The position numbers were made by a program, and so were the translations under genes. The notes beneath the pieces were generated by a model. The model had not been told where the DNA came from. It did not search any database and saw only the letters and a list, made by a program, of their open reading frames with translations. Shown here one piece after another: positions 1 through 64,000 of a DNA stretch of 64,000 nt. How positions within the stretch are numbered: the first letter of the stretch is position 1; each line of letters starts with the position of its first letter. Where the stretch lies: the sequence record OQ031493.1. The stretch is one strand, 5' to 3'.

Positions 1-9
1 TAATGTAAT

Positions 10-246
10 ATGTACTATGGTAATGTTTATATTATCTTTATTGGTGGTTTATTAATATTTATCCTAGGATTGGTATTTGGAGGAATACTGGGAGAAGAGA
101 ACAATAACGTATATAAACTCAAATCCCAACAATTTGAATACTGCGTTAAAAATAAACAATCAAAAAATAATGACAGTGAAAATATCCAAGTTATTAAAGT
201 ATGCGCAGAGTCTATTGTACTCCTATATCCAACTAATGAAAAATAA
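10..246 (+). CDS. small membrane-anchored hypothetical protein (78 aa)
   Basis: N-terminal hydrophobic stretch (IIFIGGLLIFILGLVFGGIL); followed by a hairpin terminator at 255-279; the true start could lie before the window. Confidence 0.55.
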   Translation: MYYGNVYIIFIGGLLIFILGLVFGGILGEENNNVYKLKSQQFEYCVKNKQSKNNDSENIQVIKVCAESIVLLYPTNEK

Positions 247-254
247 AGCATTTT

Positions 255-282
255 AGCCCTCTTAGGAGGGCTTTTATGTCGT
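255..282 (+). terminator. intrinsic terminator
   Basis: AGCCCTC-TTAG-GAGGGCT stem-loop followed by TTTATGTCG, just after the 10..246 stop. Confidence 0.75.
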
Positions 283-855
283 ATGGCTAATATGCTAGTG
301 AATAATGAATAAAATCGATTATAGAGCAAATTAGAAGGTATTAAAGGCATAAAGAAAGTCTATCTCTAGACTTATTATTTTTAATTAAAAAAATATAATC
401 TATACTGTGTCTCCTTTTAGGGAGACAGTATGTTTTAGCTAACGCTATTAGAATAATGCTAATATTATTTATTATTAGAATAAGGATATACCTTCGGTAT
501 AGTTTATTATGAAATAAAAGCCCCTACGGGGCGATCCGATTCCTCAGTTCCACATTAGGTAATATTCATGAGTAATATTTAATTACCAGTATCATTGAGT
601 AATACTGGTAATAATATACTAGATTATTAACAATATGTATTGATCATTCTGATTAAGTCAAATTAGCTAATAAACAAATCAATTATCAACGAGTGATAAC
701 TGGTATTGATTACTAGCTAAAGAGATTAATTAGGATATCTACATGAGGAGTCGCTACCCCATGTATTCTGGAGTTTCTCTTTAGCGGGAGACTTAACTCC
801 ACTTGGGAGCCGCTTTAGCGGGCGGCTCTCACTTAAACAAAAAAAAGAATTCAGA
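283..855. other. hairpin-rich non-coding island (candidate origin or structured RNA)
   Basis: No credible ORF; at least six inverted repeats; lies between two convergent terminators. Confidence 0.5.
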
Positions 856-860
856 TAAGT

Positions 861-880
861 CCCTCTCCTTTAGGAGAGGG
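861..880 (-). terminator. intrinsic terminator
   Basis: CCCTCTCC-TTTA-GGAGAGGG hairpin just downstream of the 889..1194 stop. Confidence 0.7.
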
Positions 881-888
881 GTTGTTTA

Positions 889-1194
889 TCATAGGCTTCT
901 CCTTTCGGTTACATAGAACTTCTTCTGATCCATGTCAGTGTATGTTACTATGAAATTGTCGAAGGGGTTGATGGATACGGCTAAACCTGCGTTGTTGACG
1001 TATCCTATTGTAGGGCCAGCCCAATAACCAATGAAGTTACCTCTACGATCTCGACATTGGATAACATTATCGGCTTGCGTTTTCGCAACCGACATGCTAT
1101 GGGTTGATCCATCGGGTCTCTTGAAAAAGAAACCTACTTCCTGCATTCTGTGCAGGTCAGGGCTAACATTGTTAGCGGTAACTGGAATTAACAT
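889..1194 (-). CDS. hypothetical protein (101 aa)
   Basis: ORF with GAGGA upstream of the ATG, bounded by hairpins on both sides. Confidence 0.65.
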   Translation of the reverse strand: MLIPVTANNVSPDLHRMQEVGFFFKRPDGSTHSMSVAKTQADNVIQCRDRRGNFIGYWAGPTIGYVNNAGLAVSINPFDNFIVTYTDMDQKKFYVTERRSL

Positions 1195-1262
1195 GATTGT
1201 TCCTCTTGTTAATCCAAGCCCACTTGGGCGAAAATGTTGAGTATTTTTTACTCAACGGCATA

Positions 1263-1290
1263 TAGCCCTACTGTTACAGCAGTAGGGCTA
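1263..1290. terminator. hairpin, probable terminator
   Basis: 11-bp stem TAGCCCTACTG/CAGTAGGGCTA. Confidence 0.55.
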
Positions 1291-1324
1291 ATTCTTTTAT
1301 TCTTAAAAGTTTAACTGAATAAAT

Positions 1325-1355
1325 GCCCTCTCCCGAAGGAGAGGGCTTATGTCGT
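1325..1355. terminator. intrinsic terminator (probably bidirectional)
   Basis: GCCCTCTCC-CGAA-GGAGAGGGC; TTATGTCGT tail on the + strand, TTTATT a few nt out on the - strand. Confidence 0.7.
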
Positions 1356-1359
1356 TAAT

Positions 1360-1635
1360 TTATTTAACCAGCGATGTTTCCCTAACACGAGAGATGCATA
1401 AATAATTACTGTAATCGCTGGGGTCGTACTCATCATACCCTAGACAACTTGTATGAATATATTCAGTACTGATATTAATCATATCAAGAGTAATACCATC
1501 ACCCCATTTCTTAGTTGCCATCTCGATAATATCGGCGATAGTATTGGCTACATAACAATCACCCAAGATATAAAAGGTATCTTCGGTATCATCCGGACGA
1601 AAATGACGAATACCATTCTGTGTATATTCACCCAT
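1360..1635 (-). CDS. hypothetical protein (91 aa)
   Basis: ORF with GAGG SD embedded in the end of the upstream small ORF. Confidence 0.7.
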   Translation of the reverse strand: MGEYTQNGIRHFRPDDTEDTFYILGDCYVANTIADIIEMATKKWGDGITLDMINISTEYIHTSCLGYDEYDPSDYSNYLCISRVRETSLVK

Positions 1636-1636
1636 G

Positions 1637-1780
1637 TTAATTATCCTCTTTTCCTTCTTGAGTATGATGAGTGGGCTCTACCCAGTAAAAATCAATAAAC
1701 AGATCAACTGGTTTACAGCCAACCATCTCGCTGTCATCGGCCCATTTACTTTCATCTACGATAATTTCTTCATTAGTCAT
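1637..1780 (-). CDS. small acidic hypothetical protein (47 aa; below the ORF-track cutoff)
   Basis: GGAGAAATACAA-ATG; reads MTNEEIIVDESKWADDSEMVGCKPVDLFIDFYWVEPTHHTQEGKEDN*; fills the operon gap. Confidence 0.6.
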   Translation of the reverse strand: MTNEEIIVDESKWADDSEMVGCKPVDLFIDFYWVEPTHHTQEGKEDN

Positions 1781-1819
1781 TTGTATTTCTCCTTATTTAC
1801 TATAGTAAATATTGTTTAG

Positions 1820-2032
1820 TTACATAGTCCAATTAGTGGCTTCATCAACCATATCAGCTGCTTCTTTATCAGAAGCATTCCAGAGTTTATCAGCCCATTC
1901 TTTATCCATTTCATTTTGGATATTTTCAAGACGCATGTAATTATGCCATGCCTGACCCAGTCGAAGATTCTTATTATTTTTGTAATAAATTCCAAACTCA
2001 CCACGAACTGATGCAGGAATTGAAATAGTCAC
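1820..2032 (-). CDS. hypothetical protein (70 aa)
   Basis: GTG start overlaps the upstream TGA (GTGA); AAGGAG SD. Confidence 0.65.
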   Translation of the reverse strand: MTISIPASVRGEFGIYYKNNKNLRLGQAWHNYMRLENIQNEMDKEWADKLWNASDKEAADMVDEATNWTM

Positions 2033-2190
2033 TTTATAATCTCCTTAGTTACTATCTGACGTGCTTCTTTATAAGAAATATTCGGATTATCATTGATGTA
2101 TTTAAGAACTTTCTGATGTATAATGTTCTCTCGCTCAGTTAGTTCTTTTACTACTCTTTTAAAATAACCTGGTGATCGTTTCATAGTCAT
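2029..2190 (-). CDS. small basic protein (53 aa), possible HTH-like
   Basis: ATGA overlap with the 2187..2474 stop; reads MTMKRSPGYFKRVVKELTERENIIHQKVLKYINDNPNISYKEARQIVTKEIIK*. Confidence 0.6.
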   Translation of the reverse strand: MTMKRSPGYFKRVVKELTERENIIHQKVLKYINDNPNISYKEARQIVTKEIIK

Positions 2191-2474
2191 GGTTCTTCGA
2201 TTAACAAGTTATTTGCCTCGAAAAAGAATGGGGCTGACCAGCTATAATCTGGTTCATTTACCAGTTTTACACTGTTCTTGGTTTTGATAATCTTGCGATC
2301 ATACCGCCAGTTTTGTGGTCCATGTTTAGGAATAGTGTAGTATTCACCATCGGGTAGATTAGTGGCTTTTTCCCATCCGAGTTCTTTAATACTAAACTTT
2401 TTATCAGTTGTCATTTTCTTTATTTCCTTGCTGTCATGAAACCACCCGGTGGCCGTATCAAGCTGCGTCCCCAT
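2187..2474 (-). CDS. hypothetical protein, paralog of 2770..3033
   Basis: NLPDGEYYTIPKHGPQNWRYDRKI aligns by eye with NLPNGIYVTSPLHGPRVYSHDRRV. Confidence 0.75.
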   Translation of the reverse strand: MGTQLDTATGWFHDSKEIKKMTTDKKFSIKELGWEKATNLPDGEYYTIPKHGPQNWRYDRKIIKTKNSVKLVNEPDYSWSAPFFFEANNLLIEEP

Positions 2475-2477
2475 GGT

Positions 2478-2762
2478 TTATACTGCACGTGGGATCACTG
2501 ATATCTCAAGAGTCAGATCAGCCGCGTCCAGTAGGTTTACCAGGGCGTCCAGAGAGAACTTGTCAATCTTGCCTTTGAGAAGATCATTCAATCTCGGTTG
2601 CGTAACATGTAGGCGAGCAGCAGCGTCTTTTTGCGGAAGATCCCAGCCCTTTATAGTACGGGTGAGAGCCCGCATGAGTTGGGAACGGATACGTAGGTTT
2701 TCAGTTTCTTTTGTCGAGTCAACTAGTGTATCCCAGACACCGGGAGTGCATTCGTTTGCCAT
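2478..2762 (-). CDS. XRE-family helix-turn-helix protein (HigA-like antitoxin/regulator)
   Basis: QKDAAARLHVTQPRLNDLLKGKIDKFSLDALVNLL is a typical XRE HTH of bacterial antitoxin-type regulators; about 50% GC by hand count. Confidence 0.85.
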   Translation of the reverse strand: MANECTPGVWDTLVDSTKETENLRIRSQLMRALTRTIKGWDLPQKDAAARLHVTQPRLNDLLKGKIDKFSLDALVNLLDAADLTLEISVIPRAV

Positions 2763-2769
2763 TTATTTA

Positions 2770-3033
2770 TTACCTCTTGAGGTAAATGCTCGGATAATAA
2801 ACTACATTATATTTAAAGAAATCACTTACCTTGAATTTTATGTTCGGTGCAGTGATTAGATAACAATAATCACCATCAACCATAACGCGTCGATCATGGC
2901 TATATACCCTAGGACCATGTAACGGAGAAGTTACATAAATCCCATTGGGAAGATTCCGTAAATCGTCTTTATTCAGAAACTTACCATTAGGATTTATAGT
3001 TAATGGATAACAACCAGGATTAAGTTTATGCAT
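2770..3033 (-). CDS. hypothetical protein, paralog of 2187..2474
   Basis: Shared NLP.G.Y..P.HGP...DR motif; GAGGTG SD. Confidence 0.75.
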   Translation of the reverse strand: MHKLNPGCYPLTINPNGKFLNKDDLRNLPNGIYVTSPLHGPRVYSHDRRVMVDGDYCYLITAPNIKFKVSDFFKYNVVYYPSIYLKR

Positions 3034-3049
3034 ATTTCACCTCTTTTAT

Positions 3050-3080
3050 AAACCACCCTTATATAGGGTGGTTTTTTTTT
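3050..3080. terminator. intrinsic terminator
   Basis: AAACCACCCT-TATAT-AGGGTGGTTT with T/A runs on both sides. Confidence 0.7.
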
Positions 3081-3356
3081 CTATTGACCAATATACGTGC
3101 TGGTGTATAATTCAATGGTTGGTTTATGAATGGTCAGATTATATTTCTTAGCTAAATCATCAATATCCCTGGAACAATCAATGAATTTGCCAGTCTCTCG
3201 GTAGCGCATCACCCATGAACCCCGAAATGGTGCATCATCTAATGGATTAATACCATATTCACGACATACCACAATTGCTTCATGTCGTGGAGTAGCACCA
3301 GTAGTGACAAAGTGATTTTCATAAACTGGGATCATTGATACATCTTTATTGCTCAT
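3081..3356 (-). CDS. hypothetical protein, paralog of 4350..4601
   Basis: REYGINP...P.RG.WV.R...TG.FID motif; start moved to MSNKD (GAGAGG SD). Confidence 0.75.
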   Translation of the reverse strand: MSNKDVSMIPVYENHFVTTGATPRHEAIVVCREYGINPLDDAPFRGSWVMRYRETGKFIDCSRDIDDLAKKYNLTIHKPTIELYTSTYIGQ

Positions 3357-3397
3357 AATAACCTCTCTAAAATTACCTGAAGGGATATGCATGATAT

Positions 3398-3895
3398 TTA
3401 TTTTTGTTTTTGACTGATCATGGAGGCATTGGTGAAGTAATATAACGCATGTTTCCAATCTTGAGGGTCATATGTGCACTTATGAGCAACCACATAATCA
3501 CCATCAATTTTTTTGAACAAGTTTACCATGATCACCTCATCCATATCAGTCCCGTTATGCACAGTTTGATAATTCAGTCTCACCAACATGTCATCTACAT
3601 TGGTTTTCAACTGGAGACCATCTTTGAAGAAATCACGAACACCATCCATGATTTGTTCATTGCGAGACAGGATGTTTTCAGAGATCTGTTCGAACATACC
3701 CCTTGCACCGATCAAACGTAATTGATCGTAATTGGGTTCACCCATGCAGATGGCCTCATCATCACGATTACACATCTTCTCCAGCAGAACGATAGGGTTA
3801 TAATCCCAAGCAACCCCACCAGTTACAACAGAGGTCAAATAGCCATAGAGACTGAGTTCACTGTCACGCTCATTTGCAGGAATCATGCGGTTCAT
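3398..3895 (-). CDS. hypothetical protein (about 165 aa)
   Basis: Start moved to MNRMIP (GAGGA SD); ORF track begins at 3937. Confidence 0.7.
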   Translation of the reverse strand: MNRMIPANERDSELSLYGYLTSVVTGGVAWDYNPIVLLEKMCNRDDEAICMGEPNYDQLRLIGARGMFEQISENILSRNEQIMDGVRDFFKDGLQLKTNVDDMLVRLNYQTVHNGTDMDEVIMVNLFKKIDGDYVVAHKCTYDPQDWKHALYYFTNASMISQKQK

Positions 3896-3930
3896 AATTA
3901 ACGATCCTCGTATTGGTGTTGCAGCATAGC

Positions 3931-4314
3931 TCAGCAAGTCTCTTGAGCTTTCTCAAAACTAGCCATCGAGCGGGTGCGCGCACGCTGTAGAATAGACAAG
4001 CCGTATTTTTTGAACTTCTTCTTGTGGATGAAACCAAGGCGTTCGTAGATGAAGTCTTTACGGTCGGCGCGAGGTTTACCATCAGCTACGATACCACGGT
4101 CGAAAAGAGCCCAGAACAGAGCGCTTTCATCATGCAGGTAGTTGGCCATTTCCTGAGGCCACTGAACTGCGCATAGAGCAACGATTTGTTCAAGTAAACC
4201 ACTATCTGAGATGGCATAGTACTCACGACCCTGAACATAGTTCATTTTGTCGAAGTTGCACATAGCCAGTCTGCCAGTACCCTGGTTGATTTTCTTTTGA
4301 ATGTGTTCGTTCAT
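3931..4314 (-). CDS. hypothetical protein (127 aa), GC-elevated
   Basis: ORF with AATAGGT leader; about 48% GC by hand count. Confidence 0.7.
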   Translation of the reverse strand: MNEHIQKKINQGTGRLAMCNFDKMNYVQGREYYAISDSGLLEQIVALCAVQWPQEMANYLHDESALFWALFDRGIVADGKPRADRKDFIYERLGFIHKKKFKKYGLSILQRARTRSMASFEKAQETC

Positions 4315-4349
4315 GGTTTGACCTATTTTCAGATTTGGATTAATTATAG

Positions 4350-4601
4350 CTAGACGAAGGTATTGCGTTCGAATTGGATGGAATTACGTTCAACAATATC
4401 GTTGAGGTATTTATCATTGTCGATAAATTCCCCAGTGAGCATGTTACGCAGAACCCAGTTCCCCCGAAGTGGTATACCGCTGTTAGGGTTGATCCCGTAT
4501 TCACGCATCAAAATCCGACGATTGTGGTCAACACCTGGCTCCATGTAAGATTCACTGATAAAACATTCCACCATGTTGATAACTTCTTTAGATTCGCTCA
4601 T
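4350..4601 (-). CDS. hypothetical protein, paralog of 3081..3356
   Basis: REYGINPNSGIPLRGNWVLRNMLTGEFID; AAGGAA SD. Confidence 0.75.
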   Translation of the reverse strand: MSESKEVINMVECFISESYMEPGVDHNRRILMREYGINPNSGIPLRGNWVLRNMLTGEFIDNDKYLNDIVERNSIQFERNTFV

Positions 4602-4672
4602 TGACTTATTCCTTCTTTTGCAGGTATTATGTAATACGATAATGGATTATGGCTTTAACCATCAGATCCTTT

Positions 4673-5095
4673 TCACGCAGTTGGTTTGAATGGATTTGCA
4701 CTACGACTACGTTTTTGATATGAAATTAGTGCACCCCATACATTATCGGCTGATACATATTCAGGCATAGCTTTTTCATCATTGTAACTGACACGGTATG
4801 CCTTAGCCACACCTGTGCTATCTACAATGTGAACTTTTTCAATGACAAATGCTTTTCCAGAAGGCCCAGGGATATGTAATCCTCTTTTAAAAAGTTCTTC
4901 AAGAATGCGTTCTAATGCAATTTTAGCATTAGAGTAATCATTATCAAGTGACTTAATACCACCTTTAATTTTATTATCTAGGTCACTGAGTGCCTTTTTA
5001 AAAACACTAACATCATGATCAAAACATTCGAGAGTGTGATCGAAGTTTTGCATGAGCGCTATTAGTAGACCATTAGGAAATACTACTTTTGACAT
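4673..5095 (-). CDS. hypothetical protein (140 aa)
   Basis: TAGGTGA SD; operon-packed. Confidence 0.7.
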   Translation of the reverse strand: MSKVVFPNGLLIALMQNFDHTLECFDHDVSVFKKALSDLDNKIKGGIKSLDNDYSNAKIALERILEELFKRGLHIPGPSGKAFVIEKVHIVDSTGVAKAYRVSYNDEKAMPEYVSADNVWGALISYQKRSRSANPFKPTA

Positions 5096-5105
5096 ATATC
5101 ACCTA

Positions 5106-5462
5106 TTAGTAAACAGTTGGGAACGTTTGTAGGAACCAATCATTAATACGTGTATTAACACTAGCCCCGTGTTCAGGCGCTACTTTAAAACCAGCGACGA
5201 TGTCCTGTAACTCTTCAGTGAGTTTGTTGTGTACTTTACCTTCACAATCGATAAAGTCTTCTGCGGTTGGCATAACCTCAGCACGAATAACAGAGGCACG
5301 CTTAGAAAGCATTGTAAGAATTTCATTAGACACTGAAGCAGCATTACGCAACTTATTGATTTTTACATCAATAACAGTTTTATGATAGATTTTACCAACT
5401 GCACACATTGTAACTGAACCAACAAAAATACCAAGACAGAGTGATACTTTATCAATATTCAT
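5106..5462 (-). CDS. N-terminally membrane-anchored hypothetical protein
   Basis: Hydrophobic SLCLGIFVGSVTMCAVG followed by basic residues. Confidence 0.7.
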   Translation of the reverse strand: MNIDKVSLCLGIFVGSVTMCAVGKIYHKTVIDVKINKLRNAASVSNEILTMLSKRASVIRAEVMPTAEDFIDCEGKVHNKLTEELQDIVAGFKVAPEHGASVNTRINDWFLQTFPTVY

Positions 5463-5523
5463 TTTGTATACCTATTTACGTTTATTGAAGTGATTAAAAA
5501 ATAATACGATGTAGAAAATAAAA

Positions 5524-5541
5524 GGGAGTCCGAAGACTCCC
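5524..5541 (-). terminator. intrinsic terminator
   Basis: On the - strand GGGAGTC-TTCG-GACTCCC followed by TTTTATTTT. Confidence 0.75.
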
Positions 5542-5549
5542 ATTATCAG

Positions 5550-5990
5550 TTACACATCTGACACATCATCGAACAGATCAAGTTGTTTCCGATTACGTCG
5601 TTCTTCTTCTTCGATACGACGATTCTCTTCTTCAATCTCTTTCTGCCGTTTGACAAGCCTCCTGTGCAGACTCATTTGCCATGCAGTATCATAACGGCAT
5701 CGCACTGATTCAATATATTTAAGCCCTACTTCATTAATGCTCTCAAGAAGATCCAGTGACACAAGTGTCTCCTTGGATGCATTAATGCTAGCCTTAAGAT
5801 AATGGGCCATTGCTGTTGCTGGATGGAACGGTAGTTTATCGACATCCATGGTCTTTTGATAAGCTTTCAGTTTATGGATAATAATTCGTCCATAATAGAA
5901 TTCATAGAGTTTTTCTCTAGAATCCCAAGCAAGCTTACCGAGTACGGCTCCACTTACCATCCCTAATGTAAGAGATAGCTTAGAGTTCAT
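5550..5990 (-). CDS. N-terminally membrane-anchored coiled-coil protein
   Basis: Start moved to MNSKLSLTLGMVSGAVLGKLAW; charged E/R-rich C-terminus. Confidence 0.7.
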   Translation of the reverse strand: MNSKLSLTLGMVSGAVLGKLAWDSREKLYEFYYGRIIIHKLKAYQKTMDVDKLPFHPATAMAHYLKASINASKETLVSLDLLESINEVGLKYIESVRCRYDTAWQMSLHRRLVKRQKEIEEENRRIEEEERRNRKQLDLFDDVSDV

Positions 5991-6297
5991 TGTTAATTGC
6001 ATCCTTAATCCAGTTACGGATTTTTGATTTAATTCGATGTTTATCACTGATGGTGTTAAACATATCCAATCCATCATTAATAACGTATATAAGCTCTACT
6101 TCAATAAAGTCCGTCATTACTTCCACGGTGGTATTATCTGAATTAGATTTGATATAATCGGAATAGTCCTTTACTTTTTCACGGATATTCTTTTCTAATT
6201 TAATCTCATTATAAACAGTCACACTGACTTCGAACACATAGATGGTACCAGCCAGCATGAGACCAGTTTTTACAACATTACCGATAATGGAAAGCAT
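5980..6297 (-). CDS. N-terminally membrane-anchored hypothetical protein
   Basis: IIGNVVKTGLMLAGTIYVF; TAGGA SD. Confidence 0.7.
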   Translation of the reverse strand: MLSIIGNVVKTGLMLAGTIYVFEVSVTVYNEIKLEKNIREKVKDYSDYIKSNSDNTTVEVMTDFIEVELIYVINDGLDMFNTISDKHRIKSKIRNWIKDAINNEL

Positions 6298-6342
6298 GAT
6301 AATATCCTATTAGTTAATGAATGTAGATTTATTTTGATTATA

Positions 6343-6504
6343 TTAAAACTTGATATTTAGAACACGTTTAGCTATTATAATACCAACATATACTCCTAGT
6401 GCTATCTCCGCATATTTGGTGATGACGTTTTTAATCTTCTTATGTTTAGGTGCCTCGGGCACATCCGCGATAAGTTTTTGAAGTTTAACTTTATCAATAT
6501 TCAT
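6343..6504 (-). CDS. small protein with C-terminal TM helix (53 aa)
   Basis: Start moved to MNIDKVK (AAGGAA SD); IALGVYVGIIIA. Confidence 0.6.
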   Translation of the reverse strand: MNIDKVKLQKLIADVPEAPKHKKIKNVITKYAEIALGVYVGIIIAKRVLNIKF

Positions 6505-6586
6505 TTGTATTTTCCTTTTTACGATTAATTGAAGGTTTAACAAACTCATTCAAATATAATTTTATTATCGTAATTATATTTGAATG

Positions 6587-6603
6587 GGGCCTCAGTGAGG
6601 CCC
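6587..6603. terminator. hairpin, possible terminator
   Basis: GGGCCTC-AGT-GAGGCCC after the 6613..6951 stop. Confidence 0.5.
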
Positions 6604-6612
6604 TATCCATTT

Positions 6613-6951
6613 TTACATCTTACGAACTGTATCGAATACTTGATTCGTATAGTCATCGCCATAAATGATCGACAGCTTATTACGAATTACATCCAGTCGA
6701 TGTTTTTCAATATTGCTCTCAGCAACAGCACTATCCATTGTCTCAGTCATTGCAGCATTGACGAACATCATGAACTCATCTGATTCACCATACTCTTTTG
6801 AAATACTTTTAAACTGATCCCTGAAACCCATGAGTTTGTCAAAGTTGGCTTTAGTCTCTTTAGCCTTCTTGTAGATAACATACCCAGTTCCAGCCAGTGA
6901 TGCAGTGGCCAGAAGAAAAGATACACCTTTTGCAATCGTATTGAATTTCAT
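6613..6951 (-). CDS. N-terminally membrane-anchored hypothetical protein
   Basis: GVSFLLATASLAGTGYVIY followed by KKAK. Confidence 0.75.
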   Translation of the reverse strand: MKFNTIAKGVSFLLATASLAGTGYVIYKKAKETKANFDKLMGFRDQFKSISKEYGESDEFMMFVNAAMTETMDSAVAESNIEKHRLDVIRNKLSIIYGDDYTNQVFDTVRKM

Positions 6952-6985
6952 AATAAATATTCCTATTTACTAATATTAAAACTAT

Positions 6986-7432
6986 TTAATAGTTTCTGAA
7001 ATGTTCACAAGTCGTTACTTCTTTCAGTCGTTTGATGATGTAATCTCGACTTTTATTGAATTGAAGTTTCTTTGCGTCATCCAGTTCATCCCATTGTGTA
7101 ATTCTGGCCAGTTCAGGAACATTGTCATATTTTGCTTTGTTAAGTTTTTTAATCATGTCCCATACATAGCAACCTTCGATAAACCACAAAAGACTCGTGT
7201 ATGTATCCTTGTCAATTAAATTTACTCCATAAAGACTAAGGTCAACCTTGGCTTCTTCTGCCATTTTAATGGTTTTCTTATAATTATCAAATACATTGTG
7301 GAGGTTATGCTCTTCGCCACTGCTATCACAGTTTTCAATAGCTTTCATCAACTCCGGAAATGTATCACTATAGAACTTGATCAATTTACGAGTAATCGCC
7401 TCTTGCACTTTCTGCTTTTTAGTCTTTGCCAT
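6986..7432 (-). CDS. hypothetical protein (148 aa)
   Basis: TAGGTGG SD; first gene after the 7491-7510 promoter motif. Confidence 0.75.
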   Translation of the reverse strand: MAKTKKQKVQEAITRKLIKFYSDTFPELMKAIENCDSSGEEHNLHNVFDNYKKTIKMAEEAKVDLSLYGVNLIDKDTYTSLLWFIEGCYVWDMIKKLNKAKYDNVPELARITQWDELDDAKKLQFNKSRDYIIKRLKEVTTCEHFRNY

Positions 7433-7490
7433 TTTATTTCCACCTATTTACATTAAGTTGTATGATAATGTTTACAGTATTGTCACAAAT

Positions 7491-7510
7491 GTAATATACT
7501 GTTTAAAATG
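7491..7510 (-). promoter_or_regulatory. phiKZ-type early promoter
   Basis: - strand CATTTTAAACAGTATATTAC; TATTAC core as described for phiKZ early promoters; near-identical copies at 8679 and 45217. Confidence 0.7.
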
Positions 7511-7520
7511 GTTTGAATAT

Positions 7521-7550
7521 ACGACATAAAGCCTTCCCCTGAGGGAAGGC
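7521..7550 (-). terminator. intrinsic terminator
   Basis: GCCTTCCC/GGGAAGGC stem followed by TTTATGTCGT on the - strand. Confidence 0.75.
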
Positions 7551-7555
7551 CAATG

Positions 7556-8044
7556 TTAAACCGATGAATCTATCCACGGTGGATAAACAACCACAATCTG
7601 GTTAGGCATGTGATTAGACCAATCTTCAATGATAGTTCTAACATCAGAGAAATCTAATCCACCATTAGCACACCCTAGAGGTGGTATGATAATTTTCCAA
7701 TCTGGATGAATACAGTCTTCTTCATTTTCCGCAGAATCCGATACGTTCTCCATCATCCACTCTAGACCACGTTCAATGAAACTAATTTGAGATGGGTTCC
7801 GCCAGTTATCCTTAGTAGGAAACATCATGAAACGTTTACCATCGGATGCTTTGTAAATAACCGGATTACCAATAGTAATAATTCTCTTTTTGCAATCGTG
7901 TTTGTATCTTTCAAAAAGTTCAGGATACTTTTCTTTAAACGATTTAGCTAAACCAGCGCCCATGACGCCAACAACATTAACAGTGATTAGATAAAGATCA
8001 CCAGGTACATTGAATATATCTTTACCTATAATAAATTCAGCCAT
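7556..8044 (-). CDS. DarG-like macrodomain protein (ADP-ribose hydrolase fold)
   Basis: TVNVVGVMGAGLA, FPTKDNWRNPS and PPLGCANGGL match the macrodomain of the DarG type. Confidence 0.85.
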   Translation of the reverse strand: MAEFIIGKDIFNVPGDLYLITVNVVGVMGAGLAKSFKEKYPELFERYKHDCKKRIITIGNPVIYKASDGKRFMMFPTKDNWRNPSQISFIERGLEWMMENVSDSAENEEDCIHPDWKIIIPPLGCANGGLDFSDVRTIIEDWSNHMPNQIVVVYPPWIDSSV

Positions 8045-8124
8045 GATAATGGCTCCTTCTACAAGAGTACTAATGAGAAGATCAGAATATAGACCTTCTC
8101 ATTAGATTGGGTGCATTTCCAGGC

Positions 8125-8517
8125 TTATTGGATTTCTGGATTAGCATTGTAGAAGCCAATATAAGCCTTATTAAATTTCAAGTAATAATTATACTCTGAA
8201 GGCTCACCAGTTATTTCCCTAAATACCTTAGCAGTTATAACTTCGAACTTAGAACGCCTTAGCATTGGGAATAATTTCTTACTGCGCGATAGCTCACACA
8301 ATCTAATCGAGATAGCTTGATCTTTAAATAAACCTGATTTAGTAAAGAAGGCACCTTCATGAAGCCATTGAATTACTTCATTAAAGTCTGCGCGCCATTT
8401 CCTATGCTCATTTAAAGTTTTACCATTTATAAGATTCCATAAAGCTTTAACTTTAGATCCAATAGTAAAAATACCTATTACCATTACTGCTAGACATATA
8501 GCAATTATAAATGACAT
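8125..8517 (-). CDS. membrane-anchored hypothetical protein (130 aa)
   Basis: Start moved to MSFIIAICLAVMVIGIF (AGGAGG SD). Confidence 0.7.
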   Translation of the reverse strand: MSFIIAICLAVMVIGIFTIGSKVKALWNLINGKTLNEHRKWRADFNEVIQWLHEGAFFTKSGLFKDQAISIRLCELSRSKKLFPMLRRSKFEVITAKVFREITGEPSEYNYYLKFNKAYIGFYNANPEIQ

Positions 8518-8678
8518 ATGTCCTCCTAAATACCATTGAAGATTAAAGTTCCTATTAGTGAGAGAATGAATAATACGACTACATGATGAAGTTTTATCCA
8601 TGTTTCAGGTACTACCGGTTGTTTAGGTTTATTTAGAGGGATGTTTTTCATGTATATACTCCACATTAGTTCATATGC

Positions 8679-8694
8679 GTAATATACTGTTTAA
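8679..8694 (-). promoter_or_regulatory. phiKZ-type early promoter
   Basis: - strand TTAAACAGTATATTAC, overlapping the upstream stop codon. Confidence 0.65.
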
Positions 8695-9113
8695 GATCTT
8701 TCAAATACACCTTTCCAATTAGTAGGTCTTGGATATGACCTAGGTAGTGATTCAGAATGTATAATGAATCCCTCAATATCCCCTTCTTTTGTTTTAACAG
8801 CAACTATATCTTTGATAATACCTTTTATTTGTAATAAGCTATTCATAATCTCACGATAGAGTTGATCAAATCTATTTGCAATGATATTAGGATTTATTGG
8901 ATAACCGCAAATTGATTTATAGAAACTACACATTACATCATTGTATCTATCTGGAACACATGTCCAAAAGAAATTATGTCGTTCTTTAATATAAAGAATA
9001 ATCAGGTAGTTAAAATCATCTTCATCTTTTGCGGTATAATTAAAGTATTGTTTTAATTCAGAAAAGAATTGTTGTGACCACCTCACATCAACTCGTATAA
9101 ATAGTTGTTCCAT
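8691..9113 (-). CDS. conserved hypothetical protein (gp102/103 position)
   Basis: Start moved to MEQLFIRV (AGGTG SD). Confidence 0.7.
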   Translation of the reverse strand: MEQLFIRVDVRWSQQFFSELKQYFNYTAKDEDDFNYLIILYIKERHNFFWTCVPDRYNDVMCSFYKSICGYPINPNIIANRFDQLYREIMNSLLQIKGIIKDIVAVKTKEGDIEGFIIHSESLPRSYPRPTNWKGVFERS

Positions 9114-9129
9114 AATACACCTAAATAAA

Positions 9130-11103
<1,974 letters not shown>

Positions 11104-11107
11104 GGTA

Positions 11108-14163
<3,056 letters not shown>

Positions 14164-14188
14164 TTAAGATCATAAGATCATGGTCTAA

Positions 14189-14217
14189 CAGCATAAAAGG
14201 GAGCCATGAAGGCTCCC
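14189..14217 (-). terminator. intrinsic terminator
   Basis: GGGAGCC/GGCTCCC stem followed by TTTTATGCTG on the - strand. Confidence 0.7.
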
Positions 14218-14228
14218 CGTTATGTTTG

Positions 14229-16679
14229 TTACTTAATGGCACGATTCACAGCAGTGTTAATTGCATTGGTAAGAGCTACAATGTAATCAACTAGAATGGT
14301 GTGGTTTTCAGCCGATTGGCCAACAACTTCCCATACTGCGCCAGCTAGTTGCCGGACTTTCTTTTTACCGGCTTTACTATCCATGCTAGCCACTTTAGAG
14401 ATATCACGGTTAGCTTGGTCAAGACGACGTACACCACGGTTACCGCTAACTTTTAGAGAGGCATTACCAAGACCAATTAGAACTTTAGAAAGTTTCATTA
14501 GTTCAGTAACGTCTTTACGGCTAACTTTAGCAGTGCCAGTGCCGGTAGCACCCCATTCACCAGTTGGAAGTGCAATAGCTGCTAGTCGTTCAATATCTTT
14601 ACTGGTTCGACCAGTGACATCACGGCCAGAGCGCTCAAATACAAAGCTACCATCTAGTTTTCCACTAATGAATGCGCTTTCAGGATATTTCTTAACAGGT
14701 ACTTCTAATTTAGTTGCTTCTTCTAGAGCCTTATCAATAGCTTCTTCACTATCAGCTTCAATAGCAGTTGCTAGATGACCAACTAAACGTTCGATGTATT
14801 CACCATCGATTTTAAAGCATTTGTTAATAATATCGCTAATACGACGAACCTCTCCAGCAACACCACGCACTAGATTATCATCACCTTTTAGAATACCATT
14901 AATTTTGATTTCTTTACTTTCAAAATTATCAGTGTCTTTAAGCTTAACTAGAAGTTGGTCAGCTTTAGTATTAGCTGCGGCGAGTTCTTTTTGGTTAGCT
15001 TTAACATGGATGGATGCATTTGCACCTTCAGCAATATTGTCGATAATATTTCGAACAAACTTACCAATAGTGCTATTAAATGATTCTAGTGAAGTAACCA
15101 TCGCCTTATAGTAATCTTCTAGATTACCATAACCATAATCTTCCATTGCTGGAATACCAGGTGAATAGACATCAAAGGCATTGTGTAGACGTTCTAAGCA
15201 GCTATTAGCATGAACGATGAACTGAGGGCTATACTGCTTATGTTCTAGTCCATAATGCAGAATCTCAAGCATTGATTCATTTGATGCCTGCTCTTCAAGT
15301 AATTGACCAATGGTCTTCTTACTGTCCTCAACTTCATCTTCAAGATCATCAGCTTCAGCAACTGCCTCATCAGCAGCTTCATCTGCTTCTTCAACATCAT
15401 CTTCAGTTACTTCTACATCGACATCTGGAATATCAATTTCACCTTCAGCTAGTTTCTCTTCGATGTCATCTTCAGAGACATCATCATCAGCTTCAGCGAC
15501 AATTGTTTCACTATCATCTTCAACTGCACCTTCTTCAATTGTTGGTTCAGCAATAGTAGATGCTGTTTCAGTTTCAGCAACTGTTTCTTCAGTTTCAGCT
15601 TCATTAATTAGCACGTCTGTAGAATCATCGGCATCGTCAGCTAGTTCATCTTCAGTTTCATCACGCACTTCTTCCAATTCGCTTAAGCCCTCTTCAGCCA
15701 CTTCTGCTGTTTCGGCGGCTTCTGCTTCAATTGGATCGGTTACAGCCACTTCCTCATCAACAACCACTGTATTATCAGGATCTGCTTCAGCAGGAATACT
15801 TTCAGCTTCTGCTTCTACTACTTCAGCTACTTCACTATCAGTTGTATCCGGCGTATCTTCAACGGTTTCAACAACTTCAGTTTCAGCATCAGCCACAGCT
15901 GGTTCAGTAATATCAGTTTCTTCAGTTTCAGTGATTTCTACATCAGATTCACTATTAGTGCTATCATCAGCAGTTGTCTGCTCAGCACCTGCTTCTTCCG
16001 GTGTCACATCATCATCGATACCAGGAACCGTTTCACTTACGACTTCGCCAGCATCTAGTACTTCATCTGGTAGTGTATCCATGGTCGATGACACGGGTTC
16101 ATCGCCAGCCGGAAGTTCTTCAGATAGTGGTGCAGGCGGTGGAGTTTCATCACCAAGTGGAGTTTCATCAGTGGGAGTTAATTCCACTGCTGTTTCACCA
16201 GGTGCTTCTGCAACAGGTACTAGCTCAGTATCATCAGCCGCATCTTGTGCAGCTTCAATAATCTTAGTAGTTGAATCTAGGACTTCTTTACCACTTTCAG
16301 AAATTGTACCGATTTCCTCAGCGATTTCAGCTTCAGCAGCTTTAACTGCTTCTTTGCCTTCTTCGGCACTAGTGGTGGCTAGCGGTTCAGGAATGCTTTC
16401 CTCAACAACAGTTTCTTCTGGTACAACTTCTTCAACAATTACAGCTGACTTATCAGCAGCATGTGCAGTTTCCTCATGTTCTTCAGCAGAGACAATATCG
16501 GAATCTGTTTTAACAGTTTCATTCTCAACAGTTGCAGATGCATCATTATCTTTCTTTAAATCTTGAACTAGTTCATGATCATCTTTAACAGATGTCTCGA
16601 CTTTGGATACATCCTGTTCCACAGCCGTACCATCTTGGCTCTCAAGGCTGGCTACATATTTGTGAATATTTACCATCAT
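14229..16679 (-). CDS. internal head (ejection) protein, gp97-like, with very long acidic propeptide
   Basis: 816 aa; about 530-aa D/E/A/T-rich N-terminus with many (S/A/G)-x-E sites, ending at TSLE-SF. Confidence 0.75.
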   Translation of the reverse strand: MMVNIHKYVASLESQDGTAVEQDVSKVETSVKDDHELVQDLKKDNDASATVENETVKTDSDIVSAEEHEETAHAADKSAVIVEEVVPEETVVEESIPEPLATTSAEEGKEAVKAAEAEIAEEIGTISESGKEVLDSTTKIIEAAQDAADDTELVPVAEAPGETAVELTPTDETPLGDETPPPAPLSEELPAGDEPVSSTMDTLPDEVLDAGEVVSETVPGIDDDVTPEEAGAEQTTADDSTNSESDVEITETEETDITEPAVADAETEVVETVEDTPDTTDSEVAEVVEAEAESIPAEADPDNTVVVDEEVAVTDPIEAEAAETAEVAEEGLSELEEVRDETEDELADDADDSTDVLINEAETEETVAETETASTIAEPTIEEGAVEDDSETIVAEADDDVSEDDIEEKLAEGEIDIPDVDVEVTEDDVEEADEAADEAVAEADDLEDEVEDSKKTIGQLLEEQASNESMLEILHYGLEHKQYSPQFIVHANSCLERLHNAFDVYSPGIPAMEDYGYGNLEDYYKAMVTSLESFNSTIGKFVRNIIDNIAEGANASIHVKANQKELAAANTKADQLLVKLKDTDNFESKEIKINGILKGDDNLVRGVAGEVRRISDIINKCFKIDGEYIERLVGHLATAIEADSEEAIDKALEEATKLEVPVKKYPESAFISGKLDGSFVFERSGRDVTGRTSKDIERLAAIALPTGEWGATGTGTAKVSRKDVTELMKLSKVLIGLGNASLKVSGNRGVRRLDQANRDISKVASMDSKAGKKKVRQLAGAVWEVVGQSAENHTILVDYIVALTNAINTAVNRAIK

Positions 16680-16778
16680 GTTAATATACCTTCTGTACAG
16701 AGTTTATGAGTTATGCTATTCGTCTTAGTCATAACTCCAAGCGACGAACGTTAACATTCAAAATATTGCGCTGGAATC

Positions 16779-17894
16779 TTACTTTAGATTTTCATCGCAT
16801 ACATTGAGTATGGCAGTCAAATTACGACATGTTAACTTAAATAGGTCATGATAAGGAATAGCCAACCAATCAACATATGTTTCTACCAATGAAACAAGTT
16901 CTTGTATTTCTCTATCAGGCCGCCCTTCATTACGAGCACGTGTTAGTTCATCTCTAAACCTGATTAACGCGCCTTTAAGAGTCCTTAACCGTTCATTTCG
17001 ACGTGTACGCATTGACGCAGCATTTGCACGATTGATCTTATCAACTACCTTAACAACTCGATCAATAATACTTTCAGTAACTTGATGGTTGAAATGTTCA
17101 AATTCTATTTCAACTGGTAGTGGTCTAGGGGTTTCTTCAGATGGAACTAACCGTGAAGAAATATCCCTACACTGATCATAAGCACTTGCATTCTTATCAG
17201 GATTATAGTTAATTACAATCTGATGATTGCCTAGCAAATGCAACGATACAAATCGATTACCTTGATCACGATAAATAGATGGCGTGGTGATTTTAGTTGG
17301 AGCACTGTTTAATAGTAGTTCTGCTAATGCATCTGGACTAGCATTTGGAGTCATATACGAGGGTATGATACTAGCTGGTCTTAGGATGACATTGTCTAAT
17401 CCATTAATATACCCATCAACTACTGTCTCTAACACACGTAAGTGAGATAGCAAATTAGCACTATTGGTAATGGGTTTATATCTAACACTTAAGTTCTGAA
17501 TACGGGTTGTAATTAGGAATGTAGGATTCTTATTTTTACGAGTTCTAGCACGACTGTTAACTCGTAAGTTTTCTGCTCGAATTGCAACATATTCAGCTGT
17601 AGCTGCTAATACTACTCCACTATCCATTAGTTTCTCAATAGTGGTGACAAATAGTTTAATAACTCGATCAATGACATGTTTAATAGTATCACTAATATCT
17701 TCAGTAGATACCACATCCTCTAATTCTTTGATAACCCCTTGGATCTGATTATAATCTTCCATGCCACCTAATAGATCCATCACTCGCCTAGCTAATGCTT
17801 CATCGCCTGATAATAAATCTGCAAGTCTTTTAGGTTCATCAAGATCAATAATCATTTCATCTGGTGTATCTTTATAAATATCAATTAATTCCAT
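16779..17894 (-). CDS. internal head protein, gp96-like
   Basis: 371 aa; GME and STE candidate protease sites in the N-terminus; synteny. Confidence 0.65.
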   Translation of the reverse strand: MELIDIYKDTPDEMIIDLDEPKRLADLLSGDEALARRVMDLLGGMEDYNQIQGVIKELEDVVSTEDISDTIKHVIDRVIKLFVTTIEKLMDSGVVLAATAEYVAIRAENLRVNSRARTRKNKNPTFLITTRIQNLSVRYKPITNSANLLSHLRVLETVVDGYINGLDNVILRPASIIPSYMTPNASPDALAELLLNSAPTKITTPSIYRDQGNRFVSLHLLGNHQIVINYNPDKNASAYDQCRDISSRLVPSEETPRPLPVEIEFEHFNHQVTESIIDRVVKVVDKINRANAASMRTRRNERLRTLKGALIRFRDELTRARNEGRPDREIQELVSLVETYVDWLAIPYHDLFKLTCRNLTAILNVCDENLK

Positions 17895-17912
17895 TGCTAA
17901 CTCCTAACATAA

Positions 17913-17936
17913 GACGGGACTCTTCCGAGCCCCGTC
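17913..17936. terminator. hairpin, probable terminator
   Basis: GACGGG...CCCGTC stem between two head genes. Confidence 0.5.
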
Positions 17937-17955
17937 AATATGCCGTCACCTATCA

Positions 17956-19599
17956 TTATTCTGCTTGGAATTTAGTGTTAATTACACTATTATAAAGTCC
18001 AGTTGCAGTATTTGCGTAACGCATTGCTTCACGAATAATGGAGTCATGTTTAGGTGCACTATCTGTAATAATAGATGCTACCTTACGTGATACTTCTTCG
18101 ATCTGTTCTTTAGAAACATCGTCGATTTTATCACTCTCTAATTTTCGTGAAAGTAGATCAACATCATCTTCAAGTTGCTTAATGGCTTTAACAATATTCC
18201 GACCGCCAGTGATAACATTAGCTGCATCATCAACCAGATTACGTAAAGCTACTGCTTCTTTCTTAGCTTGACTCTTATCAAAGTTCTTTAAAGTCACTTC
18301 AGTGCCAGGTTCTGCGGCTGTCTCGTCATCCGTTAGATATACTTGAGTAGCAGTCGTAGTTACAAGCTTATTACCCGGTAAAGTATTAGATGTACTAGCG
18401 TAGTGTTTGAGAGGTCCATCTTGAAGTTTGTCCATCTTCTCAACTAATTCACTAGCATCATTACGTTCTGGATCCCAAGCTTTAAGCACAGTGCCAATAT
18501 TCGTTAAGTAGGTAGCATAGTCTTTTGCATAAACGGATGCCATCCATTTAATGATCGGACCATATCCAACATTAGCTGAAGGCTGAATGAATTTACCATT
18601 AGCAAATACGGGTCCACCATTTTTAACAGGAACCGTTAATTCACTGGGTATATTTTCAAACTTAGCATTTTGGATAGCTAAAATGAGTTCATCAACTTTT
18701 ACGCTAACACGCGGTACACTATTCTTAAGACTATTCCATACGTGGCTAATAATTTCACGTAGTTTAGCAATAGCTTTCTTGATATAAGCAAGTGCCTTAC
18801 GACTTAACTCTTTAATATCTTCAGTTGAAATCTTAACTGGATATAAATGACTTTTACCACCAGTCGTATAGTTTTCTAATGAGCTAGTTAAAGTATTATC
18901 ACCAAGTACATGACGATGTGGTAAGAGTGCAGAATGAATAAATGCAGCTGTGCTCTGACTGATACCATTTACACCAGCTTGTCGAACAAGAGCTTTAATT
19001 GACTCTAGAGCATATGCGGTATTTAGACCTTGATTGATATCTTGCACTGCTGTAGTAACTACTTGTGCATTACCAATGTCCATGAAATCAGTAGGTTTAT
19101 CCATATCCACTGCAACAGCGATCTGTGGCACCACGCCATTATGTGCTAGTGGAATAGAACTATCTTTGGCAGCCTGGTCAGCGATTTGCTGAGTTACTGT
19201 TTCACCACCTTGTGGATCCTCTCCTTCGGCACCTGCTGGAATAACTGTTTCAACAGCAACATTAGGTTGTTCAGGAATAGGGGGTACTTCTGTTACTACA
19301 TCTGTTTCAACTACGGTAACTGGTACAGTAGATTGTTCAACGAGAGTAGCAGCTGGAGTCTCAACAATAACGCCATCATTAGGGGTATTAATAATAGTGG
19401 TATCTGCTTCCACCGGTGCAGTTGGTGTTACACCAATATTATTGTCAGCTACATCTTGAATAGTATTTTCAGGTACAGCGTCTTCAGAAGTGCAATCGCC
19501 ACTAGTCATGGCTGCTACTTTATCAACTGCTGTTTCAGGAATAGGTACCTCAGTATAGTCTTCTAGACTATCTAGATACTCATTGAGTTTAAATGTCAT
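17956..19599 (-). CDS. inner-body/internal head protein, gp95-like (phiKZ_IP-type paralog)
   Basis: SLE, ALE, SLE and ISTEDIKE motifs typical of the phiKZ gp93/94/95 paralogs. Confidence 0.75.
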   Translation of the reverse strand: MTFKLNEYLDSLEDYTEVPIPETAVDKVAAMTSGDCTSEDAVPENTIQDVADNNIGVTPTAPVEADTTIINTPNDGVIVETPAATLVEQSTVPVTVVETDVVTEVPPIPEQPNVAVETVIPAGAEGEDPQGGETVTQQIADQAAKDSSIPLAHNGVVPQIAVAVDMDKPTDFMDIGNAQVVTTAVQDINQGLNTAYALESIKALVRQAGVNGISQSTAAFIHSALLPHRHVLGDNTLTSSLENYTTGGKSHLYPVKISTEDIKELSRKALAYIKKAIAKLREIISHVWNSLKNSVPRVSVKVDELILAIQNAKFENIPSELTVPVKNGGPVFANGKFIQPSANVGYGPIIKWMASVYAKDYATYLTNIGTVLKAWDPERNDASELVEKMDKLQDGPLKHYASTSNTLPGNKLVTTTATQVYLTDDETAAEPGTEVTLKNFDKSQAKKEAVALRNLVDDAANVITGGRNIVKAIKQLEDDVDLLSRKLESDKIDDVSKEQIEEVSRKVASIITDSAPKHDSIIREAMRYANTATGLYNSVINTKFQAE

Positions 19600-19686
19600 G
19601 TTATTTCCTCAAGGAATTTCTTTGCGCGCGTTTAACAATAAACCATAGAATTAGGTACTTAGATAAAAATGAACACTTAGATATAT

Positions 19687-21204
19687 TTATTGGCCATATC
19701 TTTCTAATTCCATATTACAAACAGCATTTCGTTGCTTTGCAATACGTAATAGGTAACTAATTAGTGTGGCGTATTCAGGAGACATATCTGTGATAAAGCC
19801 ATTAACTAAAGATATAATCTCATTTGCATCATCACGAGCACCTTTCCAAATAGCTCTAGATCTACGTAGCTCCATGTCTTCAATACCCTGTGCAACTTTC
19901 TTCAGTTGTTCAAGGATATCTTTTTCAGCTTTAAATAGATCACCTAAACGACGAATAGTTTCTTTATTAACTTCTAATGTTTTACGTACTTCAACAGGTG
20001 ACCTTGGCTCGATCGTGATTGTATCTGGACCATCGCCATATTTATCTTCACCAAGTCGTGGAGCATATTTATCTTTCTGGAATATAAGTTTACTATTACC
20101 AGGTAGAGAAGTATCTTTTACTTTATCTAACTGATTAGCTTCACCAATAAATTCAAAAGCCTCTTTAAACTTATCTAGCTCATTATCTTCTAAGTCGTAA
20201 TCTTTAATTAATTTAACTACTTTATCAATGTTTGATCTAGCTATATTTGGCCATTCTTTAGCTAGAAATTGACTAACTTTTGTTTCATTAGTTAAATCAT
20301 CTAAAACAAATTCATCACCAATGAATAACATTTTAGGATTGTCAATCTTAATTGACACATCAAAATCAGGTGTTACCCTTTCATTTGATACGGTTGGTTT
20401 ATTGATTAGGCTTTTAGCTTTTTCAATTAACTCATCAGTTTTATCTTCAACCGATTTGATCCCAATTAGTATACGCTGAGCAGCTAATTTCGCTTGTTCA
20501 ATAACATGAAGTATTAAAGCTAATATCTTTTTACCTATACTTTCAATACGTTCTTTTATTTCTTCTTGAGAAATAGTTACAAAACGCATAGCACTGCTAG
20601 GCACGGCATTAAATTCTTTAGTATTATTATTTTCAAAACCAATTAGTTTATCAATTGATTCTAAAGTGACTTGCATAAAAGCAGCTGACTGCTTAGTAAT
20701 ACCTTTATCACCAGCGGTATCTAATAAATCTATAAAACATTCTAAACTACTACGCGTATGTAGTAGCTGATTTAGCTGATATGTCATGTTTTGAGATGGA
20801 GGTGCATCATACGCAAAGATATTTAAATGGTCATCATCACTATCTAAATCTTTACCATCCACTGGAGTAGGTCTATTATCAGGACTTTCTCGGGTATCAT
20901 GGGGTGATACTGGATATTCTTCTGATGCAATGTATGTTTTACCAAATGAATCAACTTCAGTAACTAAACCACGATCACTAGACCAATGGATATTGGGTTT
21001 ATGTGCTTCTTCAACATCTAACCCATTATTAGTTGCTTTTACATCATTTGGTAATTCATCAATTAACTTGGCAGCTTCTTCTGGTTCTTTAGATATTTGT
21101 TTGTCATCTATAGCAGCGTGCTTTAGTTTGGCTTTCGCGACTTTTTCTTTTACTTCGACAACGCCATAACCTTCTAAACTATCAAGTAACTTATTTAAGT
21201 TCAT
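19687..21204 (-). CDS. internal head protein, gp94-like paralog
   Basis: SLE...SLE...ISQEEIKE; shares a QSAAF.Q..LESI segment with its neighbours. Confidence 0.75.
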   Translation of the reverse strand: MNLNKLLDSLEGYGVVEVKEKVAKAKLKHAAIDDKQISKEPEEAAKLIDELPNDVKATNNGLDVEEAHKPNIHWSSDRGLVTEVDSFGKTYIASEEYPVSPHDTRESPDNRPTPVDGKDLDSDDDHLNIFAYDAPPSQNMTYQLNQLLHTRSSLECFIDLLDTAGDKGITKQSAAFMQVTLESIDKLIGFENNNTKEFNAVPSSAMRFVTISQEEIKERIESIGKKILALILHVIEQAKLAAQRILIGIKSVEDKTDELIEKAKSLINKPTVSNERVTPDFDVSIKIDNPKMLFIGDEFVLDDLTNETKVSQFLAKEWPNIARSNIDKVVKLIKDYDLEDNELDKFKEAFEFIGEANQLDKVKDTSLPGNSKLIFQKDKYAPRLGEDKYGDGPDTITIEPRSPVEVRKTLEVNKETIRRLGDLFKAEKDILEQLKKVAQGIEDMELRRSRAIWKGARDDANEIISLVNGFITDMSPEYATLISYLLRIAKQRNAVCNMELERYGQ

Positions 21205-21233
21205 TTACAATTCCTCAAGAATACTTAATTACA

Positions 21234-21263
21234 TAGCATAAGAGGAACCCCGAAGGGTTCCTC
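21234..21263 (-). terminator. intrinsic terminator
   Basis: On the - strand GAGGAACCC-TTCG-GGGTTCCTC followed by TTATGCTA. Confidence 0.75.
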
Positions 21264-21273
21264 ATTATGTTTG

Positions 21274-22581
21274 TTACTTCTCATCATTCTCAGGTGCTTT
21301 AGAAGTTTCTTTGCCGTACGCAGCTAATTCATGTTTAACAATGAATGTATACTGCGCAGCGATGCATTTAGCAATATAGTTAACTAGTGCACTATTATCA
21401 ATGCCACCAATATTCAGTGCATCACGCGCTGTTTCTTTTGACATGCCTGCTTCATCAGGATTCCAATCAGCTAGGGCCTTTTCAAGATTCTCTGCAATCT
21501 TGTAATCGATCTTATTAAAGTCTTGTAGTTTGATAATAAGACCTTTAAGAATATTAAGATGTGCTAAGATCTTACTCGGTGCACGGACATCAACTTCAAC
21601 TTCATGTAGATCAGTGTCCCCATCACCCTTAACAACTTCCCACTTATTTACACCTGACTTAGAAGAAGTAACTTCTAACTTTACATTACCAGGAGCTTTC
21701 TCAACGGCTTTATTAATATCTTCAGCCATCTTAGTTTGTAAATCACTGGTGACCTGATTAATGTCAATAGACTCGTCACCTTTTAGATAACGTACTCCAA
21801 GTTCACCATATTTCCTAAGAGCAGATACATACTGAGTTGAGAATACAGTCATGAAGTCTGCAATAGTCTTCGGATTATTTGCAATAAAGCCACCACTAGA
21901 TACCATATACTCAGAAGGAGTAAACTTAATCTCTTCTTCCTTTAGATCACCGGCTTTGAGTGATTTAATAGCATCAATAGTTTTAGTAATACGCATATCA
22001 AGTGCAATCAGCTTAGGATTAAAATCTTTAATCTTCTGCTTTATCATTGCAACAATCTTCTTGATAATCTCTAAAGCTTTCTTACCTGCTTCTTTTAGTT
22101 TCTCTTTGAGGTCTTCAAGAGAGATAACTGCTGCTTTCTGAATAGCACTGCGTGGGGAAGCATCGTAATTCTCAAGCGCGGCAGTGAGTCCAGATTTTTC
22201 AATACCTAGGATACGATCGATTGATTCCATACCAACATGCATGAAGGCAGCTGCTTGTCGAGAGATACCATCTTCACCAGCTTGAAGTAAAAGACCTTGG
22301 AACTTTTCAAGTGCTTCTTTAGCATCTTCAATTAGCCCTAGTTCATCTTCAGCTTGAACAATAGTCACTTCAGTATCTAACGCAGTGGGCTGAACAGCAT
22401 CATCTGCATCAAGAACTTCTTCTACGGGATTATTTTCAATCTGATCTACTTCTGCTAAAACGGATGATACATCAGCAGAAGTTTTATTTTCAACGACTAA
22501 TTCAACATCACCATGAATCGTAGTGCCTTGATCTTCAATTGATTCAAGTGATAGTTTGTCTAGCATTTTAAGTAGAGACAT
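21274..22581 (-). CDS. inner-body protein, gp93-like paralog
   Basis: SLE...QAAAFMHVGMESI...ALE...ISLEDLKE. Confidence 0.75.
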   Translation of the reverse strand: MSLLKMLDKLSLESIEDQGTTIHGDVELVVENKTSADVSSVLAEVDQIENNPVEEVLDADDAVQPTALDTEVTIVQAEDELGLIEDAKEALEKFQGLLLQAGEDGISRQAAAFMHVGMESIDRILGIEKSGLTAALENYDASPRSAIQKAAVISLEDLKEKLKEAGKKALEIIKKIVAMIKQKIKDFNPKLIALDMRITKTIDAIKSLKAGDLKEEEIKFTPSEYMVSSGGFIANNPKTIADFMTVFSTQYVSALRKYGELGVRYLKGDESIDINQVTSDLQTKMAEDINKAVEKAPGNVKLEVTSSKSGVNKWEVVKGDGDTDLHEVEVDVRAPSKILAHLNILKGLIIKLQDFNKIDYKIAENLEKALADWNPDEAGMSKETARDALNIGGIDNSALVNYIAKCIAAQYTFIVKHELAAYGKETSKAPENDEK

Positions 22582-22586
22582 GTTAA

Positions 22587-23909
22587 TTACCTTACCTGGG
22601 AGGGATTATTTACTTGTTCTTGCGTAGGTCTTTGAATTGGACGCTGGTAAGCTTTTAATTCTAACTCGGTCACGAATACTAGTCGACCCATTACTCTGAC
22701 TAAACCAGCAAGAGCATTACTAAAATCTGTTATAACGCGACTTACATTATTGATCATTAATGTAATTGAATTAATGATATTCGAGATAGCAGGGATACCA
22801 TCGGGTGCATCAGGATCTTGAACTTTTGCTTGACGATTTCGCATATTAGATTGTTGTGCCCGAATCCTACCAGCTTGTTGACGATTAGTCTCAGCTAACT
22901 GCATTAACCTACCAAATTCAAAATCTAGTTTAGTGGCATAGTCTTTTCTAGCATCTATACGTTTAGCCATTTCGCTTAATAATACTAACCGTCTTCCAAT
23001 TGAACTCGTATCATTAACCTTAAAGGTATTGTTACCTTCAGGTGCATCCTTCATAGTAGGAATAGTATAAAACTTAAAGGCAAAATCACGGACAGTGTTT
23101 ACTAAAAAATCCCAATCCCTGATCTCTTCAGTCTGTGTTTCAGTTGGCCCTGCACCAAATAAAGTTTTATTACCTTGAACTGGCATACTACGATAAACTG
23201 TAGAACTTACTCTAAATCTATCATCTTTCTTAATAGGTACTGCACCCTTCATCCAGTTCTTAACATTAAACTTACTAAAGTCTTGTGCAGCTCTATCAGT
23301 CCATTTTTCATCAAATGATAATTTCCTAAGGATATCCGCTACAGATTGGATATACAAGAGTAGGGATTTATCATAGAAAGCTATCAAGTTGTTAACTTGC
23401 ATGAGTATCGGATCAACTGTAGTCGGTTCGAATTTACCATCAATACTAAATCGTTTAGTATTTTTAAATTTTAATTCTTGCTTAAATGGCTCATGCTTAA
23501 TATTTTCAGCTCTTTCTAAAAGCATGTTTATTCGTTCAAGAGTACGTTGATTACCTTGTGTAATAACACGTGCATACTCTTTTAACTCATCTCGATGCTT
23601 TGCTTGGGATTTTTTCATTTCATCCCAGGTATTTCGTGCTGTCTTAGATAGGTCTTCTAATGACACATTCTCAGTTTTTAGAATGTGTTCACTAACAACA
23701 TCTTGGTTATCTGTATATTTTTGAAATAAGCCATCGGTATAGGTTTTAACTAAAATGTCTTTTTCAGTGCATTCTAATCTACTTTGAATATCTTCAATTG
23801 ATGGCAATAATTCTTTTAGATATCCATCGCATGTAGCGATCATATCGACGGGGCTGTCCCCGTCGATTGATTCAAGTAAGACCGAATGACTAAGTGAATT
23901 ATTAGTCAT
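22587..23909 (-). CDS. internal head protein, gp92-like
   Basis: 440 aa; VSLEDL site; synteny. Confidence 0.65.
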   Translation of the reverse strand: MTNNSLSHSVLLESIDGDSPVDMIATCDGYLKELLPSIEDIQSRLECTEKDILVKTYTDGLFQKYTDNQDVVSEHILKTENVSLEDLSKTARNTWDEMKKSQAKHRDELKEYARVITQGNQRTLERINMLLERAENIKHEPFKQELKFKNTKRFSIDGKFEPTTVDPILMQVNNLIAFYDKSLLLYIQSVADILRKLSFDEKWTDRAAQDFSKFNVKNWMKGAVPIKKDDRFRVSSTVYRSMPVQGNKTLFGAGPTETQTEEIRDWDFLVNTVRDFAFKFYTIPTMKDAPEGNNTFKVNDTSSIGRRLVLLSEMAKRIDARKDYATKLDFEFGRLMQLAETNRQQAGRIRAQQSNMRNRQAKVQDPDAPDGIPAISNIINSITLMINNVSRVITDFSNALAGLVRVMGRLVFVTELELKAYQRPIQRPTQEQVNNPSQVR

Positions 23910-23918
23910 AGATAGTCC

Positions 23919-24449
23919 TCAGTCCTTATCTATTACTTCTACAGATCCAAATAGTAGATGTAGGGTATACATTAGATCATTCATACCGTTTTTGTGTTTA
24001 ACCCAATTCTGGATCATTGAAACAGTATCTAGATCTAATTTTAACTCATTAAAGAGAGTAGCAATTTCAGCGCGCGGTTCAATGAGTTGTGCACCAGCAT
24101 CTGGTTCAGTAGCTAGTAACATTGGCCATTGGGTAATTGAAATACGTCGATGACCCGTAGCAATGTATCGAACAGTATCTAATAGGAATTGATAATTATA
24201 ACTATCAATATTACTATTATTGTCCTGTAGAATAAACCAATTATAGTTTCCGCTAAAAAGACGAATAGCACAAGCTAGAACTTTCTTATGGAATTCCCAA
24301 TATGCAGTTTGTGCAGGAAAGTTGGTAAAGATAAGATATAGTTCTTCAACTTGAGGATCACCGGGACGAGCAGTGAACCGTGAAATGGCCTGTTGTTGAC
24401 CACCTGAGTAATTACGACCAAATGGGCGTACAGCATTAGTTGCTGGCAT
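23919..24449 (-). CDS. conserved protein, gp91-like
   Basis: Start moved to MPATN (GGAGG SD); synteny. Confidence 0.6.
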   Translation of the reverse strand: MPATNAVRPFGRNYSGGQQQAISRFTARPGDPQVEELYLIFTNFPAQTAYWEFHKKVLACAIRLFSGNYNWFILQDNNSNIDSYNYQFLLDTVRYIATGHRRISITQWPMLLATEPDAGAQLIEPRAEIATLFNELKLDLDTVSMIQNWVKHKNGMNDLMYTLHLLFGSVEVIDKD

Positions 24450-24463
24450 ATCAATGCCCTCCA

Positions 24464-25396
24464 TTAGTGACCAAGAGATAGTAGATCACGATGGTTAGCA
24501 AAGAACTCAGATGCGCGATCTTGGATCATACCTAGGCGATAGTTATAATCAGAGATACGAATTTCATACTCTTTAATAAGCTTCTGTAGGCGTGCATCCA
24601 CTTTACCATTACTTTGCATTTCCCGCATTTCTTGTAAACGTAGTTGAAGTGCAAGGAATTCTTGCTCAGCTTCTTTAAAACGTTCAACCTGATACTCAGC
24701 TAAGAACTTGCCAAATAGCACGAACGGGTTCTGACGAGGTGAGAAGCCATCCATGTTAAGTGGATCACGTTGAGCTATAGAGAGAGCACTCACAGCTACA
24801 TCATAAGTACCTTCATTGACTTCAGCACTAGATGCACGACTTAAGCGTTGTTTCAGTTCATTAGTCTTAAGACTCATTGCTGGATACAGAGTAATGAATT
24901 GCGCCATATTAGTGTATAGCCATTCTTTCTCAGCACGAGATGATTTTAATTCTGTAGCCTTACCTAATTTCATTGCTTCTTGTGCAATTAGATTTAGTAG
25001 TAGTTTACGGCCATAACGAATATAGAAACTAAGACCATCAACAAAACGTAACATGTTTGCACGGTCAAAGGTTAGATTAGAGTTAGTAAACTGAATAGCA
25101 AATAAACGCCGGATTTCGCTTTCGATCATATCAAAGCTACCACGAATATTTGAAAGAGTATCCAGTACTAGTTTAATCGGTTCAGTATTAAAACTAATCG
25201 CTCGCCGTAGTTCAGTAGATAACCGCATACCTAAATCTGATTTAAGTTGCATATTACCAAATACTTCACCTACATCGTCAATAATTGGTGCGAGAGTTGC
25301 ATCATATTCTTCACGTAATGAACGGATTTGATTTAATAGTTCACGACGTTCAGTAACTGGTGCGAGTTCACGTACATAATCAATAATTCTCATCAC
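24464..25396 (-). CDS. major inner-body protein, gp90-like
   Basis: 310-aa helical protein; synteny. Confidence 0.65.
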   Translation of the reverse strand: MMRIIDYVRELAPVTERRELLNQIRSLREEYDATLAPIIDDVGEVFGNMQLKSDLGMRLSTELRRAISFNTEPIKLVLDTLSNIRGSFDMIESEIRRLFAIQFTNSNLTFDRANMLRFVDGLSFYIRYGRKLLLNLIAQEAMKLGKATELKSSRAEKEWLYTNMAQFITLYPAMSLKTNELKQRLSRASSAEVNEGTYDVAVSALSIAQRDPLNMDGFSPRQNPFVLFGKFLAEYQVERFKEAEQEFLALQLRLQEMREMQSNGKVDARLQKLIKEYEIRISDYNYRLGMIQDRASEFFANHRDLLSLGH

Positions 25397-25403
25397 TCAG
25401 TCC

Positions 25404-26567
25404 TTAAATATTGGTAGACATGGTTTTATTCATCATTTTAAAGATCTCAGTGATATCCGGACCTTTATTCTTTTCAGCCATTTTAATTTCATCAAGTCGG
25501 TGAGATGTAGATAGATCAACCCCACGATGATAAATAGTTACTCGCTCATAACGGTCATCAATAACAACAAGCATCATTAGATAGCTATTGTCAAAGATCT
25601 TTTGCCGAGTGGCGAAATCATCAATACGACCATAAAGAGAATTAGAAGCAGCTTTAAGAGTTGAAGTTGATACAATCGCGATATTTGATGCATCTGCTAA
25701 TGAAACCGTACCACTGCGAACTGATTGTTTCCAGTTGTTACGGCGACGATCGGTGATTTGTTTATAAACACCTGATTTATCATTCATTAGAATGCGATAA
25801 TGTTCATCGATCATATCTTGACCTAGAACGAAGTCACGCCAGAATTTAATTTGACCAGTTTTTACTAGAAATAGGCGATGTAGCCAAGTATCTCGTCCAC
25901 CAGCACTAAAGATGTGCGCAATAATCTGAGGACTAACAGCGGCTGGAATTAAACGGATCATAACAGGAATTTTAGCTTTCTGCTTTCCTGATTTAACATC
26001 AACGTTAACCAGCTTACCAACGGCAAGGTTTTCAACTTCATAAATCTTTTGTGTATCACCACTAGAAATACTTTGTGCACTTGTACTTTCGTCATTCGCT
26101 TCCATTGAAGCTACCCAACGCTCATGTGAGTGTTCAGCGACGATATTTGGTAAATGCACAGGCTTCTCAAAAGACTCTAATGAAGGAAGACCATCAGAAT
26201 ACTCTTCGGCAGAGAATACACTAGTGCGAGTTACACCTGTACGGTTAGGATTAATAGTATCGAATACTTTTAAAGTATCAATCTTATCCACACCTAGAAG
26301 CATATTAACAGCTTGTAGATAATAACCAGTAAAAGACGATGAAACAAATTTCATAACGTCTTTCATGTAAGGTTGATCAACTAAGGTTTGGTCTACGATG
26401 ACCAATGGTTCAACACGAGTTGGACGTGCTAGATCGGTTAGAGAAGAAATCTCTACACCATTTTTAGTGGCTTGTAGGACAGTCTGCATTAGACCACGTA
26501 CACCTTGATCAGCAGCAACAGTCATCAGAGCAGAACTTACTGCTCCGGCGATTACAGGTAATGGCAT
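25404..26567 (-). CDS. major inner-body protein, gp89-like
   Basis: 387 aa; internal SLE/SME sites; ARPTRVEPLVIVD segment; synteny. Confidence 0.7.
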   Translation of the reverse strand: MPLPVIAGAVSSALMTVAADQGVRGLMQTVLQATKNGVEISSLTDLARPTRVEPLVIVDQTLVDQPYMKDVMKFVSSSFTGYYLQAVNMLLGVDKIDTLKVFDTINPNRTGVTRTSVFSAEEYSDGLPSLESFEKPVHLPNIVAEHSHERWVASMEANDESTSAQSISSGDTQKIYEVENLAVGKLVNVDVKSGKQKAKIPVMIRLIPAAVSPQIIAHIFSAGGRDTWLHRLFLVKTGQIKFWRDFVLGQDMIDEHYRILMNDKSGVYKQITDRRRNNWKQSVRSGTVSLADASNIAIVSTSTLKAASNSLYGRIDDFATRQKIFDNSYLMMLVVIDDRYERVTIYHRGVDLSTSHRLDEIKMAEKNKGPDITEIFKMMNKTMSTNI

Positions 26568-26603
26568 TTTTCTCTTCCTATATGGGTTTGCAGAGAGTTA
26601 TAA

Positions 26604-30575
<3,972 letters not shown>

Positions 30576-30583
30576 GGTCATAA

Positions 30584-30612
30584 GCCCTCCCCTAGGGGAG
30601 GGCATTATGTTG
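30584..30612. terminator. bidirectional terminator
   Basis: GCCCTCCCC/GGGGAGGGC between convergent genes, with TTATG on both sides. Confidence 0.8.
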
Positions 30613-30616
30613 TATT

Positions 30617-31906
30617 TTACATTGCATAACCACGTTTAAAGTCATCAATGACTTTATCAAATCGACGCTGCCATTCGCGAATAGCATCATTGAAGCCATG
30701 GATCTTATAATCTTCACTAACTACTTGTGCACACTTACCATAATAGTTAAGTACGCAACTAGCTGCTAGATATTGTGCTTGAGAATATTCAAACATCGTA
30801 TCAGTAATACGACGCATACCTTCAAGGGAGGTATTAATTAATTGAACAGACTCACCAATAGCATCAATAGTTTCTTGACTATAGTTACGTGATAGTTGCT
30901 TTAATTTACGTAAAGCATCACTACTATTGCGATATGCTTTTAACAAATCATCAAGTGGTGCGACAAAACGATCTTTTAATAGATGTGAGTTTTTCCAGAA
31001 ATTCTTATCGGGGAAATCTGGAATGCTTGAACGATCAGGATATACTGTAGATAGTTCATTGCACCGGGTAGCTAGTTTACCAATCTCACGGATGTTGACA
31101 ATAGGCATAAGTGCACGATAATCATCACCATTGTAATTAACATATTCAATGATAGTGCCAACTAGCTTTTCCATTGTACCTAGTTCAGTACGTGCTTCAT
31201 TATTAATATTAATGATTTCTTTCTGGTAGTATACACTGCCAAATGCAGCAGCATATACACGACTAGCTAGGATTTTAGGATCATCAATGATTGATTGTGC
31301 AATTGCATCAAACTTTTCTAGTAATGCATCCTTTCGATTACCTAATCGATTTTTAACTAGTAACTCTTGAAAGAGAGTACGTGCTTGATCAACTGCCCGG
31401 ACAATCTTTCCATAACGAGTTGCTACAACAACATCACGCTTCTTAAAATCACTAATCCAACGCATCAGCTTAGCAAATAGTTCCATTAGTTTCTCAAACC
31501 AAGTCTTAAGAGTATTAATGATGGTAGCCATCACTGCCTCTTGAGAAATAGTCACATTAAGAGTACTACGGGTTGGTGTAAACATAGAAGCATATTGCTC
31601 AAGTGAAGCTACTGCTTTCTTAGGAGCTTCAAACCCTTCAGTGCTCATGCGCTTAACTAATGCTCGAATACCATCAACATCTGGTTTTGATACGCCTTCA
31701 AGTTTAGTGATTGCATAAATATCAGATAGCTGATGAATCGCTTCGACAGCTACACACATCTTAGCTAAAATTTCAGGAGCCGAGGCACTTGAAACAGTCT
31801 CTTCTTCGCCTTCAACCATCTCTGGTTGGTTCTCATCAAAGAAAAGTTTTTCCTCTTCGACATCTACTTCTTTAACATGAGACATGGGTTTAACCTCACT
31901 CATCAA
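30617..31906 (-). CDS. internal head protein, gp86-like
   Basis: Acidic N-terminus with STE, SLE and ISQE sites. Confidence 0.65.
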   Translation of the reverse strand: MMSEVKPMSHVKEVDVEEEKLFFDENQPEMVEGEEETVSSASAPEILAKMCVAVEAIHQLSDIYAITKLEGVSKPDVDGIRALVKRMSTEGFEAPKKAVASLEQYASMFTPTRSTLNVTISQEAVMATIINTLKTWFEKLMELFAKLMRWISDFKKRDVVVATRYGKIVRAVDQARTLFQELLVKNRLGNRKDALLEKFDAIAQSIIDDPKILASRVYAAAFGSVYYQKEIININNEARTELGTMEKLVGTIIEYVNYNGDDYRALMPIVNIREIGKLATRCNELSTVYPDRSSIPDFPDKNFWKNSHLLKDRFVAPLDDLLKAYRNSSDALRKLKQLSRNYSQETIDAIGESVQLINTSLEGMRRITDTMFEYSQAQYLAASCVLNYYGKCAQVVSEDYKIHGFNDAIREWQRRFDKVIDDFKRGYAM

Positions 31907-32345
31907 TACTACCGATTAATTGATTTAATGCATTACCCATGTCTGCTTGGATACGGTTATAATCTGGGCCATTAACAACGGCAGAGACAATATTGATATC
32001 ATCGACAGTTAGATAATCATTAGCGGTATCAGATGTCAGTACAGCTTTGACAAGACATGGATCAGTAATACCGTTGATAAGACTTTGGCGAATGCGAAGA
32101 ATATTGTTAAAATAGGTTACGGCTAGTTTAGTATCAACTGCAATATTCTCATTAACTTTACTTAAGATTTTCTTAAATTTAGCAACAGCTTTATCCTGTT
32201 GTTCATTGAAATCAAGTAAAATCTCAAATGGAATCTGTAATGCCACCGCATTAGCTAGGAGCATTGCGCGGGTTTTACGATCAGAACCACCTAAGTTAGG
32301 CAGTTGCTTTAGAATACGGGAAAGTTCAAAACCTAATTGTTGCAT
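31896..32345 (-). CDS. conserved virion-associated protein, gp85-like
   Basis: 149 aa; synteny. Confidence 0.55.
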   Translation of the reverse strand: MQQLGFELSRILKQLPNLGGSDRKTRAMLLANAVALQIPFEILLDFNEQQDKAVAKFKKILSKVNENIAVDTKLAVTYFNNILRIRQSLINGITDPCLVKAVLTSDTANDYLTVDDINIVSAVVNGPDYNRIQADMGNALNQLIGSIDE

Positions 32346-32356
32346 GATTTTTCTCT

Positions 32357-33598
32357 CTATTTAGTTAAGCGGTAGGCTCTTACAAATAAGTCATTATTTA
32401 ATAGACTTTCTAAAGTATCTTCTAATTCAGTAGCCCGTTTATCATTACGACGCTGGGGACTAAGGAAATCTAAAATTTTATCAAAAATGGTCCACTCATT
32501 AGCTAAATCATTTATCAATGAATCAATTACTTTAATGTCATCATCAATTCCTGGTTTTAGTGTTGAGTCCTTTACCCATTTAAGTTGTGCTACTAGATCT
32601 TGTTTAATTTTCATTAAACGTTGTCGTTGATTGTCATAGCGTGAACTAATTGGATCATATCCAGCATGTAGATTACCGGCAATAATACCTAATGTAACAG
32701 GTAAACCAATGATCATAAATAGACCTTTGAATACCTCAGCGGTGATATGGCTAGAAACTGATCTGTATTCACGATCATTATAATACCGACCTGATTTAGT
32801 TAATGCCGTTGCCAGCGGCCTTCCATAACCTAATCGAGTGGCGAATAAATCAGCTAATTGCTCATCGCGCTTACGTGATTGAACATCACCAGTTAAATGT
32901 GGACGTTGTGCTTTCTTAAATGATGATAGAATTACTTTACGGATATTTCCTTCAGTCCTATCATTAACAAACTTCTCATAATCAGCTGGATCAACATTCT
33001 TCTTTAACCATGTTTCATCCAATAATTGGATCTTATACTTATTAGCTTTCCTACCTTGTAAGATAAGTATACCTTCAGTAAGTGCATAGTTAAGATAGAC
33101 GTAGTCACCCATTGTAGCCAGTGTTTCCCAACAATGCCCAATTTCATGTAATGTAATAGCAGTAGCTTCTGCTATACTAACACGGTTAATAGCCGATAAT
33201 AGACCGATGGATAAACCGATCTTGTATTTAAAAGTTGCAACAGCTTCACCCGTAACTTTTAAATTTGTTAAATCAATATTAATGAATGTATTGACACCTT
33301 GCTCAGTTGCTAAAGTAACTCGATTAATATTGTCAAATTTACTACCAGTATGTCCAACTGTAAAGGATGTGAATGCACCACCCATTATACCCTGATCATC
33401 TAGATGCGTAAACTCGATATTCATATTGAGGATCTTAGAAACATCATCACTTAGTGACCTAAAGTCATTAATATCTATTCTCTGTTGATTATCTAATTTA
33501 TCACGAATCTTGGTTAGATGTTCTTCTATCAATGGACCTAAGTCACGCTTAACATTCACATCTAACACTTCATTAGAGATTTCTATCGTATGTAGCAT
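32357..33598 (-). CDS. virion protein gp84-like with zincin (HExxH) motif
   Basis: AITLHEIGH plus downstream DEQLADLFA. Confidence 0.7.
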   Translation of the reverse strand: MLHTIEISNEVLDVNVKRDLGPLIEEHLTKIRDKLDNQQRIDINDFRSLSDDVSKILNMNIEFTHLDDQGIMGGAFTSFTVGHTGSKFDNINRVTLATEQGVNTFINIDLTNLKVTGEAVATFKYKIGLSIGLLSAINRVSIAEATAITLHEIGHCWETLATMGDYVYLNYALTEGILILQGRKANKYKIQLLDETWLKKNVDPADYEKFVNDRTEGNIRKVILSSFKKAQRPHLTGDVQSRKRDEQLADLFATRLGYGRPLATALTKSGRYYNDREYRSVSSHITAEVFKGLFMIIGLPVTLGIIAGNLHAGYDPISSRYDNQRQRLMKIKQDLVAQLKWVKDSTLKPGIDDDIKVIDSLINDLANEWTIFDKILDFLSPQRRNDKRATELEDTLESLLNNDLFVRAYRLTK

Positions 33599-33699
33599 TT
33601 TATATCTCTACCAGTATTAATTTATAATCATAAAGATAAGGCTGCGTTGTATAGAATTCAATCCTATGCACTACGTATTATAAAAGAGGCGAACACAAA

Positions 33700-35214
33700 A
33701 TGTTTGAGTTATTGTTGTCTTCTGGACTAACAAATACGCCTATATATTCCGATCCTTATCCAGGTCCTAAAACACTGATAGCTGGGACAAGGGAATTAGG
33801 TTTGTATGGTGAAACAACATCTTCAGAATTATTCGGTTATGATGATGCGGCTAAATTAGTTAATATGACATTTGGAACAGTAATCAATGATGGACAACCA
33901 TGGTTAAAGTTCTCTAATAAAAATGTTACTTGTTACATACCGAAGAAACCAGCTCGTAAATCAATACAGAAATCACGGCTTAATAATGCCGGACTTCGTA
34001 ATGGTGACTATGAAGTTAGATTTATGGGGAACATTTATAAATTTGGTTTATTAACAATGGCTGGTGCCACATCAGAATGGCAAAGGTTACTTTATAATGT
34101 TCATGTGTCTAATTTAAATGGTGCTAACTGGCCTTATAAATTTACAGATAATGACTTAGGTATTAACCAAGCGGTCGCTGGTGGTATTAGTACTGATGGC
34201 ACCACTAACTGGGGAAGAGATCCAGGTAGTGATCCAGTTAATGACCAGCTCTATCGTGGCTACTATGCAATTGATATAACTAACTCGTCAAGTAGTGAGA
34301 CTGGCGCCGCAACCCAAGGTTGGCGCCCAGTGGTTTATGCTAGTGGTACATATCCGTTCGTTAAAGATAATGTTATTAAACTTACTGATTTTGAAACTGA
34401 TAATGAAATGGCAGCAGGTGCCCAAATAGGTAACTTAGTCTATTATTATGGCGGTAAGAATAATGCTAATACTTCTCTACGTACACTGAATTTAGTCACG
34501 GGTAAGTTAACAACATTACAACCAACTGGTACACCTATAGCAGTTAAACAATGCTCGGCTGTTGCATTTAATGGTAAAGTATATTTCTATGGTGGTGAAA
34601 GCGCCACAGATGGTGTACTTACTAAAGATATGCAGTGTTATGATCCTGCAACTAACACATGGGAAATAAAATCACCAGGTGCGATAGCTTGCCGGTATGC
34701 ACGTGGAACTAGTCTTAATGGGTTAATCTACATATTAGGTGCAGCTGATACAACTGCAACAAATAATCGCGGATTTACATTAATGTACAATCCAACTACA
34801 GATACATATACCAGTGGTGCAGCATTCAATGATACTGGTACGTATACCCAAGATTATACAGTGAGTGTTTATAATAATAGCGTATGTGTTATTGGCGGTA
34901 CGGTTGGTGCTGGTGTTAATACTGGAATCATATCGTACAATCAAACCAACAATAATTGGTCTAAACCAATAACTACAGGTATACCTCTCGGTGCTGCTAT
35001 TAATATACGTCCATCTGGTGAACTTTATGTAATCGCTGGTGAAAATCAAAATAATGCACCAATTAAGTATTATGAACCACGATTAGCACGATGGATAAAT
35101 TTAGGTAATTTAGAAACTGGTCTAGTAGATGCAGGTTTTGCTAATACGTTTAATAATGATGGCAAGATTTATGTTCTAAACGGTAATCAGAATTTAAAAT
35201 ACCAAATTAGTTAA
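33700..35214 (+). CDS. virion structural/tail-associated protein with Kelch beta-propeller
   Basis: MFELLLS N-terminus and LYGE...WLKF...KKPAR domain of the phiKZ gp83/gp131-type paralogs; six Kelch-like blades (YYYGG, YFYGG, YILGA, CVIGG, YVIAG, YVLNG). Confidence 0.75.
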   Translation: MFELLLSSGLTNTPIYSDPYPGPKTLIAGTRELGLYGETTSSELFGYDDAAKLVNMTFGTVINDGQPWLKFSNKNVTCYIPKKPARKSIQKSRLNNAGLRNGDYEVRFMGNIYKFGLLTMAGATSEWQRLLYNVHVSNLNGANWPYKFTDNDLGINQAVAGGISTDGTTNWGRDPGSDPVNDQLYRGYYAIDITNSSSSETGAATQGWRPVVYASGTYPFVKDNVIKLTDFETDNEMAAGAQIGNLVYYYGGKNNANTSLRTLNLVTGKLTTLQPTGTPIAVKQCSAVAFNGKVYFYGGESATDGVLTKDMQCYDPATNTWEIKSPGAIACRYARGTSLNGLIYILGAADTTATNNRGFTLMYNPTTDTYTSGAAFNDTGTYTQDYTVSVYNNSVCVIGGTVGAGVNTGIISYNQTNNNWSKPITTGIPLGAAINIRPSGELYVIAGENQNNAPIKYYEPRLARWINLGNLETGLVDAGFANTFNNDGKIYVLNGNQNLKYQIS

Positions 35215-35220
35215 CGAAAT

Positions 35221-35252
35221 AAACCCTCCCATTACGGGAGGGTTTTATGACG
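35221..35252. terminator. bidirectional terminator
   Basis: AAACCCTCCC-ATTAC-GGGAGGGTTT between convergent frames. Confidence 0.75.
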
Positions 35253-35316
35253 TGTAGAAGTTTATGTTAGCAGTAATAATCAATTGACAATATTTAATTA
35301 GGAATACCTTCCATTT

Positions 35317-35697
35317 TTAATATCCTTCATTGAGTAGTTCCGCTAGAGCACGTGCCTGTGAAATATCAGTGGAAGCAAAAACATCAGAAAGATAATTATC
35401 ATGATCTTTCGCATTCTGACGCAATTCATCCATTAGATGTTTATTAGATACCGCCCATACTTTCCACAGATTTTTATAATCATCATATTTAGGATTATAT
35501 CCATCTAGTGGTGGTTTTCCTTTACCCGCTTTCCAGTGGTTGGAATATATGCGATATCCTTTACAATCTAACTGCCAAGCTTCCTCAATTGTTCTGCCAT
35601 CAGGAAGCCTTGCGTAAAGAGCCGAGAATCTTTTGTCGCCAACAGATGAGCATTCATATCCTCCTCGGCGCCTCCACTGATATATTACTTTGGGTTC
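35317..35697 (-). CDS. start-less open frame, NADAR-like protein (via -1 frameshift from the DNA polymerase gene or an AUA start)
   Basis: 126 stop-free codons: EPKVIYQWRRRGGYECSSVGDKRFSALYARLPDGRTIEEAWQLDCKGY...LSDVFASTDISQARALAELLNEGY*; first ATG/GTG/TTG is at codon 89. Confidence 0.7.
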   Translation of the reverse strand, partial: EPKVIYQWRRRGGYECSSVGDKRFSALYARLPDGRTIEEAWQLDCKGYRIYSNHWKAGKGKPPLDGYNPKYDDYKNLWKVWAVSNKHLMDELRQNAKDHDNYLSDVFASTDISQARALAELLNEGY

Positions 35698-37601
35698 TTA
35701 TAGGTATTAATAAACTTCTCTAGCAGGGTGTCCATTTTAGGAGCACCCATGATCTTCTGTGTGATTTCAATAGCATTAACCCTACCACCTGTTAGGTTTA
35801 CACCAACTTCACGGCGATGGTGTTCACTAATTCCTTCCATCATTGAGAATTCCATTACACATGTTTCACGTGCAATATTTAGAATCTGACTGACGTTAGG
35901 ATATGTCGATACAATGTCAAGGTCGGCGATATGACAGAAGATTAAGGTTTTATAATTTGGTAGATCTTTAACGCACTGTAACCCATTTGGACCTGCCATG
36001 TAAGATGGCAATGTAACAATCCAGTCGTTATGTCCAATAACATACTGATCTAACTCGTGTACCATCTGATCAGAACTCGAACCAATAACACATGGCTCTG
36101 GTCTATTCAAATACCAGAAATGCATGTCATCACATAGTCGTTTTGGGTTAGAGCTAAAGTTCTTATAATCTGATGCTTTAGAGAATAGACTTATAGAACG
36201 ACCAAGATCATTTACTTGTTCATCAAGTTGTTCTAGTCGAATGGAGTCGATGATGTTATAAAGACCATATTTGATTTTATGCTTGGTTTGCATCTCACGG
36301 TGCCAATCGATACCTCCAAGATGCATCGTTTCCTCAAATGTTAACTTGCCAAACTCCATCATGTATCTAATGGAATCACCATACGTAAAGTTATCATTTA
36401 ATATAAAATCATTTACCCTGACCCATTCATTACTGCCTATATTTTTAATATATTTAGTAATAACACCGCCAGGACGATCCACTAATTGTTTATTAAAACC
36501 TTCAATAAACTCTTCTAGGTCCTTATCATTTTTAATGGTCGTGGATTTATCGATATTTAGTTCTTTTCTAAGAATAGACTCTAACCGATAGTTAGGATCA
36601 CGTCCTTTAGCTAATCGAGTAACTCGATAAGTTGACATAGAATCAATGCATTGAAAACTAGAGGGTGCTGTAATCCAATGCCACTGATCCTCCGGTCCTT
36701 TTGATTTAGTGACCCCAGATGCAGTGGTGGTCATAGGTTCATCAATCTTAAAATGGAAATACCTATAATTCTTAGGTACTGATGGATCAGAAAAAACATC
36801 AGCTGGATTAACACCATAATGTTCTAATGTTTTTAAGATTCTGCCAATGTCGAAGCTAATATTCCAGAATGCGAAGAAATCTGGTTTCCAGATATGTAGT
36901 CGTTTAAAACATTCAATAATAATATCTACTGGTGTTTCAACAACCATTACTTCAATATCTAGACCACGTTCTTTAATTAGACGTGATAGTACTTCTTCTT
37001 TTTGTGCTTGTTCTAATGTCTCTTTTACTGGATCTTCAATATCACTAACCCATCGTTTTAAATAAGCTAGGAAAGCTTTGTTCTTATGTGTAACTGACAT
37101 ACAGATAATCTGGCCATCGTTCTCAGCTTCATAAACGTTGGTTTCGATGTCACCGCCAGCAACAGTGTTTAGAGAGATTAGACCAGGATAACGTTCTTGA
37201 TAATCATGCTTCAGATAACAGGTTGAACTAACATCACTGCCATATAGGTAAGGACTACGCGCTAGTTGACGAAGAGATCTAGCCGAATAGTCACCTAGGA
37301 TTTTACTAATCTTACGTTTCATGTCAATTTGAGTTGACATGTATTTAACTAAGTTACGCTCATATTCGTAATCTTTCTTTTCTTTATGGTTACGCATTCC
37401 TTTTGCGGTAATCCAAAAAGGACGCTGGTAGTTTTCCCACATCCTTAAATTATTTGCAGTTGTACCATCTTCAAAATGAATTCGTTCTTTAACGAAATGT
37501 GCATCTGTAAACTTACCAAATTGATCAGTACAATAAGTAATATGTTTGGCTTCAATACCCTTAATCTTTTTCTTATTTGTAACCTGTTGTTCATTAGACA
37601 T
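35685..37601 (-). CDS. split family-B DNA polymerase, N-terminal subunit (3'-5' exonuclease plus motif A), gp82-like
   Basis: ExoI GDIET, ExoII FWNISFDIGRI, ExoIII YNIIDS, polymerase motif A DLDIVSTYPN; no motif B or C. Confidence 0.85.
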   Translation of the reverse strand: MSNEQQVTNKKKIKGIEAKHITYCTDQFGKFTDAHFVKERIHFEDGTTANNLRMWENYQRPFWITAKGMRNHKEKKDYEYERNLVKYMSTQIDMKRKISKILGDYSARSLRQLARSPYLYGSDVSSTCYLKHDYQERYPGLISLNTVAGGDIETNVYEAENDGQIICMSVTHKNKAFLAYLKRWVSDIEDPVKETLEQAQKEEVLSRLIKERGLDIEVMVVETPVDIIIECFKRLHIWKPDFFAFWNISFDIGRILKTLEHYGVNPADVFSDPSVPKNYRYFHFKIDEPMTTTASGVTKSKGPEDQWHWITAPSSFQCIDSMSTYRVTRLAKGRDPNYRLESILRKELNIDKSTTIKNDKDLEEFIEGFNKQLVDRPGGVITKYIKNIGSNEWVRVNDFILNDNFTYGDSIRYMMEFGKLTFEETMHLGGIDWHREMQTKHKIKYGLYNIIDSIRLEQLDEQVNDLGRSISLFSKASDYKNFSSNPKRLCDDMHFWYLNRPEPCVIGSSSDQMVHELDQYVIGHNDWIVTLPSYMAGPNGLQCVKDLPNYKTLIFCHIADLDIVSTYPNVSQILNIARETCVMEFSMMEGISEHHRREVGVNLTGGRVNAIEITQKIMGAPKMDTLLEKFINTYKNPK

Positions 37602-37667
37602 TGCTATAACCTCAGCACATATTGATATTTATCTACGTACTATATTAGTGCCTAGTAAAAGTAATAA

Positions 37668-37695
37668 TCGGCATAAAGCCTCCCCTAGGGGAGGC
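37668..37695 (-). terminator. intrinsic terminator
   Basis: GCCTCCCC/GGGGAGGC followed by TTTATGCCGA on the - strand. Confidence 0.75.
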
Positions 37696-37702
37696 AATAT
37701 GT

Positions 37703-39124
37703 TTACATACCAGCTTTCTGCCGGAAGAAGTGTAGAACGAGTTGCCGCTTACCTTCAGGGATGAAACGTGCAAGATAGTTAATATCTACCTGATAAAGCG
37801 CATCTGATACATCACTAGTAAATAGGCAGAATAGAGTAAGAAGATTAATGTGTGCTTCTTGACGGTTATTCTGAGTAGGTAGAGTAGCAACAAAGCGAAG
37901 TGCGTTAGATTCACTAAATAGAGTATTACGATTTTTCTTAACGAAATCAAAGATAATATCCATGCCTGATTTAAAGCCTTCAATATCTTCGATTGTCATT
38001 ACGTAGTTGAATACATCATCTAGTTTCTTTTGTGCATCGCCACCACGTTCGATAGTGATATAGTCACCAGGTTTAGCACCAGTGGCAAACTGCTCTAGAC
38101 GAGATTCGATAAATACTTGGTTCATTTTGGTCATACCTTTACGAAGTACAGGTTCATTAGATGTTGATTCACTATTCAAGATTTTAACTTCCCCGGTTGG
38201 TTTAATATCATCTTTACCAGAGAATACTTTCCATTGCTCAACAATAGTTTCAATATCTTGACTAGTGGTAGGTAAGAATAAACGATCGCGTAACTCAATA
38301 GCAATTTTAAAATCTTTTATCAGATTACTATTTTTAATAAGTCCTTCAGCCCAGTCTTCAAGCTCTGCTGTCGTCCAATCGGTAGGTGGAGCATTATCAC
38401 GAATAACACTATTGACCCAACTACCACGTAGTGTTTTTGGTGGGGTAATACCTTGTTTAACAAAATCAACCACTTCTTGGGTAGACCAATCTAGTGGAAT
38501 ATTACTAGTGTGAATACGCAGTTGCTTGACTAATTCTTCAAGCTTGATACTGTCTTCAGTATTGCGAATATCTTGTTTCAGAGTATCTTCATTAACTACC
38601 GGTACAATTACTTCCTCAGTAGTCTCATTCTCTTTAGCCCGTTTAGTTAAAATATCATCAGCAATATCTGCGATATCATTAACTACACCAGTTAGACGAT
38701 GGTTAGCAGCATCGATTAGTTCATCATCTGACCATTCATCATAAGGACGATATTTACGGGTTGGGTCAAATACAAAGCTACCGAGTTCAGTTTTACCTTT
38801 AGCAATGCCATCATTGGTAAACCATTCAATGACGTTTTCATCTGTCCATGTTTCAGGAATATCATGGTCAGTACGCAGTGCATTTACATTAACTTTAGCT
38901 AATTCTGAGGTATCGTTAACTGTATTAACTGAAGAATTAATATCATCTGCTGTAGCATATACTTCCTCAGGAGATACTAATTCAATATTTGTTAATCCTC
39001 GACCAATTTCAGAAGTTGGCTTATCTTCAGTTACTTCTGATAAAACTTCGTCTTTGACAATAGGTTTTTCAGGTAAACGATTGAGTTGAGGAAACTTTCC
39101 AAATCGTTGATTCTTTTTAGACAT
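37703..39124 (-). CDS. conserved protein (gp81 position) with an internal tandem domain repeat
   Basis: 473 aa; two copies of IP..W....V...G...KT..GS.V...R...P...W...EL.D.A. Confidence 0.7.
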   Translation of the reverse strand: MSKKNQRFGKFPQLNRLPEKPIVKDEVLSEVTEDKPTSEIGRGLTNIELVSPEEVYATADDINSSVNTVNDTSELAKVNVNALRTDHDIPETWTDENVIEWFTNDGIAKGKTELGSFVFDPTRKYRPYDEWSDDELIDAANHRLTGVVNDIADIADDILTKRAKENETTEEVIVPVVNEDTLKQDIRNTEDSIKLEELVKQLRIHTSNIPLDWSTQEVVDFVKQGITPPKTLRGSWVNSVIRDNAPPTDWTTAELEDWAEGLIKNSNLIKDFKIAIELRDRLFLPTTSQDIETIVEQWKVFSGKDDIKPTGEVKILNSESTSNEPVLRKGMTKMNQVFIESRLEQFATGAKPGDYITIERGGDAQKKLDDVFNYVMTIEDIEGFKSGMDIIFDFVKKNRNTLFSESNALRFVATLPTQNNRQEAHINLLTLFCLFTSDVSDALYQVDINYLARFIPEGKRQLVLHFFRQKAGM

Positions 39125-39186
39125 TACTAGTTCCTTTCGGGTTATAATCTAAATAATGGAGAAGCTGAGTAACTTCTCCATCTATT

Positions 39187-40545
39187 TTAACTGATGCGAT
39201 CGCGATAAGACCATTTAACAGTCTTAAGAACAGCACTGTGCATTTTAGACATGAAGATGGATAGGAATCGACCACCTACACCTGCTGCCGCTGCCGGTAT
39301 GCCATTGGGGTTCTCTGACATTTGTTTACCCATACAGACAGCGCATACGTTCTTACCTCTACCTATTACACCATTAGCTGGATCACCACCGGCCTTACAT
39401 GTCATTGGACCACGTAGTTCAATCTCAGTGCCAACTAGTTCATCAATATTAGTTTCTTCAATAAGGATAGATTTCCCATTCTTAACATAAGACAAGCCAA
39501 TGAAATCTTTCTTATTAAATTGATGAACAGTGGTTGGAATACCTATCCATGTGTTGCAGTCTTCCATAATAATCCTGACTGTACCAACCATTCGATAAAT
39601 CGTTTTAGTTGACTCACCGCCAAGGGCTGTTTGTGCACCACGGTTATATGAGCCATAACGTAATGAGTTATTCATTACTGGCATATGGTCAGTGTCAATG
39701 CCTTCTTCCAATGATTTACCGATATATTCAACCGATGTACCATCTTGGAATGGTGCTTCCCCACCAAACATACCAAATACTTTCTTACGCACGCCACCAA
39801 ATAATTTACTATGTTTAGTGTCATAGAACTCATAAGAAGGATCGTCTTTTAGATAGTCCTCATCTAGCTTGATTAACGCATTACCCATTTCTGCAATAAC
39901 AGCCGGATCATCTAACCGATCTTTATATTTCTCTTCTAGTTCTTTACGTAACTTATCTCTGTCTGGTGCAGAGGTCATTGATTTCTCAGTAATGGATGTT
40001 ACCAAGGTACTAGCATATGCTGGCAATGCTAAACAATGATCTGCAAACATCCGATATTGCCATACATATAGCTTACCATCAGTTGCACGCGGTGGATTAT
40101 CATCATCAATTGGATCATCGATCATGCGGTTAAGAATTTCTTTCTCAACTTTACCAATATCGAAATAACCAGATTGGAATGGGAACAGATCACCAAAAGG
40201 TAAACATAATACTAAATGGTTAACAAAAACGTTACCATAAGTTGTTCTTAATGCACCTGGTCCTTTATAGTTTTCAATTTCACCAGGTTGTAAAATGAAT
40301 TCATCTCGAAATGCTAATGGTTGTTTACCTTCAATATAATCGTCGATATAAACAACTTCATCATTAGAATCGCCTTCTTTATAGAAGAACATTTTACCAT
40401 CTTTGAAATATGGCTTGTATAGATATTCACCACCATCATTTGGGTTATAAACGATATTAAATAAAACGTTAACCCATGCTCGTTTCTTATCTAATCCAGC
40501 ATTGATACCCATTAGAAAATAATCACGTAATTTCATTAGTATCAC
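39187..40545 (-). CDS. virion RNA polymerase beta'-like C-terminal subunit, gp80-like
   Basis: GGESTK, CNTWIG/CKAGG/CAVCMG Zn-type cysteines, GIPAAAAGVGGRFLSIFMSKMH (trigger-loop region). Confidence 0.85.
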   Translation of the reverse strand: MILMKLRDYFLMGINAGLDKKRAWVNVLFNIVYNPNDGGEYLYKPYFKDGKMFFYKEGDSNDEVVYIDDYIEGKQPLAFRDEFILQPGEIENYKGPGALRTTYGNVFVNHLVLCLPFGDLFPFQSGYFDIGKVEKEILNRMIDDPIDDDNPPRATDGKLYVWQYRMFADHCLALPAYASTLVTSITEKSMTSAPDRDKLRKELEEKYKDRLDDPAVIAEMGNALIKLDEDYLKDDPSYEFYDTKHSKLFGGVRKKVFGMFGGEAPFQDGTSVEYIGKSLEEGIDTDHMPVMNNSLRYGSYNRGAQTALGGESTKTIYRMVGTVRIIMEDCNTWIGIPTTVHQFNKKDFIGLSYVKNGKSILIEETNIDELVGTEIELRGPMTCKAGGDPANGVIGRGKNVCAVCMGKQMSENPNGIPAAAAGVGGRFLSIFMSKMHSAVLKTVKWSYRDRIS

Positions 40546-41413
40546 CTATGCTATTTAAAATCTTTTTAGCTTCATTTTCCATAATAGATCGTTCAATATT
40601 GTTAGATGTGAAATCATCTATAATACTCATTACGGTTCTACTAATTTCATTCTGTTCAGTATTTGAAATTAATACCAATCCGACAATTTCTTTAGCAACT
40701 TCAATAGGCGTCATAGCATCTAATGGGCCAAATGAAATTTGTAATAGGTCATCAATATTCCTTTTACCAACACGTAATCCTGCATTAACTAGTTCCATAG
40801 CTAACTTAAATGATGCCCGCGTATGAATACGAATAAGGCGATTAATTAAATTAATCCGTTCGACATTACTTACATTGCCATATGCTTGACCACGGGTAGT
40901 AAGTACTGACTGAATAAATGATGTAATATTACTAATAAGTGTTGGTGATACACTTTCAATTAAGTCAATGATATTTAAGAAATCTACACTTGTATCGATA
41001 AGTTCTACCAGATGTGCTAACGTCTCTTCGGGTGAATATTCGGCTAACAGAATATCATTCACTTCATCTGGAATAATGTAATCTTCTAAACTAAGGAGTG
41101 TATTAACAACAGCTTGCCGTTCAGCCTGAGTTGCTTCATCACTAATTTTAATAAGATGTTCATTTAGAATTTCATCTTGTGCAATGCGAATGATATCATC
41201 AATGCGAGAAAGAAGCATTGCATTATCTGAGATACCTGATTGAATCTGACATACTGTATTTAGTTCATCTAGAGCTGCAACATAATTGATCTTTTCAAAA
41301 GATGCTACACAGTCTAGGATAACTTCTTTACGCTCTTCATGTATAAGAGGCGTAAGATAACTATCAATGAAATCTTTCATGACGATATCCTTTTTATACG
41401 GAATTATTAACAT
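40523..41413 (-). CDS. conserved protein, gp79-like
   Basis: 296-aa helical ORF; synteny. Confidence 0.6.
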   Translation of the reverse strand: MLIIPYKKDIVMKDFIDSYLTPLIHEERKEVILDCVASFEKINYVAALDELNTVCQIQSGISDNAMLLSRIDDIIRIAQDEILNEHLIKISDEATQAERQAVVNTLLSLEDYIIPDEVNDILLAEYSPEETLAHLVELIDTSVDFLNIIDLIESVSPTLISNITSFIQSVLTTRGQAYGNVSNVERINLINRLIRIHTRASFKLAMELVNAGLRVGKRNIDDLLQISFGPLDAMTPIEVAKEIVGLVLISNTEQNEISRTVMSIIDDFTSNNIERSIMENEAKKILNSIGDTNEIT

Positions 41414-41551
41414 AGGGTTGGACAGATAGTTATTCTTTAATATAGTGTAAAATTACCAAATGTGTTAAATATATGTTGAACTAATCATTTTTTTCATTTG
41501 TCAATTTATATTGGCAAATATTAAATTAAGCCTCTATCGGAGTATAACAAG

Positions 41552-42046
41552 ATGTCAAATAAAGCTAAAGAACCAACTCTAACTAAAGAACAGGAAAAGA
41601 CTCTACGTCTATTTGAACGTGCAGTTGGAGCATCAGCTGCCGCAGCTGATCATATTCTTAACCGTGATGGTTGGGATGTTGTCAATGTACTAGCAGGTTC
41701 CGTAGGTAAACGTATTCTACAAACTGAAGTATTCATTAATCCAGTTATCAATAAGATCAATGAAATCATTCCGACGTTATCTGATCCTACTGGATTCCAA
41801 AAGAACCTACAAACAGTTATTGCTGACCTTAATCGACTAACTAAAATTATCAGTGTCCTATATGCACAACATCAAGGTAAGGCTGGTCCAGCAAATAATG
41901 AAGATGAACTAAAACTCATCAGTGAACTTGTTACTAAATACACTGGTATTGAAGGTGCTATTGAACGCGGTATTGATGGTGTAATCCTAGCGATGATCGG
42001 CACTCTTCGAGAAGCTGGTTGGGACGAAAAACTAATTCAACAATAA
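41552..42046 (+). CDS. conserved protein (gp78 position)
   Basis: 164 aa; GGAG SD. Confidence 0.65.
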   Translation: MSNKAKEPTLTKEQEKTLRLFERAVGASAAAADHILNRDGWDVVNVLAGSVGKRILQTEVFINPVINKINEIIPTLSDPTGFQKNLQTVIADLNRLTKIISVLYAQHQGKAGPANNEDELKLISELVTKYTGIEGAIERGIDGVILAMIGTLREAGWDEKLIQQ

Positions 42047-42057
42047 TGGAGTTTTAA

Positions 42058-43659
42058 ATGGCTACTGCTGACTTCGATAATGAGTACGATGATACTCCAG
42101 AAGAGAATCTACTAGATCAAATTGATGAGATCAATGCGCAACACGATCCTGACTCTAGTATTGAAAATAATGACGAGGTGGAAACTCCACCTTTCGTTCC
42201 TGATCAAAAAGAAATTAAACTACGTATTCCACGTAATGCTAAAACTGGAAATATTCGGGATGCTTCTGAACCGGCTATTAAAGACAGTGCTAGCATTCTT
42301 ACTTTGCTACGTGAGAACCCCCAGACTGTTTATGATTTCCTGGATCACAATAAAGAACTATTTAAAGCATTTGCTGATAATAAAGTAGATGACACTAGTG
42401 ATGGTGTAAAGTGGACAGCTGCTATTCTGGAGGGCTTAGCTCACTCTATTGTTGAAGATGCACCAATCGGTGCAACTGCCCGAGAAGGCTCTGAATGGTC
42501 TAGTGAAATTCCTTATGGTGAAAAGATCATTCGACCTGGACGACCTGTATTTAATACCAGTGGTCGTAAAATGACCGATGATGAAACTCTAGTTTTCCTA
42601 ACACGTAAAGCTAACATCGGTACGCCATATGATACTTTCCTACCTCATTCAGGTATTTGGGTAAAACTACGTGCACCTACTGGTACTGAAGTAGCTGCCC
42701 TACAAGCACGTCTAGCACAATTAAAGATCCGGCTAGGCGCTGAATCAAAAGGTATGCTGTTCTCAAACATGGCAGCTGTGTTACTTAACATGGTTAGTAG
42801 TTTAGCACTTGCATGTGTTATTCAATCCAACTATAAGTTCAACACCCCAACTGATCTAGAGCATGTTATCTCAGTAGCTGATGAGCCGTTCTTGCATCAC
42901 GCACTAGCGGCGACTATGTATCCAGATGGATTTAATTATAGTTATCCATGCATTGCAGATGCCAATACATGTAACCATATTGAAACAGCGAAACTTAATA
43001 TGTCAACGCTTGTTCAATATGATCTACTGGCATTCTCAGAAGAACAAAAGAAATATATTGCACGTAAGTTTAATGCATGTACTGAATCTGATCTTAAGAC
43101 TTATAAAGAAGGATTCCGTATTGAAACTCAAGTAACTGAAATGTTTGGTGACGTTGGTGTTGTTCTTGAGATGTGTACAATTGCTGATCGCCGAGAGTCT
43201 GGTGATAGTTGGATTAACTCAATTATCGATATGACTCAAGGTAGTTTTAATGAACCAGTCGATGGTCCGCAACGTTCTCAGTATATTGCACGTTTACAAA
43301 AGATCTCTATTGCCCGTCAGTTCTCACATTTTGTTAAAGAAATTAAAGTACGTGAAGATGACGATGGTGAAAGTTCTGAAGACAATATTCGTACTGCAAC
43401 CACTAATCGTGAAACTATTGAAAAGTTCTTAACTAATATTCTATCCACACCGGAATATAATGACCGCTTTATTAATGCGGTGAGTAACTTCATTGATTCA
43501 CAACTAATTGGAATGATTGCAATTACAAGTTGGAATTGTCCAGTATGTGAGTCACCTGCCGCTACTAAATTTAAAGAACGTTTCCCACACTTAATCCCTA
43601 TTGACATGCTGTCAACTTTTTTTACTTTGGCGGCCTCGAAGTCAAACCGGATGGTGTAG
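42058..43659 (+). CDS. gp77-like protein, candidate tail/baseplate assembly chaperone
   Basis: 533 aa; C-terminal WNCPVCE Cys pair followed by STFF at a T7 slippery run. Confidence 0.7.
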   Translation: MATADFDNEYDDTPEENLLDQIDEINAQHDPDSSIENNDEVETPPFVPDQKEIKLRIPRNAKTGNIRDASEPAIKDSASILTLLRENPQTVYDFLDHNKELFKAFADNKVDDTSDGVKWTAAILEGLAHSIVEDAPIGATAREGSEWSSEIPYGEKIIRPGRPVFNTSGRKMTDDETLVFLTRKANIGTPYDTFLPHSGIWVKLRAPTGTEVAALQARLAQLKIRLGAESKGMLFSNMAAVLLNMVSSLALACVIQSNYKFNTPTDLEHVISVADEPFLHHALAATMYPDGFNYSYPCIADANTCNHIETAKLNMSTLVQYDLLAFSEEQKKYIARKFNACTESDLKTYKEGFRIETQVTEMFGDVGVVLEMCTIADRRESGDSWINSIIDMTQGSFNEPVDGPQRSQYIARLQKISIARQFSHFVKEIKVREDDDGESSEDNIRTATTNRETIEKFLTNILSTPEYNDRFINAVSNFIDSQLIGMIAITSWNCPVCESPAATKFKERFPHLIPIDMLSTFFTLAASKSNRMV

Positions 43660-44120
43660 TTAATGATCTGAGATATAGTCGTCTTGAGGCCACTTTCAAG
43701 GAAGATAGTGGTCACATCCTACATCCAAACTTTGGTTATGATAAGTTAACTGAAGATGATACACACTTAGATAGACTATTATCGACAGTAGGGGCAGTAA
43801 GACCGTCTACAGCAGCACGTTTAACAAGAGAAGCATATCTACTTGATTACGATATCGGTTCACCAGAAAACGGACCCATGTGGTTAAATAAGGTAAATCC
43901 TAAAGAGGACTTTATCGAAGGTGGGTTGAGAAGGAGACTGACTAGAGATTTCTTCAAGTATAAAGTAGGTAGCTTATCTAATATGTCATTAACTGAATTC
44001 TTTGAATTAGCTTATTCTGAGGTAGAATACATAATTGAATTATGTAGAAATATTACCCATAATGAAGCTGTTAATAACAATAACCAGTTAAATGAATTAA
44101 ACAAGCCGTTAACTAAATAA
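43623..44120 (+). CDS. -1 frame extension of the gp77-like gene (GT-like); ORF track shows only 43878..44120
   Basis: Frame open from 43605 to the TAA at 44118 with no ATG/GTG/TTG before 43878. Confidence 0.65.
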   Translation, partial: YFGGLEVKPDGVVNDLRYSRLEATFKEDSGHILHPNFGYDKLTEDDTHLDRLLSTVGAVRPSTAARLTREAYLLDYDIGSPENGPMWLNKVNPKEDFIEGGLRRRLTRDFFKYKVGSLSNMSLTEFFELAYSEVEYIIELCRNITHNEAVNNNNQLNELNKPLTK

Positions 44121-44138
44121 AAAAAAAATAAAGACAGG

Positions 44139-44170
44139 CCCCTCTCCATGTGGAGAGGGGTTTATGTCGC
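44139..44170. terminator. bidirectional terminator
   Basis: CCCCTCTCCA/TGGAGAGGGG plus TTTATGTCGC; A-run on the other side. Confidence 0.8.
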
Positions 44171-44171
44171 C

Positions 44172-44315
44172 TTACTTACGTGCAAAGCTAGCTACAAGAC
44201 CTTTGATAGCTAGAGCGACCATCCAGGCCGTTAACCCCTTCATTGGGCGGATATCAACCCGTTCTTCGATATCCAGATTGCCCTCACTATTGATTACCTC
44301 AATTCGTACTTGCAT
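44172..44315 (-). CDS. small protein (47 aa) with hydrophobic C-terminus
   Basis: AAGGAG SD; reads MQVRIEVINSEGNLDIEERVDIRPMKGLTAWMVALAIKGLVASFARK*. Confidence 0.65.
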   Translation of the reverse strand: MQVRIEVINSEGNLDIEERVDIRPMKGLTAWMVALAIKGLVASFARK

Positions 44316-44410
44316 GGTCTACTCCTTATCAGGGTGGGATATGATATTCAAAAGTCTTTTGATATAAAGATGGCATATTACCCCACCAATAAAAGGCGGG
44401 GTAATATTTA

Positions 44411-44605
44411 TTAAACCATCAGATATCCTAATGGGAATAAAGCAAAGAAGCCATATAAAACAACAAGCAGTGTCTTTTGGCGAACATACCGGGATTTAAT
44501 ACTATCTTTATCTAAGTCAAACTTGACATAAAGATAAATCTGATAACTTTTATATCCCATACTAGCCACAAGGGCTATTACTATAAGTTGACACAAAAAG
44601 ACCAT
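44411..44605 (-). CDS. small two-TM membrane protein (64 aa)
   Basis: Two hydrophobic segments separated by a basic loop. Confidence 0.6.
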   Translation of the reverse strand: MVFLCQLIVIALVASMGYKSYQIYLYVKFDLDKDSIKSRYVRQKTLLVVLYGFFALFPLGYLMV

Positions 44606-44660
44606 AGTGGGATGCTCTTATTATTAGAGAACAATGATCAATTGTTCTTACATAGCATGT

Positions 44661-44852
44661 CTATTTAATATGCATGATTATCATATTAAATAACCACAAC
44701 CCTAACATAAGGGTAAACATACTGCAAATCAAGCCACTTACAATCATTGCTTTTTGTTTGATTGTTTTAGCAGCAGCAAGAAATATAATTGAAGTTATTA
44801 ATCCACTAAATGCAATTAATAGTGGTACTAAAAATAACAATACCCGAGCCAT
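44661..44852 (-). CDS. small two-TM membrane protein (63 aa)
   Basis: GAGGTG SD; two hydrophobic helices. Confidence 0.7.
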   Translation of the reverse strand: MARVLLFLVPLLIAFSGLITSIIFLAAAKTIKQKAMIVSGLICSMFTLMLGLWLFNMIIMHIK

Positions 44853-44864
44853 ATAGACACCTCA

Positions 44865-45122
44865 TCAAAATAGATAAGTTGTACATGTCAGTGAATAGTT
44901 AGTCCAGCAACTAACAATAGTACTTACCCATATGGTAACTAATACAATGCTTACGGAGAGAAAAAGCATAGCGTACTGGCATGCACTTTTATTAAAGATA
45001 TCTTTAAACTCAAGATATGTTTTAATAATAAATATCAGCATGCATGTTAGAAGAATATCAACTAAGATCAAAGTACTGACTAGAAGCCATGTTGCACCAA
45101 AGATCTGATCAACTGTATACAT
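44865..45122 (-). CDS. small two-TM membrane protein (85 aa)
   Basis: Start moved to MYTVDQ (TAATG overlap, GGAG SD). Confidence 0.65.
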   Translation of the reverse strand: MYTVDQIFGATWLLVSTLILVDILLTCMLIFIIKTYLEFKDIFNKSACQYAMLFLSVSIVLVTIWVSTIVSCWTNYSLTCTTYLF

Positions 45123-45187
45123 TATTTCCACTCCCATAGTTTATAAGCTATAACTACAATTGTAATCATAATCAATTTTTTCTTCAT
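45122..45187 (-). CDS. 21-aa single-helix membrane peptide
   Basis: MKKKLIMITIVVIAYKLWEWK*; TAGGG SD; first ORF after the promoter; stop overlaps the next start. Confidence 0.55.
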   Translation of the reverse strand: MKKKLIMITIVVIAYKLWEWK

Positions 45188-45216
45188 TGTAAATACCCTA
45201 TAGTTTTATCACATTT

Positions 45217-45236
45217 GTGATATACTGTTTAAAATG
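45217..45236 (-). promoter_or_regulatory. phiKZ-type early promoter
   Basis: - strand CATTTTAAACAGTATATCAC, 19/20 identical to 7491-7510. Confidence 0.7.
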
Positions 45237-45253
45237 CTTTAAATACAAAAAAT

Positions 45254-45291
45254 AAAAAAAAAGCATAATCCCTCCCAACTAAGGGAGGGAT
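45254..45291 (-). terminator. intrinsic terminator
   Basis: ATCCCTCCC/GGGAGGGAT followed by TATGCTTTTTTTT on the - strand. Confidence 0.75.
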
Positions 45292-45306
45292 CATTTATGC
45301 CATTTA

Positions 45307-46845
45307 CTATAAACGCATCATGCGCATACTTTTAGTTTTACCCATGAAATGATTTTCTTTATTTCTAGCGTATCTGCAATGATGAGGTATGTTATTACAA
45401 ACCATGAATGTTAACCTTGGTATTACATCAGGCCAGTTCTTCAATGGTCTTAGTCGTCCAAGAATTTGGATGCTGTCCTTTTTAGAGTCAGTTGCTTGTA
45501 ATAGAATAACTTCCCTTAAATTCCTAATATCAACACCAGTACCAGATGATTTAATAGTTGATACAGTGATATCATTAGTCATTAATCTATCATACGGACT
45601 ACCCGAAACATGTCTATTAATCTGAAGATCTGGATATTGTTTCTTAAGATAAGCTGTCAGTACATCGATAAAGTTTACAGTCGCGCATAATAGCAAACAT
45701 TTCTGACCTTCAATACGATCCTTTATATAAACGCCATCTACAATACGTTTAACCATCTTTAAATAGAAGTCTAGTCGCCTAGGATTCTTCATCATTACTG
45801 TTTCATAACGAGCATGGTTATATGTATTTTTAAATGGAGTTAAATAGTCCTTAGGTTTAATAGTTGGTTCACTATATAACAAGCCAATAACATTGATGTA
45901 TGAGTCATATGCAGGTAACCTACACTTTGTAGTGGCAGGTAGCATGACATCAATCATTTTAGTAACAAACTGATTACCAGTGTATGGAGTAGCTGATAAA
46001 TAGATTTGTTTATTGACATTGGTATATAGATCAGTACGAAATACTAATCCTGGATCTTCTTGAATCTCATCATTGATCTGCCAACCTGCTCCAATAACCT
46101 CATGGAATCTAGGTGGTGGTACATTAAATCCAACTACATCGATTTTTTCACCTAATCGTTCAAAAGTATCGATATATGCACGGTATGTTGTAGAACTAAT
46201 GAGAATAATTTCAACACCCTCTAAATCATTCTCTAGTCCGCGATTAATTAGATTCTGTAACTCAGCAGATCCAGATACTTTTAAATATTTTATACCTAGC
46301 TGATCTTCATAACCAACAAATGTTTCTTTTAATGCTTTCTCCCAAATACCGAAATATTTAGGTGGAATCATAACAACACCACGTTCTTTCATTACTGCAA
46401 CTGAAGCTAAACTAGTTAAGGTTTTACCTTTACCAGTCTGTAAATCAACACGTGCTGAATGTAAATGTGGTCTTAGAATATCTTCGCGGATGGTTTCCTG
46501 ATAATCCCTTAGAACATAATGTTCAAATAAAGTATAGTCTACTTTAACAGCTGTTGGTACAGGAATATCTACAATTTCAATTCTAGTAGATGGTATATTC
46601 TTATCGGCTAGATAATTAATAAGTTCTTGAAGACATTCACGATGGATGAATACAGATTTACCATCTTCTGTTTCACCATAATATTTTTTCTTTATTTCCA
46701 TTATGGTGCGTTGACCAGGTATCTTCTTAGGTTCTTTTAAAACCAGTTTATTAAGATATCCAGTCATCTTTAAGTATGTTTCCCGATCGTAACCGGATAA
46801 ACGAACACCATGGGTGTATCGTTCTGCTGTAAGAATCGGTTTCAT
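45307..46845 (-). CDS. superfamily-2 helicase, gp75-like
   Basis: Walker A LQTGKGKT, DEIQ, LSATP, QILGRLR; start moved to MKPILT. Confidence 0.9.
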   Translation of the reverse strand: MKPILTAERYTHGVRLSGYDRETYLKMTGYLNKLVLKEPKKIPGQRTIMEIKKKYYGETEDGKSVFIHRECLQELINYLADKNIPSTRIEIVDIPVPTAVKVDYTLFEHYVLRDYQETIREDILRPHLHSARVDLQTGKGKTLTSLASVAVMKERGVVMIPPKYFGIWEKALKETFVGYEDQLGIKYLKVSGSAELQNLINRGLENDLEGVEIILISSTTYRAYIDTFERLGEKIDVVGFNVPPPRFHEVIGAGWQINDEIQEDPGLVFRTDLYTNVNKQIYLSATPYTGNQFVTKMIDVMLPATTKCRLPAYDSYINVIGLLYSEPTIKPKDYLTPFKNTYNHARYETVMMKNPRRLDFYLKMVKRIVDGVYIKDRIEGQKCLLLCATVNFIDVLTAYLKKQYPDLQINRHVSGSPYDRLMTNDITVSTIKSSGTGVDIRNLREVILLQATDSKKDSIQILGRLRPLKNWPDVIPRLTFMVCNNIPHHCRYARNKENHFMGKTKSMRMMRL

Positions 46846-46903
46846 AAAAAAATCAACGATCGGTAAGGGGAGCAGTGCTCCCCAAACCTCACGTCCTCCA
46901 CGT

Positions 46904-48937
46904 CTATCGCAGTTTACCACCTTTAACTAGTAAGTCATATGGATGGTCATTCCTCATCTTGTTAAGGAAACTGCCTGGGTTATTTAGTGGCTCATGCTGC
47001 TTTTCGAAAGCCATCGCACCACCTAAACTACGACATTGCATTAGCCTATTATATTTTTCAAATTGGCCATTAATACCGGGTTTAGGTAAGCGATAGTCTC
47101 GATATTGAGCTGAACGGATCATCATAGCGTATATCAAGATCTCACAATGGGAAATATTAAGGCTAATCTTTTCATTAGCCATTGTTGCAAATACAGGTAG
47201 TGCTTCAATTGGTGACTTGTAGTTTTTAAGATACGTTTTAGACGTATATCCAACTTTCTCAGTGCTTAGTTTACCTGCCTCGGCTGAGTCACTACCGGAA
47301 TGTAAGAAACTTTGGAATCGTTTCATTACTTCATACATGTTTACGTGCTTATTTGGTAGCGTTAAGAATGGTAGGTTAAAATCAAAACCACGAAGACTAA
47401 TGACGATATTGTCTCGCTGATCTAGTTCCCAACGGACCATCTTAATATGCTTTAGCATTTCAATAGATAGACTAGCCCTACGGTTATACAGCGACACAGT
47501 CAGAACATCACCACATTCACCATTCACCTCATCATCATAGACTAGGGCCAGGCTGGTTAGTTCAGTAGCTGAAGTAGCTGGATATGCAGTAAGGTCATCA
47601 ATCATTAAAATGTCAGCAAGGTTTTCTGCCTCTGACCGTGCGATTACTAAACGATAATCCTTCTGAGTAAGTTCTTTCTTTAGATATAGTGTCTCTGGGA
47701 TTTCACCTGTTCTTAAATAATTACTTTCAATTTTGCCAAGTTTATATTGTTCTACAGCAGAAGACGCATCGGTGTGTTTAGTAGACAATACTGCTGAAGT
47801 AATTTTGTCACCCATCGATACGGCAGCAACCTGACCGATATTAGTTCCTTTTGGAATATTGATACCTAGTCGGCCATAACAAGTCATACAGATACCCTGA
47901 CTATCTGGATGATTACATCCAAATACAGACCTGAATTTCTGTTTAGTTCCAATTAGGTGTGTTTCATTTCCACGGATCCAGTCTAGTTTACCATCTTCTT
48001 TTTGATAATATTTTCCTTTGAATGCTTTTAAAGTTAACTTAGTTACAGGATACTCAGCTAAGATTGTGGTCTTACAATCACCAGGATGTAGCCTTTGGAC
48101 ATATTGTGCAATAAGCTGAGATTTCCGGTTAAAGTATTCAGTTACTCGCAGTAGTTCTTTGTTATATAGTAGCGCTTTAGTACCTGAACGAGATTCAATC
48201 ATATTCTCATACAGATTCCAAATACCATCAATATAACCAGTTGTTACCGGATATTTAAAGATATCTGAGTTAATGTCAGTTGGAAAGCCCCGCCAAGCAA
48301 ATGCTTGTAGAAGCTGTTCAGTTTTCTGAGTACCAGAACGAAGACCTTCAATGATGCTGTTACCAATGAATTGGGTAGGATCATTAAATACTTCTTTGAC
48401 TTTACCATAACTAATTTTTTCGATACCATAAGTAGTTGGTTCGATATTATGGTTAGCCTCACGTACCTTGGGATGATTATATACTTCAGCAATATCAAAC
48501 ATCGACAAGGTTGCTAGATATTCAGATAGTTTCACAGTGGTCTGATTATACAGCCAGTTCTTACCTTCAATAGCCAGTTTAGATAGTACTTCAGGATCTA
48601 CTGTTTCACCTGACCAATCATAGATGTTCCAAATAGCCTTATTTAAATGCTTAACCATGGCCTTAGATGTTACTCGGCCACCTTCAACATTTAGATAATC
48701 TTTAGGGTTATCAGTTAAGATGCGATTGAAATCGATATGGTGATCAGATGGAATTGGGCAATCTTTATAATGTTTAAGAGGATACCAACACAGAACGGAT
48801 AATTTGGTAATACGGTCAACTGACACAACCGTTTTACCATCATCAAATTCGATTAGATGCCATTCTGAAGGGAGTGACCATAAATCATCATAACTTAGAT
48901 TTAGAAGATCACGCGCTTTATAACGATTAAGATTCAT
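46904..48937 (-). CDS. non-virion RNA polymerase beta'-like C-terminal subunit, gp74-like
   Basis: CKTT...CNHP...GICMTCYGRL Zn site; NIGQVAAVSMGDKITSAVLSTKHT. Confidence 0.9.
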   Translation of the reverse strand: MNLNRYKARDLLNLSYDDLWSLPSEWHLIEFDDGKTVVSVDRITKLSVLCWYPLKHYKDCPIPSDHHIDFNRILTDNPKDYLNVEGGRVTSKAMVKHLNKAIWNIYDWSGETVDPEVLSKLAIEGKNWLYNQTTVKLSEYLATLSMFDIAEVYNHPKVREANHNIEPTTYGIEKISYGKVKEVFNDPTQFIGNSIIEGLRSGTQKTEQLLQAFAWRGFPTDINSDIFKYPVTTGYIDGIWNLYENMIESRSGTKALLYNKELLRVTEYFNRKSQLIAQYVQRLHPGDCKTTILAEYPVTKLTLKAFKGKYYQKEDGKLDWIRGNETHLIGTKQKFRSVFGCNHPDSQGICMTCYGRLGINIPKGTNIGQVAAVSMGDKITSAVLSTKHTDASSAVEQYKLGKIESNYLRTGEIPETLYLKKELTQKDYRLVIARSEAENLADILMIDDLTAYPATSATELTSLALVYDDEVNGECGDVLTVSLYNRRASLSIEMLKHIKMVRWELDQRDNIVISLRGFDFNLPFLTLPNKHVNMYEVMKRFQSFLHSGSDSAEAGKLSTEKVGYTSKTYLKNYKSPIEALPVFATMANEKISLNISHCEILIYAMMIRSAQYRDYRLPKPGINGQFEKYNRLMQCRSLGGAMAFEKQHEPLNNPGSFLNKMRNDHPYDLLVKGGKLR

Positions 48938-48967
48938 TATTTACCTCTTGTATTATTAAACCCCTGA

Positions 48968-49891
48968 TCAATGATCAGGGGCATATTCTAATGCAATACC
49001 ACTACATTCAAGCAGGTGATCAAACATAGCTACTGGGCGAGATCCACCAAATGGAATCTTTTCACGATCAACTGCAACTGGTACAGATGAAGGTTTTTCT
49101 GCTGTTAGCCAAGACTCGATAACCGCAGCATGCGCCAATGGGTTATTAGTTTGGTCTAAGATTTCAGCAGTCGGACCTGGACCAACTGTACAGTTATATG
49201 ACCGAGTTTCAGATTCACCGAATGACCGGATAGCTGTTTCTCGACCAGGTGTGCTAGCCCTATCAGCATTGTTTAACTTAGAAGGTAGACCAAATGGTTG
49301 TGTTTTTACAGATGCTGCTGCTGACCAGTCTTCACCAATCTTTTCTAGTAGCATCATGTAAAGTGGACCCATTAAGACATTATCTTTAGTTGTTACCCAC
49401 TTACCAGCTTGATCTCGATAAGATACCTTCCCATAGTGTGGTCGATACTTATCGCTATTAATTAATTTGTTGACTGCTGCCATTAGATCCACTGGATCAT
49501 CAACTGGTGCGTAGATATATGGGAATCCATCCATTAGTACTGTTTTAACATGTTCTGCTGGATTTGGGTGTTCCATCATTTTACTATGCATTGTTGGAGC
49601 AATGATCTCATAGAAACCTAATAGTTCTTTAAATGCATAATCAACCCATTGCGTATTACCCATTACACTATTTAGTTGTTGCTGAGTTGGTTTGGCATGT
49701 CGATCTAGTCCAGCTTCAACGCGTAGGCGTTGAGCTAGATCTCGTGCAGCTGCGCCAAAACCATGTTCATAAATTCGACCATAATTTGAACGACGCATGG
49801 TTGAACCACCAAAGATAATTAGATCTGCCCTATTACCATTTTCGTCAATAGGCATATCTTCATCTTCCATTACCTTACAGATGACGCCCTT
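48968..49891 (-). CDS. nvRNAP beta-like C-terminal subunit, exon 2 (gp73-like)
   Basis: Begins KGVICKVMEDEDMP immediately after the intron's terminal G; GPLYMMLLEK and RSFGESE motifs. Confidence 0.9.
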   Translation of the reverse strand, partial: KGVICKVMEDEDMPIDENGNRADLIIFGGSTMRRSNYGRIYEHGFGAAARDLAQRLRVEAGLDRHAKPTQQQLNSVMGNTQWVDYAFKELLGFYEIIAPTMHSKMMEHPNPAEHVKTVLMDGFPYIYAPVDDPVDLMAAVNKLINSDKYRPHYGKVSYRDQAGKWVTTKDNVLMGPLYMMLLEKIGEDWSAAASVKTQPFGLPSKLNNADRASTPGRETAIRSFGESETRSYNCTVGPGPTAEILDQTNNPLAHAAVIESWLTAEKPSSVPVAVDREKIPFGGSRPVAMFDHLLECSGIALEYAPDH

Positions 49892-50198
49892 CGTTATGTT
49901 CAGGTAAGTTCGCTACGCTTACCCCGCCTCTCGTATTGCAGGCAGCTGCATGTCACCATGCAGACCAGACTATATCTTAACCTTCACCCTAGGTGGTCAG
50001 GTCCCTCCCATTTCCACTCGCTTGAGTGTACTCCGCGTAACCGGATAGTCGTTGAACGTTCAATCCATTTCTGGAAAGCTTCGCTGCTGATTGTCTCATT
50101 GAGATGTCCCAGCAATTAGAGAGGATTTACTTGACTCTTTCGAGATCAAGCAGGCAATTTGACAATATCCATTCCTGAGAGATGGATGGATATTAATT
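49892..50198 (-). mobile_element. group I self-splicing intron, 307 nt, no homing-endonuclease ORF
   Basis: P1 GGU|AAUU/AAUUGCC with U.G at the 5' splice site; P AAUUGCUGGGAC, Q AAUCAGCAG, R UUCAACGACUAU, S AAGAUAUAGUCU; ends CUGAACAUAACG. Confidence 0.93.
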
Positions 50199-51377
50199 AC
50201 CACCATGAAAATCAGTCATCTTGAAAGCACCAGCAGGCATCTTTTGGGCTTTGTAAGTTACCTCAACACGCCATTCATCTAGTGGGTCTAGTCGATAGAA
50301 TCGAGATAGTTTACGGACATTATCAGGTTGAGGTAGGAACATCTGTGCGGTTACAATAAGACGTTCAAATTCCTCAGTGATATGTAGATCATCTTTACGA
50401 CGTGCTAATAGACCACGATAGATCTTTAATAGTTCTCGATAATAACTGCTAAGATGAGTATGATATTTAACTAGTTGTGCATCCATTCCTGTTGGAGTAG
50501 GGGATGGATTTACACGCTCATCACGCCAAATATCAATATCAATAACCTTCGCACCAGGTGTGCCAATAACAGCTCTATCGAAAGTTCTATCTAGTGTACG
50601 AAGTGCCCTAGGAGTCATCTCGGCAGGAGCTAGATCATCATCATGGTCACGGATGGCGAAGATTACACCATCTGGTCGGATAACATCGCCAATGTCTGGG
50701 AATGGTTTATAGACCTTATCATCGCCATACATGTTTAAGAAGAAAGCTTTCCTACCAGCATTAGCTACAGCCGTGCTATAACTAGTTGGCATCATCCTTT
50801 TAAGGAAATTCTTATTAGCTACGAATCCATCTTCAATGGTACCAGCGGCAGATAGGAATACAACATTAGCATTAACACCCATCCCTAAAGTACCGTCTTT
50901 CTTAACTGCACCAGACTGTGCAATCACTGTGTCTTTAGAGAACATTTCATTTGGGGCAATGGTTTCCCACACTTCTCGATTCTTTACAAGTTCATAACCA
51001 AAGTCTTGGTGATGACTCATGTACTCGGGAACATGTAAGACACCAATGGTTTTATATTTGTCAAAATAGTTTTCGTAGATAATGGTTGTTACCGGGTTAG
51101 ATCTAATACTGTCTTTACCAATACCCGTTGGATATTTTCTAAGAACATGTAGTACACGACAATCCTCAGGAAAACGAATATCATGTGTATACTTGGCATA
51201 CTCTAATTCAGCACCCGTTAGGAAATAACGCGATTCATTTCCATTTACTTCTGGTGCCTGGCCAATATGTGTTACAAACATAGCACCCCGTGCAGATGAG
51301 GTAGTGCCATACCAAGGATCTAAACCAGTATGCCCTAATAGGGTTAGATCAATTTCACGTTTACCTAGTTCAGCCAT
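50199..51377 (-). CDS. nvRNAP beta-like C-terminal subunit, exon 1 (gp71-like)
   Basis: SSARGAMFVTHIGQA, EDGFVAN, KMTDFHGG; splicing restores HGGKGV (cf. RpoB HGNKGV); spliced product 700 aa from MAELG. Confidence 0.9.
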
Positions 51378-51489
51378 TTTGTTTATCACCATTAATTAGA
51401 CAAGATGCAGTACTACTATATTTCTTATTTGCGCTGTTTTTAGATATAGCCTTTTGTAAGACTTCAATGTCTGGTATCACCAATCTCAT
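51370..51489 (-). CDS. short upstream ORF (36-39 aa) overlapping the nvRNAP start
   Basis: AGGAGGT SD with in-frame ATG/TTG/GTG; reads MRLVIPDIEVLQKAISKNSANKKYSSTASCLINGDKQNG*. Confidence 0.35.
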   Translation of the reverse strand: MRLVIPDIEVLQKAISKNSANKKYSSTASCLINGDKQNG

Positions 51490-51515
51490 ACCTCCTGTTT
51501 ACTAATTACAAATCA

Positions 51516-51533
51516 ATGATATAGATCTTAAAT
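51516..51533 (-). promoter_or_regulatory. early-type promoter for the nvRNAP operon
   Basis: - strand ATTTAAGATCTATATCAT, same spacing as the TT.AA....TATATYAC family. Confidence 0.5.
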
Positions 51534-51541
51534 AAAATTTA

Positions 51542-51916
51542 TTGGAATTTGTTATGGCATTCACACTGTTAGCTAATCAGCCAGATTCAGGTGAATCTGT
51601 TTATTATGAACCAGGGTTCAGATTAATTATTGAGACTCATTTGAATATCTTACGTAATGTCAGATCCACACGTATTCAAATTCCACCTGAACTGTATTAC
51701 CAGTTCGAAGGAAACTTTTATGGATACATGGCAGAACGCCGTGTCAATCCTGATATGTGGTGGATTCAAATGCGTGTTAATGGTTTAGTTAGCCCTTATG
51801 ATTTTGGTAAAGTTCTAAGGGATCCTTCAGCTAATGATTACACCAGCTATTTAATCATACCGAATAACGACATGATTCAACACCTCGTTAGCCTATATCA
51901 AACTAAAAAGTTTTAA
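51542..51916 (+). CDS. conserved protein, possible baseplate-wedge/LysM-like small subunit
   Basis: FEGNFYGYM...MWWIQMRVNGL resembles gp53/tail-X-type proteins (inference). Confidence 0.55.
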   Translation: MEFVMAFTLLANQPDSGESVYYEPGFRLIIETHLNILRNVRSTRIQIPPELYYQFEGNFYGYMAERRVNPDMWWIQMRVNGLVSPYDFGKVLRDPSANDYTSYLIIPNNDMIQHLVSLYQTKKF

Positions 51917-51922
51917 AGCAAG

Positions 51923-51956
51923 CCAGGGGACCCTTAGGCCCCCTGGTTTATGCCGT
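51923..51956. terminator. bidirectional terminator
   Basis: CCAGGGG/CCCCTGG plus TTTATGCCGT between convergent genes. Confidence 0.7.
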
Positions 51957-51957
51957 G

Positions 51958-53349
51958 TTACAGTAGACGCCCCATCATTTGGTTTCCACCTAGATTCATC
52001 ATCGCGGTGTTACCATTACCAGCTAGAGCGGGGTTTAGTGCTTGTGCAAATCCACCACCCATCGGCATTTGATTGCCCATGAGTTGCATCATTTGCGGAT
52101 GCATATTAGCCATCATTGGTTGCTGTGGCTGCATCATCCCAGGCATTGCAAAGTTATTGTTCATCATAACAGGTTGTTGCATCATTCCGGGTTGAGCAAA
52201 TTGGTTTTTCTGCCCAGCGTTTAGAAGATCTTGGATAGATGCTTTATTGCTAGTTTGAACTTGTTGTGCGGGACGTTGAGGTGCCTGAGTCATTGCTACA
52301 GCTTGACTCATAGATGGATTAACATTCACAGTTGTGCCTACTGGTACACGTGTAGAAGTAGTTTGTTCTTTAGCAGTATTACCCACTTTAACTACACTAT
52401 CCTTTTTCTGGACAGGAATTTGGGCAACTGGGTTTACAGTTTCAGAAGCTTCTTCTTCTACTTCATTGCTGACTCCTTCATTACCATCAAGAGAGGGGAT
52501 CTCACGTTGCATCTTTGCAAAATCAGCAATCACCTTCTCATCAACTTTTGAATAAGGTTGAATAGCATCATCGAAGATCAGGCGATACTTATCAATAACA
52601 CTATTTAGTTGAGTAGTGATTTTGTTAAATGCCTGGATAAGACATACAAAATAAGGTGCTACCCGCTCAACTGTTCCTGCTGAATATTCAGTTGGTGAAT
52701 CACCAAATGGTACAACTAGTTTAAATAGTTCGATTAGAACTGGCCGCTGTTTCTTAGGTACATTTACTCCAAGGATATCATCTTTAGAATAAAGATCCTC
52801 TACGATAGGGAACCGAATAACGCAGATACGGTTAACTGTCTTCCCATCAAATTTACCATTTGCTTTTAGATACACGCTTACAAAACGTGAACGTTTTTCA
52901 GCAGCTTTGACAACCTTATTAAACCACTCAATGGTATCTGGCTTAGCACCGGATAGTTTCTTTAGGAAGTCTGAACATTCTGGTGGAATGTCTTTATGCA
53001 GAGTGGAGTCGGCAGCTACTTCTAAAATACGTGAAGTAAGATACTTCACAGTAAACATTAGATTAGCCTTAACTTGACGCTGCATATGCTGTAGTACTTG
53101 AGAAGTACCTAGCCGAGAGATCTTTTCAGATAGCGGGTGGAAGGCGATGTAATCATCGCCTAGCCCTTTACGAAGCCAATCTTTAGTAGGTACCACTAGT
53201 CGCTTACCATCTACCTTTGCAGGTGCAGGTCGACCAAGTGGATCGAGAATACTGATCATATCCTCTTCACCTACTTTGTATCGGAAAGCAGGTAATACTT
53301 GATCACTATAGAACTTGGAAAGAGAAATCGTAGGCATTGTTATCACCAA
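51958..53349 (-). CDS. gp70-like protein with Q/M/N/P/G-rich low-complexity C-terminus
   Basis: 463 aa (likely start MPTISL at 53337); folded N-terminus plus a long low-complexity tail. Confidence 0.75.
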   Translation of the reverse strand: MVITMPTISLSKFYSDQVLPAFRYKVGEEDMISILDPLGRPAPAKVDGKRLVVPTKDWLRKGLGDDYIAFHPLSEKISRLGTSQVLQHMQRQVKANLMFTVKYLTSRILEVAADSTLHKDIPPECSDFLKKLSGAKPDTIEWFNKVVKAAEKRSRFVSVYLKANGKFDGKTVNRICVIRFPIVEDLYSKDDILGVNVPKKQRPVLIELFKLVVPFGDSPTEYSAGTVERVAPYFVCLIQAFNKITTQLNSVIDKYRLIFDDAIQPYSKVDEKVIADFAKMQREIPSLDGNEGVSNEVEEEASETVNPVAQIPVQKKDSVVKVGNTAKEQTTSTRVPVGTTVNVNPSMSQAVAMTQAPQRPAQQVQTSNKASIQDLLNAGQKNQFAQPGMMQQPVMMNNNFAMPGMMQPQQPMMANMHPQMMQLMGNQMPMGGGFAQALNPALAGNGNTAMMNLGGNQMMGRLL

Positions 53350-54979
53350 ATTTAGGATTGATTTGAGCAGGTTGAGCTACAGGATGTTGATACGGTTGCA
53401 TGTTAACCGGCTGACCACTACTGTTTAGAATGTTTTGTTGAGTCTTAGTTGGGATAACATTCTTAACAAGATAGGTAAGGTCATTAGAGATCATAGCCGG
53501 TGCAGATGCATCCCGAGTAATGACTGGACTAAACAGACTATCAATGAAGGTCGGTGCGATGAATCGTTCTACCGATTCATGATTTAGACTGATATCAATA
53601 ACAGTATCACCAGCTAAGTCAGAGTGCATGGAAATTTTAAACGGAATCTGGTTACCATAAGAGATACTGTTAATCGCATCGGTAATAAGACGACGTTCAA
53701 AGTCATTAATCTGTGGAGTCATATCAATTCCATCCATGATACTCCTGGTACCATTTGGATGCATTTCGAATAGATAGTTATTCGCTCCATGTCCATTTGT
53801 AATTGCAAAGGAGGTTACCCGGAAATAGTTATCCATCATGATTGCTGGAACTACTTGTGCAAGTAGAGATGCTGCAACAGTGTGATGATCTGCACCACCC
53901 CAATGCATGGAATGCTCTGCTCGGTTAACGAAGCGTTGAGAATTACCATTATCCATACCAGCTTTAACTACACCATCAACCAGTAGTTCAGGGAATACTC
54001 GTTGTAGGTCAGCCAGTGTAACAAAGCCACGTTCCATGTAATTGCAGCGTTCTTTTAGAATGCGCATGAACATATTGGAATGGATATCTTGATTTCGAAG
54101 TACAGCAGATGCATCGCCTAGCATCACTTCATCAGAGACACCTCCAAAGATATTATCGTTATCATTATTAGCCATCTCAGCTTCTTTAACAGAATGCTGC
54201 CATGCATTAAGAGTACTAGATAGATAACGAGTAGGAGAAGTATCACGGCGATTTGAATATTGGAAAGTGCCTGCTTCACCAACACTGGAGCGTTGGTCAA
54301 TGATCCGGTCAAATACGCCTTGATGTAGTCCAGTTGATTCAATGCGTTTAGCTACTTGCATCGTTTGCTGAATTTGGAAAACATCTTCTGGTCGTTGGAG
54401 ATATGATGAAGTTCCAGTATACATGCTAAACCCGTTCTGAGGGATAGTAATATCACTCATGATATCGACGGGTGCAAGGATCTGGTTAGAACCTAGGATA
54501 TGTGCTTGTTTGACTACACCGAACTCAGTTGGTCGTTGGCGCTCTACAATAACAGTTTCACTATTAAAATAGATACGCATGTTAGGATCTAGACTATTGC
54601 TAAGCGGACTAATAGAGCAATGGTCAGAGCAACCAAATAGAATCCGGCAAGTACGGGTATTACCAAAGAAACGGTTATTCTCCCATACTTTCATCATGAA
54701 CCTAAACCGGCGCTCACCCCAACCATTGACGATAGGGACTTCACCTTGAGTTTGAGCACGTGGTGCAATCACATCAGCTGCAATTTGCTGCACAGCTGCA
54801 ACACCTAGATTACGACCATCATTAGTTGCTTCTTTTAAACGTTCAATAGAGTTCTCAGTGACCTCTACCGTAAATGGTCGAACATGCTCAGGTTGATAAG
54901 TACCAGTCTGTACTAGAATGAATGATTCAATCTGTACTTCAGTATTACCACCCATTGCTGAATTATTAAAACCTAACAT
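53306..54979 (-). CDS. gp69-like protein (PicA/Imp1 nuclear-import factor position)
   Basis: 557 aa; sits between the gp68-like and gp70-like genes; identity rests on synteny and size, not on a motif. Confidence 0.6.
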   Translation of the reverse strand: MLGFNNSAMGGNTEVQIESFILVQTGTYQPEHVRPFTVEVTENSIERLKEATNDGRNLGVAAVQQIAADVIAPRAQTQGEVPIVNGWGERRFRFMMKVWENNRFFGNTRTCRILFGCSDHCSISPLSNSLDPNMRIYFNSETVIVERQRPTEFGVVKQAHILGSNQILAPVDIMSDITIPQNGFSMYTGTSSYLQRPEDVFQIQQTMQVAKRIESTGLHQGVFDRIIDQRSSVGEAGTFQYSNRRDTSPTRYLSSTLNAWQHSVKEAEMANNDNDNIFGGVSDEVMLGDASAVLRNQDIHSNMFMRILKERCNYMERGFVTLADLQRVFPELLVDGVVKAGMDNGNSQRFVNRAEHSMHWGGADHHTVAASLLAQVVPAIMMDNYFRVTSFAITNGHGANNYLFEMHPNGTRSIMDGIDMTPQINDFERRLITDAINSISYGNQIPFKISMHSDLAGDTVIDISLNHESVERFIAPTFIDSLFSPVITRDASAPAMISNDLTYLVKNVIPTKTQQNILNSSGQPVNMQPYQHPVAQPAQINPKFGDNNAYDFSFQVL

Positions 54980-54995
54980 AGAACTACCTCAATTA

Positions 54996-56561
54996 TTACT
55001 GATTAAGTTTACCCAGATGAATTACCAGTTCGGTGATCACCGACTTAATTGTGGCCGGTACAACAAGGACTTTATTCTGAGTTACCTGTTCTGCTTCTTT
55101 GAATAAACGATCGGGTCCATGATAGATCCAGTTACTAGATCTAATGGATGCATGTGCAGATTGCACAGCAATGCCCGCAATATTTACAGGTGCTACTGGA
55201 ACACCGTTAATAGCTCGTTGTTGTCGCTGATGTGGATAAAGTTCATCCATCACATCCTTATATTTAATTTGAATACGTGTACTATTACGTGGTTGAATGG
55301 ACATTGCATGATCACCACTATAATACAATTCTACTTGCATAAATACAGCAACTTGTTGGAAACCCCAATGCCACATTAGTGACTGAGCTGCTGCCAACAA
55401 ATGGTTAACTGCATTCTTATTAATGTGGCTGAATGCTCTTGCAGGAAAAGCTTTGTGCATTACCCATTGCGCAAGTAATATCTGGTGTGGATAGATATCT
55501 TTAGTAGCTGTAACTGCAACGCAATCTAGACATTCCTGAATTAACTCTAGTGGGACAGTGTCATCGATTTTGTGAACAAGTTTAACTACATCAAGAGCAT
55601 CTAAGTTATAAGCTACGATATCACCAGGAGTAACTCGCTGTTTAGTTTTATGCGATTCGATAAATGATGTTTTATCATCATCATCAATACCACCTTTATC
55701 TGGCCGTTTATCATTAACCCGGTCAGCAGTTGATCGTTCCGCAGGGTTTAGATTTGACTTAACATATCTAAACATATTTGAAACGATGGAATGTGAGGTG
55801 ACATCGTTTAATGGTAGGATGGTTAATCGCCTAACCATAACTTTAGCCTGTAAGATATCCGGCACTTCAGCTGAACTCATACCCCTATAAAGGTTGGCTA
55901 AGGTGGGTGCTTCATCTTCTACACAAAACTTAACATATGCACTTAGCTTATCATAAGCTGTTTCTACTGGAGTTCCATCGATTGATATTTCATCAACAGG
56001 CCAATGGTTAACCTCACAATCCGAGATGAGACTAATTACTTCACACTCTTTATGCATTTCCTGAGAAGTGCCCTGATCAATAAACTCGCCCCAAATAGGT
56101 ACTAAAGGACGAAGAGCTAGTGATACAGATGCAAGGTTAATATAGTCATGTTTCAGATATGTTTGATCTGGTCGATTATATCGTGAATCATCAGTGATAA
56201 CTTCTTCAATATCTACTGGAATATAAAGTTTACCAATAGTTAGTAGCCATCGCCGAAAACTGTTCATCGGCATGGCTTTATACATCTCTTTGATGTAATA
56301 GGATAGACTCATTGCAATCCTCATCGGATCCATAGCCATATCCATGATCTTACGAATTTCTACATAACAATTCCAGATATGTTGTTGTGTCTCAGCACTT
56401 AGGCCACTCCAATAATCATTGATTTCTTGGAATACGCGTTGTTGATCTTGTACACGGATTTTACTATAAGCCGTAGTTGTCCAAGTTAAACGTTTACCAT
56501 TGTGTTCTGTAGCCACTTCAGTAAAACCAGTACCTTGAACTCCTGTAACGATGATTTGCAT
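54996..56561 (-). CDS. non-virion RNA polymerase fifth (sigma-like) subunit, gp68-like
   Basis: Start moved to MQIIVTG (GAGG SD); 521 aa; synteny with the nvRNAP genes. Confidence 0.75.
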   Translation of the reverse strand: MQIIVTGVQGTGFTEVATEHNGKRLTWTTTAYSKIRVQDQQRVFQEINDYWSGLSAETQQHIWNCYVEIRKIMDMAMDPMRIAMSLSYYIKEMYKAMPMNSFRRWLLTIGKLYIPVDIEEVITDDSRYNRPDQTYLKHDYINLASVSLALRPLVPIWGEFIDQGTSQEMHKECEVISLISDCEVNHWPVDEISIDGTPVETAYDKLSAYVKFCVEDEAPTLANLYRGMSSAEVPDILQAKVMVRRLTILPLNDVTSHSIVSNMFRYVKSNLNPAERSTADRVNDKRPDKGGIDDDDKTSFIESHKTKQRVTPGDIVAYNLDALDVVKLVHKIDDTVPLELIQECLDCVAVTATKDIYPHQILLAQWVMHKAFPARAFSHINKNAVNHLLAAAQSLMWHWGFQQVAVFMQVELYYSGDHAMSIQPRNSTRIQIKYKDVMDELYPHQRQQRAINGVPVAPVNIAGIAVQSAHASIRSSNWIYHGPDRLFKEAEQVTQNKVLVVPATIKSVITELVIHLGKLNQ

Positions 56562-56594
56562 TTTAACCTCTTTTACCAATGTAGATACATGTTA

Positions 56595-56614
56595 GTAATA
56601 TAGATCTCAAATTT
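56595..56614 (-). promoter_or_regulatory. early-type promoter
   Basis: - strand AAATTTGAGATCTATATTAC upstream of the gp68-like gene. Confidence 0.6.
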
Positions 56615-56686
56615 TTTTTAGTATAACGGTATTTAGTGCTGAGGGCATATCGGTGCCTACTTCGAGAGTAAGCACCGAAATATGTT

Positions 56687-57427
56687 TTAGAAGGAAGGCA
56701 TATCCTCATCAAAAGCTGAGTCATTATAACTATTATTAGCCGGCTTAGCATAACTATTATTGCCACCGTTGTTATAGTTATTGCGCTGACCACCGTTATT
56801 GTAACCACCGCTATTACCATTACCCTGATTGAAATTAGCAGGGTTAGATACACCTTTAGCATCTGGATCGAATTCAGTTACTAGAAGATGCATTACTAGT
56901 TTATATGCGGGGTCTAGGAAACCGTATGCATAAGCATCAGACATTTCCTTAGGTGATAGCTGACTACCATCTGCTTTGCGGATATCATGGAATTGGGACG
57001 GGCCAAAGAAGAATTTGATCTTTGGACGATCAGGTTGAGTGCTCAGCACTGCGATGTAAATTCGACCATCTTGTGCACGGCCAACATGTAGCTTAGAAAG
57101 CTCAATAAAATTATCACGCTTTTTACCAGCTACGAAGTTATTGCGGTAAACAAAGACGCGTTCAGTATCTTCAGTTTTACCTTCAATTAAGTCCATTGCA
57201 AACTTAATGAAACATGCAAAGGTTGCTAGGTCAGTATTGAACTCAATTTTACCATGGTCTTTATCACCAGGTACATTAGTACGAACAGTAACCCGTGGTT
57301 GGTTTTTAAACAGACCAAATCGTAGCGTCGGTCGTTTTTGAGAACCCTCACATGGTTTGGCATGTAGCCAAGTATTCATTACGTTAAAAGGGTTAACTAC
57401 GGGTGCATTAGGCTGCTGTTGTGACAT
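56687..57427 (-). CDS. gp67-like protein with SSB-type architecture
   Basis: Beta-rich core, G/N-rich linker, acidic-aromatic tip DSAFDEDMPSF. Confidence 0.6.
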   Translation of the reverse strand: MSQQQPNAPVVNPFNVMNTWLHAKPCEGSQKRPTLRFGLFKNQPRVTVRTNVPGDKDHGKIEFNTDLATFACFIKFAMDLIEGKTEDTERVFVYRNNFVAGKKRDNFIELSKLHVGRAQDGRIYIAVLSTQPDRPKIKFFFGPSQFHDIRKADGSQLSPKEMSDAYAYGFLDPAYKLVMHLLVTEFDPDAKGVSNPANFNQGNGNSGGYNNGGQRNNYNNGGNNSYAKPANNSYNDSAFDEDMPSF

Positions 57428-57513
57428 GATGTGATAACTCCAAATTAAAACTAGATTCTTTTAACTAGATGGGAAATGATTTCTACGTAATATTATCGCA
57501 ACAAGTATTTCTT

Positions 57514-58344
57514 CTATTTGAATTTCTTGTATGCTTCTTTTAACTCTTTAGAACCATAAGCAGTAATGTCATGATGAACTTTATCTGGTGTTGTTAATCC
57601 TGTCCATTTTCTAGATTGTGCCAATTGTTTTAATTGCGCACGAATAGCTTTGTCTTGTGGTTCAAGTAATTGTTTATCGCCAAATATCTGTATAGCAAAT
57701 GATGTAAAAGGAAATGGAGTATCTTCTTTTAAACCATTTAGTTTAGTATACCACATGTTGTATGTCTTTATTTTACCCGTATGGGATTCCAATAAAAGAA
57801 GTCTATTAAAATGGGGTTTCCATAATAGTTCATGTGGGAAATGGGTTAATAGTAAAACAGTACCTTCAACCTTTGGAGGTTTATTAGATATTTCCATTGT
57901 AGTTAAATCTGTATCTTTTAACTTCTGGTATAGTTCAATTGATACAAATCGTTCATAAACATCATAAGCTAATTGTTGCGGTGTTCGTGATACTTTAAAT
58001 GTAGCTTTAGGGAATAACCACTTCACTGCATCTCGACCAGTAATGTAATATTTTACAGTTGCTTTTATCCCCGATTGCCGTAAAGCAACCGGGATTGTTT
58101 GTGCTTCTTGAAATAAAACATCGACTGCTGCAACCAAGTTAATATTAGTTTGTTGTTCAGACTTCATAGCCTGCCACATATTTCTTGCAAGAGTACGGAC
58201 ATTAATCCATATTTCTTTAATAGACTTAACATCAGTTGGTTGTCTAGGCTTTTGTGGATGTGTTCCTATAAGCCCTTCGAGAGCAAAAGAAGTTCCAATG
58301 CTAATCGGAATATTAGCACCTACATCTCTCTCGATAATATCCAT
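57514..58344 (-). CDS. conserved protein, gp66-like
   Basis: 276 aa; ISIGTSFALE and LLLLESHTGKIK; synteny. Confidence 0.65.
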   Translation of the reverse strand: MDIIERDVGANIPISIGTSFALEGLIGTHPQKPRQPTDVKSIKEIWINVRTLARNMWQAMKSEQQTNINLVAAVDVLFQEAQTIPVALRQSGIKATVKYYITGRDAVKWLFPKATFKVSRTPQQLAYDVYERFVSIELYQKLKDTDLTTMEISNKPPKVEGTVLLLTHFPHELLWKPHFNRLLLLESHTGKIKTYNMWYTKLNGLKEDTPFPFTSFAIQIFGDKQLLEPQDKAIRAQLKQLAQSRKWTGLTTPDKVHHDITAYGSKELKEAYKKFK

Positions 58345-58356
58345 TATTATTGCCTT

Positions 58357-59523
58357 TTATTTGAACTCTGTCAATAATCCCAATACCCGCTGGATCTGAG
58401 CAGCGTCCGCTGTAAATTTTTCAATATCTGGAATAATTAAATCAGAAATACTTTCTGGAGTTATATCCAAAAATTCTGATAAATCAAAATTCTTTAGGCT
58501 ATCTGACACAGTATTTTTCTTTGTAGTAACTTTTTCAATTAAGATACTCCATGAAAAATTAGGATATTCATTTTGAAATGTATCGAGATCACCAGTAGCT
58601 ACATCACCTGGATTACATCTTAACCTAATTGCAGAGTTAGTTGGTAGTGTCTTGATATGTTCTTTAACAGTGTAATTAAGTTGCTTAGTATCCATTCCAT
58701 GGACATTCAAAGTATCATATCTACGCGCACCCTTATTCTCAAGGAATGTAGCAGTCCATTCGCCATTTTCTTTCACCACAACATCAAATAATCCTTTTGG
58801 AATTTCATCGTTGTGACTTAATCGGTCAAATCCACCGGCAGCTAAAATGCGTTCATAGATAGACATCTCATGAACATGTCCACCATTGATCATATATTTA
58901 GTTAATGCTAAATATTCATCTGGATCATGTGTTGGCTCTTCAACAATGCTAGGTAGCTGGTGTTTAAATGCACCATGTAAAATAGTAAAGTCAACTTGAG
59001 ATATACCTTTCTTATGCATTAAATCTTTTACTTGATTTAAAGTCTCTGATGTGGATGGATTCCATTTATCAGGGACATAAAGGAAATATGCATCTAGTTT
59101 CTCAATATACTCGATATCGAGAATCTTTGAATAATGCAAATCAACTTTAATATTAGCATTATTCTTTTGTTCTACGAAAAACTGCATTTGCCCACGATCG
59201 TGTGATGGAGTCCCTTCAACAATACGGATCATTACATTATACATTTCACATTTGTAGAGAAGTATTGTAATAAATCTATCAATTGCGTATGCAGCTGGAT
59301 CACCATTGTTTAATTGGCGATCAAATAAATCCCCTGTAATAATCAACATATCAATATCTTTTAAAATTGTATCAGGGACAGTTTTCCAAAAGTTATTGAT
59401 GATTAATTCAGTAGGGGTTTGGCGATGCCCCATATGGACATCGCCTACTGTTAAATATCGAAATATGCCAGGTTTCTTTGTTTTATCAGTCTTCATATTC
59501 GTCACCGTAAACACATTCATCAT
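58357..59523 (-). CDS. sbcD: SbcD/Mre11-like metallophosphoesterase nuclease, gp65-like
   Basis: GDVH, GDLFD, GTPSHD, HG and GHVH motifs. Confidence 0.9.
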   Translation of the reverse strand: MMNVFTVTNMKTDKTKKPGIFRYLTVGDVHMGHRQTPTELIINNFWKTVPDTILKDIDMLIITGDLFDRQLNNGDPAAYAIDRFITILLYKCEMYNVMIRIVEGTPSHDRGQMQFFVEQKNNANIKVDLHYSKILDIEYIEKLDAYFLYVPDKWNPSTSETLNQVKDLMHKKGISQVDFTILHGAFKHQLPSIVEEPTHDPDEYLALTKYMINGGHVHEMSIYERILAAGGFDRLSHNDEIPKGLFDVVVKENGEWTATFLENKGARRYDTLNVHGMDTKQLNYTVKEHIKTLPTNSAIRLRCNPGDVATGDLDTFQNEYPNFSWSILIEKVTTKKNTVSDSLKNFDLSEFLDITPESISDLIIPDIEKFTADAAQIQRVLGLLTEFK

Positions 59524-60118
59524 TCTCAGGTGTATCTACTTGCACACCTCCAGATTTAGATGAAGATGCGTTCGGTAACTCATATAACGGAGTACCATCA
59601 GTATTTTTTAATACCCGACCATATGCTGCTAAGATTTGGATTAACACTTGTAGAAGTTGTTTTTCTAATGGTTCATTATAAATACACCGCTCTAGGAATT
59701 GAGCCGCTTCTTTAGCAAACCCACCACGTGGATTACGGTTATGTTCTTTATTATAATAATCCATTACGTTAGAAATGCTAGCAACATTCTCACCAGATGA
59801 GATTGCAACACTTGGACGAGGATAGAGTGCTGGAACTGTAAAAAGCACAACTGCTTCTTTGGTATTTACACTTGCTACGCGTAACGGATTTGATAGCTCA
59901 CGAACATATTTACGATATTCATCTAATGCACCAGGTGCCCATGGACATTCAAGTAACGGTAATATATTCTTTACAAAAACGTCCTCATGAACAATAGGTA
60001 TCTCTTTCTGATGAATGCTAACCATGGCTTGCATTGCATCCATGATCATGTTATCGCTATCTGTAACTCTAGTGTTCGGTTCCGGAGTTGCCATCTTCTT
60101 TACCCATAACTTGTTCAA
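59486..60118 (-). CDS. conserved hypothetical protein
   Basis: About 202-210 aa (likely start MATPEP); FVKNILPLL and LFTVPALY. Confidence 0.65.
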   Translation of the reverse strand: MNKLWVKKMATPEPNTRVTDSDNMIMDAMQAMVSIHQKEIPIVHEDVFVKNILPLLECPWAPGALDEYRKYVRELSNPLRVASVNTKEAVVLFTVPALYPRPSVAISSGENVASISNVMDYYNKEHNRNPRGGFAKEAAQFLERCIYNEPLEKQLLQVLIQILAAYGRVLKNTDGTPLYELPNASSSKSGGVQVDTPENDECVYGDEYED

Positions 60119-60626
60119 TCTGTTGTTTAGTCAGAGTAGTGATGATATTAAAACGAGCTTCTTCTTTATTTTCCATTAGTTGAGGATTACTATTTAGGTA
60201 ATCAATCAACGCATCGCAGTTTTCAGTAGTGAACTTATTAGGCGTTCCAACAGTAGCAAACATATAACCTTTATCACCGCCCTTACGAACAATGACTGAT
60301 TCCATATGTTCTTTCTGATTAACCCCATCTACTTCAGCTAGTGAGAATACTGGTTTAGTATCACCATGGATAGCTCGCAATGCGTCATCAACTTCATGCC
60401 GAATACTTTCACCCATATTGCAAAGAATATCTGCAAGAACTCGACTAACGCGAATATTAAATGTTGCAGTTTCTTCAGCTTTAGCTTTTACCAATTGTTG
60501 GAAAGCCTCATCTACAACATTAGCATGTTTTGTTAGATTCCTAACTGTTACTTCTAGCATATGAATTCGTTTTAATAGCATGGAGTTCATAGCTTCGCTT
60601 TCATTTTTCTCAACTTCACTAGTCAT
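60069..60626 (-). CDS. hypothetical coiled-coil protein
   Basis: 185 aa; operon-packed. Confidence 0.65.
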   Translation of the reverse strand: MTSEVEKNESEAMNSMLLKRIHMLEVTVRNLTKHANVVDEAFQQLVKAKAEETATFNIRVSRVLADILCNMGESIRHEVDDALRAIHGDTKPVFSLAEVDGVNQKEHMESVIVRKGGDKGYMFATVGTPNKFTTENCDALIDYLNSNPQLMENKEEARFNIITTLTKQQIEQVMGKEDGNSGTEH

Positions 60627-61064
<438 letters not shown>

Positions 61065-61077
61065 TTAAGTTAAGATG

Positions 61078-61094
61078 GGAGCCAAATGGCTCCC
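61078..61094. terminator. hairpin, probable terminator
   Basis: GGGAGCC/GGCTCCC stem. Confidence 0.55.
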
Positions 61095-61130
61095 TTTATA
61101 TTGCTTGATACATACAGTTAAATACTTACA

Positions 61131-61595
61131 TTAACTAGCATATAAATATTTACTTGCAATTAATTCAATGTGATATACGATAACAGCACCTTCTTTTTTC
61201 TTGAGTGTGCTTGTTAAAACGATATCGTGTTCAGTAACACATGCATGTACACTAATGGGTTTGGTAGTAATTTCACTACTTGTCCCTGAAAAATGAGTTG
61301 TAGCTACATATAACTGGGTATCATCAACTAACCCATTTGGATCCCTACCAACATGTACAAATGGTGGCCTGCTAGAAACATTAGGATGGTCGTCTTTAAT
61401 AACAAGATGACCATCTTCAGATGGGTAAGCATAGTCATATCCAGTTACATAGATACGTAGAGCGCCATTCTTAAATGCTTCTTTAAGATAAGAATATTCT
61501 TCAAAATTAAAACGAATTGAATCAACCACAGCAGTAGTTAATTTAAGAATAGGGTGTAGTGGCCTTGATGAGTTATTATTCTTAATTAATAGCAT
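61131..61595 (-). CDS. hypothetical protein
   Basis: Start moved to MLLIK (AAGGAA SD). Confidence 0.6.
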   Translation of the reverse strand: MLLIKNNNSSRPLHPILKLTTAVVDSIRFNFEEYSYLKEAFKNGALRIYVTGYDYAYPSEDGHLVIKDDHPNVSSRPPFVHVGRDPNGLVDDTQLYVATTHFSGTSSEITTKPISVHACVTEHDIVLTSTLKKKEGAVIVYHIELIASKYLYAS

Positions 61596-61917
61596 CGGTA
61601 TTTTCCTTAACGTAAAAAGCAATATGTGGATGGTTCCACAATGGACTCTCATCACAAAAACTATAACTATGTATTTCCTCGCCAGTATCTAATTTAATAG
61701 AGACCACTTCACCTTCAATGACTGTGAAAATAAATTTAGTATCAGGTGAAACATAATCACCAGTTACATAGTCATTATCGGGAAGATACAATAGTCGTGT
61801 TTGATTATCGTATTTAAGTTCTATTCCATCTGTACTATTAAAGTACATATATCCCGTACCATCTGGACTTTTTTGAAACATCTTTAGTTTATTTGGTACG
61901 AGTAGATCAATTGACAT
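61582..61917 (-). CDS. hypothetical protein (111 aa)
   Basis: AGGAGAG SD. Confidence 0.7.
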   Translation of the reverse strand: MSIDLLVPNKLKMFQKSPDGTGYMYFNSTDGIELKYDNQTRLLYLPDNDYVTGDYVSPDTKFIFTVIEGEVVSIKLDTGEEIHSYSFCDESPLWNHPHIAFYVKENTDAIN

Positions 61918-61968
61918 AGATCTCTCCTAAACGATAGAAGAGAGCCCCATGTAGGGACTCTCATTTAT

Positions 61969-62580
61969 TTAACCTAGAAGATTACCTACGACTGAAGTTG
62001 GATCTTCTTCACCTGCGTCCAGATGTTCATCAATAGCATTCCACATACGGATGATGTCAACTTTCTCGTGCAGACTAAGTTTACGATCGCTCTTGATATC
62101 TTCGTGATAGTTTTTATAACCGAATTCTTTCTTATCGGTATACATAACTCCATCCATCACGCGGCGATAATCAAACTGTCGTTCACCTACAGCATCACCT
62201 TGGATGTTATTATAAGAACCACCATATCCATCAACTTCATTATTAAGATACATAGTTCTTAGACGCTCATGCGCCATAACCCAACGTTGCATAATTGGAC
62301 CAGCTGTTTGTAGTTCAGCTAATGTCTCAAGATACACAATGTTGTTCGACTGCCATAAGTTATCTTTCTTTGTGGTCAGATTCCGCAGTGCTTGAACAGC
62401 AGCTGATTCACTAATCATACTGTACATATTTTGAGCAGTATTAAAAAAGCTAGCAGCAGCAGTTGACATAGTTGAACGAAGTGCCTGACTACGCTCACCC
62501 AACCATTGAGTTGTTTGCTGTGTAAGATGGCCACCTGCACAGATGTCCAAGAGGTCTACACCATGTGCATCTACAATCAT
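61969..62580 (-). CDS. conserved phiKZ-like protein (gp59 position)
   Basis: VDLLDICAGGHL N-terminus and FDYRRVMDG; GAGGTG SD. Confidence 0.65.
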   Translation of the reverse strand: MIVDAHGVDLLDICAGGHLTQQTTQWLGERSQALRSTMSTAAASFFNTAQNMYSMISESAAVQALRNLTTKKDNLWQSNNIVYLETLAELQTAGPIMQRWVMAHERLRTMYLNNEVDGYGGSYNNIQGDAVGERQFDYRRVMDGVMYTDKKEFGYKNYHEDIKSDRKLSLHEKVDIIRMWNAIDEHLDAGEEDPTSVVGNLLG

Positions 62581-62588
62581 TATACACC

Positions 62589-63014
62589 TCAGTTATTGGC
62601 CGTATATGACCAGCATAGATTAAACGGATGTTGCATAGGTAAGTTAAATGTATCTAGTTCCTGACCGATCCAATTGACAGCTTTTGTAACACCTTCAACA
62701 GTTACAGTTAATTCAACATGGATATCATGTTCAGGTGCAGTCACCACAATAGTGATTGGATCATCATGTTTAATACGGAATCCAAACTTAGGATGATGGA
62801 ATCCAGTATATTCACCTTTAGTATTTTCTAGAATACATTCAAATAGATTAGTTTCTTTATTAAGTTTAAATGTAACTAGTTTATCTGAATCTTTAAGTAA
62901 ACCATTATCCCCAAATACATTGAATCGATAATGCTTATGGCAGATACCAAGTGTTTTTGGTACATCATGGGAATTATCGATTTGCTTAGTACATTCGTTG
63001 CATTTACTATTCAT
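62589..63014 (-). CDS. hypothetical protein (141 aa)
   Basis: N-terminal CxxC...CxxH motif; AAGGTAA SD. Confidence 0.65.
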   Translation of the reverse strand: MNSKCNECTKQIDNSHDVPKTLGICHKHYRFNVFGDNGLLKDSDKLVTFKLNKETNLFECILENTKGEYTGFHHPKFGFRIKHDDPITIVVTAPEHDIHVELTVTVEGVTKAVNWIGQELDTFNLPMQHPFNLCWSYTANN

Positions 63015-63026
63015 CTTTATTTACCT

Positions 63027-63410
63027 TTAATAGATTTGTTTATCAAAAGAACAATTGATTGGAATAGTGATAACTTCATTAGTAATTACATGTTTACCTG
63101 TCTTTTTAAAGAATTGTGCAAATTTTGAAGTAGCTGGAATTACAAGGGTATCATCCCGATCATTATTTGACATATTGTAAAAAGTAAACTTACCGTCTAG
63201 GTTAAACCTAATGCACCACTTAATATTTCGTATTTTGAAATCTATACCAAATCTTAAATGACCATCAATCAATTCAGAACCACCGTATTCATAAGCTCCG
63301 GTGAAATTCCAATTAATTTCTGATAATTGGAAAGTTACAGGATGTTCGCCATATTCATCTTGTATGTAGTAACCATCATGAGCTTTCCAATAGATAACTA
63401 AATCATGCAT
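63027..63410 (-). CDS. hypothetical protein (127 aa)
   Basis: GAGG SD. Confidence 0.65.
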   Translation of the reverse strand: MHDLVIYWKAHDGYYIQDEYGEHPVTFQLSEINWNFTGAYEYGGSELIDGHLRFGIDFKIRNIKWCIRFNLDGKFTFYNMSNNDRDDTLVIPATSKFAQFFKKTGKHVITNEVITIPINCSFDKQIY

Positions 63411-63469
63411 ACTACTAGCCTCAAAGAATTAATAGGGGATTCAAACTCCCCTATTAATTTATTTTGCTT

Positions 63470-63658
63470 TTAATCATTAAGCTTAGAGATCATTTCGACA
63501 TATGCATCGACAAACCTTCTGTTTACCACTACATCACCATTCCCGCAAGTAATATATCTCTTAGTGAATACGGCTACCGATCTGGCTTCACGTTCATCTC
63601 ATTCGACTTGTGATAAACATTCCGGGTTACGTCGAATAATTTCACGAATATTAGACAT
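63470..63658 (-). pseudogene. 62-codon gene interrupted by one in-frame TGA (63599-63601)
   Basis: AAGGGG SD; reads MSNIREIIRRNPECLSQVE*DEREARSVAVFTKRYITCGNGDVVVNRRFVDAYVEMISKLND*; has its own promoter motif and terminator. Confidence 0.55.
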
Positions 63659-63689
63659 TGGGTATTCCCCTTATCACTATTGCATCTTA

Positions 63690-63708
63690 GTGATATAAAT
63701 CTGAAATT
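63690..63708 (-). promoter_or_regulatory. early-type promoter
   Basis: - strand AATTTCAGATTTATATCAC. Confidence 0.5.
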
Positions 63709-63799
63709 AAATCCAGTGGAACTTTACATCCATGGTTAGTCGCCGCCATAACAGGAAATAAAGCCCCCTACTACATAAATAGTAGGGGTAAGTTTATTA

Positions 63800-63997
63800 T
63801 TACGACTTCAACCATTCTTCTAATGGCGGTAAATACTTCTCATGCGCCCAGTTAATAATTGTTTCTACAACAGGACCCTGTAATTCAAGGTTACCTGAGA
63901 TTTCATGTGGTTCATCAATAGATAGAACCCATGTATGTGGAGCAATGCGTTCAGTTGCTTTGGTTAAATACACATCAGGCATTAACGTTAAATTCAA
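63800..63997 (-). CDS. hypothetical protein, probably 5'-truncated by the window end
   Basis: Frame runs to the window edge; followed by a hairpin at about 63765-63788. Confidence 0.5.
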   Translation of the reverse strand: MNLTLMPDVYLTKATERIAPHTWVLSIDEPHEISGNLELQGPVVETIINWAHEKYLPPLEEWLKS

Positions 63998-64000
63998 TTG

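What the first reader, a model, noticed from the sequence alone, without database searches (positions are those of the whole stretch)
35317..35700. Hidden NADAR-like domain behind the DNA polymerase stop, reachable by a -1 frameshift at C-CCA-AAG
Seen: the gap after the polymerase gene (minus strand) holds a 126-codon stop-free frame (35697-35320) with a protein-like sequence but no ATG/GTG/TTG until codon 89, so the ORF track misses it. The polymerase ends AAC CCA AAG TAA, so the last two sense codons form an X-XXY-YYZ heptamer (C CCA AAG, 35694-35688) directly before the stop. A -1 slip gives CCC AAA GTA ATA TAT..., joining 638 aa of polymerase to 123 aa (761 aa in total). Alternative reading: the stop overlaps an ATA (TAATA) exactly where a coupled TAATG start would be, meaning an AUA start or a mutated start. 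Established: A-AAG is the most shift-prone bacterial codon context (dnaX, IS elements); NADAR enzymes (DarG1 type) remove ADP-ribose from guanine in DNA. Inference: SS.GDKRFSALY...TIEEAWQLDCK looks like the NADAR-superfamily FS.FY...E..(Y/W)Q..K core. If so, a fraction of the proofreading subunit could carry an ADP-ribose-removing domain to the replication fork. I know of no description of such a fusion. No clear stimulatory hairpin or upstream SD was found.
Basis: partly seen in the sequence, partly recalled or inferred. Interest (0 to 1): 0.9.

Follow-up and report, generated by a model that had tools for sequence, protein, structure and literature searches.

The report
Frameshift extension of phiKZ DNA polymerase
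In phiKZ-type giant phages a conserved 'slippery' sequence at the end of the DNA polymerase exonuclease-subunit gene very probably lets some ribosomes slip back one base and attach a conserved 123-residue domain of unknown function to the polymerase, an isoform that no paper I could search describes.

Summary
The window is a phiKZ-like Pseudomonas phage. Gene gp82 (DNAP-N, the exonuclease/palm half of the split replicative polymerase) ends AAC CCA AAG TAA. The -1 frame then runs 123 codons with no start codon.

This frame is under strong purifying selection (dN/dS 0.03-0.06), and the junction is unchanged in 47 independent genomes.

Comparative evidence favours a programmed -1 ribosomal frameshift:
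- In all 14 relatives where this domain ('X') lies in the polymerase's -1 frame, an in-phase X_XXA_AAG heptamer sits at X's N-terminal boundary.
- The heptamer is C_CCA_AAG, G_GGA_AAG or A_AAA_AAG. Its first base tracks the next codon, not the amino acid.
- Eleven of the 14 have no nearby start codon.
- Two other lineages encode polymerase and X as one in-frame ORF. One separates them by a single TAG.

The rival 'coupled start' reading fits only phiPA3 (TAATG) and a few GTG cases.

The NADAR assignment is not established. Pfam, PDB and profile-profile tests are negative. Only weak fold and motif resemblance remains, plus a suggestive context: X is often fused to DUF4326 and SLOG domains, and to an RNase H-clamp and a helicase.

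The mechanism is a known kind. This instance appears undescribed.

The parts
35685..37601 (-). Gene for DNAP-N (phiKZ gp82 homologue), 638 aa. It is the N-terminal half of the split family-B replicative DNA polymerase: NTD, 3'-5' exonuclease and palm motif A.
   Evidence: ORF. phrog_3011 'DNA polymerase', E 7.6e-241. 100% identical to OQ031493.1 and ~96% to phiKZ-like genomes. Role of gp82 from 10.64898/2026.09.30.755723.
35688..35694 (-). Slippery heptamer C_CCA_AAG, in phase with the polymerase frame. Proposed site of the tandem -1 slip (CCA->CCC, AAG->AAA).
   Evidence: The same in-phase heptamer occurs in phiKZ, PA7, phiPA3, 201phi2-1, Viktualia, HHBS36_1, Phabio, L015, L017 and L019. G_GGA_AAG occurs in L018. 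A_AAA_AAG occurs in L024, L025, L054, L064/66 and Noxifer. 14 of the 20 in-phase X_XXA_AAG heptamers found in 14,788 codon positions are these junction sites.
35685..35687 (-). TAA stop of the unshifted polymerase, directly 3' of the heptamer. It may act as a pause that favours slippage (inferred).
   Evidence: A 0-frame stop follows the heptamer immediately in all nine other C_CCA_AAG/G_GGA_AAG lineages compared and one codon later in 201phi2-1.
35683..35685 (-). ATA codon in the X frame. It occupies the position of the ATG of phiPA3 gp084 (TAATG) and is a relic of a former coupled start.
   Evidence: Across relatives the equivalent codon is ATG, GTG, ATA, ACA, ACT, GTT, GTA or GTC.
35317..35688 (-). 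Trans-frame segment: 123 codons (VIYQWRRRGGYECSSVGDKRFSA...LLNEGY) plus stop. This is domain X, a member of phrog_9995.
   Evidence: dN/dS 0.03-0.06 within the start-less clade. AF2 model with pLDDT 96 and pTM 0.89.
35317..35433 (-). The only piece of X that gene callers annotate (38 aa; PHIKZ082.1 in phiKZ). It is the C-terminal third of X, not a gene of its own.
   Evidence: phrog_33573 (38 positions) is this fragment.
35221..35245 (-). Terminator-like hairpin (AAACCCTCCCG-TAA-TGGGAGGGTTT followed by a T-rich run) after the stop of X, between convergent genes. The polymerase gene and X lie upstream of it, with no other terminator-like site on their strand between them.

Best explanation
Proposed mechanism: a programmed -1 ribosomal frameshift at C_CCA_AAG, the last two sense codons of the DNAP-N (gp82) gene.
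- Most ribosomes terminate at the adjacent TAA and make the 638-aa, 74-kDa subunit.
- A minority slip back one base (tRNA-Pro CCA->CCC, tRNA-Lys AAG->AAA) and read on through 123 more codons.
- These make a 761-aa, 88.6-kDa isoform, DNAP-N-X.

What X is:
- It is a compact, well-folded alpha+beta module of a large, uncharacterised and mostly phage-borne family.
- In other phages the same module is free-standing, or is fused in frame to DNAP-N, to the RNase H-clamp subunit Rhc, to a Pif1/RecD-type helicase, or to DUF4326 and SLOG domains.
- The frameshift therefore tethers X to the replisome at a fixed low ratio.

Status of each step:
- Shown: the anatomy, the selection on the frame, the conservation and co-variation of the heptamer, and the natural fusions.
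- Inferred: that slippage actually happens, how efficient it is, and what X does.
- My best guess for X is an enzyme or binding module that acts on nucleic acid, or on an ADP-ribose-type adduct, at the fork.
For: 1. The frame is coding and has no start. dN/dS is 0.03-0.06 among ATA-bearing genomes with dS up to 0.19. The junction is unchanged in 47 genomes.

2. In all 14 IMG/VR loci where X is in the -1 frame, an in-phase X_XXA_AAG heptamer lies 1-13 codons before X's conserved N-terminus, wherever the polymerase stop falls (0 to 23 codons later). The background is 6 such heptamers in the rest of 14,788 in-phase codon positions.

3. The heptamer co-varies. The base before CCA is always C although that codon encodes N, P, S, V, A or L. 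In L018 it is G before GGA. The window and phiPA3 are saturated at synonymous sites (dS ~1.9) yet share CCCAAAGTAAT.

4. Eleven of the 14 loci have no ATG/GTG/TTG near X's N-terminus. Phabio and Noxifer are named examples.

5. Natural in-frame fusions exist. P0227 (698 aa) is a polymerase homologue plus X, on a contig next to a phiKZ-type capsid gene. P0147 is the polymerase C-terminal exon plus X, in gp85/gp86 synteny. In L078/L079 the two are in one frame, separated by a single TAG, with no start codon.

6. X is single-copy in these genomes and lies upstream of the terminator-like hairpin, on the polymerase strand.

7. X is also fused to full-length Rhc, another subunit of the same polymerase complex (10.64898/2026.09.30.755723).
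Against: - There is no protein-level evidence. I found no junction peptide or 88-kDa band in any accessible paper or supplement.
- No conserved stimulatory RNA structure or upstream SD-like element was found, so efficiency may be low.
- phiPA3, 201phi2-1/Viktualia and HHBS36_1 do have ATG or GTG at X's N-terminus. Independent initiation occurs, or once occurred, in some lineages.
- In phiKZ RNA-seq the PHIKZ082.1 region has roughly 10-18 times the normalised signal of PHIKZ082 (PMC12571901 supplement). This could mean a separate shorter transcript.
- A D6/Psa21 clade has X in the +1 frame, which a -1 slip cannot reach.
- Recombinant gp82 of 638 aa forms an active polymerase without X.
Confidence: 0.8

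Rival explanations
1. X is an ordinary separate protein. Ribosomes that terminate at the polymerase TAA re-initiate at the overlapping AUA (or another non-canonical codon), or a separate short transcript is translated. On this reading the heptamer is only the conserved Pro-Lys end of the polymerase.
For: - phiPA3 has TAATG at exactly this position. 201phi2-1, Viktualia and D6 have GTG, Psa21 has TTG and HHBS36_1 has GTGA.
- Most family members are free-standing ~125-aa proteins that start 1-3 residues before the Y/F-x-W motif.
- RNA signal over PHIKZ082.1 is higher than over PHIKZ082.
Against: - The codon at the 'start' position is ATA, ACA, ACT, GTT, GTA or GTC in different lineages. Several of these are not even near-cognate.
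- In L054 and L064 the polymerase frame runs 21-23 codons into X, so stop-start coupling is impossible there, yet an A_AAA_AAG heptamer sits at X's boundary.
- The base preceding the heptamer's first codon is constrained at nucleotide level, not amino-acid level.
- In-frame fusions exist.
- No SD precedes the ATA. The only strong SD (GAGGAGGAT) is inside X and serves other frames.
Confidence: 0.12
2. X is a recently inactivated gene (ATG->ATA) that is decaying and is no longer expressed in phiKZ-like phages.
For: No start codon is present. Annotators call only a 38-aa remnant.
Against: - dN/dS is 0.03-0.06, with no stop or indel across 47 genomes that differ by up to dS 0.19.
- The same start-less state persists in several distinct lineages of these jumbo phages.
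Confidence: 0.03
3. The shift happens at the RNA level (polymerase stuttering or editing) or reflects a sequencing or assembly error, not ribosomal slippage.
For: A_AAA_AAG lineages contain a run of six A, which can support some transcriptional slippage (established knowledge from my own memory, not tested here).
Against: - C3A3 and G3A3 runs are too short for known transcriptional slippage.
- The strict phase of the heptamer with the 0 frame is the signature of tandem tRNA slippage.
- 47 independently sequenced genomes agree.
Confidence: 0.03

Closest known systems
Phage lambda gpG/gpGT and the conserved tail-assembly-chaperone frameshift of dsDNA phages (Levin et al. 1993; Xu, Hendrix and Duda 2004; cited from my own knowledge)
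   Same: - A -1 slip on X_XXA_AAG (lambda uses G_GGA_AAG, the same heptamer as L018) near the end of the upstream ORF.
- No strong stimulatory structure is needed.
- It gives a short product and a C-terminally extended product at a fixed low ratio.
- Position and function are conserved across phages while the slippery sequence, and even the shift direction, vary.
   Different: - Here the gene is a subunit of the replicative DNA polymerase, not a virion assembly chaperone.
- The appended part is an independently folding mobile domain that is free-standing in other phages.
- In-frame fusion and single-stop variants also exist.
E. coli dnaX tau/gamma frameshift (A_AAA_AAG)
   Same: A replisome gene recoded by a -1 slip on a Lys-codon heptamer. 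A_AAA_AAG is the very heptamer used by the Noxifer, L024, L025, L054 and L064 lineages.
   Different: - dnaX shifting truncates the protein (gamma) and uses an upstream SD-like element and a downstream hairpin to reach about 50%.
- Here shifting extends the protein, and no stimulators were found.
Phage T7 gene 10A/10B and Bacillus subtilis cdd (CGA_AAG) C-terminal extension frameshifts (from my own knowledge)
   Same: A -1 slip close to the stop codon makes a minor, longer isoform.
   Different: Those extensions are short tails without a recognisable autonomous domain.
NADAR (YbiA/DUF1768, PF08719) ADP-ribosyl-guanine hydrolases, including DarT1-associated antitoxins and phage orphan antitoxin-like enzymes that neutralise DarTG1 (PMC11543638, PMC11825919)
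   Same: - A small alpha+beta domain with a collinear motif resemblance: FS(A/N)(L/F), DG(R/K)T, E..(Y/W/F)Q...K.
- Best twilight fold hits are NADARs, TM 0.44-0.55.
- The fusion partners are the same as reported for NADAR and Macro domains, namely DUF4326 and SLOG (PMC9503650, PMC7824862).
   Different: - No statistically significant sequence, profile or PDB-fold match.
- X is about 40 residues shorter and lacks the D..WG.G motif.
- The Glu-Lys spacing is 8, not 7.
- No activity data exist.

Membership tests
Programmed -1 ribosomal frameshift site (tandem-slippage type) | An X_XXY_YYZ heptamer in phase with the upstream (0) frame | tested here: met
   C_CCA_AAG at 35694-35688, in phase with the polymerase frame.
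Programmed -1 ribosomal frameshift site (tandem-slippage type) | The -1 frame is open from the heptamer and encodes a selected protein that has no initiation codon of its own | tested here: met
   123 open codons, with the first ATG at codon 89 of the open frame. dN/dS 0.03-0.06. phrog_9995 match at E 4e-55.
Programmed -1 ribosomal frameshift site (tandem-slippage type) | The heptamer is conserved in relatives beyond what the protein sequence requires, with shifty variants substituting for one another | tested here: met
   14 of 14 -1-frame loci carry C_CCA_AAG, G_GGA_AAG or A_AAA_AAG. The preceding wobble base co-varies with the heptamer. Background is 6 such heptamers in the rest of 14,788 codon positions.
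Programmed -1 ribosomal frameshift site (tandem-slippage type) | A stimulatory element (3' hairpin or pseudoknot, or a 5' SD-like sequence). Common but not obligatory. | tested here: not met
   z -0.06 for the window. z-scores are inconsistent across 12 relatives. RNAalifold finds no consensus structure and no covariation. Only the adjacent 0-frame stop is conserved.
Programmed -1 ribosomal frameshift site (tandem-slippage type) | A trans-frame protein is detected, with measurable shift efficiency | not testable with these tools
   No proteomic record of X or of a junction peptide was found in accessible papers or supplements.
NADAR superfamily (PF08719 / YbiA-like) | A significant match to the family model or profile | tested here: not met
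   No Pfam hit at E<10 for X or for 41 homologues. hhalign against YbiA and broader NADAR profiles gave probability 0.1-0.34% and E 0.18-0.42.
NADAR superfamily (PF08719 / YbiA-like) | The YbiA-like fold: a helical core flanked by two small beta-sheets | tested here: inconclusive
   The AF2 model is confident (pLDDT 96). It has no PDB match (best E 1.5). Against viral models, seven NADAR/YbiA entries appear at TM 0.29-0.55 but with E 1.7-9.4.
NADAR superfamily (PF08719 / YbiA-like) | The conserved active-site Glu and Lys on one helix (E43/K50 in P. nicotianae NADAR) plus a third acidic residue (E125, or Asp in the BC4488 clade) | tested here: inconclusive
   X has invariant E35, Q39, K43 and D102, which line up in the non-significant hhalign alignment. 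The E-K spacing is 8, not 7. Residue roles are from PMC11543638.
NADAR superfamily (PF08719 / YbiA-like) | N-glycosidase or ADP-ribosyl-base hydrolase activity | not testable with these tools
   This needs a biochemical assay.
phrog_9995 / 'X' family (uncharacterised, no Pfam model) | A full-length match to the family profile, with the invariant YE.S..GD.RFSA ... DGR..E...Q.D.K ... KGKP ... L.D ... QA.AL residues | tested here: met
   E 4.2e-55 over residues 3-123. 691 homologues. 823 cluster representatives at 50% identity. Invariant columns are listed.
Translationally coupled downstream gene (TAATG type) | A canonical start codon that overlaps or adjoins the upstream stop | tested here: not met
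   The window and 46 other phiKZ-like genomes read TAATA. The feature is met in phiPA3.

The most novel reading that the evidence does not exclude
A fixed fraction of the phiKZ replicative polymerase carries, through programmed frameshifting, a previously unrecognised enzyme domain. This domain would be a very divergent NADAR-like or otherwise new fold. It would remove base adducts such as the ADP-ribose placed on DNA by DarT-type defence toxins, or process related nucleotide adducts, directly at the replication fork. That would be a replisome-tethered counter-defence or repair activity. Other phages would attach the same module to the RNase H-clamp subunit or to a helicase for the same purpose.
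Probability: 0.2. Interest if true: 0.9.

Novelty: new member of a known kind. Interest (0 to 1): 0.8.

Why it matters
phiKZ is the model nucleus-forming jumbo phage. Its split polymerase (gp82 + gp50 + Rhc) was reconstituted and solved only in late 2026, using the 638-aa gp82 (10.64898/2026.09.30.755723).

If the frameshift is real, the native replisome contains a second, longer DNAP-N isoform that current structures, knock-downs and annotations miss. It carries a highly conserved domain of unknown function.

The finding also does four other things:
- It gives a clean natural series: -1 slip on three different heptamers, in-frame fusion, a single-stop variant and a possible +1/-2 variant. This is comparable to the classic tail-chaperone frameshift.
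- It assigns a cellular address (the replication fork) to a family with at least 823 sequence clusters at 50% identity, which so far has no Pfam model and no known function.
- It links that family to the DUF4326/SLOG network predicted to handle NAD/ADP-ribose derivatives.
- It corrects the annotation of PHIKZ082.1 and its counterparts in dozens of genomes.

Tried and rejected
- **Assembly error or missing base.** The one-base length difference from most relatives lies in the A-run just after X's TAA stop, in the downstream spacer, not at the junction. The junction is identical in 47 genomes.
- **Start at the strong SD inside X (GAGGAGGAT-ATG-A-ATG).** Both ATGs are in other frames. The 29-codon ORF annotated in KEN19/KEN49 takes non-synonymous hits where frame X takes synonymous ones.
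- **Stimulatory RNA structure.** Single-sequence folds suggested a long-range helix starting 6-8 nt after the heptamer in some phages. The registers differ between phages, and RNAalifold finds no consensus structure or covariation.
- **NADAR by sequence.** Negative in Pfam, NCBIfam, a PDB profile search and hhalign with two NADAR profiles.
- **Xanthomonas phage RTH11 as an X-Rhc fusion.** The tblastn hit extended into an unrelated upstream lipoprotein-like gene, so this was rejected. The metagenomic X-Rhc fusions P0154 and P0167 stand.
- **X docks on the Pseudomonas-specific 'little finger' insertion of gp82.** P0227 has X fused in frame but lacks that insertion.
- **Published transcription start sites or proteomics for this locus.** Nothing usable was found in accessible text or supplements.
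- **The 2,000-4,000-aa proteins that contain X.** None of the four scanned gave any Pfam hit.
Full report
**Identity of the window and check of the observation**

The region is 100% identical to Pseudomonas phage MRostami-2023c (OQ031493.1). It is about 96% identical to some 46 other phiKZ-like genomes, including phiKZ itself.

- On the minus strand, ORF 35685..37601 encodes 638 aa and ends AAC CCA AAG TAA.
- The frame one base back is open for 126 sense codons, from 35697 to the TAA at 35319-35317.
- Its first canonical start is the ATG at 35433. Gene callers therefore annotate only a 38-aa stub, called PHIKZ082.1 in phiKZ.
- The heptamer C_CCA_AAG occupies 35694-35688, in phase with the polymerase frame.
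- A -1 slip would give 761 aa and 88.6 kDa, against 74.2 kDa for the unshifted product.

**The hidden frame is a real, selected coding sequence**

- It matches phage family phrog_9995 over residues 3-123 at E 4e-55.
- It matches 691 proteins in the large protein collection and 823 cluster representatives at 50% identity.
- Among phiKZ-like genomes that all lack a start codon, 10-15 nucleotide differences give only 1-3 amino-acid changes in this frame and 9-15 in the other two. dN/dS is 0.03-0.06 at dS up to 0.19.
- The 40-nt junction is present in 47 phage records, 43 of them at >=99% identity.

Assembly error and pseudogene are therefore excluded.

**What the upstream gene is**

PHROGs calls it a DNA polymerase. 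A 2026 preprint shows that phiKZ gp82 is DNAP-N. It carries the N-terminal domain, the 3'-5' exonuclease and palm motif A (D562) of a split family-B polymerase. Its residues 589-638 form part of a 'palm insertion' domain. gp50 is DNAP-C, and gp155 (Rhc, an RNase H-clamp) is a third subunit. The work used the 638-aa protein and mentions no extension or frameshift (10.64898/2026.09.30.755723).

**How the hidden frame is reached: comparative evidence**

Free-standing family members begin M-x-(Y/F)-x-W, 1-3 residues before the conserved core.

Relatives that do have a start codon:
- phiPA3 reads CCC CCA AAG TAATG TAT CGG TGG. Its ATG sits exactly where the window has ATA.
- 201phi2-1 and Viktualia use GTG, 12 nt after the polymerase stop. 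HHBS36_1 has GTGA.

Twenty-four IMG/VR loci have the polymerase directly upstream of X. They fall into three classes.

*Class (i): X in the -1 frame (14 loci).* These are spread over about eight distinct branches of a poorly resolved tree built on the last ~110 polymerase residues.
- Every one has an in-phase X_XXA_AAG heptamer placed 1-13 codons before X's N-terminal motif.
- The heptamer is C_CCA_AAG in PA7/phiKZ, phiPA3, L015, 201phi2-1, L017, L019 and Phabio. HHBS36_1 and Viktualia, fetched from GenBank, have it too.
- It is G_GGA_AAG in L018.
- It is A_AAA_AAG in L024, L025, Noxifer, L054 and L064/66.
- The heptamer keeps its place at X's boundary while the polymerase stop wanders from 0 to 23 codons downstream.
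- Eleven of the 14 have no ATG/GTG/TTG near X's N-terminus. The codon at the 'start' position is ATA, ACA, ACT, GTT, GTA or GTC.
- The base before CCA is always C, although that codon encodes N, P, S, V, A or L. It is G before GGA. This is nucleotide-level co-variation of exactly the kind a tandem-slippage site requires.
- Across 14,788 in-phase codon positions of the 24 polymerase ORFs there are 20 X_XXA_AAG heptamers. Fourteen of them are these junction sites.

*Class (ii): X in the +1 frame (the D6/Psa21 clade, 8 IMG/VR loci).*
- All share an invariant GAA AAG AAG.
- The 'start' codon is GTG, TTG, CTG, ACG or CGG in different members.
- Some probably initiate on their own. L023 and L027 have no canonical start nearby.
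- A -2 slip of tRNA-Lys (AAG to AAA) is conceivable, but I could not test it. This class remains unresolved.

*Class (iii): L078/L079.* The polymerase, here interrupted by an intron-like insert, and X share one frame. They are separated by a single TAG, and there is no start codon.

**Natural in-frame fusions**

The representative search returned two further cases.
- P0227 (698 aa) has residues 29-531 homologous to gp82 (30% and 23% identity in two segments) and residues 561-677 forming X. It lies next to a phiKZ-type major capsid gene.
- P0147 (236 aa) is the last ~95 residues of the polymerase followed in frame by X. It lies in gp85/gp86 synteny.

A covalent DNAP-N-X protein is thus the normal gene product in some lineages. 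This is the strongest argument that the start-less lineages make the same protein by recoding.

**Stimulators**

I found none.
- The window's downstream 100 nt fold no better than shuffled sequence (z -0.06).
- Twelve relatives give inconsistent z-scores.
- An 11-sequence alignment has no consensus structure and no covariation.
- The only conserved neighbour is the 0-frame stop, directly after the heptamer in the other C_CCA_AAG and G_GGA_AAG lineages and one codon later in 201phi2-1.

From my own knowledge, lambda G/GT shifts a few percent on G_GGA_AAG without stimulators. I expect a similar low, fixed ratio here.

**What X is**

- AlphaFold with 41 homologues gives a confident model (pLDDT 96, pTM 0.89). 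It has a small N-terminal hairpin, a helix carrying E35..Q39..K43, two long helices, a short strand at L-S-D102 and a C-terminal helix.
- Foldseek finds nothing in the PDB (best E 1.5, TM <0.25).
- Against viral models it finds four true homologues. After those comes a twilight tail (E 0.4-10) enriched in NADAR/YbiA entries (seven, TM 0.29-0.55) and DUF4326 entries (six, TM 0.33-0.43).
- Sequence tests for NADAR are negative. There is no Pfam or NCBIfam hit and no PDB profile hit.
- hhalign of a 100-sequence X profile against YbiA-type and broader viral NADAR profiles gives probability 0.1-0.34% and E 0.18-0.42.
- The non-significant alignment is nevertheless collinear: FSAL~FSNF, DGRT~DGKT, E..WQ~EHYFQ, GKGKPPL~GRDRKKPL.
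- The catalytic Glu/Lys helix of NADARs (PMC11543638) has a counterpart in X, though with one extra residue between E and K.

I therefore treat NADAR membership as untested-to-unsupported, and NADAR-like function as a live hypothesis.

**Context of X elsewhere**

X is a mobile module. Among 108 representative proteins of up to ~900 aa, the fusion partners are:
- DUF4326 in 17
- SLOG (YAcAr or cpYpsA) in 6
- DUF488-N3a in 2
- RNase H in 2
- an AlkB-type dioxygenase in 1
- guanylate kinase in 1

A longer protein of 1,110 aa, P0184, carries a Pif1/RecD-type helicase. X also sits inside proteins of 2,000-6,000 aa.

The two RNase H fusions align with the whole of phiKZ-type Rhc, clamp domain included (E 6e-16). 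They are genuine ORFs on phage contigs. X is therefore attached to two different subunits of the same polymerase complex in different phages.

Published analyses describe DUF4326 as a rhodanese-phosphatase clade. [quoted passage not shown] X has the same partners that those analyses report for Macro and NADAR domains. This is contextual, not direct, support for an ADP-ribose or nucleotide-adduct role.

In N4-like Achromobacter phages X lies among early genes. In phage PAU it lies among nucleotide-metabolism genes.

**Points that do not fit neatly**

- In a published phiKZ RNA-seq table, PHIKZ082.1 has about 15,000 normalised counts against 830-1,500 for PHIKZ082 (PMC12571901 supplement). This could be a stable 3' fragment ending at the terminator-like hairpin at 35245-35221, a length artefact for a 117-nt feature, or an internal promoter. 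I could not obtain transcription start data for this locus.
- Lineages with ATG or GTG may make both free X and the fusion.

**Novelty**

I found no paper that combines Chimalliviridae with frameshifting. None describes a frameshift in the phiKZ polymerase. The two 2026 preprints on the polymerase complex do not mention it.

The mechanism belongs to a well-known kind (dnaX, lambda G/GT, T7 10A/10B). The instance, a recoded extension of a replicative polymerase subunit by an uncharacterised conserved domain, appears to be new.

**Verdict**

- The frameshift interpretation is well supported by comparative genomics (confidence about 0.8) and awaits protein evidence.
- The NADAR label is not established.

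Noticed in passing
L005 (phiPA3) ~27-370; L078/L079 ~1730-2160; L095 3996-4003: The polymerase gene is interrupted at palm motif A (...HIADLD | IVSTYP...). In phiPA3 and in L078/79 the interruption is a ~340-430-nt stop-rich insert that looks like a self-splicing intron. In L095 the gene is split into two adjacent ORFs (TGATTATG) at the same spot. The window's gene is uninterrupted.
   Followed up: partly
window 35568-35657 (-): A 29-codon ORF starts at an ATG just behind a strong SD-like GAGGAGGAT, inside X but in another frame. It is annotated as a CDS in KEN19 and KEN49. Substitutions that are synonymous in X are Ala->Val here, so it is probably not a gene. The GGAGGA encodes X's conserved Gly-Gly.
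   Followed up: partly
phiKZ NC_004629 80128-80244 (= window 35317-35433): In the published phiKZ RNA-seq tables (PMC12571901, supplement file 7) the PHIKZ082.1 feature has roughly 10-18 times the normalised signal of PHIKZ082. It could be a stable 3' fragment, a normalisation artefact or an internal promoter. This is unexplained.
   Followed up: partly
L010, L011, L023, L027, L030, L033-L036, L039 (D6/Psa21 clade), around locus positions 2485-2500: X lies in the +1 frame of the polymerase. The sequence GAA AAG AAG is invariant, the 'start' codon varies (GTG, TTG, CTG, ACG, CGG), and the polymerase reads 9 codons into X. This may be a -2/+1 recoding site or a mix of weak starts.
   Followed up: partly
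L078/L079 2498-2500: The polymerase and X share one frame and are separated by a single TAG, with no start codon. This points to stop-codon readthrough or suppression in that lineage.
   Followed up: partly
L030, L033-L036 at ~687-693 (about 608 codons before the polymerase stop): A second in-phase shifty heptamer, T_TTA_AAG, is conserved near the 5' end of the polymerase gene in the D6-like clade. Its significance is unknown.
   Followed up: no
P0134, P0149, P0157, P0159 and about 30 other proteins of 2,000-6,000 aa: Very large proteins each contain one X module. None of the four scanned (P0134, P0149, P0157, P0159) has any Pfam hit at E<0.001. Their origin and nature were not examined.
   Followed up: no
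L100 6001-7812 (P0154); L101 3951-5738 (P0167): Phage contigs encode X fused to the N-terminus of a full-length RNase H-clamp (Rhc) homologue. Rhc is the third subunit of the chimallivirus polymerase complex.
   Followed up: yes
window 35221-35245: A perfect 11-bp GC-rich hairpin lies between the convergent X and gp83-like (kelch-like virion protein, 33700-35214 +) genes. It has the form of a bidirectional terminator.
   Followed up: partly

Follow-up and report, generated by a model that had tools for sequence, protein, structure and literature searches.

Downstream of the gene corresponding to gp77 of phage phiKZ lies an open reading frame for which nearly every database record gives another, arbitrary start. 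This raises the question of whether it is a gene of its own or the continuation of the protein encoded upstream. We analyzed the locus in a window of 64,000 nucleotides (sequence record OQ031493.1; positions refer to the first nucleotide of this window). The window derives from a phiKZ-type Pseudomonas phage, and its region 42058-44120 is 100% identical to vB_PA32_GUMS and 98.6% identical to phiKZ. The gp77 gene is listed as chimallivirus core gene cg18 and annotated as ‘hypothetical protein’ (supplement of PMC10299810). Based on the comparison of related sequences, we propose that the gp77-like gene is very probably read in two ways by means of a programmed -1 ribosomal slip on a U run. The locus is composed of the following elements:

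41552-42046, plus strand: gp78-like gene of 164 aa, taken from the list of open reading frames (phrog_14050, E 9e-75; corresponds to PHIKZ078)
42058-43659, plus strand: gp77-like gene with a zero-frame product of 533 aa (phrog_4585, E 8.5e-196)
43617-43623, plus strand: slippery run U UUU UUU, covered by the zero-frame codons ACT TTT TTT, in the phase that would let two Phe-tRNAs slip back in tandem by one base
43623-43659, plus strand: dual-coding overlap, in which the zero-frame tail (11 codons and a stop) coincides with the 12 codons that open the extension
43623-44120, plus strand: -1-frame extension of 165 codons plus stop, the continuation of gp77 after the slip
43632-43691, plus strand: GGCCTC/GAGGCC stem proposed earlier, present but unsupported as a stimulator
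43660-43877, plus strand: start-less coding stretch without stop and without ATG, GTG or TTG, ‘intergenic’ in phiKZ-type records
43878-44120, plus strand: annotated 80-aa open reading frame, homolog of PHIKZ076.4, here read as the tail of the extension only
44139-44160, no strand assigned: GC-rich hairpin with U-rich flanks, terminator-like on both strands

The start codons (ATG) of the gp78-like and gp77-like genes are each preceded by GGAG. In annotated relatives the gp78-like gene is found directly 5' of the gp77-like gene, as its partner in one transcription unit. The hairpin is located 19 nt 3' of the extension stop, with convergent genes beyond, and is likely a two-way terminator that closes the unit of gp78, gp77 and the extension.

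In the gp77 frame the T7 run is read as ACT TTT TTT ACT and is followed by 11 sense codons and a stop. An open -1 frame of 171 codons extends from 43605 to 44120. Because its first ATG, GTG or TTG is found at 43878, 85 codons 3' of the run, it contains 91 codons with neither a stop nor a start. The initial annotation of this DNA had pointed to a T7 run in phase with a start-less, open -1 frame and had counted 165 codons after the run; all of these sequence facts were borne out, with positions 43623-44117 giving the 165 codons.

In the proposed mechanism, most ribosomes would probably read through the run and end at the 533-residue protein, while a fraction would slip one base back with two Phe-tRNAs on U UUU UUU (43617-43623), read 165 further codons up to the stop at 44118-44120 and release a protein of 687 residues. 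The two forms would have their first 522 residues in common, and the long form would exceed the short one by 154 residues. A model of gp77 (pLDDT 75, pTM 0.78) has a terminal helix at residues 517-532; the slip would exchange the 11-residue helical tail of the short form for the extension domain, which is conserved and largely helical. The short and the long product are both presumably functional.

T7 runs are not unusual by themselves, with 22 in the window versus 34.7 expected, and the significance of this one derives entirely from the comparison with relatives. Its length is identical in 47 out of 47 phiKZ-type genome records from many laboratories, as determined by alignment of the junction, and these genomes carry both the gp77 body and the extension at 99-100% identity. 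We then considered 32 non-redundant relatives (31 tabulated together and the metagenome contig L042) with hosts in Pseudomonas, Ralstonia, Erwinia, Serratia, Salmonella, Klebsiella, Vibrio and Cronobacter, some of the relatives being uncultivated. All 32 have a run of T5-T8 on the same Phe-Phe pair (Phe-Leu once), with seven or eight T in most lineages. Each of the 12 relatives that fall outside the Pseudomonas clade has the heptamer U UUU UUN in phase, and some members of this clade carry N UUU UUY only. Some Pseudomonas-clade phages have A or G before the run, or a run of only T5 followed by C, so that the P-site tRNA would re-pair imperfectly in them. Only T5-C or T6 is present in PA1C, Noxifer, PhiPA3, Phabio, Psa21, D6 and others.

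Downstream of the run, the -1 frame is open for 152-176 codons in all relatives. Since it stays open at 17 distinct lengths of the extension, every indel must have preserved the frame. The next annotated gene lies in the -1 frame in every relative, and the +1 frame shuts after about five codons (median of the relatives). With the -1 frame open in all relatives, openness by chance was rejected. The run is also more uniform than its amino acids demand. Among the 25 loci scored, TTT stands at the first Phe position in every case and at the second in 21, with TTC in three and TTG in one, while TTT is the minority codon for Phe, its share elsewhere in the gp77-like gene being 10-65%. The product of the TTT expectations amounts to 5.5e-14, as calculated over loci that are not fully independent. 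Judged by this codon choice, selection acts on the run itself and not just on the amino acids it encodes.

A stimulatory stem between GGCCTC (43632-43637) and GAGGCC (43686-43691) had been proposed as well. These letters are indeed complementary, but the pairing is neither energetically favoured nor conserved: it is absent from the minimum-energy fold, the 100 nt 3' of the run fold no better than shuffled sequences (z = -0.06), and RNAalifold detected no conserved structure in 15 relatives. The folding energy 3' of the run is ordinary (median percentile 0.42 in 31 loci, compared with a within-gene control), and a conserved Shine-Dalgarno-like stimulator was not found upstream. Frameshift stimulators are common, not obligatory, and some members of the tail-chaperone frameshift systems need no strong RNA stimulator. 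The run would presumably act without strong downstream RNA structure and, if so, would be a natural example of slipping on a U run with no evident RNA stimulator.

The same run could also act at the level of transcription, if the phage RNA polymerase stutters on it and adds one U to some of the transcripts, which would then encode the long protein. Sequence alone cannot tell such stuttering from a ribosomal slip, and the homopolymer of seven to eight residues in most lineages, the missing ribosomal stimulator and the use of own multisubunit polymerases by these phages, with the corresponding genes nearby, would all fit. However, the T5-C or T6 that several lineages hold is short for polymerase stuttering, and the run is always in the phase for tRNA re-pairing, for which transcription has no need. 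We consider stuttering improbable and infer that the slip would be ribosomal rather than transcriptional.

The extension is coding from the run onwards. By codon position, the entropy is 0.81/0.28/1.56 before the run and 0.41/0.81/0.84 after it, and no more than four codons past the run the constraint has moved to the -1 frame, the zero-frame third positions being invariant at codons +4 and +5. The zero-frame tail is partly conserved too (F-F-x-L-x-x-x-K); the overlap thus codes in both frames, and the fact that it is conserved does not by itself favour either. In the start-less stretch, the relatives display 56/47/156 differences by codon position of the -1 frame over 327 codons, and the pair L030 and L032 displays 12/6/40 differences over 83 codons. 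By this bias of the substitutions towards third positions, the stretch evolves as coding sequence and the extension is under purifying selection. In an alignment of 25 relatives the extension forms a conserved domain, and it matches phrog_12109 over residues 26-163. When it was used as a tblastn query, the alignments with phages of 35-40% identity started at its residue 1. The C-terminal 65 residues of its model are confidently helical.

Alternatively, the locus might hold two genes, with the downstream domain being started separately, whether from a non-canonical codon or through re-initiation past the stop of gp77; for phiKZ, perhaps just the 80-aa open reading frame from 43878 would be made. 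The open reading frames are kept separate in the database records, 201phi2-1 and Wellington have a TTG that overlaps the upstream stop or is close to it, and non-canonical starts are compatible with the sequence. Yet the conservation of the -1 frame starts right after the run, 5' of the gp77 stop, which is where the constraint switches, and independent initiation leaves the synonymous-site conservation of the run unexplained. The first canonical start wanders among the relatives from residue 9 to residue 102 of the extension, within the conserved domain. A Shine-Dalgarno-like 4-mer precedes this first downstream start in none of the 21 annotated relatives, nor is there one before the ATG at 43878; the gp77-like start is preceded by such a 4-mer in 16 of the 21. 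Moreover, the relative frame is always -1, being preserved by every indel. Separate initiation appears highly improbable to us.

We also searched for homologs in which both parts are fused in frame. None occurs among 20 gp77 homologs (485-633 aa), nor among the best 150 (76-171 aa) of 838 representatives with the extension domain (matches at E <= 0.001 among 50%-identity representatives). A homopolymer miscall that splits one gene, or a pseudogene remnant 3' of gp77, might be suspected from the proneness of homopolymers to sequencing error and from an additional frame break that RVTF4 carries in its extension, but this reading is effectively refuted by the lack of fusions among the homologs inspected, by the retention of the break in 32 diverged lineages, by the purifying selection on the extension and by the identical junction length in 47 independent phiKZ-type assemblies, on which ground sequencing error was rejected.

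Conservation of the run, the switch of frame, the missing starts and the missing fusions together strongly support a programmed -1 shift. The core claim of the initial annotation, a -1 shift that joins gp77 to the next open reading frame, thus gained strong support from the comparison of relatives. As far as can be read from these genomes, the signal is in phase, the -1 frame codes from the run on with no start or ribosome binding site of its own, and this arrangement is conserved family-wide.

No published report of a frameshift in gp77 was found in literature searches; the mentions of ‘gp77’ that these brought up follow the numbering of other phages and do not refer to gp77 of phiKZ. Among the core genes of the nucleus-forming jumbo phages the gene is cg18, and it is present with the frameshift arrangement in every relative examined. 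If the shift is true, the locus is mis-annotated in every genome of the family, about 70-100 codons have been left as intergenic in some of them, and a conserved extension domain of 160 residues has been overlooked as part of a core protein. Tagging, knock-down and structural work on cg18 would then have to allow for two products. If real, the site would be, to our knowledge, among the most deeply conserved phage recoding sites outside tail-chaperone genes.

The initial annotation had also assigned the pair to the G/GT tail chaperones. Synteny, size and family searches all speak against this assignment. Comparing the neighbourhood in phiKZ, PhiPA3, PA1C, 201phi2-1, Phabio and others, we found gp77 surrounded by gp78, gp79/80 (head, virion RNA polymerase), small open reading frames, a RAD2/SF2 helicase and the non-virion RNA polymerase; in none of these phages is it located between the tail tube and tape-measure genes. 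Sequence searches against Pfam, PHROG and PDB with the two pieces, each taken by itself as in all our alignments and models, yielded unannotated phage families only and no chaperone. The fold search of PDB with the gp77 model gave nothing at E < 1, and that of BFVD gave chaperone-named entries at E 4.9-6.4 only. With the extension model, the BFVD search returned only uncharacterised chimallivirus homologs. Nothing shows a tail-chaperone role for the gp77 pair. A homolog of gp77 in phage Churi was found in early-infection proteomics. The phiKZ virion atlas makes no mention of gp77, and the Goslar virion paper makes none of the homolog gp81. Given the silence of these two virion papers, gp77 is best described as a non-virion or assembly-type protein.

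The arrangement can be compared with several known systems. Like lambda G/GT and P2 E/E', the gp77 locus has a slippery run that precedes the stop of a phage gene by a few codons, a start-less -1 extension of approximately 150-165 residues and an N-terminal body common to two products. It differs in the size of the upstream product (533 aa in gp77, about 140 aa in the tail chaperones), in the absence of tube or tape-measure genes at its flanks, in the lack of a family or fold match and in the early appearance of a gp77 homolog during infection. The -1 shift near the 3' end would accordingly be a likeness in expression and is not evidence of membership. The tau/gamma pair of E. coli dnaX also shares an N-terminus and has its ratio set by a -1 ribosomal slip, which again takes place on a homopolymeric heptamer within the gene. 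The shifted frame of dnaX runs into a stop almost immediately, giving a shorter frameshift product, and strong flanking stimulators are known; the shifted product of gp77 would instead be the longer one, no stimulator was found, and there is no sequence relationship between the two genes.

A further comparison concerns the T4 proteins gp51 and gp26 (PF12322, phrog_150), against which the initial annotation had suggested testing gp77. This gave a weak hint at the level of the fold and no confirmation by sequence profiles. In the Foldseek search of BFVD, models of T4-like ‘baseplate hub assembly proteins’ rank just below the chimallivirus homologs, with E-values from 1.2e-3 to 3.5e-2, a probability of 0.97-1.0 and a target-normalised TM of 0.39-0.57, obtained with a gp77 model that is itself moderately confident. 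PF12322 had no match in gp77 and 18 homologs even at E up to 10, while the controls were recovered (T4 gp51 at E 4e-52, gp26 at E 9e-64), and gp77 had no match to phrog_150. An hhalign comparison at a CPxC motif reached 22.7% probability over 23 columns, which is below significance, and alignments against single T4 sequences reached 2.6-4.2%. A second non-significant match links the C-terminal helices of the extension to the C-terminus of gp51, collinear with the first and at similar spacing. The predicted fold of gp77 may weakly resemble that of the T4 gp51/gp26 baseplate-hub assembly proteins.

A CPxC knuckle occurs in the T4 family and in gp77, and they share a non-virion or assembly-type character. 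T4 gene 26 likewise yields two nested products, although the second arises from an in-frame internal start and not from a frameshift. By contrast, gp77 is twice as long as the T4 proteins and is not found beside hub genes. It is conceivable, if rather unlikely, that the gp77 body, taken as one with its extension, is distantly related to the T4 assembly factors for hub and tape measure, gp51/gp26, in an enlarged form, and is the missing assembly-chaperone system of chimalliviruses; the short-to-long ratio fixed by the slip would then serve stoichiometry as it does for G/GT in lambda-like tails. The leads to this reading are the fold matches in BFVD, the profile match at CPxC, the collinear match to gp51 and the absence from the virion papers. 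If true, frameshift-controlled tail assembly would reach a protein family never seen to have such control.

The window belongs to a phiKZ-type Pseudomonas phage; its region 42058-44120 is 100% identical to vB_PA32_GUMS and 98.6% identical to phiKZ. The locus has the following features:

42058..43659, plus strand: gp77-like ORF, 533 aa
43605..44120: open -1 frame, with its earliest ATG/GTG/TTG at 43878
43617-43623: T7 run, read ACT TTT TTT ACT in the gp77 frame
43878..44120: 80-aa ORF, the counterpart of PHIKZ076.4
44139-44160: GC-rich hairpin, terminator-like on both strands

The U UUU UUU heptamer at 43617-43623 lies in the phase required for a tandem -1 slip, and the gp77-like ORF continues for 11 sense codons 3' of it before its stop. 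The -1-frame piece after the run (43623..44120, 165 codons plus stop) is termed the extension here. All sequence facts reported in the initial annotation are correct, including the two complementary hexamers, GGCCTC and GAGGCC. Taken alone, the T7 run means nothing in this window, where 22 such runs are observed versus 34.7 in shuffles. GGAG stands ahead of the gp78 and gp77 start codons, and ATG 43878 lacks it. The likely hairpin terminator, which sits between convergent genes with an A9 run before it on one side and a T-rich tail after it (window 44120-44165), closes the gp78-gp77-extension unit.

A sequencing error at the run is ruled out, as the junction has identical length in all 47 phiKZ-type genomes: an 81-nt junction query aligned over exactly 81 nt in each of these records, which come from many laboratories. 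Both protein pieces are 99-100% identical throughout. A tblastn search with the 165-aa extension alone found 21 further, more distant Pseudomonas phages with less than 60% identity (32-41% among the distant phages listed). In most of the listed alignments the match starts with residue 1 of this piece, which lies immediately 3' of the run and overlaps the last part of the upstream gene.

We read the junctions of relatives from the Pseudomonas group (PhiPA3, PA1C, 201phi2-1, Phabio, Psa21, Noxifer, Viktualia, RVTF4, D6), Ralstonia (RSF1, RP12), Erwinia (pEa_SNUABM_54, AH06, Wellington), Serratia (PCH45), Salmonella (SPN3US), Klebsiella (KpLz-2_45), Cronobacter (CR5), and Vibrio (pir03, BONAISHI, sm033), together with uncultivated IMG/VR contigs and a metagenome contig that shares 53% identity with gp77. 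This amounts to 32 loci, being 31 tabulated non-redundant loci and the metagenome contig. The slippery run and the open -1 frame are conserved in 32 out of 32 loci: a T5-T8 run lies on the same Phe-Phe (Phe-Leu once) of the gp77-like gene, 8-44 codons before its stop, and the -1 frame opens a few codons 5' of the run and stays open for 152-176 codons 3' of it. There are 17 different lengths of this frame, all open, and each indel has therefore preserved the frame. In every case the annotated gene that follows uses the -1 frame. The +1 frame is closed after a median of about five codons. The full in-phase U UUU UUN heptamer is present in 12 out of 12 relatives outside the Pseudomonas clade; part of this clade has a T6 run preceded by A or G, or T5 followed by C. 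Phage RVTF4 has one more frame break within the extension, with the annotated downstream ORF in another frame, which may reflect decay of that single genome or an error in its sequencing.

The first canonical start inside the extension domain is found anywhere from residue 9 to residue 102, and none of 21 first extension starts has a Shine-Dalgarno-like 4-mer, compared to 16 out of 21 gp77-like starts. The locus is consistently under-annotated across the family. The start of the downstream ORF is annotated differently in almost every genome (among others the relatives' loci L006, 2489-2950, and L036, 2367-2810): in the 201phi2-1 and Wellington records it is a TTG that overlaps the stop of the upstream gene or lies close to it, and in phiKZ an ATG located 85 codons inside the extension. 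Among 5.8 billion proteins we found 20 gp77 homologs of 485-633 aa, and an extension profile search yielded 838 representatives (190 at E ≤ 1e-10), the best 150 of which are all 76-171 aa long, with gene-caller starts at varying depths of the domain. Because no in-frame fusion was seen in the 20 gp77 homologs or in these best 150 of 838, the frame break is the conserved state, as one would expect were the proportion of two products important. One protein (P0021), annotated as ‘hypothetical protein, partial [Klebsiella pneumoniae]’ and 96 aa long, comes from a contig of 288 nt. It shares 90% identity with the phiKZ-type extension and probably represents phage DNA carried along in a bacterial assembly.

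The run itself is selected at the nucleotide level. TTT fills its first Phe position in 25 out of 25 loci; at the second it occurs in 21, with TTC in three and TTG in one. Of the Phe codons elsewhere in the same genes, TTT makes up only 10-65% (PhiPA3, 2/21). In 15 Pseudomonas-clade sequences, the entropy at zero-frame positions 1/2/3 is 0.81/0.28/1.56 over the 13 codons 5' of the run, the pattern of ordinary single-frame coding, and 0.41/0.81/0.84 over the seven codons 3' of it. Codons +4 and +5 have an invariant zero-frame third position and a freely varying second one, the signature of -1-frame constraint. In the start-less stretch from the gp77 stop to the earliest possible start, pairs of close relatives differ mainly at third positions of the -1 frame (56/47/156 differences at positions 1/2/3, summed over 327 codons; 12/6/40 in 83 codons for the loci L030 and L032). 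An alignment of 25 relatives shows the extension to be a conserved domain. By these patterns the -1 frame is protein-coding beginning at the run.

A programmed -1 ribosomal slip, in which two Phe-tRNAs shift on the U run, explains the locus best; it would yield a 533-aa and a 687-aa protein with 522 residues in common. The frameshift proposed initially gains strong comparative support from a run that is kept and a -1 frame that is coding and lacks its own start signal. Transcriptional stuttering on the run, instead of a ribosomal slip, seems disfavored, as the runs are short (T5-T6) in several lineages and their phase is strictly kept. As for a stimulator of the ribosomal slip, none was found by single folds, RNAalifold or same-gene windows. 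Shuffled sequences fold as well as the 100 nt 3' of the run (z = -0.06), and the proposed GGCCTC/GAGGCC stem is absent from the optimal fold; RNAalifold found no shared structure in 15 relatives, and in 31 loci the folding of the 60 nt 3' of the run is unremarkable against that of other windows in the respective gene (median percentile 0.42).

The gp77 gene is core gene cg18 of chimallin-encoding phages, annotated as ‘hypothetical protein’ (supplement of PMC10299810), and its Churi homolog was detected by early-infection proteomics (PMC11849849). Neither gp77 in the phiKZ virion atlas nor its Goslar homolog, gp81, in the Goslar virion paper is mentioned. Sequence searches of Pfam and PDB gave no match for the gp77 body or the extension, and both match only PHROG families of unknown function. 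The gp77 model (pLDDT 75, pTM 0.78), with a terminal helix that includes the Phe-Phe, has no match in a PDB fold search. In BFVD it matches chimallivirus homologs first, other uncultivated myovirus proteins next, and then models of the T4-like ‘baseplate hub assembly protein’ (E 1.2e-3 to 3.5e-2, target TM up to 0.57), a family (PF12322/phrog_150) defined by T4 gp51 and gp26. When the gp77 alignment was compared by profile with one of seven gp51/gp26 members, only 23 columns around the CPxC knuckle matched, with 22.7% probability, and the match of the extension to the gp51 C-terminus is not significant. gp77 is a possible member of the gp51/gp26 family. Four cysteines (residues 298, 305, 494, and 497, the last two forming the CPxC) are invariant in 19 homologs, which suggests a putative zinc site, maybe linking segments that lie far apart in the protein. 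Only the last 65 residues of the extension model, which are helical, are confident, and a fold search with this model matched only uncharacterized chimallivirus proteins.

Two records label gp77 homologs as ‘baseplate protein’ (Erwinia phage AH06, locus L015 1045-2688; BFVD A0A8S5P0M5), and a T4 gp51 homolog of Acinetobacter phage Konradin (L043 31-786) is labeled ‘tape measure protein assembly chaperone’. Such names agree with the weak fold link but are annotations and not tests. In the Vibrio phages pir03, BONAISHI, and sm033 (L035, L038, L040) a ClpP-like protease subunit gene follows the extension on the other strand, versus small ORFs and a helicase at that position in the Pseudomonas phages.

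The assignment to G/GT-type tail chaperones made in the initial annotation is contradicted by genomic position, size and family searches; since all three fail, the gene falls outside the tail-chaperone families and membership is rejected. A full-text literature search, of incomplete coverage, found no report of the frameshift in these phages, and an earlier report is possible. We rate the site as -1 recoding of the classical type, in a gene family that is new and widely conserved. T4 gene 26 (L041 3803-4429, minus strand) is also a hub-assembly gene with two products, by a route other than frameshifting: a nested in-frame product, 26', is annotated over its last 95 residues. In expression, the gp77-like gene resembles the G/GT-type chaperone pairs and dnaX, with two proteins per gene via a -1 slip near the stop.
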